Positions 1 to 64,000 of a stretch of 64,000 bases of DNA are shown here, piece by piece (position 1 is the first letter of the stretch; each line of letters opens with the position of its first letter). Origin of the DNA: Macrostomum lignano (lineage: Eukaryota); assembly GCA_002269645.1 (NCBI GenBank), contig NIVC01000052.1:496001-560000 (forward strand). Direction: 5' to 3'. The notes below the pieces were generated by a model. That model was not told the DNA's origin, searched no databases, and saw only the letters and a list, made by a program, of their open reading frames with translations. The position numbers and the translations under genes are program-made.

Positions 1-830
1 ATATAGGACACCTGACCAAATGTAGGACATCTGACCAAATGTAGGACATCTGACCAAATGTAGGACACCTGACCAAATGTAGGACATCTGACCAAATGTA
101 GGACACCTGACCAAATGTAGGACATCTGACCAAATGTAGGACACCTGACCAAATGTAGGACATCTGACCAAATGTAGGACATCTGACCAATGTAGGACAC
201 CTGACCAAATGTAGGACATCTGACCAAATGTAGGACATCTGACCAAATGTAGGACATCTGACCAAATGTAGGACATATGACCAAATGTAGGACATCTGAC
301 CAAATGTAGGACATCTGGCCAAATGTAGGACATCTGACCAAATGCAGGACATATGACCAAATGTAGGACATCTGACCAAATGCAGGACATCTGACCAAAT
401 GCAGGACATCTGACCAAATGCAGGACATCTGACCAAATGTAGGACACCTGACCAAATGTAGGACATCTGACCAAATGTAGGACATCTGACCAAATGTAGG
501 ACATCTGACCAAATGTAGGACATCTGACCAAATGTAGGACATATGACCAAATGTAGGACATCTGACCAAATGTAGGACATCTGGCCAAATGTAGGACATC
601 TGACCAAATGCAGGACATATGACCAAATGTAGGACATCTGACCAAATGCAGGACATCTGACCAAATGCAGGACATCTGACCAAATGTAGGACACCTGACC
701 AAATGTAGGACATCTGACCAAATGTAGGACATCTGACCAAATGTAGGACATCTGACCAAATGTAGGACATCTGACCAAATGTAGGACATCTGACCAAATG
801 TAGGACATCTGACCAAATGTAGGACACCTA
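1..830. repeat. 19-bp minisatellite (GACATCTGACCAAATGTAG) in an AMPD intron
   Basis: Direct tandem repeat visible in the sequence. Confidence 0.95.
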
Positions 831-1340
831 CTAAATACTCAAGACACCTGACCAATTACTCAAGACACCTGACCAATTACTCAAGACACCTGACCAAATA
901 CTCAAGACACCTGACTAAATACTCAAGACACTTGACCAATTACTCAAGACACCTGACTAATTACTCAAGACACCTGACCAATTACTCAAGACACCTGACC
1001 AATTACTCAAGACACCTGACCAATTACTCAAGACACCTGACCAATTACTCAAGACACCTGACCAATTACTCAAGACACCTGACCAATTACTCAAGACACC
1101 TGACCAATTACTCAAGACACCTGACCAATTACTCAAGACACCTGACTAAATACTCAAGACACCTGACCAATTACTCAAGACACCTGACCAATTACTCAAG
1201 ACACCTGACCAATTACTCAAGACACCTGACTAAATACTCAAGACACCTGACCAATTACTCAAGACACCTGACCAATTACTCAAGACACCTGACCAATTAC
1301 TCAAGACACCTGACCAATTACTCAAGACACCTGACCAAAT
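831..1340. repeat. 21-bp minisatellite (GACACCTGACCAATTACTCAA) in an AMPD intron
   Basis: Tandem repeat; it produces the spurious (TNYSRHL)n ORF. Confidence 0.95.
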
Positions 1341-1383
1341 ATCGGCAGCCGATCGCCCAACCAAACACCCCACCATCACTCAC

Positions 1384-6009
<4,626 letters not shown>

Positions 6010-6094
6010 GAGAAAGTTTTTCCCATAGCAACTGATGCGTTTGGTATTCGCTTCGATATTGTCAGCTCTTGGGATTTAAGACGAGGGATTGGGA

Positions 6095-7660
6095 CTTGGG
6101 GAGTCTGGGATCTGGGATTCAGATGGGACTCAATAGAGTCTAGGATCTGGGATTCAGATGGGACTCAATAGAGTCTAGGATCTGGGATTCAGATGGGACT
6201 CAATAGAGTCTGGGATCTGGGATTCAGATGGGACTCAATAGAGTCTGGGATCTGGGATTCATATGGGACTCAATAGAGTCTGGGATCTGGGATTCAGATG
6301 GGACTCAATAGAGTCTAGGATCTGGGATTCAGATGGGACTCAATAGAGTCTGGGATTCATATGGGAATCAATAGAGTCTAGGATCTGGGATTCAGATGGG
6401 ACTCAATAGAGTCTAGGATCTGGGATTCAGATGGGACTCAATCGAGTCTAGGATCTTGGATTCATATGGGACACAATAGAGTCTAGGATCTGGGATTCAG
6501 ATGGGAATCAATAGAGTCTGGGATTCAGATGGGAATCAATAGAGTCTGGGATATGGGATTCAGATGGGACTCAATCGAGTCTAGGATCTGGGATTCAGAT
6601 GGGACTCAATAGAGTCTAGGATCTGGGATTCAGATGGGACTCAATAGAGTCTAGGATCTGGGATTCAGATGGGAATCAATAGAGTCTAGAATCTGGGATT
6701 CAGATGGGGCTCAATAGAGTCTAGGATCTGGGATTCATATGGGACTCAATCGAGTCTGGGATTCATATGGGAATCAATAGAGTCTGTGATTCAGATGGGA
6801 ATCAATAGAGTCTGGGATTCATATGGGAATCAATAGAGTCTAGGATCTGGGATTCAGATGGGACTCAATAGAGTCTGTGATTCAGATGGGACTCAATCGA
6901 GTCTAGGATCTGGGATTCAGATGGGACTCAATAGAGTCTAGGATCTGGGATTCAGATGGGAATCAATAGAGTCTGGGATTCATATGGGAATCAATAGAGT
7001 CTGGGATTCATATGGGAATCAATAGAGTCTAGGATCTGGGATTCAGATGGGACTCAATAGAGTCTAGGATCTGGGATTCAGATGGGAATCAATAGAGTCT
7101 AGGATCTGGGATTCAGATGGGACTCAATAGAGTCTAGGATCTGGGATTCAGATGGGAATCAATAGAGTCTAGGATCTGGGATTCATATGGGACTCAATAG
7201 AGTCTGGGATTCATATGGGAATCAATAGAGTCTGGGATTCATATGGGAATCAATAGAGTCTAGGATCTGGGATTCAGATGGGACTCAATAGAGTCTGGGA
7301 TTCATATGGGAATCAATAGAGTCTAAGATCTGGGATTCAGGGAGCACCCCAACTGCCAGCCGGAAAACTGCCAGCCGACAACTGCCAGCCGGAAAACTGC
7401 CAGCCGACAATTGCCAGCCGAGAACTGCCAGCCGACAATTGCCAGCCGAGAACTGCCAGCCGACAATTGCCAGCCGAGAAAACTGCCAGCCGGAAAACTG
7501 CCAGCCGTCAACTGCCATGGGACTCAATAGAGTCTGGGATCTGGGATTCATATGGGAATAAATAGAGTCTGGGATCTGGGATTGATATGGGAATCAATAG
7601 AGTCTGGGATCTGGGATTCATATGGGAATCAATAGAGTCTGGGATCTGGGATTCATATAG
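6095..7660. repeat. 35/27-bp minisatellite (GGGATTCAGATGGGACTCAATAGAGTCTAGGATCT) with a different ~20-bp satellite (AACTGCCAGCCGAC core) nested at ~7345-7520
   Basis: Direct tandem repeats upstream of the AMPD start codon. Confidence 0.9.
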
Positions 7661-8363
7661 TACTCGTACTTAGTGAGTCTGTAATCTGTTCTATATCCGA
7701 GACACGAAATAAACACAAGAGAAACAGTCACTAGTTATAAAAAACACGGAAACAAGCCAAAAAGTAGGCGGTGCGGTTAAAAACACAGGTGTATTATCAG
7801 AATGAAATTAAGTAGGGAAAGGTATATTATATTTTTGTATATTAAAAGCAGAAACAGATTTTTCAAATGCAATTCTAAAGGAGAAATTCTCGTCTCATGT
7901 CTGCTTTTACTCATGTCTGTCTCTGACTGAGTCGCTTTGACAAGCTCAAAATTTTACATTTGCGAGTTGGTTTAAGTTGTCAGGTAGTGGAAGCGCCTAA
8001 AAATAAAGGTTTCGAGTTAAGTTTCGAGCTCGCTAAACGCCCCTCTGATTTATTAATCTGGGATTTGTTTATTGTCACATATCTGTGAAACTAATGATAT
8101 CTGCCTACTTATTCTCTAATGTTTGAGCCTATACGTAAAATATCCGTAATTATATTAATCCACAGATGTCCTGATCTAAAATGCAACTTGCTAAATTGGC
8201 AATACAGGAAATCAAGCCAATATAAACCAGCACTGCAAAAGTGCAATAGAAGGTCGGCTCAGATAAACGCAGGTGACAAACATAAAAACAGACAGACAGA
8301 CAGACAGACACACACACACAAACACTAAGACAGACAGACACTAAGACAGACAGACAGACACTA

Positions 8364-8428
<65 letters not shown>

Positions 8429-8566
8429 AACACAGAAGTCACAGCTGATAAAAAATAAAAATTACAACAAATAAAACTAAACAGTGAAGCTACTATCAGT
8501 AGCTAGATAGACATTTCATAGTCCAAAAACCAATGATAAAAATTGGTTCAAAGCCGATCCGACTGA

Positions 8567-11500
8567 TCACCGCTGCTGCTGCTGCTGCTGCTTGGCGATG
8601 TACCGAGCCAGCAGCTCCGACCACCAGGTGCAGGCAGCGGCGGCGGCAGACTCTGACTCATCCACAACCAGGCAGCCCTGCTCAATCAGCGACTCAGCCA
8701 AGTCGACCCCGGCAGCATCGCAGAGGGCCACTCGCCAGACTTCCGCCTCGTCAGCAGCAGAGCGTCCGGTTTCAACAGTCATCAGCCTGACTGTCCATTC
8801 CCGGCCGTCGTTGGCTCCGAGAGCGGCGCAGAGAGTCTGCGAGTGCGATGCGGCGAAGGCGTCGGCGGTGCGCACGAGCGCCAGGCGGCAGGCGTGGGCG
8901 AACGGCGCCAGAGGCGGCGACTGCAGCTCGGCGGGCAGAGGCGCCAGCTCCGAAGTCGCGGTGGCTTCGTCGTTGCCGAAGTCAACGAAGCGCACGGTGA
9001 GGCTGCGACTGCCGGCCGGGTGGCGGTGCAGCAGCCGGGCCCGGTACCACTGGCCATCCTGGGAGAATCTGGCCGCGAACAGGCCGCCTGAGGCGGGCGG
9101 ATCGAAGCCGCCTGCAGGCACCGACTGCATGGCCGCCTGGGTTAGGGAGGGGGATTGGAGTGGGGGTTTATAGCGCAATGATGTAAGAGGGATTATCATA
9201 CAACCCTGGGGATTATCGTACGGGGATTATCGCATGGGGATTATCGGGTTGGGATTATCGGGTAGGGATTATCGGGTCGGGATTATCGGGTAGGGATTAT
9301 CGGTGGGGATTATCGGGTGGGGATTATAGCGTGGTGGATATTCGCGAGTGAAGATTTTCGATTGGAGGTTACTGGTTAAAGATTATCGGGTGACAAGGAT
9401 TAGAGGATGAGGGGGTGGGGATTACCAAGTGGGGATGCAGGGTAAAATTACAGAGTGGAACACTGGTTTGGTTAGATGCGAATATTGATGATAGGAATTA
9501 TGCAGGAAATTACAACTATTTGAGAATTAAAAGCATGGAAAAAGAGGGAAAGCCATTTGAGAATATGATTCGAAAAAAGTGATTTATCAGCATGTCGAGA
9601 TGGAAAAGTTAATTGCCAGAGCTAGGGGAATAATCCCAGAGGTCCCCCAGGTATCGCAATATACCTGCAGACTGGCGCTCATCTGCTCGAACTGCTCGCC
9701 GTGCCGAGTCACCTGGATGAAAAACAGGCCGTCAGGCTTGACCTCGCTGATGCCGCAGATCTCCGACTGCGGCGGCTGGTCCGAGGCGGCCGCTTACAGA
9801 TTGCATTGGAAACGCAGGGGGTGCGTGGGAGGGAATTAACGCTTTAGGTGGAACACAACCGGCGAGAGGCATAGCTGCCCGACTTCCCTGAGCAGGCACA
9901 CAAGCGCGCGGATACGTACGCAGTCATAGCACAGGCACACACTCACACAGGAGTGTACAGGGGCCCTAACTTCATTTATTGTTAGGCATGTACACTTCAC
10001 TGTGTCAATTGCACGAGCAGAGCCAAGCCGAGATTCCAATTTAGCCTCAAATTAATGTGAATGCAACTTGAATCGAGCCTGGGCCGCTGGCACATCAGAG
10101 CGCCGCGCTAGACCACTGGGCTACTCGTTTATTGAGCCCCTATTTCCTAGAAATTGAGTCCTCAGGCTGTGATTTCACTGAACTATAAAAGCAAAAATCC
10201 TTACCTGTAGCGGTTGCACCTGCGGGAGGGGAAGCCACTAAATTCGCGCCAACGTTAGCTACGTTGCTAGGCAACGCCGGTAGTCGCTGAGCGAAACGCC
10301 GTTCGACAAGCACGTCGGCTAGCGAACGGCCGTCGGGCAGCTCCAGCTGGCCAATCAGATTGCCGCCAGAGTCGGAGCCGGTCACGGACACTCGGACATC
10401 CCGCTGGAGGCACAGCTCCTTCACAAACCTGGCCGCCGCCTGCCAGCCGGGGTCGCCGCTGCCTCCGCTAAAGCCGGATTTTTGTTTCGACGACGCCGGC
10501 GGCGGCTGCGGACAGGCGACGCCGTCCAGACGAAAGCCGGCCAGAAGCGACCGGTCGGGCAGGTAAACGCGTAGGCGGCTGGCGCTGGCCACGAATTCCA
10601 CTATGGCTGCCAGGCCGGGGCCTGCGGACTGCCACATGGACATATGGGGTGGGGAGATGTGAGATATGGGGTGGGGAGATGTGAGATATGGGATATGGAG
10701 ATGTGAGATATGGGATGGGGAGATGTGAGATTTGGGATGGGGAGATGTGAGATATGGGGTGGGGAGATGTGAGATATGGGTTGGGGAGATGTGAGATATG
10801 GGATAAGGAGATGTGAGATATGGGGTGGGGAAATGTGAGATATGGGTGGGGAGATGTGAGATATGGGGTGGGGAGATGTGAGATATGGGGTGGGGAAATG
10901 TGAGATAAGGGGTGGGGAGATGTGAGATATGGGGTGGGGAGATAGAGATGAGGGAGATGGGAGTGAGAGATAGTGCGAGTTGCTGAGATTCCAGGGCTCA
11001 AAGGGAGGGCGGCGCCGTAATTATAATACTCTTATGCTAAAAGCTTGATATCAGGGGCAATGCTCTGCTTCCAGCATCTTCATCTGTAAGAAACTAATGA
11101 AAAAACTAATGGAGAACATGCGAGTCTTTTCACATGTTGCCTCGTCTGGCTTAGACTGATGAAAGAAAGAAACGCACAAGAAACTTATCCATGCGTATTA
11201 AATGCTAAGCTCTGAATGCACTCTAATGAACTCATAATGATTGGCTCATACTCTGGTGATCGCGAACTCACCACGAGCTCGGGCAGGCGCCTGGCAGCCA
11301 GCTGCCCACCCCGGCCAGCCAGATCCTGCACCCGTGGCGGCTGATGAGCCCCAGCGGCGTGAACTCCCGCTCGGCGCTGGCGAGCGTCGGCCTCGGCGGC
11401 GCGCAGAGCCGCAGGCGCTTCGCCAGCGCCAGGCGCCAAGTAGGCCAGGCCGGCGCGGAGCAGCGCCTCGGCTGGATCAGCTGATCGCGCCGGCTCGCCG

Positions 11501-14500
11501 ACAATCCGCACCGAGGCGGCGAGGCCGGCGGACTGTCCGGCCGCTTTAATTCGGGCGGCGATCCGGCGCGGCCGAGCAGGCGCAGCGCACTTCAAACAGC
11601 AGCAGCTCCCTGGCCTCCAGCAGGTGCGGACTCATCACCAAGCTGTCCCCGTTTCCGACCTCCACAACCGTGCCGTCAATCTGCTTGCCCGGCGCCAGGT
11701 GTTGAAGGCTGTCGGCACTGCTGAGGCCGGAGTTCGGCTGCCGGGACCAGAGCCAGCGGCCGTCGGCCCGGGCGGAGGCCTCGGCGCGGCACAGGCTGTC
11801 GATGACGGAGGCGGCAGCGGTGACTAGGTCGCGACCGGCTTCCGAGCAGGACGGCGGCCGCTCCTCGCGGTGCCTGTAGAAAGAAATGCGCGGTTGCTTT
11901 TGCACTACTAATAGGACCAGACGAAGTAGTATGATACAGAATTTAAAAACATTTTGCCTTTGCCAAAAGTATGAACTTTACCTTTTAGACACCTGGTCAG
12001 CAGCCATCACTCACCTAGCGAGTGATACTCAATCCCAATGACACCTGGTCAGCAGCCATCACTCACCTAGCGAGTGATACTCAATCCCAATGACACCTGG
12101 TCAGCAGCCATCACTCACCTAGCGAGTGATACTCAATCCTAATGACACCTGGTCAGCAGCCATCACTCACCTAGCGAGTGATACTCAATCCTAATGACAC
12201 CTGGTCAGCAGCCCTGCTCACCTAGCGAGTGATACTCAATCCTAATGACACCTGGTCAGCAGCCATCACTCACCTAGCGAGTGATACTCAATCCCGATGA
12301 CACCTGCTCAGCAGCCATCACTCACCTAGCGAGTGATGCTCAATCCTAATGACACCTGGTCAGCAGCCATCACTCACCTAGCGAGTGATACTCAATCCTA
12401 ATGACACCTGGTCAGCAGCCATCACTCACCTAGCGAATGATACTCAATCCCAATGACACCTGGTCAGCAGCCATCACTCACCTAGCGAGTGATACTCAAT
12501 CCCAATGACACCTGGTCAGCAGCCATCACTCACCTAGCGAGTGATACTCAATCCCAATGACACCTGGTCAGCAGCCATCACTCACCTAGCGAGACCCCGC
12601 CGCACCAGCAGCTCGGAGATGCAGCCGCTGGGATGCGGCACCCAGCCGGCCAGACGCAGCTGGCCCCCAGCGCCGCAGTCAAAGGAGGCCTCGCACACGA
12701 CCAGCCGCAGCCGCTTCTGCAGCAGGCGAGCCTCTACAAAGAAACGCGCCGCCTCGTGGCAGGGCTCGCCCGGCAACGGGGCAGCAACGCCGTAGAGACG
12801 GAACGAAGCCAGGCCTGAGGAATGCTTCCAGTCTGCAAGCTGAATGCGCCAGCTAGCGGCGTCCTCCACCTCCTCCAGCACCGCGGACAGCACCTGAGAT
12901 CGAGTGAGGATCTCATCTTTCCTATTCTGATCTCATCTTTCCTATTCTGATCTCATCTTTCCTATTCTGATCTCATATTTCCTATTCTGATCACATCTTT
13001 CCTATTCTGATCTCATCTTTCCAATTCTGATCTCATCTTTCCTATTCTGATCACATCTTTCCTATTCTGATCTCATATTTCCTATTCTGATCTCATTGTT
13101 TCTATTCTGATCTCATTGTTCCTATTCTGATCTCATCTTTCCCATTCTGATCTCATCTTTCCCATTCTGATCTCATCTTTCCTATTCTGATCTCATTTTT
13201 CCTATTCTGATCTTTTCTTTCTTATTCTGATCACATCTTTCCTATTCTAATCTCATCTTTCCTATTCTGATCTCATCTTTCCCATTCTGATCTCATCTTT
13301 CCTATTCTGATCTCATTTTTCCTATTCTGATCTTTTCTTTCTTATTCTGATCTCATCTTTCCTATTCTGATCTCATCTTTCCTATTCTGATCTCATCTTT
13401 CCAATTCTGATCTCACTGTTCCTATTCTGATCTCATATTTCCTATTCTAATCTCATCTTTCCTATTCTGATCACATCTTTCCTATTCTGATCTCATCTTT
13501 CCAATTCTGATCTCACTGTTCCTATTCTGATCTCATATTTCCTATTCTGATCTCATATTTCCTATTCTGATCTCATCTTTCCTATTCTGATCACATCTTT
13601 CCTATTCTGATCTCATATTTCCTATTCTGATCTCATCTTTCCTACTCTGATCACATCTTTCCTATTCTGATCTCATTGTTTCTATTCTGATCTCATTGTT
13701 CCTATTCTGATCTCATCTTTCCCATTCTGATCTCATCTTTCCCATTCTGATCTCATTGTTCCTATTCTGATCTCATTGTTCCTATTCTGATCTCATCTTT
13801 CCCATTCTGATCTCATCTTTCCCATTCTGATCTCATCTTTCCCATTCTGATCTCATCTTTCCTATTCTGATCTCATTTTTCCTATTCTGATCTCATCTTT
13901 CCTATTCTGATCTTTTCTTTCTTATTCTGATCTCATCTTTCCTATTCTGATCTTATCTTTCCTATTCTAATCTCATCTTTCCTATTCTGATCTCATCTTT
14001 CCCATTCTGATCTCATCTTTCCCATTCTGATCTCATCTTTCCTATTCTGATCTCATTTTTCCTATTCTGATCTCATCTTTCCTATTCTGATCTTTTCTTT
14101 CTTATTCTGATCTCATCTTTCCTATTCTGATCTTATCTTTCCTATTCTAATCTCATCTTTCCTATTCTGATCTCATCTTTCCTATTCTGATCTCATCTTT
14201 CCTATTCTGATCTCATCTTTCCCATTCTGATCTCATCTTTCCCATTCTGATCTCATCTTTCCTATTCTGATCTCATTTTTCCTATTCTGATCTCATATTT
14301 CCTATTCTGATCTTTTCTTTCTTATTCTGATCTCATCTTTCCTATTCTGATCTCATCTTTCCCATTCTGATCTCATCTTTCCCATTCTGATCTCATCTTT
14401 CCTATTCTGATCTCATTTTTCCTATTCTGATCTCATCTTTCCTATTCTGATCTCATCTTTCCTATTCTGATCTTTTCTTTCTTATTCTGATCTCATCTTT

Positions 14501-17500
14501 CCCATTCTGATCTCATCTTTCCTATTCTGATCTCATCTTTCCTATTCTGATCTCATCTTTCCTATTCTGATCTTTTCTTTCTTATTCTGATCTCATCTTT
14601 CCTATTCTAATCTCATCTTTCCTATTCTGATCTCATCTTTCCCATTCTGATCTCATCTTTCCTATTCTGATCTCATTTTTCCTATTCTGATCTCATCTTT
14701 CCTATTCTGATCTTTTCTTTCTTATTCTGATCTCATCTTTCCTATTCTGATCTTATCTTTCCTATTCTAATCTCATCTTTCTTATTCTGATCTCATCTTT
14801 CCTATTCTGATCTCATCTTTCCTATTCTGATCTCATCTTTCTTATTCTGATCTCATCTTTCCTATTCTGATCTCATATTTCCTATTCTGATCTCATCTTT
14901 CTTATTCTGATCTCATCTTTCCTATTCTGATCTCATCTTTCCTATTCTGATCTCATCTTTCTTATTCTGATCTCATCTTTCCTATTCTGATCTCATCTTT
15001 CGAGCTCTGATCTCATCTTTCCTATTCTGGTCTCATCTTTCGAGCTCTGATCTCATCTTTCTGACTCTAATCCCACCCGTGACATCACATATATCTATGC
15101 TAAACTACCCTCCCTATCTATGACCTCATTCGAACTCAATTTAAAATCCCAATTAATGTTACGCAATGCAGAGTCGAATCTCTTCTAGACTGACCTGGCC
15201 AATACCTGGTGTTGCTGCAAAACAAGCAGACGGCGAACGGCCGCTCCCGCCGCCGCCCCAGACGCCACGTTTCGCGCGACGAGCTTCGCTCTCAGGCCCG
15301 GCCAAACGATGGCAGGTGGCCAAGGCCAATCCGGCTAGCACTAGCTCCGTATTAATGCTCATCCGGCAGCCGTCCGCGTCAGACAAGTACAGAGTGCCAG
15401 CAGCGGCGGCGGCGCCGGGCCCTTCGTCGTTATCCAAAGACAGAACGGCGTCTCTAGAAACTAAACGTCGGCGTAGGTACTCGCGAGCGGCTGCGCAGGC
15501 CCAGTCAGAGTCTGGCGAGCGCAGGCCTGTCAAGTGGCAGCGCCATTCGGGTGGCAGGCAGCAGCTTTCGCGGTCCAGCCTGGCTCGAATTATCAACGAG
15601 TTGGCGGAGAGCACCTGAGTGGGGGTCGTTGGTTTGAATTTAAACTGTCGATCTCGACTATATAGACACTGTTGTCTCATTGTGTTGTAATAAAGAACTC
15701 TATTATTTTTACTAGGGCAGTATTGATTTTTTCATTTGTAGATAATTTGTAAGTGTATTCTCCTGATGTTTCTACTGTTAGTAGGCTATACAAGCAATGT
15801 AAAGAGACATTCATTTGGTATAGTTGTATTGTACATTCTAATTTATCAATCTGGCAAGATTTTCATAGAAATTTTTCTATATCTGCCAATTTTCTCTACG
15901 TTGTGTAGCACTAAAATTTCATAAATTTGTAGAGGTCTGAGATGGGACAAAAAGTTTTACACAGGATAAATATAAATTGAATGACTTGCTATTTGGAACC
16001 AAATGGATTAGTTCCTTTTTAATTAATAGATGGGTCTAAGTTAAGGCTATATTAGCCTCTTTGACTTCTTCAAAGACAAGGTATCTTTTTATATCTAAAG
16101 CTGAGTGGACTAGCCAGCTGGGTTTAATGCATATCTACTCCTAGATGGCTAGCAGCTCAAATGTGAGACTTAAAATACAAATGCAGGATTTTTTCTATAT
16201 CAATACAGACTTTTCCTACTCAATAAATAAGCAATTTTAATGTTGCAAAATTTGATGATATATATGTATTGCTTTTAAGTTGCTAGCCATCTAAGAGGAG
16301 ATACACATTAAGCCCAGCCAGCTAGTCCACTCAGCTTTAGTAGATATAAGATTTAGTATAGATAGATGCTTATAAATTTATTATTCTATGATAGCTACCT
16401 TATAAGGCACTTTGCCTATAGTAAGTATTATTAAAGTAGCCATTTTATACTTGTTTGGTTAGAAAAATAAATAATAAATGTAAAAGAAAATAAACATATA
16501 TAATATAATATTTTTAATTGCTAGATATTTACAAATTCTTATTAAAATAACCTTATATCAAGGGTATAAGGAGAGGGGATTGGGGGATATAATCCCCTAA
16601 CAAAAGCCAAAAAAATTTTTGAAGTTTGTTTTTCTCCTTACAAGCATCTTATCCCCCAACCAAAAAAATTCCATTTCAAGATGTGGCCTATGCTCACTCC
16701 CCTAAAGAAAATTTCTGGCTATATGCCTGCCTTACATGTACAACACCTAGCCAACCTGACCAATCTAGCTAGATAGAGGCTATTACAAAATTGACCTTTT
16801 CCAAAAAACAATAAATTAAAAAGGAAAATAAGAGCAAAGCAAAAGAGAAGATGAAAGAGAACAGAAAGAAATAACAAACTGAAAAAAACAATAAAAACTA
16901 CAATTAGACTACTAAAGCTAACTAAGTTGCATTTTTGTTAAAACTAACTTTCTTAGCTAGTTTTAATTAGGGAGATTGTATTGTATATATATATATATAT
17001 TTATTAATGATAATAATATATTTTAAAACTTTAACATAATAAATAAAATGTTTGTTGTTGATAGGGCACCATTTTTGATATTTTTCATTTTGAAATTCAT
17101 TATCATTAGATATGATTTATATTGAAATATAATCTATTATAATATTTTTATCTTATTTACTTGAATAAACTAAACTACAAACATAGCCATTCAGGTATTA
17201 TATTATAGATAAATTATTTAAACAAATCTTACTGTCTTTTAATTCTTATTGCAATCTATCAATTGGTTAAAACTTAACAAAAAAATCTTGCTCCATTTTT
17301 ATGTCATTAGGCTAGGCCTAACTTCTATTTATAAACTTTTCTTATATCAACTTATTGTAATTGTGACAAATAAGGTGGAAAGATGGTTTGTATAGCAGTT
17401 AATTGGATAGTTCACAATTTAGACTTAGCAGATCAGCAAGCAGCTTTCACCCTTTAGTGTTACTTTGAATCATTATGCCTTGCAAAGATTGGGATTCAGT

Positions 17501-18392
17501 TGATTGGTTGGTGGGCTGAGGTAGGCGGCGGGAGAATTGAGGCAAGGAGGCCAGATAGCTAAGGGGTTTGCAAGCCTAGAGCGAGAAGCAAAGCAAAGAG
17601 AGCACAAAGGGAGAGAGTGGCTACTGACTGCAAGTATATATATTTAATTGGTAGGTAAACAGATAACAACACCCTTAATCCAAAAGCCAGACAAACCTCC
17701 CACACACAATGTACATGCACAAATTAATCAATAAAATATATTGTACAAGAATATCATAATGCCAGTACATGTACATAGATGGAACTACTTTATGAGAAAT
17801 AATAATGATAGAATGAAAAACAAATAATAGAATAAATACATACGAGACTACAAAGAAACAAAGCATTTAATAGTAACATAAGTGTGATAATAATACATAT
17901 AGAATATTGTTAAAATAAAATTAAAGAATACAAGTAGTACACTATGATGAATGCAAGATAAGGAAAATGGTACATATATACTTCTACAAACTACTGTCAC
18001 ATAATATTTTAGTGTTAATATTTGCCTTTGACTTTATATAATATAGACTTTCTAGTTTGTATTCTAAGAATAAAGAAGTCAAATCAAAGGCAAGGGCTTA
18101 TTATTTAGCACTAAAGTCATGAAGATTTATAAAAAATACCTTGGCTTTATTACGCATATCTGATGAATATTACTGACCAAAATTTAGTTGGAAATTATTC
18201 AAATAGGGCCTAGCATGGAGCCATAAAAGAAACTTTACAATAAGTCTACAGTCGGAGTTATCTAAATCATTCATGCACAAGTTGTATGGAAAACTAATTG
18301 CACCAGTTAAGGCAAAAAATTAATACTAGCTGGCTTACCTGTTTAACAATTCCTGAAACTTGATTAATACCAACTTGATTAATATATGCCAT
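8567..18392 (-). CDS. SND1: Divergent Tudor staphylococcal nuclease (Tudor-SN) homolog; exons 18392-18339, 15614-15195, 12893-12586, 11873-11272 (apparent +1 frameshift near 11590-11560), 10628-10205, 9792-9665, 9136-8567
   Basis: Exons 1-2 join as GIVKQ|VLSANSLIIR (SN1 start). SN2 reads AARFFVEARLLQK; SN4 reads AIVEFVASASRLRVYLP...FVKELCLQRDV...GGNLIG. The Tudor domain reads AARFSQDGQWYRA...VRFVDFGN. Junction phases are compatible. The summed length of 2506 nt is 3n+1, consistent with one frameshift. Confidence 0.88.
9841..10125 (-). mobile_element. tRNA-derived SINE (family A) in an SND1 intron
   Basis: Minus strand has A-box-like GTAGCCCAGTGGTCTAGCG and B-box-like GGCTCGATTC. The body closely matches 62481-62844. 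Confidence 0.8.
10645..10960. repeat. ~21-bp minisatellite (GGGAGATGTGAGATATGGGGT) in an SND1 intron
   Basis: Direct tandem repeat. Confidence 0.9.
11988..12593. repeat. ~52-bp minisatellite whose unit contains the SND1 exon end and 5' splice site
   Basis: On the minus strand CTCGCTAG|GTGAGTGATGG occurs 12 times: 11 decoys plus the real donor. Confidence 0.9.
12910..15065. repeat. 20-bp minisatellite (TGATCTCATCTTTCCTATTC), ~2.1 kb, in SND1 intron 2
   Basis: Direct tandem repeat. Confidence 0.95.
16098..16337. mobile_element. 240-bp MITE with ~60-bp imperfect terminal inverted repeats and TA flanks
   Basis: AAGCTGAGTGGACTAGCCAGCTGGG... at the left end is mirrored by ...CCCAGCCAGCTAGTCCACTCAGCTT at the right end. 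TA lies on both sides. Confidence 0.75.
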
Positions 18393-18884
18393 AAATGCTA
18401 AAAAAATTTCAAATTAATTCTAAAAAACGAATGAGTAAAAACGCATGCAAATGGAGCACGAATAAAGAGATAATAGTCTGACCCTTCAGTTAAGCAACAG
18501 CCATGTTTGTTTCAGTCGAATGATCCCATTCTGTTAGTGTGCAGCCAGGATCTCAGATCTTTAATGTTCGCTGATTCAGAGCGCGTAAATTCAAACAGAA
18601 TTTTAAATCTTTGAAACGATAGTTAGGCAAGAAAACAAACATGCTGCTGTGCACTCAACAATTTTAAAAACTAATATGCGAGAAAGAAATTGTTAATTAA
18701 GCAAAAATATTATTTTTACATCTGACTACTTAGCGAAGAAGAATTAACAATTCAACGTGTTATTGATATTTGCAGTTTTCTCTGGCAATACAATTTATTA
18801 TTTTGGACGCCTAGTTAAAATTAAAGGTTTTTTTCGAAAAAAAAGCCTAATTATTACGAAGATAAAAGCTTGCGGACAGAGTGA

Positions 18885-19250
<366 letters not shown>

Positions 19251-20251
19251 TCTCACATACACAGAATTTAGTGTTGCGGACCACCTGAGCAGCGACATGC
19301 CCCTCTGATTCGCGGGAATCCTATAAAAGCAGCGAAAAACAAGACTGCATTTGGCATGCAAATCCCACGGGTCAGAAGCAAATTGGGCGGGACGCCAATC
19401 GATAAAATCCCATATTGCCAGTGCTATAGTGCCATGGGCTAAAATCCTTTTCGTCTCTTTGATGTCTGTCTTTCGAGGGACAATATATTTATTGCCGCGG
19501 TAGCAAAACAGCTAATATTGTGCGTTCTGCCCGTGCAATGACTATTCATGAGCTGGGTCTTCTGGGCCACTTTGGCTGCACTTTTTGCCTCGAGTAGGGA
19601 GGGAGGAATTCATGAATAAAAATGATTCCACAGAAAAATTGCATAAATTTAAAAGAAAAATTCAACGTTGGGCTTATAGATATCGAGCGGAAACAACTTT
19701 CAAATACTTTTGACCAGATTGTGAACAGAAAGCAGTACTGGTGTAGTGTCCTTGGCAAAGTGTGTCGGCAGTGTCATAAATGCGAGGAGAACAGCATGGC
19801 TTCATCTGCTTCAGTCAAGTTTTTTTTAATAATAGAAAGAGGAAAAGGAGGAGACATGAAGAGAAGATGAAGCAGAGAAGAGTGGAAGAAGAGATGGCGG
19901 AGAGAAGAGCGGAAGAGGAAATAGAAGGCAAATAAATAAATGAAGGTCAAAGAAAGCTCAAAACAGTTTCTACTTGGCAATTGCCAATTATACTTGACTT
20001 TGCGGAAGCTTATAAGTAAAGTGAAAGCAAACTGCATCCTAAGAAAGCCGATATCAAGCCATATCCGGCTGGCAGAGCTGCTAAACTTTTCTCCTTCGTT
20101 CTGATGAGGAATAATTGAGTCTGGGGAAGCGGCAAGCTGCTCTTCCAGGCAGTCAATCAACTTGGCATTATCTGGGGAACTCAGCCAGGCTGACCGGAGC
20201 AGAAAGCTGGTGCACTGGAGCTTCACTGGAGCATTTAGCTCGTACATGTAC

Positions 20252-20712
<461 letters not shown>

Positions 20713-20974
20713 CCTATTCATTTCATTATCTATTCATTAAGCTATTCCTTGTTCAATCATTGCCTTCCACCTGCGCTGTTGCAGCTTGAGGCCAGACGCG
20801 CAGGAAAAACCCGAAGGGGAAGGCAAGGCCAAAGAGCGCTCTGTGAAGAGGGTGGCAGCGCGTCTTCCCCCCGCTTTCTCTATTGTTTTTCTTTCCGTGC
20901 CCCGGCTGCCATGGCTCTGCAGACTGCAGTGCAGGCAGTTTGAGTCCAGAGTCAGCCACCCCAGGCCGGTGTGA

Positions 20975-21072
20975 AGTGGCCAATGAGAGGGCGGCTTCCC
21001 CAGCCCAGACAGTTTGGCAAAGGAAGCTCTGGAGGCACATCAGGCCCATCGCACAAGTGGCCAATGACCGGC
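20975..21072 (+). promoter_or_regulatory. Two CCAAT boxes upstream of the calmodulin-like gene
   Basis: GTGGCCAATGAG (CCAAT at 20980) and GTGGCCAATGAC (CCAAT at 21061) both fit the NF-Y consensus. A GGGCGG follows the first. Confidence 0.4.
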
Positions 21073-21327
21073 TGTAATCCATTCTGGTGCCTTAGGCCGC
21101 CACCTCCCTCCGCCGCTCTCTGCTCCCCTCTTGTTCTCCACTCGTTAAGCTTGAGGGGGGAAGACAAACGCATTGAGTCCCCCCGCTCTCTCTCTCCTGT
21201 TCCTCTCTCTCCCTCTCCTTTTCTCTGCTTTTAAATTAATTTTCTGCAGCAGCACCAGCAGCAGTTTAGAAGCTGCAAGCAGGACTAAAAATACCCGAAA
21301 CCTGTTGCTTGCAAATCAGCCGGCAGC

Positions 21328-24047
21328 ATGTCGGAGCACCAGCAACAGATCGACCTGTCCGAGGAGGAGATCGCTGAGCTGCACGAGGCCTTCCTGCTGT
21401 TCGACAGAGACGGAGGCGGCACCATCTCCGCCAACGAGCTGGGCGACGTCATGCGCTCGCTCGGCCAGAACCCGTCGGACGAGGAGATCAAGCGGCTCAT
21501 CGAACAGGTGGACGTCGACGGGAACGGGGAGCTGGACTTCTCCGAGTTCACCATCCTCATGATGATGAAGATGAACGATGGAGAGTCAAGCGGCCAGATT
21601 CGGGAGGCCTTGAAGGTAAAAATTCGATTGCTGATGGCGTCTACTCCCGCTGTTCAGTGGCTGAATTCCTCTCAGTTCCCCAGCCCCTCAGTCCTCAGAT
21701 CCCCAGCCTCTCAGTCCCCAGATCCCCAGCCCCTCAGTCCCCAGATCCCCAGCCCCTCAGTCCTCGGATCCCTAGCCCCTCAGTCCTCAGATCCCCAGCC
21801 CCTCAGTCCTCAGATCCCCAGCCCCTAAGTCCTCAGATCCCCAGCCCCTCAGTCCTCAGATCCCCAGCCCCTAAGTCCCCAGATCCCCAGCCCCTCAGTC
21901 CTCAGATCCCTAGCCCCTCAGTCCTCAGATCCCTAGCCCCTCAGTCCTCAGATCCCTAGCCCCTCAGTCCTCAGATCCCTAGCCCCTCAGTCTTCAGATC
22001 CCTAGCCCCTCAGTCCTCAGATCCCCAGCCCCTCAGTCCTCAGATCCCCAGCCCCTCAGTCCTCAGATCCCCAGCCCCTCAGTCCTCAGATCCCTAGCCC
22101 CTCAGTCCTCAGATCCCCAGCCCCTCAGTCCTCAGATCCCCAGCCCCTCAGTCCTCAGATCCCCAGCCCCTCAGTCCTCAGATCCCCAGTTTCTCAGTCC
22201 TCAGCTCCCCAGTTTCTCAGTCCTCAGCTCCCCAGATCCACCAGTTAAGTTCTAATATTTTTGTGCACTTTTCATTTAGCCTACTTGAGCCAAAAGTTCA
22301 TGTGTTAATAAATTAAAAAGTACAATTGAGCTTTTCAGTGGAAGAAAGGGCTGGCTTTTATTAGTTTTATTTAAGCTAATTAAGGCAAAACTGACATCAG
22401 CTGGATGCACTCTGCGCTCAAACAGCATCTCCACAACAAGCATTAATTACCTGCTGCTTCGGATGCAGCAAGGAGACTGCTATGATGAAGGTGATATTGT
22501 AGAATATAGACCCCTTTTGTTTCACTTCTCTTTATGAATACTGTTTTTTTACGTCAGCATCCGTGGCAAATTCAGCCACGTGCTCCCTCTGCCCATCACT
22601 TGAGCCCTCCAGCCTCCTCTGGACAGGTTTTAATTTGACGCAAACGCAACAGAAAGTGCCTAAATATTACACAGAAGTTTAATGACAGGGAAAACAAGAC
22701 AAGTTGCTGTTTTTTGCAATGGACAGGTATACAAAGGGAGGGTAGATATAGACAAAAAAATCGATGAGCACTACTGAGTCTCTTAACGTCTGAGTCCTTG
22801 TGATGTCCTCGTGTGAGCGAATCCTTCATCAGGTTGCTTCATCGACAATCCTGTTTCCCACATCACAACATCGTCTGGCTGCATCAAAGGGACAATTTCT
22901 ATAATTTATTGTACCATTGTACCACGTGATTAAGCTATGGCGGACCTTCACTACACTAGCCCTTTCGCCCCATTCTATTTGTACAATTCTTACCCTCTGT
23001 CTGCAGCTACCTCACTCCCCAAGCCCCATTCTATGCGTACATTTCTTACCCCTCTGTCTGCAGCCACCTCACTCCCCAAGCCCCATTCTATGCGTACATT
23101 TCTTACCCATCTGTACGCAGCCACCTCACTTCCCAAGCCCCATTCTATGCGTAAATTTCTTACCCCTCTGTCTGCAGCCACCTCACTCCCCAAGCCCCAT
23201 TCTATGCGTACATTTCTTACCCATCTGTACGCAGCCACCTCACTCCCCAAGCCCCATTCTATGCGTAAATTTCTTACCCCTCTGTCTGCAGCCACCTCAC
23301 TCCCCAAGCCCCATTCTATGCGTACATTTCTTACCCCTCTGTCTGCAGCCACCTCACTCCCCAAGCCCCATTCTATGCGTACATTTCTTACCCCTCTGTC
23401 TGCAGCCACCTCACTTCCCAAGCCCCATTCTATGCGTAAATTTCTTACCCCTCTGTCTGCAGCCACCTCACTCCCCAAGCCCCATTCTATGCGTACATTT
23501 CTTACCCATCTGTACGCAGCCACCTCACTCCCCAAGCCCCATTCTATGCGTAAATTTCTTACCCCTCTGTCTGCAGCCACCTCACTCCCCAAGCCCCATT
23601 CTATGCGTACATTTCTTACCCCTCTGTCTGCAGCCACCTCACTCCCCAAGCCCCATTCTATGCGTACATTTCTTACCCATCTGTACGCAGCCACCTCACT
23701 CCCCAAGCCCCATTCTATGCGTACATTTCTTACCCCTCTGTCTGCAGCCACCTCACTCCCCAAGCCCCATTCTATGCGTACATTTCTTACCCCTCTGTCT
23801 GCAGCCACCTCACTCCCCAAGCCCCATTCTATGAGTACATTCACTCGATCCATCTCAACTACAGGTGTTTGATGAAGAAGAGACGGGCAAGCTTCACGTG
23901 GACAAGCTCCGGCAGGTGATGGTCAATCTGGGTGACAGGATGGACCCGGTAGAAGTTGACGAGCTCATCTCACTGCTGGACGTTGACCAGGACGGCAATG
24001 TGCAGACTGAGCAGATTGTCTCTGTGCTCAGCAGCTCGGCCGGGTGA
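21328..24047 (+). CDS. Calmodulin-like EF-hand protein, 156 aa; exons 21328-21615 and 23865-24047
   Basis: EF loops [12 protein letters not shown] and [12 protein letters not shown], plus [14 protein letters not shown]. The spliced junction IREALK|VFDEE is phase 0 with GT-AG ends. Confidence 0.92.
21672..22235. repeat. 23-bp minisatellite (ATCCCCAGCCCCTCAGTCCTCAG) in the calmodulin-like intron
   Basis: Direct tandem repeat. Confidence 0.9.
22985..23835. repeat. 57-bp minisatellite (~15 units) in the calmodulin-like intron
   Basis: Direct tandem repeat ending just before the exon 2 acceptor. Confidence 0.92.
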
Positions 24048-24653
24048 AGATCTTGGACTACAGTGTAAATTATTTTTACAAAAGTTACATAAAAACATTG
24101 AGAGCTCAAAGGAAAGTTAATTTAGTTAGCTTTTCATCCAGTTAATTTTAATATTTATTTGCAGTCGCATGCAAATTAGTGATAGTAGATCCATTTACTC
24201 AAATGATGCTTTATTTTTCATACGAAATTGCGGAACTCTCTCTGCTTTAAATACTACTTACTAGTTAGTAGACAATTTGGCGCACAGCTGTTTAAAATTA
24301 CATGTTATTGCAGGTTTTTCCTCTAATTTCTTCCTCAGAACATTTTTTTGTAATTTCACACAAAGTCTAGCATGCATGTACATTATTGCTACTGACTCAA
24401 GTAGTGCACCAGCTGTAACTGCTTATTTTTGCCTAATTGTTATTGCCGGTCTGCATTTTTACTCACCTAAAGCCTGCGATATAAACTATTGTTTATTTTC
24501 CTATTAAACTAATACTCATCAATATAAACTAAAAGGATCACTAAATACAACTTTTTGTAGCAAGCATTTTAAAATATTTTTGCACAGTGCTTCGTAATAT
24601 GATAAACGAATACAGGTGCTCTTAATACTCTGAGCTCCCACGTCAGCTGATCT

Positions 24654-24808
24654 CAGATTCAGATTCAGATTCAGATTCAGATTCAGATTCAGATTCAGAT
24701 TCAGATTCAGATTCAGATTCAGATTCAGATTCAGGTTCAGATTCAGATTCAGATTCAGATTCAGATTCAGATTCAGATTCAGATTCAGATTCAGATTCAG
24801 ATTCAGAT
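24654..24808. repeat. (AGATTC)n hexamer repeat
   Basis: Direct repeat. Confidence 0.95.
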
Positions 24809-25634
24809 CCATTCTATTCCTTCATCTGTGATGTGTTGGCTAGATTAGCAATCCATTCTATTCCTTCATCTGTGATGTGTTGGCTAGATTAGCAATCCAT
24901 TCTATTCCTTCATCTGTGATGTGTTGGCTAGATTAGCGATCCATTCTATTCCTTCATCTGTGATGTTGGCTAGATTAGCGATCCATTCTATTCCTTCATC
25001 TGTGATGTTGGCTAGATTAGCGATCCATTCTATTCCTTCATCTGTGATGTTGGCTAGATTAGCGATCCATTCTATTCCTTCATCTGTGATGTTGGCTAGA
25101 TTAGCAATCCATTCTATTCCTTCATCTGTGATGTTGGCTAGATTAGCGATCCATTCTATTCCTTCATCTGTGATGTTGGCTAGATTAGCGATCCATTCTA
25201 TTCCTTCATCTGTGATGTTGGCTAGATTAGCGATCCATTCTATTCCTTCATCTGTGATGTGTTGGCTAGATTAGCGATCCATTCTATTCCTTCATCTGTG
25301 ATGTTGGCTAGATTAGCGATCCATTCTATTCCTTCATCTGTGATGTGTTGGCTAGATTAGCGATCCATTCTATTCCTTCATCTGTGATGTGTTGGCTAGA
25401 TTAGCAATCCATTCTATTCCTTCATGTGTTATGTGTTGGCTAGATTAGCAATCCATTCTATTCCTTCATGTGTGATGTGTTGGCTAGATTAGCAATCCAT
25501 TCTATTCCTTCATGTGTGATGTGTTGGCTAGATTAGCAATCCATTCTATTCCTTCATCTGTGATGTGTTGGCTAGATTAGCAATCCATTCTATCCCTTCA
25601 TCCGTGATGTTGGCTAGATTAGCAATCCATTCTA
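24806..25634. repeat. 36/38-bp minisatellite (CCATTCTATTCCTTCATCTGTGATGT[GT]TGGCTAGATTAGCGAT)
   Basis: Direct tandem repeat. Confidence 0.9.
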
Positions 25635-26327
25635 ATTTTTGCACCCATTTCCACCCTAATGCCAATAAAATGAGCCAACTCAGCTCCTCATAAAAGATTC
25701 AAACGAACCCGCGCAGAAGACAAGGTTTGCCTCACTGCCGATAACGACTCAAATTGCCATTTTGGGATTGAATTTTGAGCAACAGGAGACACGAGCCGAC
25801 TGCTCCTTGCACGCCCGGTAAGCAAACTCAGTAAGGCTACCTTGGGCGCAAAGTTTGCTTAGCAGCCTGCTTTCGTGTGTTTGCCCTCCCTTCCCCCCTG
25901 ACTGCAAACTGTGGAACATTGTGGGCCCTGTCCGCTCACCCTTGCCCTTTTTCTCCTACATCTAAACTCACTTGATGCGATCTCAATGCAAGCTGAGTGA
26001 ACTGGAGTTTGAGTTAACTTAACTTTAAAACTGTCCGCTTCATACACAACTAACTGGCTTCAACGCGCATTTTTAATGGCAAAAGTGCACAGCGTTAGAA
26101 ACTGTGTGCAGCTTCTCTCTCTTCCAGTCAAATGATGAAGGAATATTGACTGGCAACTATTGAAAATGGTTGGGCTTGTTCGATGACTGTTCAGCTTTAA
26201 CTGGGGCTTCCGTCAGGGCAAGAGCAGTTATCTGAATTCCGGTGGCCTCTCAGAAAATCTTGACTGACTGATTTGACTTCGGGACTTTGAGGCTTCCTGA
26301 GTTCCAACTGTGTTCTTTCTTTTCTCC

Positions 26328-26912
26328 TCTGCTCTGCTCTCCTCCTCTCCTCTCCTCTCCTCTCCTCTCCTCTCCTCTCCTCTCCTCTCCCTTCCTCTCC
26401 TCTCCTCTCCTCTCCTCTCCTCTCCTCTCCTCTCCTCTCCTCTCCTCTCCTCTCCTCTCCTCTCCTCTCCTCTCCTCTCATCTCATCTCCTCTCCTCTCC
26501 TCTGCTCTCCCCTCCTCTCCTCTCCTCTCCTCTCCTCTCCTCTCCTCTCCTCTCCTCTCCTCTCCTCTCCTCTCCTCTCCTCTCATCTCCTCTCCTCTCC
26601 TCTCCTCTCCTCTCCTCTCCTCTCCTCTCATCTCCTCTCCTCTCCTCTCCTCTCCTCTCCTCTCCTCTCCTCTCCTCTCCCTCCTCTCCTCTGCTCTCCT
26701 CTCCTCTCCTCTCCTCTCCTCTCCTCTCCTCTCCTCTCCTCTCCTCTCCTCTCCTCTCCTCTCCTCTCCTCTCATCTCCTCTCCTCTCCTCTCATCTCCT
26801 CTCCTCTCCTCTGCTCTCCTCTGCTCTCCTCTTCTCTCCTCTCCTCTCCTCTCCCCTCCTCTCCTCTCCTCTCCTCTCCTCTCCTCTCCTCTCCTCTCCT
26901 CTCCTCTCCTCC
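26328..26912. repeat. (CTCCT)n pentamer repeat
   Basis: Direct repeat. Confidence 0.95.
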
Positions 26913-27035
26913 TTTCTCCTGCAGTCAAAAAATGTTCGAACTTACTCAAGCAATTATCTCGCTAAGACGTTTATTTATGAGTTAATTATTGCAACTCTTT
27001 CTATTCTTAGAAACTAAGCCCATCTGACTGACCAG

Positions 27036-27280
27036 GTGCGCCTGAGAAAGCTCAGACCTCACAAGTTGAGCCGTCATTCAAGTCTCAATCGACCCCCTGC
27101 TGTCTCGGCCCTCTCAACGGTGGCCACTTAATCGCTTTGTCTCACCCAGAGGCTCGAGAGATCGTTCCCAAGATGGGGGACCGGCTGAGCACCCCCACCG
27201 CGGCTGCAGAGTGGCCAATCAGAGACTTACTCAAAAGTTTCGCAGTGGACTATCAAAAGCTCATAAACCGCTTCTGTTAA
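27036..27280 (+). CDS. Possible terminal coding exon of an unidentified gene (ends EWPIRDLLKSFAVDYQKLINRFC*)
   Basis: Acceptor CTGACTGACCAG, an open frame to TAA, and GC-rich coding-like composition. Upstream exons are unresolved; a donor at ~25819 is a candidate. Confidence 0.35.
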
Positions 27281-27360
27281 AACTCAGTTTATATTTAATT
27301 TGATGTAATCTCACTCTGTAGCAACTGTATTATTAACCGATTGAATCTAACAGACCAAGG

Positions 27361-29346
<1,986 letters not shown>

Positions 29347-29561
29347 TTGATCGGATTATGCTAATGGATGCGATGTACTTTTAAGCTCAATTCTACACTG
29401 ATAAGAGTACAATCATAACAACAGCATGTAATAAACAAGGCAGTTAAAAAAATTGTTAGACATTGCGTCAAACAAAGAAATTGAATCTTGCTTTGCTACT
29501 TCCAGTAGAAATAGAGATTCATACTCTCGAAATTTCCTTATTTTCCGATTGTGGAACACAG

Positions 29562-30190
29562 CGATGATCCCGACTGTAGAGCTCAGCGATGATCCCGACT
29601 GTGGAGCTCGGCGATGATCCCGACTGTAGAGCTCGGCGATGATCCCGACTGTAGAGCTCAGCGATGATCCCGACTGTGGAGCTCGGCGATGATCCCGACT
29701 GTGGAGCTCGGCGATGATCCCGACTGTAGAGCTCAGCGATGATCCCGACTGTGGAACTCTCTGATGATCCCGACTGTGGAACTCTCTGATGATCCCGACT
29801 GTGGAACTCTCTGATGATCCCGACTGTAGAACTCTCTGATGATCCCGACTGTGGAACTCTCTGATGATCCCGACTGTGGAACTCTCTGATGATCCCGACT
29901 GTGGAACTCTCTGATGATCCCGACTGTGGAACTCTCTGATGATCCCGACTGAAGAACTCTCTGATGATCCCGACTGTGGAACTCTCTGATGATCCCGACT
30001 GTAGAACTCTTTGATGATCCCGACTGTAGAACTCTTTGATGATCCCGACTGTAGAACTCTTTGATGATCCCGACTGTAGAGCTCTCTGATGATCCCGACT
30101 GTGGAGCTCGGCGATGATCCCGACTGTAGAACTCTCTGATGGGGACTGTAGTGTAGCACTTGGCGATGATCCCGAGTGTGGAACTCGGCC
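29562..30190. repeat. 25-bp minisatellite (CTGATGATCCCGACTGTGGAACTCT)
   Basis: Direct tandem repeat. Confidence 0.9.
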
Positions 30191-30694
30191 ATGAACACGC
30201 CATTAGATGATTTAACACAGTGTAATCATCAATCAATTCATGCAATCAGTTCATACTACTTTCATCATGTATTGCACAGAATCCCAAGGCACGGAGCAAG
30301 CTGCTTTACTCATCCTATACTTTCCTCCCAACTGTCTTCCCGATGCAATTTCACAAGAAAGAACACGCCACCAGCTCAGTGCAGCAACACAAAAGAGCTT
30401 TTGTTCTCTTCAGGCATTTTCTAGCCAGATAAAAGTAGCAGGCAGCACAGGAAGCAGGACACATAATTGGCAGTCTGAATTTCCCGGAACAAAAACCTGC
30501 GCTAAAGTGGCCCTTAGCAACGAAATCCATGGGTACAAATAAATGCCAACGGTTGCTCGCCTACGAACTGTGAGTTCAGCCACTGAGTTCAGTCTCACTC
30601 TGCCTGTTCTGAATGATTGCCGCAGCCAACAGTGGCTGCACTTTATTTCCAAAATGTTGTTTAGAATTGATGCTCATTCTGTCCGACAATATCG

Positions 30695-31800
30695 GTGTTT
30701 GTCCCTGAGTCGGTGTGTGTCCCTGAGTCTGTGCGTGTCCCTGAGTCTGTGTTTGTCCCTGAGTCTGTGTGTGTCCCTGAGTCTGTGTTTGTCCCTGAGT
30801 CTGTGTGTGTCCCTGAGTCTGTGTGTGTCCCTGAGTGGGTGCGTGTCCCTGAGTGGGTGCGTGTCCCTGAGTCTGTGCGTGTCCCTGAGTCGGTGTGTGT
30901 CCCTGAGTATGTGTGTGTCCCTGAGTGGATGCGTGTCCCTGAGTCTGTGTGTGTCCCTGAGTCTGTGTGTGTCCCTGAGTGGGTGCGTGTCCCTGAGTCG
31001 GTGTTTGTCCCTGAGTCTGTGCGTGTCCCTGAGTCTGTGTGTGTGTCCCTGAGTCTGTGTGTGTCCCTGAGTCTGTGTGTGTCCCTGAGTGGATGCGTGT
31101 CCCTGAGTCTGTGTGTGTCCCTGAGTCTGTGTGTGTCCCTGAGTCTGTGTGTGTCCCTGAGTCTGTGTGTGTCCCTGAGTGGGTGCGTGTCCCTGAGTCT
31201 GTGCGTGTCCCTGAGTCGGTGTGTGTCCCTGAGTCTGTGTGTGTCCCTGAGTGGATGCGTGTCCCTGAGTCTGTGTGTGTCCCTGATTCTGTGTGTGTCC
31301 CTGAGTGGGTGCGTGTCCCTGAGTCGGTGTTTGTCCCTGAGTCGGTGTGTGTCCCTGAGTCTGTGCGTGTCCCTGAGTCTGTGTGTGTGTCCCTGAGTCT
31401 GTGTGTGTCCCTGAGTCTGTGTGTGTCCCTGAGTGGATGCGTGTCCCTGAGTCTGTGTGTGTCCCTGAGTCTGTGTGTGTCCCTGAGTCTGTGTGTGTCC
31501 CTGAGTCTGTGTGTGTCCCTGAGTGGGTGCGTGTCCCTGAGTCGGTGTTTATCCCTGAGTCGGTGTGTGTCCCTGAGTCTGTGCGTGTCCCTGAGTCTGT
31601 GTGTGTGTCCCTGAGTCTGTGTGTGGCCCTGAGTCTGTGTGTGTCCCTGAGTCTGTGCGTGTCCCTGAGTCTGTGTTTGTCCCTTGAGTCTGTGTGTGTC
31701 CATGAGTCGGTGTGTCGTCTTTGTCTATCTGTCTGTCTGTCTGTCTGTCTGTGTCTGTCTGTCTGTCTGTCTGTGTCTGTCTGTCTGTCTGTCTGTCAGT
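30695..31800. repeat. 18-bp minisatellite (GTGTGTCCCTGAGTCTGT) followed by (GTCT)n
   Basis: Direct tandem repeat. Confidence 0.92.
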
Positions 31801-32524
31801 CTAGTAAAAGTACCTCTCCTGCACGCACAGGCAAAGCCTGTTTAGCCAGACCCCCCGCTCTCCCACAAGGCGAGACTCTGTGGACAGAGCAAAGCAAACA
31901 CCGCAGCGCAACTGCAAAAAGTTCAGCCAGCCCGACTCGCGCAGATTCGATTTTGAATTCAGTAAAAAAATAGTGTTGAATAAAATCCGACATAACTCTC
32001 CTAAAGCACATGAGCTGTAATTGAATTTGCCACATTGCAGGTCCCAAGGTCAAACAGGCATAACTACTCTCGTATTTTTCTGGCTTCAGTTTTGTATTAA
32101 ATTTTATATGGATGCTTTTTTAGCAATCTGCTCCATCTGCTCATTTTTTCTACCCCCTCTCTCTCCCTCCCACTTCCTCTCCCCTCAGTTCCCCCTTAAA
32201 CCCCTCCCCGCCTAACAATGCCCCGCCTGATATCCTAGCAACAGGTGTTGAGTCCCTGGCAACGCCAGCCCTGAGGCAGAGGATTTAGATATCTATATCT
32301 GCATCGCTTAACACAAGCGCAGCATCTGCTCAGAGCCACATTCCGGCAGTGTCGCAGCTGCAGCCTGAAACCCAGGAAGCTGAGCTATTGATCTCCTTAG
32401 TGATGGAGCCGCCGTTTGGGAGATTCCCGCCAGCCTCTGGCTCCGGGCCTTCACGCAACAGGGCCTACACTACACTGGGTGAGCGACTCACTTCTGCGGC
32501 TGAGAGCTTCTCAGCCTGGCTCTG

Positions 32525-33230
32525 CCTGCATCCCAACCTTCATCTCCCTGCATCCCAATCTCCAACTCCCTGCATCCCAATCTCCAACTCCCTGCATCCC
32601 AATCTTCAACTCCCTGCATCCCAATCTCCAACTCCCTGCATCCCAATCTCCAACTCCCTGCATCCCAATCTTCAACTCCCTGCATCCCAATCTTCATCTC
32701 CCTGCATCCCAATCTCCACTCCCTGCATCCCAATCTCCAACTCCCTGCATCCCAATCTTCAACTCCCTGCATCCCAATCTCCAACTCCCTGCATCCCAAT
32801 CTCCAACTCCCTGCATCCCAATCTTCAACTCCCTGCATCCCAATCTCCAACTCCCTGCATCCCAATCTCCAACTCCCTGCATCCCAATCTTCAACTCCCT
32901 GCATCCCAATCTCCAACTCCCTGCATCCCAATCTCCAACTCCCTGCATCCCAATCTCCAACTCCCTGCATCCTAATCTCCAACTCCCTGCATCCCAATCT
33001 TCATCTCCCTGCATCCTAGTCTTCAACTCCCTGCATCCCAATCTTCATCTCCCTGCATCCCAATCTCCACTCCCTGCATCCCAATCTCCAACTCCCTGCA
33101 TCCCAATCACCAACTCCCTGCATCCCAATCTCCAACTCCCTGGATCCCAATCTCCAACTCCCTGCATCCCAATCTCCAACTCCCTGCATCCCAATCTTTA
33201 TCTCCCTGCATCCCAATCTCCAACTCCCTG
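32525..33230. repeat. 22-bp minisatellite (CCCTGCATCCCAATCTCCAACT)
   Basis: Direct tandem repeat. Confidence 0.92.
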
Positions 33231-33246
33231 TTTCCTCTGTGTTTCC

Positions 33247-34419
33247 ATGCCAAGAATTGATGACGGAGCCGAGCTTTCCTCTGTTCCAGACGATGTCAAA
33301 GCTTTCGAAGCGCGGGTCAAACTGGCAACACAACAACAGTATGAGTCTTGCGAACCAAAGCAGACGGCTGTGGCTGACACTAAAGAAGAAGAATCCAAAG
33401 CAGAAGTCAATAATTCGAATCTGGAAACTTCAGACACTAAGAAAGTAACTAAGAAAGACGAGAAGCTGTACAAAGCTTCATCTGTGGCCCCGGCAACCAG
33501 CCCAGCGCCGAAGCGATGCCAAAGCGGAGTCGATGGCGCCAAGAACCGATCTTCTGAGTCCGGGGTCCCGCCGTCCCCCAGCAGCTGCTGCAGGCCCAAG
33601 ACCGCCCCGGCCCGACTGTCTGCCGCCCGAGTCGCTTCCGGCAGCGCTGCGACCGGGAACTCCTACAATGAGGCTCTCAAAGTGCACGGCTGGAAGATGG
33701 AGATTCACGGCGATCCGCTCGGACTGAAGTGAGTTACGGTTGTGAGTGAGTGAGTGAGTGAGTGAGTGAGTGAGTGAGTGAGTGAGTGAGTGAATGAGTG
33801 AGTGAGTGAGTGAGTGAGTGAATGAGTGAGTGAGTGAGTGAGTGAGTGAGTGAGTGAGTGAGTGAGTGAGTGAGTGAGTGAGTGAGTGAGTGAGTGAGTG
33901 AGAGAGTGAGCGAGTGAGTGAGTGAGTGAGTGAGTGGTGAGTGAGTGAGTGAGTGAGTGAGTGGTGAGTGAGTGAGTGAGTGAGTGAGTGAGTGAGTGAG
34001 TGAGTGAGTGAGTGAGTGAGTGAGTGAGTGAGTGAGCGATTGAGTGAGTGAGTGAGTGAGTGAGTGAATGAGTGAGCGAGTGAGTGAATGAGTGAGTGAG
34101 TGAGTGAGTCAGTAAGTCAGTCATTCGGTCAGTCAGTCAGTCAGTCAGTCAGGGCAACCCCAACCACCGCAGGTGGCCGCACCTGCCCCAGCTGAGGCTG
34201 ATAAACATTACCATCCCGGAACCGGAAGTGAGGCCGCCGCCGCCGCGGATTTCCAGGCAGAACTGCGGCTCATTTTTCCACGCCACAGTGCCAGCAGCTC
34301 GGCTGAGCTTCGACATTCACCCCAGGTTCGCCTCGGAAAAATTCAACAGATCGCGGGCAGCGCTGATGCGGCAGGGCAGGTGGGGCTTCGCCCACCACGA
34401 CTTCGCCTTCATTTATTGA
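33247..34419 (+). CDS. Hypothetical protein; exons ~33247-33728 and 34173-34419 (upstream exons possible near 32400-32478)
   Basis: A phase-2 junction AA|GTGAGT...CGCAG|G joins YNEALKVHGWKMEIHGDPLGLK to WPHLPQLRL...LSFDIHPRFASE...HHDFAFIY*. The aromatic-rich C-terminus looks conserved, but no family was recognised. Confidence 0.65.
33742..34152. repeat. (GAGT)n then (TCAG)n microsatellites filling an intron
   Basis: Direct repeats. Confidence 0.93.
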
Positions 34420-34661
34420 ACCGAAATATTCTCACATTTTCTTCGAGTTGTCAATGCAACTAATGGTGGCAATGTACTTTAAGGAGTTTTCCTTAAAAAC
34501 CGTTATTTCCACGTGTACATTGTTGACTTTCTCACGATAAGTACATGAAAAATGTACGCGATTTTTACTAATAAATGAGGACTTAAGATCCAACTAATCT
34601 TTGACTTGTGCACCAAATCCAATTCTTGGAAATGCTTTTTCAAGCCTACTGGAAATAAAAT

Positions 34662-35505
34662 CTACAGAGGGGTTGGGCGCCAGCTACAGAGGGGTTGGGC
34701 CCCAGCTACAGAGGGGTTGGGCGTCAGCTACAGAGGGGTTGGGCCCCAGCTACAGAGGGGTTGGGCCCCAGCTACAGAGGGGTTGGGCGTCAGCTACAGA
34801 GGGGTTGGGCCCCAGCTACAGAGGGGTTGGGCCCCAGCTACAGAGGGGTTGGGCCCCAGCTACAGAGGGGTTGGGCCCCAGCTACAGAGGGGTTGGGCCC
34901 CAGCTACAGAGAGTTGGGCGCCAGCTACAGAGGGGTTGGGCCCCAGCTACAGAGGGGTTGGGCGTCAGCTACAGAGGGGTTGGGCCCCAGCTACAGAGGG
35001 GTTGGGCCCCAGCTACAGAGGGGCTGGGCGCCAGCTACAGAGGGGTTGGGCCCCAGCTACAGAGGGGTTGGGCGTCAGCTACAGAGGGGTTGGGCCCCAG
35101 CTACAGAGGGGTTGGGCCCCAGCTACAGAGGGGTGGGGCGCCAGCTACACAGGGGGTGGGGCGTCAGCTACACAGGGGGTGGGGCGTCAGCTACACAGGG
35201 GGTGGGGCCCCAGCTACAGAGGGGTGGGGCGCCAGCTACAGAGGGGTGGGGCACCAGCCACAGAGGGGTGGGGCGCCAGCTACATAGAGGTTGGGCGCCA
35301 GCTACATAGAGGTTGGGCGCCAGCTACATAGAGGTGGGGCACCAGCCACAGAGGGGTGGGGCGCCAGCTACATAGAGGTTGGGCGCCAGCTACATAGAGG
35401 TTGGGCGCCAGCTACAGAGGGGTGGGGCGCCAGCTACACAGTGGTGGAGCGCCAGCTACACAGTGGTGGAGCGCCAGCTACACAGTGGTGGAGCGCCAGC
35501 TACAG
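34662..35505. repeat. 22-bp G-rich minisatellite (CAGCTACAGAGGGGTTGGGCCC)
   Basis: Direct tandem repeat. Confidence 0.92.
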
Positions 35506-35545
35506 AAGGGTTGGATACTCTTAGATACTCTTAGCTTCTCTTAGA

Positions 35546-35833
35546 TAATAATAATAATAATTGATTACACCTGTCCCAATCGGGCCAGATGTGCAACCGA
35601 CAGCTCAGCCGCAGCTATTGCGCGGCGCATCTGAAGGCTGCGTACGGCTGTTCAGTCCAAGGACTGGGCGGACGCCACACCCACCTTCAATTACCCCAGC
35701 TAATGCTGGCACCCATTTTACAGCTGGGTGAACTGAAGCAATGCAGATTTAAGTGTCTTGCTCAAGGACACAAATTGTATCAGTGGAGTTGGGCATCGAA
35801 CCCCCGACTTTGACGCTCTAACCACTAGGCTAC
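35546..35833 (-). mobile_element. tRNA-derived SINE (family B) with a CORE-like segment and (TTA)n tail
   Basis: Minus strand: GTAGCCTAGTGGTTAGAGCG (A box), GGTTCGATGCC (B box), then TGTGTCCTTGAGCAAGACACTTAA...CAGTTCACCCAGCTGTAAAATGGG, which resembles the CORE-SINE/MIR core. Confidence 0.7.
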
Positions 35834-35916
35834 AACCCCCTCTTTGATACTCTTAGATAGTGGATTTGCTGGATTTGCATATTTACTCAGTATCTGTTAC
35901 TTTGTCTCGGATTTTT

Positions 35917-36018
35917 GACTGAAGGTCGGGGGTTCGAATCTCAGCCCAGGGAAGACTATTTGTGTCCTTGAGCAAGACAATTAATTCCCCAGTGCTTCAG
36001 TTCACCCGCCTGTAAAAT
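35917..36018 (+). mobile_element. Partial second copy of SINE family B, inverted relative to its neighbour
   Basis: GGTTCGAATC B box followed by TTTGTGTCCTTGAGCAAGACA...CAGTTCACCCGCCTGTAAAAT. Confidence 0.65.
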
Positions 36019-37262
36019 TATAAAGCAAAAACTATAAAGATCAGCACTTTGATCAAGATCAGGTAACAAATTCATATGTAAATCTGAAGCGTAGCATATT
36101 TAGTTTGGACATTCGACTTAAAAAATCAAATAAAATATCAAGAAAACATTGGTTGATAGTTATACCTATGATAACTATTTTGCAATGGACCTAAAATGAA
36201 ATAATTTTTAACGCATCAAATTAAAAAACATAGTTACTTGGTTTCCATTAGAATCATAATTGAATATTTGGTTTTTAGATATTTTTCTGCGTGTGATTAG
36301 CTTGCACATGCAGTGCTTAGGATCGGACTCAACTGCGGTTAACAGGAGAACTACCAATAGATGGAGAATTCCTCCTCCTGTGACAATTTTTGCTGTGCCT
36401 GAACTTGTTCGCATGAAGCACACGAAGCCCAGGAACACGGGCCAAATTTTTTCTGCGCAACCTTATAAAATAAGAACCAAGTTATCTCCTCTTCGGAACT
36501 TCGAAATACGAGTACTAAACAATTCTGATAGAAGGTTCACCTTTTTCTATAAGGTGCACTCAATGTGCACTAATGCATTGTGTACACCATGTACGCCAAT
36601 CGGGAATTGCACCTCAGTACAGCTTTTCCAAAGAGAAAATTACTTCAGCTGTTTATCAAACCACATGTGTCTGCATCATTTCAGCTCATGATGCCTACTG
36701 GCGTTCGACTAGACCGAGCCAGTGGACCTGCAACATGTGGTACTAGCAGATTTCACGCAGTAAATTTTCCCAATCTTCATCAAGCCCTGGAAATTACACT
36801 AGGCCAGCTAAAGCATCTGTGAATAGTCACTGGCATCCTTCTGAATAGCAGCCATTCATGTGGCGACGTGGCGTGGCTCCGTTTCGGTGCACCAAAGTTT
36901 TCAGGGATCATTCAGGGGGTTTAAAAACGTGTGCCGAAATGGCTTGGTAGTCCTGCTGCTAAGGCATCATTTCTTTATCGGTCTTCTATAGTCAATCCTC
37001 CATAGGGTGCTTGATATCACTACACTCGTATTAAACCAATTGCGAAGAAAGTTTAGCTCTTTGCTGACAAATGACAAATTTGATGACAAATCAGGACTGG
37101 CTAGCCACAAATACTCGCAGAACTAGTACCGTATAAGTACGAAAAGTGGATTTAAACAGAAAAACAGTTACCGGGCGCAAAAGGACCTTGAAAAAATTGA
37201 AAGCAATCACCGTCAAGTTTTTGAGAAAAAAGTCGTCATTTAATAAAAAATTATGAATAGCC

Positions 37263-40200
37263 TTAGTCTTCTCGATTTGCGAACCTTCCTTCGCCTCTTA
37301 CCTTGGCACCGGTTTCAGTAGCTTCGGAACTTGTCCTATCGCTACGGGAGTGCTCATATTTACCGCCTCTCTCACTGCTGCCTCGGCCTCGGAAGTGCTC
37401 ACTGCCGCCTAGGCCTCGGAAGTGCTCACTGCCGCCTCGGCCTCGGAAGTGCTCACTGCCGCCTCGGCCTCGGAAGTGCTCACTGCCGCCTAGGCCTCGG
37501 AAGTGCTCACTGCCGCCTCGGCCTCGGAAGTGCTCACTGCCGCCTCGGCCTCGGAAGTGCTCACTGCCGCCTCGGCCTCGGAAGTGCTCACTGCCGCCTC
37601 GGCCTCGGAAGTGCTCACTGCCGCCTCGGCCTCGGAAGTGCTCACTGCCGCCTCGGCCTCGGAAGTGCTCACTGCCGCCTCGGCCTCGGAAGTGCTCACT
37701 GCCGCCTCTCGCTATGCCGCCTCGGCCAAAGTAGCTGCGCGAATTGTCCCTTTCGTCGGGATTGTTGGAAGCACTAGTGTATAATGAAACATGATCAACG
37801 CTGCTTGCCGCTACTCCAGCACAAGTGACATCTTCGAGACCAGTTGCATCTCCAGCACCAGTAACATTTCCTCCGGTAACCGTGACATTAGATGCTACGT
37901 CTTCGGCATTTTTAGAATCTCCGACACAAGCAACTACCTGTGTTGAATGTGCGCCAGTGGGTACAACAGATCTGCTCTCACACGAGAAGACGGCCCAGGT
38001 CTCTTCAGCGAACTCCGCTGCCAGGTGCGCCACATCATACGCCGTTCTATTGCACTCGCCGCCTCCCGACCAATCAGAACGCAGCTGTTCATTTAGCTCA
38101 GCCACGAGAATCTCGGCTGAGTGCTTCTCACTGTTCACCAGGTAGATCCAGTGGACAATCCAGCAGTCCTCCTGTGACAGAATCCTGTGCTCACGACGGG
38201 CCATGAATTCGAACATATCTTTCGTGCTCTTCTGCTGATGGAAGTTCGGGTCAATTTCGGCGACTGCCTCTGAAAGACATTTTCGGACGTTCTCAGGCGA
38301 TACCGAATTATTTGTCGTCGCTGTGGCGCCTGGTTGGGTTTGAATTTTTTTTCCTTCTTTCAGATAGGTTATCAGTGATTCTCGCTCAAATGCTTTTGTG
38401 TCTTTGCCATCTAAAGCCAGCTTGTTGAGCTTTTCTTGGAAGTCACTTCCAAGCTGCTTCTTGATTTTGTTGAACGCGTGAGGATAATAGTGGTCGATAT
38501 TTATGCTTCGCTTTTCTTTCTCCTTACGAGATAGTGCCAATTTTTTCGCATCTTTCGCTTCTTTTTTGCAACGAGAAAGTAAGACAACTAGAGAGCGGTC
38601 CAGAACCTCCTTCGACTCCTTCACCACTGAAACGATGAGGTTGTTGAGCTCCTGCGTTTGTTGCTGAGTTTTGCCTCCTCTCTCAAGACGCTGCTTCGTT
38701 AAACGTAGTCTGCTGGACCTCATCAAGTTTCCCCGGTCGCCTGAGCCATCGCAGGATCGACTCGATGCCACTGTGCTCATGAGCTGGTCCAGCTCTAAAA
38801 ACTTTGCGATTCTCCGTTTCGCTAGCTCTACAGGATCATTAGTCGATTCCGTGTTATCTTCGCGAAGCCAAAACCTGTTCGGATCCTGTAGTGTGGCCTC
38901 CATTTCAGCGCACAGCTCATACAGCTGAGTGCTGAAGAACAGAGAGTCCCGGGCACTCCGACTCACGACATCGTTAATGACAATCTCGGCAGTGTTTTGG
39001 CTCGCCTTTCGTTGCTCAAGAAATTCTAGAAGCTTCGGCACAGCATCTCTGCAACCGCACTGTAGACACTCCTGCAGCTTCTGAAAGCTTGCATTCGGGT
39101 CCTCCAGCAGCGACTGAGCGAGTAGCTTGTACTTGCACTCAATGTGGTCTGGCAGCTTCCTGAAGCAGCCAGAGGCATTGTCTAATCGGCCCTTTTTTAT
39201 ATAAAAACGACCCAGATGCTCAAGCGCGAACTCGTTGCTGGCATCTTTATTAAGCGCCTGTAGAAAGAGAGGCTCGATGTTTACCGGCTCTTTGAAGTCG
39301 CCGACGTTGGCAGCAAACCAGGCTACATATTCCTCGAAGCCGGCAGTCTTTTGGGTTAGGCATAGAAAAAACTCCTTCTTCTTGCTAAACCAGACCTGGT
39401 CCACTTTTGGATCGGCCTCTAAAGCAGCAACGCATGACTCTAAGGCCTCCTTTGTATCGCCCTGTTTTATCAAGTATAGCGCCTTGTGAAACTCGATAGC
39501 TGAAACGTTCTTCAAATAAACTCCGAAGCTCTCTCTCATGGAGACAAACTCATCGATAACTTGCTGCTTGTTCAAGGTTTGCATTTGTAGCTCCAAAAGG
39601 CGAAGATTCAGCCATATGTGACCCGGCTCACCTGCTAATTGCTTGCCTCTTTCAAGCAGTTCAATCGCTTTATCTCGGTCTCCTGCTTCTTCAGCCTCAT
39701 TGGCTATGGTTAAAAAGAAGTCTGGATCTTTGAGCATCATTGCTACTTTTCCTGCTTCCTCAAGTAATGTTTTTCGACGGCTTTCACAGTCCAGATTCGA
39801 AATTTTCTTAATGTGCCTATAGGTCTTCAAGCAGATCTTCATGTCCACGTGCGAGTTCTCCTTCTCTTCCTCGGACATTCTCCGAAGAATATCGACTGCT
39901 CTATCCGTAAGTTCGCAGCATAGCTCAGTCAATCTTCTGTTGTAAAGAATTGCCTCAGCATAATTGGAGTAGAAGGTAGCATTGTTAGTTGTTTGTCCGG
40001 TTCGCTCGCCAATTTCTCGTGCCCTGCTCCACAGCTGAAGCTGAGCTTTATCGGCGTGCTTCTTCACAACCTGTCTGTCGCATCGAGCTCTCAGGAACGC
40101 CTCGCCGTACAACCAGTTGAAATTATTCGCCTGAAGCCTTGACGCCTCCGCGAAGGCAACGACTCCAACCGGATACTTCATGGGACCGAAGCAGTCGAAT

Positions 40201-40640
40201 GTGACACCTTTCACTCCGTACACCCGGGCCTGGCTGTTTGAGTCGCTCCACAGGCTGTTAAGTCTCTGCATTTTCGGTTCGATTTCTGCAGGCTTCAGAG
40301 TTCTATTTTGTCCTTTTCTCAGCTGCTCGAGGTGCAGCATGTTGGCCCTGATGACAAACTCGCTAGATACTTGCACATCTTCCTGCTTATCGCGCCGGAT
40401 TTGCTCATCGATCGCCAGAGCTTCCTCGAGGCATTTGTGAGCCAAACCGAAGTTCTTACCCCTTTTGCGAGTATATAGGTAAGCCAGAGTCGTTAAATGA
40501 GCCGACTTCTTGTGAGGCTGGCGGTCAATCTTTCTTTCAGTCTTTTTGATAACTTCATCGATGCTTGTGTTCGTGCTGCCATCCTCTGGGAGCCAGGTAA
40601 AGTGACATTCTAGCTCCTCCAGTTTTTCTAGATTCGACAT
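37263..40640 (-). CDS. Single-exon 1125-aa TPR protein with IFIT-like N-terminus, candidate HEPN-like segment and C-terminal RGG repeats
   Basis: Uninterrupted ORF with first ATG at 40640. LEELECHFTW, LAYL...CLEEA and GVTFDCFGPMKY...AFAEASRLQANNFNWLYGEAFLRARCD parallel the IFIT N-terminal motifs as remembered. Several further TPR-like helical pairs follow. Confidence 0.85.
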   Translation of the reverse strand: MSNLEKLEELECHFTWLPEDGSTNTSIDEVIKKTERKIDRQPHKKSAHLTTLAYLYTRKRGKNFGLAHKCLEEALAIDEQIRRDKQEDVQVSSEFVIRANMLHLEQLRKGQNRTLKPAEIEPKMQRLNSLWSDSNSQARVYGVKGVTFDCFGPMKYPVGVVAFAEASRLQANNFNWLYGEAFLRARCDRQVVKKHADKAQLQLWSRAREIGERTGQTTNNATFYSNYAEAILYNRRLTELCCELTDRAVDILRRMSEEEKENSHVDMKICLKTYRHIKKISNLDCESRRKTLLEEAGKVAMMLKDPDFFLTIANEAEEAGDRDKAIELLERGKQLAGEPGHIWLNLRLLELQMQTLNKQQVIDEFVSMRESFGVYLKNVSAIEFHKALYLIKQGDTKEALESCVAALEADPKVDQVWFSKKKEFFLCLTQKTAGFEEYVAWFAANVGDFKEPVNIEPLFLQALNKDASNEFALEHLGRFYIKKGRLDNASGCFRKLPDHIECKYKLLAQSLLEDPNASFQKLQECLQCGCRDAVPKLLEFLEQRKASQNTAEIVINDVVSRSARDSLFFSTQLYELCAEMEATLQDPNRFWLREDNTESTNDPVELAKRRIAKFLELDQLMSTVASSRSCDGSGDRGNLMRSSRLRLTKQRLERGGKTQQQTQELNNLIVSVVKESKEVLDRSLVVLLSRCKKEAKDAKKLALSRKEKEKRSINIDHYYPHAFNKIKKQLGSDFQEKLNKLALDGKDTKAFERESLITYLKEGKKIQTQPGATATTNNSVSPENVRKCLSEAVAEIDPNFHQQKSTKDMFEFMARREHRILSQEDCWIVHWIYLVNSEKHSAEILVAELNEQLRSDWSGGGECNRTAYDVAHLAAEFAEETWAVFSCESRSVVPTGAHSTQVVACVGDSKNAEDVASNVTVTGGNVTGAGDATGLEDVTCAGVAASSVDHVSLYTSASNNPDERDNSRSYFGRGGIARGGSEHFRGRGGSEHFRGRGGSEHFRGRGGSEHFRGRGGSEHFRGRGGSEHFRGRGGSEHFRGRGGSEHFRGLGGSEHFRGRGGSEHFRGRGGSEHFRGLGGSEHFRGRGSSERGGKYEHSRSDRTSSEATETGAKVRGEGRFANRED
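37381..37705 (-). repeat. 27-bp coding tandem repeat, 12 copies, encoding RG(R/L)GGSEHF
   Basis: GAAGTGCTCACT recurs every 27 bp from 37392 to 37689. Confidence 0.95.
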
Positions 40641-41404
40641 GCCTTTCACTTATTTTGCAGACTTCTCAATTTTACTTGTTTATGAGAGATTCAATCTTTT
40701 ATCAGACCGCTAGACTTGTGCTTGCCCTAGACCATAAATATAGACTTAGAGATACAGCTAGTGCAGTGAGTTCAGAGTACAGTAACATTACAGAAAGGCA
40801 GTTTTCACAAGAATAAAGTACAGCCAATTTGACTGCTGTAGTTCTACATTGGCCGTACATTCACGCGCTGCCGTATTAAGCATGCACGGACACACATTCT
40901 CGTCTCGAGCTGTACAATTTTGTTCAATCTATGCACATTCCACGCTCATTTAATCCTTCATTTACTGGAATATTCACAATAGAAAGTGCAGAGAATTTCC
41001 AGGAAATGCGCTTGTCTCCAAAGAATTGTGTTAGGTACGAGCGTAGCTTTTGCAGTTTAACAAGCTCATAGTGCTTCATACAGAAGCGGTTGTTAGAAGC
41101 TGCGTCACTCACTCGGTGTCTTTTGTAAAAACCATTTTTCTAGGTTTCTAACAAAACATTTCTGGGTTGGGATGTTTACTAAACAAAGCATCACCGGATA
41201 TTTGTCAAGCTGGGCTGATAGAAAAATAGAAGAAAGTTTAGGGAAAAGTACTCCTTTTCCGGACATAGAAGCGAAAAGTTCTTTGTTCTTTTTTTAACTT
41301 TCTGCGGATTTTGTAGGCAGTGATGTTTGGAACAAGTTAAGCTACCTTATTACGAGCGCATATGTCACATGTCTCTATTTTGTAGCATTCTAACTGAGAA
41401 GCTA

Positions 41405-44130
41405 GAACTTCAGGAAGTGTCTATCAGAGCCGAGCCTGGACTTCACTGTGAGGACCTGAGCTCTGTTTGGACACTCTGGTACACCTCAGCGGATCAACGA
41501 GGCCGTGGAGGAGTTGGAGCACTGATCGGCCCGAGACTGCAGCAGAGCTATCGCTGCTCTTTCTTGTCCCCCGGATGCTTCGGGTAGACGTCCGGCTTCG
41601 CGGCCGGAACGCTTGCCTGTTCTGCGTGTACGCGCCACCTGCCACCCGCCCAGATGAGGCTCAGGACTTCTTCGAGCAGCTCTCTGCGCGCGTGGAGGAG
41701 ACTGCGCAGCGCGACACGGTGGTCGTACTCGGAGACCTAAACGCAGTTCCGCGTAGGTCCGAGCGGTCGCTGTTTGTGACGCCCCGCGAGAACGGCAACA
41801 ACCAGGCGCTGGAGGACTTCCTGGAGAGGCAGGATATGGTGTCGGCCAACACCCGCTTCCGCAAGCCACCCAGCAGGCTCGCGACTTTCGTGGGCTGCAA
41901 ACGGAGGTGGCAGAACGCGCGCGGCCGGTTTGCTACATGGAGGCTAGCACAGATCGACCACGTGCTTCTGCGATCCCTGAGCGCCGCCGCGCTGTCAACT
42001 GCCGCACCATCACGCCGCTGGCTCTGCGGTCTGATCATCGGTTTCTCATGTGCGACCTCGAGCTACGCAATCCGCTTTACCGTCCGCCAAAGCGGCCACC
42101 GCGGCGCTACTACCGCGCTCTCAAAGACGCCGGAACGCACTGCCACTTTGCTAGCAACTTCATCACTGCGCTCGGCAGCAAGCGTGGGGATGCCGAGTAC
42201 GCGGATGTGAGCGCCGCGGAACAAGCGGTCCCGTTGATGCGACCGGCCCAACGTGGGCAGCCGGTCTGGCAGGACGACCCTGTGATTCAGCAAGCGAGGG
42301 AAGATCTGGAGAAGCTCCGTCTGAGCAGGCGACCTACTCGCGAGGCGGAGGAGGCTCTGGCGACTGTCTATCTGCAGTGGCAGCAGGCCGCAGTTGATGA
42401 AGTTGTCCAGGCCGTCTCTGCCGCTGGGCCCGACGCCAGAGGGCGCGTGGCCTGGTCCGCCATTAACGCTCTGACGGCGGAAGCGGTGCATCCAACTGAA
42501 TCTGGCAGGCGACACTGCGGATGAGCGCAGGAACGAGCTGCGCGAGTTCTTCGCCGCCATAGTCAACGCACCGCCACCCCCACTGCCCAACATCCTGACG
42601 CTGCCACCAGAGACTCCGTTGCCGTCAGATGACAGTTTTAACGTTGCACCAGTCACCATGGCTGAAGTCGTAACGCTCGCCCAGAAGACGCCGGGCCGCA
42701 AGGCGCTGGGTCCGGACGAGGTGCCCATCGAGGCGCTGCGCATCTACTGTGTGGCCAGTGAGGTCGCCCGTGTGATGAACCGCGTGCTCTCCGGTGAGGT
42801 GGCACCCACCGAGTGGATCATGGCGCACATCATCGCCATTCCAAAGAAGCCGGGCACTATACGACTAGACGAGCACCGAGGCATCTGCCTGCAATCCTGT
42901 GCTGCGAAGTTGTTCAACCGGATGCTGCTATCGCGGTTGCAACCCGTGCTGGATCCTTACCTGCGACCTGAGCAGAACGGGTTTCGGCCCCACCGTGGCA
43001 CAGTGACGCAGATCCTAGCTCTTCGCCGAATCATCGAGGAGGCGCGCTCGCGCCAGTTGGACCTGATTGTTGTCTTCATTGACTTCATGAAGGCATTCGA
43101 CTCGGTTGCAAGGGCTGCGCTCCCACATGTGCTCCGCGCGTACCATGTGCCAAAACACCTGATCTCCGCCATAATGACATTGTACTGTGCTACGAGAGCA
43201 GCTGTGATGACGTCGGACGGCTTGTCGGACTCCTTCGAGACATCCTCCGGGGTGCTCCAGGGGACACACTAGCGCCGTTCCTGTTCGTCCTGGTGCTTGA
43301 CTGGGCGCTGCGGACTGCTCTTCCTACCGACGAAGACGGCTTCCTATTGCGGCGACGCGTGGGTCAACGTCAACTGGAGAAACGGCTCAGCATGCTTGGC
43401 TACGCCGATGACCTCGCCCTGCCGTTCTCCACCGTAGAGGGCGCCCAGCGCCAGCTGGACAAGCTGGTTAGCGCTGCAGCGAGCGTCGGCCTGGTGGTCA
43501 ACACGAAGAAGACCGTTGTGCTCTGTGGGCCGGGCGACATCGAGGCCGCAATTTCTGCCGAGGCGCTGACGGGCAGGTAACGGAGCTTCCGCGCTGTCAG
43601 CAGTTCGTATACATCGGCGGTCTGGTACCTGACGTCCGCGAAGATCTGCGGCGTCGCCGCGGGCTCGCTTGGGCTGCCTTTCGCTCTGTGAGGGCGGTCC
43701 TGCAGTCCGAGGCCCTACCTGACCGCCAGAGGGCGGCCCTGTTCCAGGCGGTGGTCAAGACCGTCCTGTTGTATAACGCCGAGACCTGGACGCTGACGGA
43801 TTCGCTCGAACAGCAAGTCAACGCGGCGCACGCTGGCCTGCTGCGCGCCGCCTTTAAGATCAACGACGAGCAGATCACTAACGCGGCACTGCTGCACCGG
43901 CCTGGCCCGTCCAAGTGAACTGCTGCGACTTCGGCGACTCCAGCTGGCAGGCCACATCATCCGCGCCGAGTCCTACTGCTCGCAGCCGGTGCAGGAGGTG
44001 CTGCTGCTAACGCTGCAGGCACCCTATCGGTGCGGCCAGGCCCGAACTCGGCGTTTCGTCGACTGCCTGCTGGCCGACGCTGGCGCCCCGGCAGTGCGGC
44101 CTTTGTTCGCGCCAAGGCGCTGTGACGCTG
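41405..44130 (+). mobile_element. Decayed non-LTR retrotransposon (RTE-like; APE endonuclease + reverse transcriptase), 5'-truncated and frameshifted
   Basis: APE motifs LQE, GRGGVGALI, CVYAPP, VLGDLNA, QIDHVL. RT motifs KALGPD, HRGICLQSCAAKLFNRML, EQNGFRP, FIDFMKAFDSV, GVLQG, LAPFLFVLVLD, GYADDLAL. These are spread over several reading frames. Confidence 0.92.
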
Positions 44131-44404
44131 CATTTTTCCACCTGACAGCGTATTTTGTTGTTATTGCTGCAACTGAGAAGACGGCAGCACACTGCTCACA
44201 TATGCATTTATTTTCGTAAAAATTAAAAGCTGAGTGCATTATCAAGAAATCATTTCCAAATGTCAATTCACTCAAGGAAAAAGTGAAGCAACACGACACT
44301 CAAAAAATCCTATTTGCAAAAGGATTATGATAAAGTAGGGAACAGCGACCGAATTACTCGTATTTCACCATGAAGCTATAAAGGCAGCTTTCGAAAAATT
44401 ATGC

Positions 44405-44609
44405 TAGATTAAATAAAGACTTTCCGTGACAATATTTGCGTTCTCCGGGATTTTATTTGGTAATATTCAATAATATCCCGTAAAGTCTTTATGTCTATGG
44501 TTTATACGAGATTACACATGGCTTTTTCGGGAGTTATTTTCATAAATCCCTCGGGCCTCAGGCCCTCGTGATTTATACAAATAACTCCCTCAAAAGGCAT
44601 GTTTAATCT
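44405..44609. repeat. Two adjacent imperfect inverted repeats (hairpins), MITE-like
   Basis: Arms 44405-44437/44472-44496 and 44509-44548/44570-44609. The second surrounds CTCGGGCCTCAGGCCCTCG. Confidence 0.6.
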
Positions 44610-44821
44610 GATACATAATGTATAGTTGCGTATGTGGTTTGAGAGATTGACAATGATTAAGTTTCACGAGTGGCGAAAAGCATCAACATTGTCTCATAGA
44701 TGTACGCTTTTGATCAGCGTTGAACAATCCATCATTGTTCTACAATGGAATGTAAATAAATTTTAGTCTATGGCCCACATCGACATTAATATGCACTGTA
44801 GTTTTTTGACCCCATAAAGAG

Positions 44822-44936
44822 GGAGACAGAAGGTTTAAGAGAGCTGAGTAGAAAGACAGAAGGTTTAAGAGAGCTGAGTAGAAAGACAGAAGGTTTAAGA
44901 GAGCTGAGTAGAAAGACAGAAGGTTTAAGAGAGCTT
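44822..44936. repeat. 30-bp tandem repeat, ~4 copies
   Basis: GACAGAAGGTTTAAGAGAGCTGAGTAGAAA repeated. Confidence 0.9.
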
Positions 44937-47805
44937 GCATCTTTCATATTCGCTAACGAAATCGCCATGGCTGACGCAGAGCCAACTACAGTGGCAGAAG
45001 TTCTGCCTCCTCTATTTAACTACGGAGCTATGCCGAATGGTGAGATTTCAGGAGTAACATCCGGCGAGTTCGACTTGATTTGCACGTCATTCGATCATGC
45101 CCAAGGTCATTAGACAGTCGAGATGCAGCGTACCGCTATAGATTCTCCGAGAAAAACTGCTAGAGGCTTTCGCCATCTTCTTGAGTTTATGTAGAACGTC
45201 AGTGAGAAAGCAGGCCTTACTAAGGTGTACACCGACCGCTGCATATGGTAGGTAGTTTGACCTGTACTTTTTCCCACCATATTCATAATGTTTCTCTGTG
45301 AACACATTTGCATCTAGACAAATCAGTTGCCAACTTTTCTTAAACTGCAGAGTAACTAGAGCGTGCCACCTGGATGCCTGTGGCCAGACTATCCAGGAGA
45401 TCTTGCTCATCACCGGGCGAAAGTGTGAGCGGACTGTTAAGCGCTACTTATCGAGGCGACGTGATCGCAGTTTGTATAGGGCATCTCTGGCTGTGGATCA
45501 GGCACTGAATCATACAGTTTCCGAAACTAATGTCAATAAGATCGTTAAGCTAGCTCGTCCAAAATCCAATCACAATAAGCGAGGCTATGATGGAGGAATG
45601 TGCGGATGTTTATTAAGAGCCTGTCCAGACCGACGGCGCACTACGTGTGCAGGCTGCTCCGTCAAAGAAGATGAAAGTGACCATTCGCAATCTGATCGAT
45701 ATTATTTTTGAGTGACGTTTCTGTGTAGGCCTGGTATTAACTGATTAACATACGATTTCTTTGTTAAACAGTTTTTGATGTTTTTCTAACATAAAAAAAT
45801 AAAATTTACCCTTTTTTAATGTTTAAATTGCCGTTGCGTGTTAATGTCCGAAATGACATAAGCAGGGATCTGTTTATTGGCATTAAGGCATTAAGGTAAG
45901 GGAAAAATAGGGGACCAGCATAGACAAATAGCTAATATCGAACAAGAAGAGTCTTGCCTCGACTAAACTGGGAGTCTTGCCCAAAGCACATGCAAGAAAA
46001 TTTAATACAGAACACCTTTTGTATGTTGAAGTTTTATTATATTTTGCTTGAAAAATTAAATTCTATATTGGTGTCCTGTCTCACTTCTTTAAAAGCTAAA
46101 TACTAGGATTAGGGCGTAGTATCACGAAACCTAGTGGCAGCAACCTACTAAAATCAAACCAGTTGAAATTCTAAAGAATAACTATAATGAACCAGTAGCC
46201 TAAACCGCAGGGTCCACGAGACCAATATATTACTTCGTAATCAGAAGCTAAGCTTAAAGTTTGTGCTTAATCTGCAAAGTCATCTTCACCTCTCCCCATC
46301 TTCTTACTTTTTCTTTCCAGAACAAGCTTCCGTTGAAATTGTTTGCCTTAAATATTTATGTCAAATTATCATCTGATAAAAGTAGTGGAGCTCTGCCAAT
46401 CGCTGGATTCTAGAGGATTTTGCTTACTTGACCGCAATTTCAAATGCTCCTTTTGATGGTAGACAAGGGCCGTGTTTCCTGTTGACAAATATTTAACAAT
46501 TTTCGGCACGCCAAAAGGTAAAAAAATCGCGAACCTCACCTACCTCACCTGAAAGACAGATGGCCACTCTAGATTAGGGCTCGGGCGCTGGCCCCGCTTA
46601 AACTGATAAATCACTGGCCATTTTAATGCAATTTGTTAGGGTTAATAATTAGTTAACCCTTTCGAACTTGGATTTAATCAGGCCATCAGCGTTGTTCATT
46701 CATGGAGTCTAAACGTAGCTATCTGGAATGGTTATGCTTTTTCTCAGACCAGTTTTGCATGTAAGTACAGATTTCGGAATTCATCTTATCTTTTTTTACT
46801 AATTAACGAAACTATTGCTCATGACAAAAATAAAAACAAAATACGTTGTCAGCCAGTCAAGCGGAGACAATGTCACAGGACGCGTTTCAGGGCCTGGGTG
46901 CGAACGTAGGACGCACCGCCGGCAGTGTCCAGGGCGCCGGCATCAGTCAGCAGGCAGTCGACTTTTTCGGGATCGGGTTCAAGACGGAATTCTGGAACGT
47001 GATTTTCGGGAATTCGCGAATTGTATGAATTCCCATAGAATTATGTATTTTAAACTCCGTATCCACACCTGTCTCTGACTCACAGCTGCAGCCAACTTTC
47101 GTTTTTGTTTTTTAGCGTAGCCAACAGTTAATAGTTGTTTCTCGAATTATGAATTTTTTAAATTTTCATTGACAAAGTATCACTGACTGACAAAAAACAA
47201 TAAAAAATTTGACGTGCTTAATTTAATTTGACATAAATTATGTATTGAACGGAAGCAAACCAATTGTTGGGCCACATTCCGATTTTTGGGCCACAACCCT
47301 ACTGCAAATATTTCAAGATAGCAGCAGTACCAGTTACAAATCATAACTACCGGAGCGAGTCTGTCACTGATATGTGATACTGTCTATAAATGATAGTGTT
47401 ATTCCATATTTGCCATTTTCACAATCGATGCTTGTTCATTTATATGAGGGGTCAAACCATGGCTCTACAATCAAAGGGTCACCGGGGGTGCAATACAAAG
47501 TTACTTAGCCAACACAAAAGTCGCGATGCAGTCTAATGAAAGCTTTTCATCGCCGCAGCTTTTGCATTCAACACGCGTGATTTTGGCATATTTTATCATT
47601 AAGATCGCACCGAGATGGCCTACCCCTGCTACGAGTACAACCCGAGGTGTGTCCAGGGCTCACAAAAAGCTGAAAACACGCGTAAACATGGCTATGGAAA
47701 TTTCCGGAGCTTCACGAGGTTCCTGGGCTTTAAAAGTTTATAAATATTATGCTGGTCAAGCTGCAGCACCGGAGCCCTAAGAAATTCTTGTGCAGCAACC
47801 AGCAA

Positions 47806-50800
47806 ATGGATTTGCTGCAACTGCTACTCACCGCCTTTCTAGGCAGCCTCTTGGCATTTGAAACCGGCTCTGCTGTAGCGGGTGAGTCTGATTGTTGACG
47901 CCAATATTTCAACATCCTAATGCTATGGACTGAGAACTGCAGCCTCTGATCAAGTCAGATTTGCGACTGACTGACTGACCGCAATGTGATTGTGGATGTT
48001 CTATTGCCCTCGATTTTTTAGCTCTTCATTTGTTCCACGATTTTCAGTCAAGAGTTCGGATGAACATTGCACAGTCATTTTTAAGATCATTGATGACTGT
48101 ATTTGACACTTTTATTCAACATCAGCTATCTGTAGTACAAGTGGATGTACTACAGATTTGTCTGCGTTCAAGACAGCAAGTTCAGTATAATCAGTCCGGG
48201 CCCTAAAGTCCGGACAACAATGATAATTTGAACTCACGTAATATTGGTTACATTCAAACACGAGCCCGCATCGAAATGAATGTTAAAAAGTTTTAATCAG
48301 TGTTAAGAAATCTATAATCAGAAGCTATCAAGGGAATATATGTATTGTGTTGCCATCATCAAGAACAGTCAGAATTTGGTTCCTGACGTTTCTCTGACGA
48401 TGATTTACTTCAATAATAGGTTAGGGCCAGCAGTAAATTTTTAGCAGTTGAAGTGTTGACTGACAATCAAGATGAGTCAATCAAAGTTTACAGACTCCAT
48501 CAGAAGTTCTAGACTGTTTTGCAATTAAAGCAGTTCTGTCAGCTCAGCTATGTTCATCCAAGTGCTGATGTGGTCCCTGATCCACAGTTTCAGTCCCGGC
48601 CGACACTGGCACAATTCAATGTCCGGAAAACTTTGGGCAGCCCGGCGCCGTCTATGAGAACTCCAAAGTCTACAACTGGACCATTCGCGGGCCGAAGGCT
48701 GTAGCCATCCGATTCCACTTTGCGGAACTGGAGACCCCATATGACCGCTTGGAGATTTTCGAGGGTACGGACGACCTCGAAGTATCGTATCGCAGGAATC
48801 CGAAATTCCGAATCAATCCGAATAACGCTACATCCCAAGCGCTTGTGCTCATTGCTCCTGTGCTAATTCGATTTAAGACAGATAGTAGCGTCGCAAAGAG
48901 GGGATTCAACCTAACCTACACGCTTGAGGAATCTTTGGGTGAGTAACGTTGTTGTCAGGCTACTGTGTCTGGCTACTGTCTGCATGTATTTAATGAAGGC
49001 TTCCTATACTGAAAAAAAGCTTGGATAAGTAGGATAAGTATACGTATTAGTATAAGTGGTAAATAGTATAAGTAATATCAAAGCAGTGAGCTGATAGTTG
49101 AAAAGCTACCCTATTTTCGCAATTTCAGTTCGATTCAGAACTTTCACCGAGCCCAGCGACGACGCAATCTGCTCAGAGCTGGAAGTCTCGGATCGAGACA
49201 CCAGCAATGTTAGCATTGAATACAGATGGCTCATTGACCGACCCGGGAGAATCGACCTCAAGCTGTCCTTCTCTGACCTCGCTCGGATCTACCAGATGAC
49301 GACAACCCCCGACAAGGAGCCCGTCTTTATCGACGGACCGAAAGAGAGAGAAGGGACGTCGCGTTTCCGACTGTTCGGCCCGGTGCTGGTGCAGGTTAAG
49401 AAGACACAGACAAGGGGACGAGTTTTTAGGCTGTCCTACAGAAGTAGCGACGGAGGTAATTCTAGACTTAAAGTGACTCACTAAAGTTTAGGGTGACTCC
49501 GTTCTTAGACTATTACAATGATAATTCCATTGTCGCTTCAGATCTGGAAATGCCTACTGAAATAATCAAAAATGAAGAAGGAAAGAGAATCTGTTACCAA
49601 AGTAAAGGTGCCGACATCGCTGTGAGCAATGTCACAACAAGAGCATGGTCTATCGCCGTGAATCCCCAGCAAATCGTTGAGCTCGAGCTATTTGATGCCG
49701 AGGGAAGCCAGCCTCATACGGATACGATAGGCGTGTATAATGGCGTTCGTCCTGTGCTGAGCGAGTCCCCGATATTCAGTCAGACTGGACTACTTGGTGA
49801 GAGGAAGACCGTGAGAGCGAACGGATTCGTCACTGTGGTGCTGACGACAGAAGCCAGACGATCACGACGTGGGCTCGGTCTCTCCTACACTGTGTACAGC
49901 AGTAAGAATCGTTTTGAACTATGATAATCGAAGTGCAACGAAAAGCTTAGCATATAATGTGATGTAGGGCATAATAGCCAAATGCATGAGTCAGGTAAAA
50001 GTGAAGCAGAATATACACAGTCAAGGCACTGACTACGCAAATTTCAGCAGCTCTGTTGGTAACTAAAACTAAATCGGTAATATTTTCTCACCTTCATTAA
50101 GCTCCTCAAGCGGAACCGAGTGGACAGATCGGGTTCCCGAAGGGCTCAGCGGAGTTCAACAGCGACATTGACTACCGCTGGTTCATTAGCAGAGACATCA
50201 GACTCAGCATCCGATTCGCCTCCATAAGCCTCCGTCCCAATGGCAAGCTGTACATCTACGAGAACACAACGTCTGAGGACGAAGCGGCTCTGAGATTCCT
50301 GGTGACCAATGCGAGCTCCAGAGAGTCGGAGTTCCGTCTGTCCGGTCCCGTCATGATTCGATTAGTTGCCAGCGGAGACGGTCAGTCGAGAGACTTTCGG
50401 CTGTCGTACGCAGCTGACCAGTCGGGCAGTGAGTGATAATTTCCTAAAAATTGAATTGTTATCTCTTTGGTGACAAGCATAGATATGCGATTGACGCAAC
50501 TGCTTGTGTGACACTGCAGATACCGACATGGCTGTTGAGCTGATTGACGGCTATCGAGGCTCGAGAGCTCTTATCCCCGAGAACGGGTCGCCTACTGCAT
50601 GGGTCATTGCAGCCAAGCCCGGGCGCTCAGTTCTGCTGTACCTGCCAGAGCTGCCAGTGGAGTCAGGAATCGCAATAAGTCTCTATGAGGGAGCCGTCAC
50701 CAGCTTGTCGAATTCTGAGCCACTCCAGCGGATCCCGTATGCGAGCATCGTCAGGTACAACGGGCCTCTCACTGTTGTTTATCGACCACGGGCTTCGAGC

Positions 50801-53800
50801 TTCATTAGATCTCAGCGAGAGTTCAAGTTTCAGTTAATGAACGGTAATGAATGTTGGCATTTTTATCTAATGATACAGTCTTTGTCTTCTATGAGTAGTC
50901 ATATTATTGCAAAATGCTATGATGCTTATTAAAATACTCAAAGCGCTTTCAGATTTTAGTCAAATTTTATTTCACTTGCAAGCAGCTAAGAGCATTTTTT
51001 CTTTCTTCTTTTCAGCTCAAGAGCCTCTCGTAAAAGACTCGGGTTCAATTCGCTGTCCTCAAGTGTCTGGTGAGACCTTAGAGAGCGAAATGGAGTACAG
51101 ATGGACAATCAACCGGCTTAACTTAGTTGTTATCGAGGTCTCAACAGTGGACATTGGGAGTGGCGTCATCGAGCTGTACGAGGAGGCCTATTTGACCGAC
51201 GAGCCACAGCAGGCCAAGCTGAAGTTCGTTCTGACTCAGTCGAATGCTACAGCACGGGAGGCCTACCGACTGCCGGGTCCAGTCATGGTCCGTTTCGTCC
51301 CGGGCAAAGATTTTGTTGGTCAGGGATTCAATCTGTCCTACACTACTAAAGAGCGGACTTGTAAGTCAGAATATCATTTCATTGAGTTATATCTTTTGGG
51401 TCTCATCAAATTGCCGATTCTTATCTCAGCATGTTCATTTCATTGAGTTGTGACTTTAGGGTCTTATCGAATTGTCGATTCTTATCTCAGTATGTTCATT
51501 TCATTGAGTTGTGACTTTAGGGTCTCATCAAATTGCCGATTCTTATCTCAGTATGTTCATTTCATTGAGTTGTGACTTTAGGGTCTCATCAAATTGCCGA
51601 TTCTTATCTCAGTATGTTCATTTCATTGAGTTGTGACTTTAGGGTCTTATCAAATTGCCGATTCTTATCTCAGTATGTTCATTTCATTGAGTTGTGACTT
51701 TAGGGTCTTATCAAATTGCCGATTCTTATCTTATCGAAATGCGACCATGTTGTTTGAAGATAAAACTTACGGTTTCACATGCATGTTTTTTCGAAGAAAG
51801 TATAAACAGTGCACAGCCAGTTGCATGGTTGTGAACTGGAATTTTGGCTCGTAGTAAACAAGTGGATTCTAGTGGATATCAAGAATTCCAGTTCTTTAGA
51901 ATTCTCTTTAAGCTACTAACTGAGAGATGATTATAGCTCGAATAAAACTTACTGTGTAAACATGTTCTCATTAACGTTTGCAGTACACCGAATATTCAAT
52001 TATGACTCCGGCAATATTTTCTGCCCCGAGACCGCACTGGTGAACTATGAGAAGTTCATGGACTATCGATGGACAATTAATCGAAAAAGCATCATCGTCA
52101 TTCGGTTCGACTTTATTGACATTCAAGACACCATCGAGTTCTATGAGAAGGTCGATGAGAGTGGAGAGCCAGATCGGCGGAGATGGAAGCTCAATGTGAC
52201 TCAGGAGGCTGCAGAAGCGTCGAATATTACGCTGGTCGGACCAGTGCTCATCCGGTTCAGAACGAACTCTCAAGTTACTGCTCCCGGCTTCCAGCTCTAC
52301 TATCAGGCTGGCAGCAAAATCTGTAAGCATCAATTCGCAATGTTTCCATGAAGTTTGTTAGCACATAATTGCCTAAAAGCTTTCAGTCTTTCTGGGAATA
52401 TTTTGTCTGCACATACTAAACAACCGCTTTTTACTCGTTATTATATTTTCCTTAAATCCTTTCAGTGGACAGTGGAAACCTTTCATATCCGGAGAACTAT
52501 GGATACTCTAAGTACGATAACAACGTTGACTACGAGTGGAGCATCTATGAGCAGAAAACGGTGGTGCTTACGTTCATTCGCTATGATACTGAGAGTAATT
52601 ATGATTGGATCGGCTTGTACGAAAACTCACCGGTGCATGAGAAGCCTGACGAAAATAAACGAAAGTACAGGCTTACAGGGAGCGGATACGGTGAAACATA
52701 CACCTTGAAGGGACCAGTGCTCATCAGGTTCAAAACTGACGGCAGTGGCAATCGTGACGGGTTTCGCATGACATACTATCTAGAAGAAACCTCAAGTAAG
52801 AAATAATTAGTATAGTATTTTTTTATCAAAGTTTGATTATACGTCGTAATTTGATTTTAATTAGAATTTAGAAGTTCATGATAGATTTCTGCATTTTCCT
52901 ACCTGGCTCGTTTCAAAAATAAAAAATTTATGCATTCAAGCAAACAGTAGTTCATTATATTTATATTTATGAAAGCTGCTTCATAAGACAAGTTAAAAGT
53001 TGAATTCGAACTTTCAGGTCTGTCAGGAGACTCGGGTGAAGTTCGGTGGGTGAACCCGCCATCATTCACCAAAGCCCAGGTAAACTACATTTGGAAAATC
53101 GACCGAAAGGCAGCTGTGGCAGTCAAATTCAGTGGGGTGGAAATCTCAGACTGCTGCGACAAAATCCAGTTATGGAGAAAGGACTCGTCAGCTGCAAACA
53201 TTACACTGACGAAGGGGAATGCTACTTCATCTACATACAGACTGATCGGACCTGGTATGATCAAGTTAGTTACAGCTGGTCGACCAATGCAAAGAGCTCT
53301 AAACTTTTCCTATGAAATAGGAGACCAATTCGGTATGCTGACGTCACTTTGATGTTTTTGATCCCATCTTACGCGTCTTTGGTATTTTCTATTGTCTGAA
53401 ATAATGCACGGTTTCTATAATATTTTAGTAATATCCAGTGTTCTGACACAGACTCAAGGTGAAATTGGAGTGCAGTCAAGCAACTTGAGGAATGCCATTG
53501 GGCTGGATGTCTGCGATACTGATGGCTACGACATGGAGATTGACCGAAGGTGGGTCGTCGACACAACAGCGGCGGTCAGCATTCGATTCGTGCAGGCTCA
53601 ATTGCTAAGCGGTTGCGACAAGCTAGAGCTGCACGAGAGGACGAAGATCCCAACTCCAAGGAGTCGCGTGTTCTCCCTGACTGATGCACCGCTCAGCAAT
53701 TTGATGTCTACCGAGTTCAAACTAAGAGGCCCAGCAGTTGTTCGGCTTCAATCGCGAAGGATGAGGCCGACGATAGTGCCGTTCGGGGCGACGTTCAGTG

Positions 53801-56800
53801 TCAACCGACAAAGTGAGGCAGTCTGAAAGCGACAATCAATTTGTATCTCTAGATAGGAACAGTGACTTTTTTAAATAACTTCCCTGCAGATTTATCGATG
53901 ACAACTGCGCTTTTGCGAAACTTGGACGGACTGCAGGGCTGCCTCATGCCTGATGGTCGAAGCAGCTGCGGACCGAGTTCTGCGAGAGCCTGGTCCATCG
54001 CTGTGAGCCCTCAACAGACTGTGGAGCTGCAGCTCTTTGATGCCGAGGGAGGCCAGCCGCATGGCGATACAGTCAGTGTGTACACGGGAGTTGAGCCCAG
54101 GCTCAGCGAGTCTCCCATATTCAGTCAGACTGGCCTACTTGGCGAGAGGAAGACCCTGAGAGCGAGCGGATTCGTCACCGTGGTGCTGAGAACCGACGCC
54201 AATGAAGCAAAGCGAGGGTTCGGCCTCCAGTATTCAGTGAAAAACGGTAATTATACATACTTTGTTTTCATTTTTAACAATAACTAATGCAAAAATATAG
54301 TCATACTACTTTAGTCTGCATTGCATGATCTATTCTTCTTTGCACTTAAAGTTTTACTGTCGGGACGATCGGGAGAAATCAGGTTCCCTCAAAACTCGTC
54401 GGATAGTTCAGCTTTCGACTTGGACATGGATTACAGCTGGATCATTCAAAGCAGCGGTTCTGTTCGCATCAATGTTCGTTCCCTCAATCTCCAGGACGGA
54501 GACAAGCTTCATCTGTACGAAAACACCACGTCCAAGGATGAGCTCAAGAGAAGATTTGTGCTAGCAGATGCGAGTGCCAGCGAGTCGGAGTTCTGGCTGA
54601 GAGGATCTGTTTTAATTCGCATCACTGCAGCGGGAGACGGCAGCCCGAGAAGCTTCCGGCTGGCATATCAGTCAGATCCTGATTTGAAGTGTAAGCCTTT
54701 AGAGAAGTCGCGTGCATATTAAAACTAAAACTAAATGTACGTAATCGTGAACCATTTTTATCCCAATCAAACCTTCTTGCAGTGGAAAATGCGGTTGAAG
54801 TAGTGAAGAGCAGTCGAGGTACCAGATGGAGCTTCCCTAAATTTGATACCACCGACAGGACTGAAAGAGCAAAAATTGTTTGGGTCATTGCGCCAAAGCC
54901 GAGTCATGAATTCACCGTTCATATTCTTTTCAAAGAAGAAGAATTTTTTGAATTTTACGATTCATATACCTGCGGTTGGTTCGTTTATGCTGGAAATTGG
55001 CTTACTCAGAGACTCTCCAATGATAGCTTTGAGGCTCAGTTCAGTGGACTGACACAGCACGTCAGTAAAAGTGGACCTGTTTCCGTTTACTGGGAACAGA
55101 TAGAAGAGTCTAGTATTATTGACCGCTGTACTGATTTGGTCTTTCAATTCGATTATCAAATCAGAAACGGTGAGCTCTTGCCCTTTTCAGTGCACCGTGA
55201 GACCATGGTGAGACCATAAACCTTACTTCCTTTCAGTGCATCGCTACCTTAGCGAGGACTCTGGAAGCCTTCGCTGTCCAGAGGAATTCAGCTCGACTTA
55301 CGCTAACGAGATGGAGTACAGATGGACCATCAACAGAAGGAATTTCGTCCTCATCACTGTCACATCTGCTGACATTGGCTACGGAAATGACATCATCCAG
55401 TTGTACGAGATGACTGATAGAGAAACCGATGAGCCAGAAGAGAGCAAGCTGAGGTTCACACTGACACAGGCGAATGCGACATCGGCAACGTATAAGTTGA
55501 TTGGTCCCGTGCTGATCCGGTTTAGCACGGATGAGTCTCTTGTTGGCAAAGGCTTCAGTTTGTCTTATACTGTTGAGGAACGAACTCGTGAGCCATTTTG
55601 GTGTTTTATGCATTTCCTTAGTTTAAAATTTTGAGTTCACGGTGTAAAATTTTGCAGCTTTGCGTATTCTGACGCTTGGTTTTCTATGCACGTGGGTGTT
55701 TCTCCACCAACCCACTTCTTTTACATTTTTAGTTTCCCGTAATCTGCTAAACGATTCGGGCAGTATCAGGTGTCCGAATGAAGAGTATGAAGCCTACGAG
55801 CATCAGATGGACTATCGTTGGTACATCCCATCGAGCAGAGTTGTCTTTTTGACAGTTAGAAGCATGGGCATTCAGGACGCAAACGATGTGCTTGAATTCT
55901 ATGAAAAGACTGACTCTTCGGCGGAACCGCAGCCTGAGAACAGAAAATACGCACTGACTGGAGACAGCTGGAGCTCAATAAAGTATGTTTTGGTTGGACC
56001 TACGTTGATCCGATTTAAAACTGATCATCAGAACGCGTCAAGAGGCTTTATAATCGATTATTATCTCGATCGATACGTGGGTGAGTTTCGAATTCTGAGT
56101 TCCAGATACTCTCATTACTGTTTATAGTAATTGGTAATGTTAATTATTGTTATTTAAGTTGAATTTTAGCACGCAAGGTGGGTCTACATTTGAGCCAATG
56201 CAAAGCATCTGACGTCTATTCAATTTTCGATGCCTTTTCAGTCGACTCAGGAAAGCTTCAATGCCCAGAGAACTTCGGCAGCGGTTACTATTTAAACAAC
56301 AAAACGTACGCCTGGTGGATCGGCGATCTGAGCCTGCTCGAGATGAAGGTTGACTCGTATGACGTTGAAACGGGAATCGATAAAATTAGTTTCTATGAGA
56401 AGACTCAGCTTTTTGAAGATGCTCAGGATTCTAAGAAAGGGTTTACCGTGACAAGTGATAACAAAACAGCTCATGTCGTTGGTCCGGTGCTGATCCAATT
56501 CGTTACTGACATTAGTATCATCAGGGCGGGCTTCAACTTATCTTACTCGGCTCTTGACAGCAGAAGTAAGTTGTAGTTAGTTAAATATTTGGTCAGTAAA
56601 AATTTACAGAGAGTGACAAAACAAATCAAAACAAAACAAACAGAAAGTGATGTTACTGTTTCCGTCAAACTACTTATTTACATCTTTAATATTCGTAACA
56701 TTCCTCAGTACGCTCTGAATGAAACCGTTTTAGTAAAATCGAGAAACCTGACAGACGAAAAAGCCGATGTTGTCTGCTCTGAAGGCGAGCAGCTTCCTGC

Positions 56801-59800
56801 GGAAGAAGAGATGAAGTATGACCTCGAGACTGACTACAGGTGGCTCATTGATCGTCAAGGCTGGGTCTCGCTGAAGCTGTCTCACGCAGATATTGTCAGA
56901 CTGTACGAGATGACTGCTGACCCCAGCGAGGACAGGCTGGCCTTCGTCTCTGAGCACAGGTCAATGACGAATGCGACCTCTGTAGAGTTCAGGCTCAGAG
57001 GTCCCGTGCTGGTTCGAGTCACCACAAAGCGGGTCAGTGGCAACATCTTCAAGCTGTCGTATCAGAGCGGGAGCGAAGGTAAAATATGATCATTTTCCAT
57101 TTATTCATCATTTATAGGAAATATTGTAAATAAGCTTTTGAGTCCCAGATACATGATTGTTCAACTGCTCAAACACGTTTAATAAGTATAAACACGCCTT
57201 CATTACAGAGCATTCAATGTGTACAGACGCTTGATATGCTTAAGGTCGGTTTGCCATGGACAACTGAAGTGAACGGCACACTCGATTTTTTTAGAAATGA
57301 GGTGCACGCTTTTAAAGACCGAATATTTTCCGAATCGCTAGAGGGCACGGCTCTGAAGGGGGTTTCGCTATAGATTAATTCGGTCGAAAAAACCCTGCGC
57401 TAGAAAAATCCGACTTCTTGAGAGCAAAAGCACTAGCGATGCGACAATTATACTCGTACTGTGTGTTCCTTACCTTCAGCTCATTACTGGGAAAATCGAT
57501 TTAGCGTCTTTCTACTGTACTTCAGTTTTTAATGCGGTTCGCCCTGCCGTTGGTGACTCAGTGGCTCCAGTTTATGGGATATTTCAACCCGCGGAAATGA
57601 CAACGATAATTCGGACCGTGTTTCTGTTTAGCAATAGCATGTAGGGAGGATAGACAAAACTGGGCGGGCAGTCACCACAGAATAATAATAGCTAATGTGC
57701 CCAGATATTCAGTGTTTGCTACTCACTTATTTTACCCTCGCATTATTCCAGAACTACCGATGCCGACTGAAATCATCAAAAACATCGAGGGAAGTAAAGC
57801 AATTTATCCGTCCAGAGGACCAATGGGCTCATCGAGAGCCTGGTCCATCGCTGTGAACCCTCAACAGACGGTTGAGCTGCAGCTCTTTGATGCCGAGGGA
57901 GGCCAGCCGCATGGCGATACAGTCAGTGTGTACACGGGAGTTGAGCCCAGGCTCAGCGAGTCTCCCATATTCAGTCAGACTGGCCTACTTGGCGAGAGGA
58001 AGACCCTGAGAGCGAGCGGATTCGTCACCGTGGTGCTGAGAACTGGAGCCAGCGGAGACAGATTCGGCTTGAGGTTCACCTACTCCGTTGGGAATGGTGA
58101 GTTGAGTCCGAAGTCTGCTGTGTCTTTGTCATCTAAATAGTTCCACCCTTTCCTCTTATTGCATCTTATAGTTCAAAGCAGGCTGCTTTGACCTTTAGAT
58201 TTGACCTCCTAAACGCCTGCCACGAATTTCAGTTTCTCTGAGTGATGCCGAAGGAGAAATCAGTTACTCCTCGCAAAGTGAAGCAACTGTTGGCAACCTG
58301 GACCATCGATGGATCATCGACAGAAGCGGCACGGTTCGCATCAGGTTCAGCTCCATCAATCTTCCTGCTGGGGACAAAGTGTACCTGTACCAAAACACGA
58401 GGTCTGAGACGGAGGACAAACTGAAATTTGTGGTGTCTGATTCGAGTGCCAGCCAGTCAGAGTTCCAACTGTCCGGTCCCATGCTGCTTCGGTTTACAGC
58501 CAACAGCGACGGCAGCCGCGGGGACTTCAAGCTCACTTACACAGCTGATGGTTCGGCTGAAGGTAATTCCTTGTTTTGTTGAAGATTCAGAAAACTTCCT
58601 ACTCAGAGATCACCTTTTTAAGTTAACACCTTAGCGATTTCTTACATCCAAGTACGCCCTCATTCAATGATTATGAGTTTACCATCATTGTGACTGCATC
58701 GCCAAAAAAAATCTGGCCAGAACCTCCGTCTCAGTCATTTGATTCCAAAGACCACCAAATCATTAGCACTGAAACACAACTGAATCTTTCAGAGGCTTCA
58801 CCAGCAACCGAGGTAATCAGGGGCAGCAGAGGCATGAGACTCTGCAATCCGGCGGAAGGATCCACCGTCCTCCCGAGACCTTCGAGCACAAAGTGGATTG
58901 TGGCACCAACTGGTTCTCATGATTTCCTGACGCACCTTATCTTTAACCGTATCACGACTTCGTCTTCTGTAGAGATATTCGCTGGCGACATGGATCTGCT
59001 TAGCAGCCCAGCGATGCAGAAAAGCGCGAGACGGATCCCATTTGCGAATCACGTGACCCACAAAGGCACCCTTGCAGTTGTATATTCGTCCAACAACTCT
59101 GCTTCGGCGAGCGGTCAAGTTGTTTTCGATTATCAGATCAGAAGTGGTGAGAATTCTTTAGTTGCACATTGTATTGCGATAATATTAATCTGCTGATTGA
59201 CACTAAGTTCCAACTTTGCACAATGTGGACAATGTGGTGCTTAAAATTTGTTTACATTTTCAGTGCACGTGGCCATGACCAATGACTCTGCTAGCTTTAG
59301 TTGTCCCGAAGAGACTGGCTCGACTTACGCTAACGAGATGGAGTACAGATGGACCATCAACAGAAGGAATTTCGTCCTCATCACTGTCACATCTGCTGAC
59401 ATTGGCTACGGAAATGACATCATCCAGTTGTACGAGATGACTGATGGAGAAACCGATGAGCCAGAAGAGAGCAAGCTGAGGTTCACACTGACACAGGCGA
59501 ATGCGACATCGGCAACGTATAAGCTGATTGGTCCCGTGCTGATCCGGTTTAGCACGGATAAACGGCTAGTCGGTCAGGGCTTCGACTTGTCCTATTCCAT
59601 CGAGCCTAGGACTGGTAATTGCACTTTTTACACTTCCTCTGACATTTTCCAATCATCTCTGATCCCCCGCTACTTTCAAACAGTTTCAGTTTTCGCCAAT
59701 CAGTCCCAAAGTTTTGCAATGCTTCAGTACCCAACCGATGCTAACAGGACAATGGAGAAGTGGATGGAGTATAAGTGGCTGATTCCGGGCAAATATGTTT

Positions 59801-60661
59801 ACAAGCTGGCATTCAACTGGTCAAATCTCGGAGCAGATGGAAGCTTCATTGAAGTCTTTGCAATTTCTGATCAAGCAAGCGCCGATGCCGATGAGCAAAA
59901 CTTGCTGTTCATTCTAACTGACGCGAATGCCACGTCAGCGGACTTTGTCCTGACGGGACCCCTGCTGATTAGAGTTAAAACTGGCAGACGCTTTGATGGT
60001 CGGGGCATTGCGTTCTCTTATAGACGCGGACCGGTTGTAGGTGAGCTCGAGGTGCTGAATTTTTTACGATTGCATTCACCACTGAGAGGGTTAAATATGT
60101 ACTTCGCTTGATTTTATTCAACTGCAGCTCTAATCTAAATATACTAAATCCACATATACTAAATCTCTAAGATTTGTCTAATACTAAAAATGGTTTTTCG
60201 GTAGGTATGTGTGTGCGTTTGTGTGTGATCGTTTTACCCAAACTTGCAAATTTACGATGTACACAATGGCTTTAGAATGTAGATCGAGTGCAAGTTGACC
60301 GCATTTCTTTTAGTTTCGGAGGACTTGGGCACGATCAAGTGTCCAAGCAACTATGGATCGTCGATGTACGCAAAATACGCTAATAACAAAGACTATCAAT
60401 GGCTGATCGACGCGACGGGCCCCGTCAACATCCGGATGGAAGAAGTGGACATTGAGAACTGCTGTGACAAAATCTTCATATACGACAGATTCAGCATCTC
60501 TGATGAGGTAGACGATAGCAAGCTGACAACGAGTCTGGTTAACAGCAATGCCACTGGAGTTTCACTAAGCCTGCAAGGTCCTGTGCTGCTTCGATTCAAA
60601 ACTGACTCAAGCGTTACTTCGAAAGGATTCCGCCTGGTTTATTCTACTCAAAGTCTAAACG
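47806..60661 (+). CDS. Secreted or surface multi-CUB-like protein (>2660 aa, 3' end not found). Signal exon 47806-47881; domain exons 48594-48938, 49129-49455, 49542-49901, 50102-50428, 50520-50843, 51016-51360, 51984-52322, 52466-52795, 53018-53332, 53429-53812, 53890-54246, 54352-54690, 54783-55169, 55237-55587, 55733-56080, 56242-56565, 56734-57078, 57752-58096, 58233-58562, 58793-59146, 59264-59614, 59690-60040, 60314-60661
   Basis: Signal peptide MDLLQLLLTAFLGSLLAFETGSAVA ends in a phase-1 donor. Each of the 23 exons has AG/GT ends and a length divisible by 3. Most carry the CUB pattern G-x-I-x-C/Y-P...Y-x-W-x-I...E-x-x-x-D-x-L/I-x-x-Y-E...GPV-x-I-R-F-x-T-D...GF-x-L-x-Y. Some acceptors have alternatives a few nt away. 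Confidence 0.85.
51375..51730. repeat. 61-bp minisatellite, ~6 copies, intronic
   Basis: Direct tandem repeat. Confidence 0.9.
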
Positions 60662-62149
60662 GTGAGCTCTCTATCTAAGCTTTTGTGCTAATCAAATCTC
60701 TTTGGAGGCACCAGTTAGTCAGTCACAGACATGATGAATCACTCTGTTCCGCTTCAGTCACAAATACCACCGGCTGGATTTGATCGCGGACTTGCCTGAA
60801 GCTCTGATTGGTCACAGATTGCTAATTACCAATGCAAATTAGCTAATCCAAACAAGGACAAACTAAGTGCTTTAGCGGACACTAAATGCTATCCGATATT
60901 CTAATTATTTTCTTCATCAAGATATTTTCTGTATTGATTGGCTGTTGATAATTTGTCCCATTAGAACTGATTTATCATTCTCTTCTTTGTTATCAAATTT
61001 TCTGGCGAAATACCTTTATGTACTCTTACCTGTTTTTAGATTTTGCACCTGGCATTACACGATATTGACGCGTGAAAGGATAAAGGATTAATATATAAGT
61101 ATCATCTGATCATATTCTATGGACTATTATGTCGCTTTTTCAACTCCGGAATTTTACTTGACTCCCCATCTATTGATTAAAACAATATTTTATATAGTTT
61201 ACTCGTTATAGTTTACTCATATAGCACTAAGCTGTGCTGTCCTGAAACTGATAGTTTCTTGTTGGTACGCATCGACAATAGAAATTCTCTCTTCGACCAT
61301 TTGTTCAATATTGAAATATAGCTACGACTAAAATTCTAAAGCAGTCCTTAAAAAATCAGAATATGCATCTAACTGAGGGTTCACTTTATGCCTTGGGAAA
61401 CTTTCTTCAACTTAAAAATCGACTTTAAATCATTAACATTGGCCTTCTGATGGCTTAGTAGGTCAGTTTGCAGGGGCCTCTGGGTGGAAGTCAGCAAGTC
61501 AGTGAGGATGCAAGCAGTCAGACTCATTCCGCTGACCTTGGGTACTGTGATGCGAGAGTCGGACGAGCTTATTACCGCTGATCTGGTCCCGGATTCCTTG
61601 ATAGCGTTTCACTCTTAGAGTGGACAATTTCTTCAGTTTAAATATCCTATGTTTCGCCCAGATTATCTGGGTATACTTTGACATTTAATGAAAGCTACTT
61701 GTCGTCGCTAAAATCTTAGCTCGTAGGATAGAAAATTCGACTAAATATTAATGTGTTGGAAAGATCAACTACTGAAAGTAGAAAGTTAAGAAGTTGGGCA
61801 GGCAGATCTTACCACAGATAATAAATACTGTATTTGGTACCTGCGGATCTCACAGAGCTAGGGATTAAAAGTAAGACGGCAAAAATATCGCCGAGGTAGT
61901 GTGAGTCTTGTAGTCAAAACCCAATAGGAACTTGTTCACAAAGACTAGTGGTGTTACTGAGCACGCGTTTTAATGACTGACTGTCAAAGCGGCTTCACAT
62001 TTTCGGCGCCAGAGCATTGGTTTTCCGCGACAGATTTGCAGCTGACAGGAAGTAGTCAGTCAGTCACGGCAGTTCAAGACAGGCATGCGTCCAAACCTGA
62101 GGCAGTCGACAACGACAATATGCATGTATCCGTGCAATGATGCGGGGTC

Positions 62150-63258
62150 TAGGACTTTTGGCTGCCAGTGACTTTTGTCTGCCAGTGACTTTTGTCTGCC
62201 AGTGACTTTCGACCGTCAGTGACTTTTGTCTGCCAGTGACTGTTGACCGCCAGTGACTTTTGACCGTCAGTGACTTTTGCCTGCCAGTGACTTTTGACCG
62301 CCAGTGACTTTTGACCGTCAGTGACTTTCGACCGCCAGTGACTATCGACCGTCAGTGACTTTCGACTGTCAGTGACTTTTGTCTTCCAGTGACTGTTGAC
62401 CGTCACCGCCAGTGACTTTTGACCGCCAGTGACTATCGACCGTCAGTGACTTTCGACCGCCAGTGACTATCGACCGTCAGGAGGGGGGGCCGTAGCCCAG
62501 CGGTAGCGCAGCTGCTCTGGTGTCCCGCGACCCAGGCTCGATTCCAAGTGCAGCCACATTAATTTGGGGCTGAATTGGAATTTCGGCTTGGCTCGCTTGT
62601 GCAATTAACGGCCTTGAGAGCCAACCCCCCAAGGCGCAGTGAAGTGTACATGCCTAACGATAATATAAAGTTAGGGCCGCTGTACACTCCTGTGTGAGTG
62701 TGTGCCTGCGTACGTATCCGCGCGCTTGTGTGCCTGCTCAGGGGAGTCGGCGGAATGGGCAGTAATGCCTCTCGCCGGTTGTGTGCCTATGTCGCTTAAA
62801 GTGCGCCAGGGTGCACACAACCCCCCTGCCTCTAATAAAAAAAATCGACCGTCAGTGACTTTCGACTGTCAGTGACTTTTGTCTTCCAGTGACTTTTGTC
62901 TGCCAGTGACTTTTGTCTGCCAGTGACTTTCGACCGCCAGTGACTGTTGACCGCCAGTGACTTTCGACCGCCAGTGACTTTTGACCGCCAGTGACTTTTG
63001 ACCGCCAGTGACTTTTGTCTGCCAGTGACTTTCGACCGCCAGTGACTTTTGTCTGCCAGTGACTTTCGACCGTCAGTGACTTTTGTCTGCCAGTGACTGT
63101 TGACCGCCAGTGACTTTTGACCGTCAGTGACTTTCGACCGTCAGTGGCTTTTGGCTGCCAGTGACTTTTGTCTGCCAGTGACTGTTGACCGCCAGTGACT
63201 GTTGACCGCCAGGGACTTTTGCCTGCCAGTGACTTTCGACCGCCAGTGACTTTTGACC
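62150..63258. repeat. ~17-bp minisatellite (CGACCGCCAGTGACTTT and variants), interrupted by a SINE
   Basis: Direct tandem repeat. Confidence 0.9.
62481..62844 (+). mobile_element. Full-length tRNA-derived SINE (family A) with A-rich tail and 11-bp target-site duplication
   Basis: GTAGCCCAGCGGTAGCG (A box), GGCTCGATTCC (B box), tail TAATAAAAAAAA. TCGACCGTCAG lies at 62470-62480 and again at 62845-62855. Confidence 0.85.
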
Positions 63259-64000
63259 AGTAGTATTATACCATACAAAATTGCCAGCAACAAACTAAAA
63301 TTAATGTTATTAAGGATAAATTCTACATTTTTCACTTCATTATCGCTCGTCTTCGCTCCACTCAACTCGCTCCGCTCATCCTCGCTTCATTTCGGTCAAA
63401 ATGTATAATTTATCCTTAATAACATTAATACTACCCTTTGTTTCTGAAATTTCGCTCTCGTCGTTCGCTTGTGGTTTGCTGGCAATTTTGTATGGTACAC
63501 CAACACATCCAACACTTCCAGCAGCAACCAACAGATACAAAACTTACTATTACTTTTAACCCTGGCCGCCCCGAAGGGGCTTGGGGCACAGAAAGCTTTT
63601 TTCTGTTACTAAAAATAGAGAAAAATGACACACGTTAAACAATTATATAATTTGAATAAAATGCAAATAGGAGACCCAGTAGAATACAGAGGAGAGGGTC
63701 TTTTTGAAATAATAGGCACCCGCAGCAAATACAATAAAAGATAATATGCCACTAATAGCACAAGCAGGCTCAGCAGCAGGCTCTGTAACCAACGCAGTCA
63801 ATGGTGGAATAGAAGCAGCTAGGGCAGCAGAAGAGCTCAAGAAATTGAGAGATTTTAATGACACCATCTTGCAAATAAAAGCAATAAAAGACTTAAAGCT
63901 AGCACAAGAATCTGCTCAAGCCGCACAAGCTACTGAAACACCTACTAAAAGTAATCCATTGAGTAATAAAGACATCAAAGGTTTTAATAAAATGTTACGT
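63259..64000 (+). mobile_element. Possible left end of a Polinton/Maverick-like element, with an ORF open at the window edge (63746 onward)
   Basis: The satellite stops abruptly at AGTAGT and AT-rich intron-free DNA follows. The reading GEGLFEIIG, then in a shifted frame AANTIKDNMPLIAQAGSAAGSVTNAVNGGIEAARAAEELKK, is reminiscent of small amphipathic Polinton/adintovirus proteins. No hallmark gene (polB, integrase, capsid) lies in the window. Confidence 0.4.

What the first reader, a model, noticed from the sequence alone, without database searches (positions are those of the whole stretch)
38100..38660. Candidate HEPN-like nuclease segment fused behind the TPR sensor
Seen: an all-helical-looking region with SKEVLDRSLVVLL, then YYPH, then WIVHWIYLVNSEKHS (His near aa 840). 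From memory, this order recalls bacterial HEPN-type families with RSALD...(Y)FP...W-L-x-x-L-x-x-L-x-N-x-x-KH, where N/R-x-x-x-H forms the RNase site. Inference, weakly supported by eye: a single-chain sensor-RNase analogous in logic to RNase L or TPR-gated bacterial defence nucleases. I know of no described IFIT-HEPN fusion.
Basis: inference. Interest (0 to 1): 0.75.

Follow-up and report, generated by a model that had tools for sequence, protein, structure and literature searches.

The report
Orphan helical domain on IFIT-like protein
The flagged stretch is part of a real, strongly conserved all-helical end-domain of a flatworm protein whose front end resembles vertebrate antiviral IFIT proteins. 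No test supports calling it a HEPN RNA-cutting enzyme, it matches no described domain, and its function is still unknown.

Summary
The window is Macrostomum lignano (flatworm) DNA. The finding lies inside one intronless 1128-codon ORF (37263-40649, minus strand). The region is predicted all-helical.

They belong to a ~330-aa C-terminal module (aa 560-895). Its last ~90 aa are the best-conserved part of the protein: W830, W834 and E882 are 26/26; E820, E879 and F880 are 25/26; R819, N839, K842, H843, Y871 and H875 are 24/26.

An exhaustive profile search of 1.84 billion proteins found only 27 hits. Those traced are M. lignano paralogs or come from two unnamed eukaryotic ENA assemblies. No relatives turned up in bacterial or archaeal genomes, viral contigs or JGI metagenomes.

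The HEPN reading fails its defining test: no Rx4-6H column exists. N-x-x-K-H keeps only the N...H spacing and has no arginine. Pfam, PADLOC, NCBIfam, PDB sequences and Foldseek on a confident model (pLDDT 80.6, pTM 0.84) give no HEPN match and no other significant match.

The N-terminal profile does hit human IFIT5 (E 3.9e-5) and IFIT1. So this is an IFIT-like protein carrying an undescribed C-terminal domain. It is probably RNA-related, and catalysis is possible but unshown.

The parts
37263..40640 (-). Intronless gene for a ~1125-aa protein. The probable start is Met at 40638-40640; the mechanical ORF starts at GTG 40649. The stop is TAA at 37263-37265. It is 99% identical to M. lignano hypothetical protein BOX15_Mlig030191g2.
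   Evidence: by far the longest ORF in the window
40122..40640 (-). IFIT-like N-terminal region (aa 4-176) that starts with the LECHFTW motif (40593-40613).
   Evidence: The family profile A6 hits human IFIT5 (3zgq, E 3.9e-5) and IFIT1 (4hou, E 0.0063), collinear from the N-terminus.
39150..39719 (-). Region with recognisable TPR repeats (aa 311-500).
   Evidence: Pfam TPR_2, TPR_8, TPR_14, TPR_19 and TPR_7 hits. No TPR hit lies beyond aa 500.
37965..38972 (-). Family-defining all-helical C-terminal module (aa 560-895). It contains the whole flagged segment.
   Evidence: Profile search: 27 hits, E down to 1e-41 outside the close paralogs. AlphaFold2 pLDDT 80.6, pTM 0.84, 12 helices. No Pfam, PDB or Foldseek match.
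38694..38732 (-). Basic helix motif (W)RxxRLxxTK, aa 640-652 (GNLMRSSRLRLTK).
   Evidence: R644 19/21, R647 21/22, K652 18/22
38577..38615 (-). The conserved part is (A/S)(R/K)xxLDxC/S.
   Evidence: L683 23/23, D684 21/23
38478..38489 (-). The family consensus is (Y/F/H)P(H/F)A. It is preceded by a K/E-rich insertion of about 22 aa that paralogs P0002 and P0003 lack and that has low pLDDT.
   Evidence: P723 19/23, A725 19/23, H724 not conserved; pLDDT 53-61 over the insertion
37974..38243 (-). Terminal conserved core (aa 803-892, four helices). This is the most conserved part of the protein.
   Evidence: 73% identity to paralog P0002 here versus 49-50% elsewhere. Nearly invariant residues are listed. 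pLDDT is 80-96.
38118..38195 (-).
   Evidence: R819 24/26, E820 25/26, W830 and W834 26/26, N839/K842/H843 24/26 each. There is no Arg 4-6 residues before H843.
37998..38042 (-). AYDVAHLAAEFAEET (aa 870-884). Y871, H875, E879 and E882 are spaced i, i+4, i+8, i+11, so they lie on one face of the last helix.
   Evidence: Y871 and H875 24/26, E879 and F880 25/26, E882 26/26. The helix face is inferred from the spacing.
37266..37964 (-). Low-complexity tail (aa 896-1128), including a 27-bp tandem repeat (37371-37708) that encodes 12 GGSEHFRG(R) units, an RG-rich sequence.
   Evidence: The tail is not conserved: P0002 has GEATGVQA repeats, and P0019 has a different RG-rich repeat.

Best explanation
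The flagged segment is part of a previously undescribed all-alpha C-terminal domain of about 330 aa. This domain is the conserved, family-defining end of a small, lineage-restricted family of IFIT-like proteins. The family is known from Macrostomum lignano and from two unnamed eukaryotic ENA assemblies, where the genes sit in tandem arrays. The domain is not a HEPN domain.

Shown:
- the domain boundaries;
- a confident helical fold with no known structural relative;
- near-invariance of a polar set in the last four helices (R819/E820, N839/K842/H843, Y871/H875/E879/E882) together with W830 and W834;
- IFIT homology of the N-terminus.

Inferred:
- The protein works on RNA. The IFIT-like clamp and the RG-rich tail would hold RNA, and the conserved core would be the output site.
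- My preferred mechanism is that the invariant His/Lys/Glu cluster forms one pocket that acts chemically on the bound RNA. This could be acid-base cleavage using H843/H875 with K842, or a metal site built from H875/E879/E882/E820. I put this at about one chance in three.
- The nearly equal alternative is that the same cluster is a non-catalytic binding or latch surface.
For: The domain is real and conserved:
- The profile search of 1.84 billion representatives gave 27 hits, with E 1e-41 to 1e-5 outside the close paralogs.
- The core is 73% identical to paralog P0002, versus about 50% for the rest of the protein.

The fold is confident and unmatched:
- pLDDT 80.6, pTM 0.84, 12 helices.
- Foldseek against PDB gives best E 0.7 with probability <=0.12 among the 50 hits listed; against BFVD the best E is 0.43.
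- Profiles of the module and of the core find nothing among PDB sequences.
- No Pfam, PADLOC or NCBIfam family is shared by the members.

The RNA context rests on three observations:
- The N-terminal profile hits IFIT5 (E 3.9e-5) and IFIT1 (E 0.0063).
- RG-rich repeat tails occur in this protein and in paralog P0019.
- Paralog P0024/P0031 joins the same module to C-x7-C-x4-C-x3-H zinc fingers. UniProt names it C3H1-type.

Distribution: tandem paralog arrays next to retroelements in the other organism(s). No relatives in bacterial/archaeal genomes, viral contigs or JGI metagenomes.
Against: - No biochemical or expression data exist for any member. No paper names these genes.
- The RNA role is guilt by association only.
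- The core is net acidic (-2 to -9 in most members). That is unlike a generic nucleic-acid-binding surface.
- Model coordinates could not be inspected, so it is not shown that the invariant polar residues meet in one pocket.
- Three members lack individual residues. P0021 has E/R/N in place of N839/K842/H843. P0026 has its His one position early and Q at 875. P0005 has Y at 875.
- Invariant polar residues can also be buried structural networks or peptide-binding residues.
Confidence: 0.45

Rival explanations
1. The module is a non-catalytic helical domain. It either extends the IFIT-like superhelix to close or regulate the RNA clamp, or it mediates oligomerisation or partner binding, as the C-terminal parts of vertebrate IFITs do. 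In this reading the invariant W/N/E/H residues form a binding groove or a buried hydrogen-bond network.
For: - The fold is all-helical and directly continues a TPR solenoid.
- The core is net acidic.
- There is no similarity to any nuclease or enzyme family.
- The only sequence echo of the E-x-A-W...N helix is the peptide-binding H3 helix of importin-alpha ARM repeats, at a non-significant E of 0.23.
Against: - The core is more conserved than the repeat region (73% versus 50%).
- Its invariant set is rich in His, Lys, Glu and Arg, which looks more like a functional site than helix packing.
- No TPR model hits beyond aa 500.
- It contains a 42-residue helix and has no significant TPR or ARM structural match.
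Confidence: 0.35
2. This is the reader's model: a HEPN-fold RNase in which N839-x-x-x-H843 is a variant of the R-N-x-x-x-H catalytic motif, gated by the IFIT-like sensor.
For: - The N-to-H spacing equals that of the common R-N-x-x-x-H form of the HEPN motif.
- The motif sits in a loop just before a helix within a four-helix terminal unit.
- The motif is conserved in 24/26 members.
- The context is RNA-related.
Against: - The arginine that defines the motif is absent in every member. No R-x4-6-H column is found in more than 5/27 sequences. The window's own R868-x6-H875 is shared only with P0003.
- There are no HEPN hits in Pfam on 23 members at E<=10, PADLOC, NCBIfam or PDB sequences.
- No HEPN structure appears among the 50 listed Foldseek PDB hits, and none of the 145 matches reaches E 0.001.
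- Only one such motif exists per chain.
Confidence: 0.06
3. The middle of the module (the LDRSL...YPHAF region) is a diverged DUF1722 (YbgA/RudS C-terminal) domain. That bacterial helical domain is proposed to bind the tRNA anticodon arm.
For: - Paralog P0002 passes Pfam's DUF1722 threshold (29.2 bits against a cut-off of 22.5, aa 649-734). P0003 gives 18.3 bits.
- DUF1722 is helical, has no structural relatives, and helps RudS act on tRNA (PMC11417400).
Against: - Only these two near-identical paralogs hit. The window protein and 21 other members do not.
- The match rests on YPHAFGQFKKQL aligning to LMHvqGYFKkxL.
- A profile-profile comparison of the family (A3) with a 9-sequence DUF1722 alignment (A5) gives probability 1%, and it aligns a different region.
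Confidence: 0.04

Closest known systems
Vertebrate IFIT proteins (IFIT5, IFIT1; PDB 3zgq, 4hou)
   Same: - The N-terminus starts with the same L-E-C-H-F-T-W motif.
- About 170 residues align collinearly (E 3.9e-5 and 0.0063).
- TPR repeats follow.
- The gene is intronless and belongs to a multi-paralog family, which forms tandem arrays in the related ENA assemblies.
   Different: - About 1125 aa instead of about 480.
- It carries a 330-aa non-TPR C-terminal module and a repeat tail that IFITs lack.
- IFIT5 Lys150, a triphosphate contact from my own knowledge of the IFIT5 structure papers, aligns with Cys.
- The host is a flatworm, which is not known to have interferon. One 2013 survey placed IFITs only in jawed vertebrates (PMC3688568).
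HEPN superfamily RNases (RNase L/Ire1 KEN domain, Cas13, Csm6, HepT, sacsin HEPN)
   Same: - It is an all-helical unit.
- It has a conserved His in a loop before a helix.
- The N-x-x-x-H spacing matches.
- The idea of a repeat-domain sensor joined to an RNase resembles RNase L in logic.
   Different: - There is no conserved Arg, so no Rx4-6H motif.
- There is no profile or structural match.
- The most invariant residues here (W830, W834, E820, E879, E882) have no HEPN counterpart.
DUF1722 (YbgA; C-terminal domain of the tRNA desulfidase RudS)
   Same: It is a helical domain without structural relatives, linked to RNA binding. One paralog passes the Pfam threshold.
   Different: Family-level comparison fails (probability 1%). 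DUF1722 is bacterial or archaeal and about 120-150 aa. The conserved motifs differ.
Importin-alpha ARM repeats (H3 helix with the W/N peptide-binding motif)
   Same: A short E-x-A-W-x-x-x-(N) helix resembles FLKRKE...EAAWALTNIASGN.
   Different: The match is not significant (E 0.23, 31 residues). There is no ARM or TPR structural match.

Membership tests
HEPN superfamily | Conserved Rx4-6H motif (commonly R-[NHD]-x-x-x-H) | tested here: not met
   No column pair has R and H 5-7 apart in more than 5/27 sequences. Position 838, just before N839, is V/D/I/H/G. Only the N...H spacing is kept.
HEPN superfamily | Match to a HEPN sequence family model | tested here: not met
   The 23 family members were scanned against Pfam at E<=10 and NCBIfam; the window's module and full-length protein were scanned against PADLOC. 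No HEPN family was hit.
HEPN superfamily | Four-helix up-and-down bundle superposable on solved HEPN domains | tested here: inconclusive
   Foldseek of the confident 336-aa model against PDB shows no HEPN entry among the 50 hits listed, and nothing better than E 0.7. The 90-aa core could not be searched alone, and small helical bundles are hard for Foldseek.
HEPN superfamily | Metal-independent RNase activity dependent on the motif His and Arg | not testable with these tools
   This needs biochemistry.
IFIT family (N-terminal part of the same protein) | N-terminal CHFTW motif and collinear sequence similarity to IFIT1 and IFIT5 | tested here: met
   Profile A6 against PDB: IFIT5 at E 3.9e-5 (positions 5-173 against residues 13-175) and IFIT1 at E 0.0063. 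These are the top two hits, ahead of designed TPRs.
IFIT family (N-terminal part of the same protein) | Tandem TPR-like helical repeats | tested here: met
   Pfam TPR hits over aa 311-500.
IFIT family (N-terminal part of the same protein) | Conserved 5'-ppp/cap RNA pocket residues | tested here: inconclusive
   Only the first 175 residues align. The IFIT5 K150 equivalent is Cys, and the Y156 equivalent is Tyr. The rest of the pocket was not aligned.
IFIT family (N-terminal part of the same protein) | Induction by interferon or virus; antiviral RNA binding | not testable with these tools
   No expression or functional data were found.
DUF1722 (PF08349) | Score above Pfam's gathering threshold | tested here: not met
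   The window protein has no hit. Only paralog P0002 passes (29.2 against 22.5), and P0003 is below threshold at 18.3.
DUF1722 (PF08349) | Family-level profile-profile similarity | tested here: not met
   hhalign of A3 against A5 gives probability 1.08% and E 0.05, and it aligns a different region.
TPR/ARM solenoid continuation | Repeat models or repeat structures matching aa 560-895 | tested here: not met
   No TPR Pfam hit lies beyond aa 500. The PEX5 TPR structure appears only at E 1.6 with probability 0.05. Importin-alpha scores E 0.23.

The most novel reading that the evidence does not exclude
The conserved core is a new class of RNA-acting catalytic domain with a His/Lys/Glu site unrelated to HEPN. 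It is hard-wired to an IFIT-type RNA 5'-end sensor. That would make this family a single-chain sense-and-destroy antiviral protein of invertebrates. It would also show that the IFIT fold predates vertebrates and interferon.
Probability: 0.15. Interest if true: 0.85.

Novelty: new variant of a known kind. Interest (0 to 1): 0.55.

Why it matters
IFITs are textbook interferon effectors. A 2013 survey (PMC3688568) reported them only from jawed vertebrates.

Here a flatworm family has a statistically supported IFIT-like N-terminus, and it always carries an extra, highly conserved domain that no database describes. That offers a possible view of what IFIT-type proteins looked like before interferon existed. 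It also gives a defined 90-aa orphan domain, with about a dozen nearly invariant residues, that can be mutated and assayed directly.

If the domain is catalytic, it would be a new RNA-effector fold. If it is not, it is still a new partner module for an RNA-sensing repeat protein. M. lignano is a tractable laboratory animal with RNAi and transgenesis, so the question can be tested.

Tried and rejected
1. HEPN was rejected on the motif test and on every profile and structure search.

2. DUF1722 came from a Pfam hit in paralog P0002 only. I fetched E. coli YbgA and eight plasmid RudS C-termini and built alignment A5. hhalign against the family gave 1% probability, and a local HMM scored 6.6 bits. 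Rejected.

3. TPR or coiled-coil continuation: no repeat hits beyond aa 500 and a compact fold with pTM 0.84. Not supported.

4. The importin-alpha ARM echo at E 0.23 is noted only.

5. The first AlphaFold2 run, with a 3-sequence alignment, was unusable (pLDDT 46.8). I did not use that model.

6. The word-index homolog searches returned only M. lignano paralogs. The exhaustive search was needed.

7. Hit P0028 (E 1.5e-4) is a repeated Cys-rich kinase-like protein that matches only a variable part of the profile. I treated it as a false positive.

8. Pattern scans of bacterial/archaeal genomes, IMG/VR viral contigs and JGI metagenomes found no relative.

9. Literature searches for these gene names and for invertebrate or flatworm IFIT-like genes found nothing relevant.

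10. Co-loss of H843 and H875 as evidence for a catalytic pair does not hold up. P0021, P0026 and P0005 each lose different residues.

11. The organism behind the two ENA assemblies could not be identified. GC is 35-39% versus 47% for the window, and there is no nucleotide similarity.
Full report
**What the sequence is.** The window is eukaryotic DNA rich in tandem repeats. Its longest ORF by far (37263..40649, minus strand, 1128 codons) is 99% identical to the Macrostomum lignano hypothetical protein BOX15_Mlig030191g2. The flagged interval 38100-38660 corresponds to aa ~664-850 of this ORF. The real start is probably the Met at codon 4 (MSNLEK...), as in the database protein.

**Checking the observation.** All three quoted strings are present at the stated place. 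SKEVLDRSLVVLL is aa 679-691, YYPH is aa 721-724, and WIVHWIYLVNSEKHS is aa 830-844. A first AlphaFold2 run with only three close paralogs was useless (pLDDT 46.8). After more homologs were collected, the model of aa 560-895 became confident (mean pLDDT 80.6, pTM 0.84). It is entirely helical, with 12 helices and no strands.

**Homologs.**
- Word-index searches found only M. lignano paralogs: P0002 at ~50% identity over the full length, and the fragment P0003.
- An exhaustive HMMER search of 1.84 billion representative proteins, using a profile of aa 560-895, found 27 proteins. Sixteen had E<=1e-10.
- Those that carry names are all M. lignano proteins.
- All the other hits looked up (20 of the 27 in all) come from ENA. 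The four traced to contigs lie in two assemblies, ERZ25074608 and ERZ26859043. They sit on long contigs with 35-39% GC and retroelement genes, and several paralogs lie in tandem. This is another eukaryote, or two, that I could not name.
- Several members are full-length and share the whole architecture, from an N-terminal LECHFxW motif to the C-terminal block.
- Signature-pattern scans of 185,579 bacterial and archaeal genomes, IMG/VR viral contigs and JGI metagenomes found no relative.
- The family is therefore small and lineage-restricted.

**Anatomy of the C-terminal module.** The conserved elements, in order, are:
- LFFSxxxYExCA (aa 570-581).
- A basic helix (W)RxxRLxxTK, with R647 in 21/22 sequences.
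- (A/S)(R/K)xxLDxC inside a 42-residue helix, with L683 23/23 and D684 21/23.
- (Y/F/H)P(H/F)A, with P723 19/23; the His is not conserved.
- A variable linker.
- A ~90-aa terminal core of four helices: FxAR-R-E-HxIIxxExAW-xxx-W-xxxx-N-xx-K-H ... LNEYR ... TAYDVAHxAAEFAEQT.

In the core, W830, W834 and E882 are invariant (26/26). E820, E879 and F880 are 25/26. R819, N839, K842, H843, Y871 and H875 are 24/26.

Y871, H875, E879 and E882 are spaced i, i+4, i+8, i+11, so they lie on one face of the last helix (inference from spacing). The core is the best-conserved part of the protein: 73% identity to P0002, against 49-50% for the rest.

**Is it HEPN?** The defining feature of HEPN RNases is the Rx4-6H motif.
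- No pair of alignment columns has R and H at that spacing in more than 5 of 27 sequences.
- The window's own R868-x6-H875 is shared with only one paralog.
- N839-x-x-x-H843 reproduces the N...H spacing of the common R-N-x-x-x-H form. But the position before N is V, D, I, H or G, never a conserved Arg.
- Pfam gave no HEPN hit for any of 23 members, even at E<=10. PADLOC gave no hit for the window's protein, and NCBIfam gave only scattered single-member noise.
- Profiles of the module and of the core found nothing significant among PDB sequences.
- Foldseek with the confident model found no match with E<0.4 in PDB or BFVD, and no HEPN entry among the listed hits. The top rows are unrelated long-helix proteins, 14-3-3, membrane proteins and one TPR, all at probability <=0.13.
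- One caveat applies. I could not search the 90-aa core alone, and small helical bundles are hard to detect. The fold test is therefore inconclusive, not negative. The motif and profile tests are negative.
- I put HEPN at about 6%.

**A false lead: DUF1722.**
- Paralog P0002 passes Pfam's DUF1722 threshold (29.2 bits) over the LDRSL...YPHAF region, and P0003 scores 18.3 bits.
- DUF1722 is the helical C-terminal domain of the tRNA desulfidase RudS. It is proposed to bind the anticodon arm (PMC11417400).
- I built a DUF1722 alignment from E. coli YbgA and eight diverse plasmid RudS proteins.
- Profile-profile comparison with the family gave 1% probability and aligned a different region.
- The P0002 match rests on YPHAFGQFKKQL resembling LMHvqGYFKkxL.
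- The window protein and all other members do not hit.
- I reject it as a family relationship.

**The neighbouring "TPR sensor".**
- Pfam sees TPRs only in aa 311-500.
- A profile of the first ~240 residues of eight family members has human IFIT5 as its best PDB hit (3zgq, E 3.9e-5, positions 5-173 against residues 13-175). IFIT1 is second (4hou, E 0.0063). Both alignments start at the shared LECHFTW motif.
- The IFIT-like label is therefore supported by a statistical test, not only by eye.
- IFIT5 K150 aligns with Cys and Y156 with Tyr. The remaining RNA-pocket residues lie outside the alignment, so RNA 5'-end recognition remains an inference.
- A 2013 survey reported IFITs only from jawed vertebrates (PMC3688568). 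I found no paper on flatworm IFIT-like genes or on these gene models.

**What the module probably does.**

Shown:
- It is a compact, confident, orphan helical domain.
- It is the most constrained part of the family.
- It has an invariant set rich in His, Lys, Glu, Arg, Asn and Tyr.

Context:
- The module is always found with RNA-associated parts: the IFIT-like clamp, and RG-rich repeat tails in this protein and in P0019.
- In P0024/P0031 it is joined to two C-x7-C-x4-C-x3-H zinc fingers.

From this I infer an RNA-directed role for the core. The residue pattern is what one expects of an active site, either acid-base His/His/Lys or a His/Glu metal site. I favour catalysis on clamp-bound RNA at roughly one in three.

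A non-catalytic binding or latch role is about equally likely (0.35). It is supported by the net acidic charge of the core and by the lack of any enzyme relative.

No member shows a clean co-loss of the candidate catalytic residues, so that argument is not available. Everything beyond [quoted passage not shown] is inference.

**Novelty and verdict.** The gene is best described as an IFIT-like protein with an undescribed C-terminal domain, which makes it a new variant of a known kind. Interest is moderate to high (0.55). The IFIT homology outside vertebrates and the orphan, enzyme-like core are both worth following. There is as yet no functional, expression or structural evidence, and the family is known from very few genomes.

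Noticed in passing
window 37371-37708: A 27-bp tandem repeat (12.5 copies, 98% matches) encodes 12 GGSEHFRG(R) units in the protein tail. The database protein P0001 from the same species has only 5 units. This is either a copy-number polymorphism or an assembly collapse.
   Followed up: partly
window 30695-35514: A dense block of unrelated tandem repeats lies next to the gene: 18-bp x56 (30695-31715), 22-bp x32 (32525-33230), GTGA x95 (33742-34121) and 22-bp x39 (34662-35514). The long 'ORFs' listed there are repeat artefacts.
   Followed up: no
window 41467-43272: Degenerate non-LTR retrotransposon: an Exo_endo_phos endonuclease fragment (41467-42207, E 2e-7) and an RVT_1 reverse-transcriptase fragment (42619-43269, E 4e-16) sit in different frames. 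They lie in a GC-rich block (63% GC at 42-44 kb).
   Followed up: partly
window 2316-3509 (minus): A 397-aa ORF matches pentapeptide-repeat models (Pentapeptide_4, E 4e-29) in a region with strong GC skew. It may be a real repeat protein or a translation of repetitive DNA.
   Followed up: no
window 40122-40640 (aa 4-176 of the same gene): The N-terminal family profile gives human IFIT5 and IFIT1 as the top PDB hits (E 3.9e-5 and 0.0063). This is statistical support for an IFIT homolog in a flatworm, outside the taxa where a 2013 survey found IFITs.
   Followed up: partly
L012 1-16420 and L011 10001-20551 (ENA ERZ25074608): Paralogs of this family lie in tandem arrays (3-4 copies within 16 kb) in an unidentified eukaryote with 35-39% GC. 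Some called proteins, such as P0004 with two copies of the module, look like fusions of neighbouring copies made by the gene caller.
   Followed up: partly
proteins P0024/P0031 (M. lignano paralog, not in the window): The same C-terminal module is followed by repeated Cys-rich units that include two C-x7-C-x4-C-x3-H zinc fingers. Pfam does not recognise them, but UniProt labels the protein C3H1-type.
   Followed up: partly
window aa 697-720 (about 38490-38561): A K/E-rich insertion of about 22 residues (…EAKDAKKLALSRKEKEKRSINIDH…) lies between the LD helix and the YPH motif. Paralogs P0002 and P0003 lack it, and model confidence there is low.
   Followed up: no
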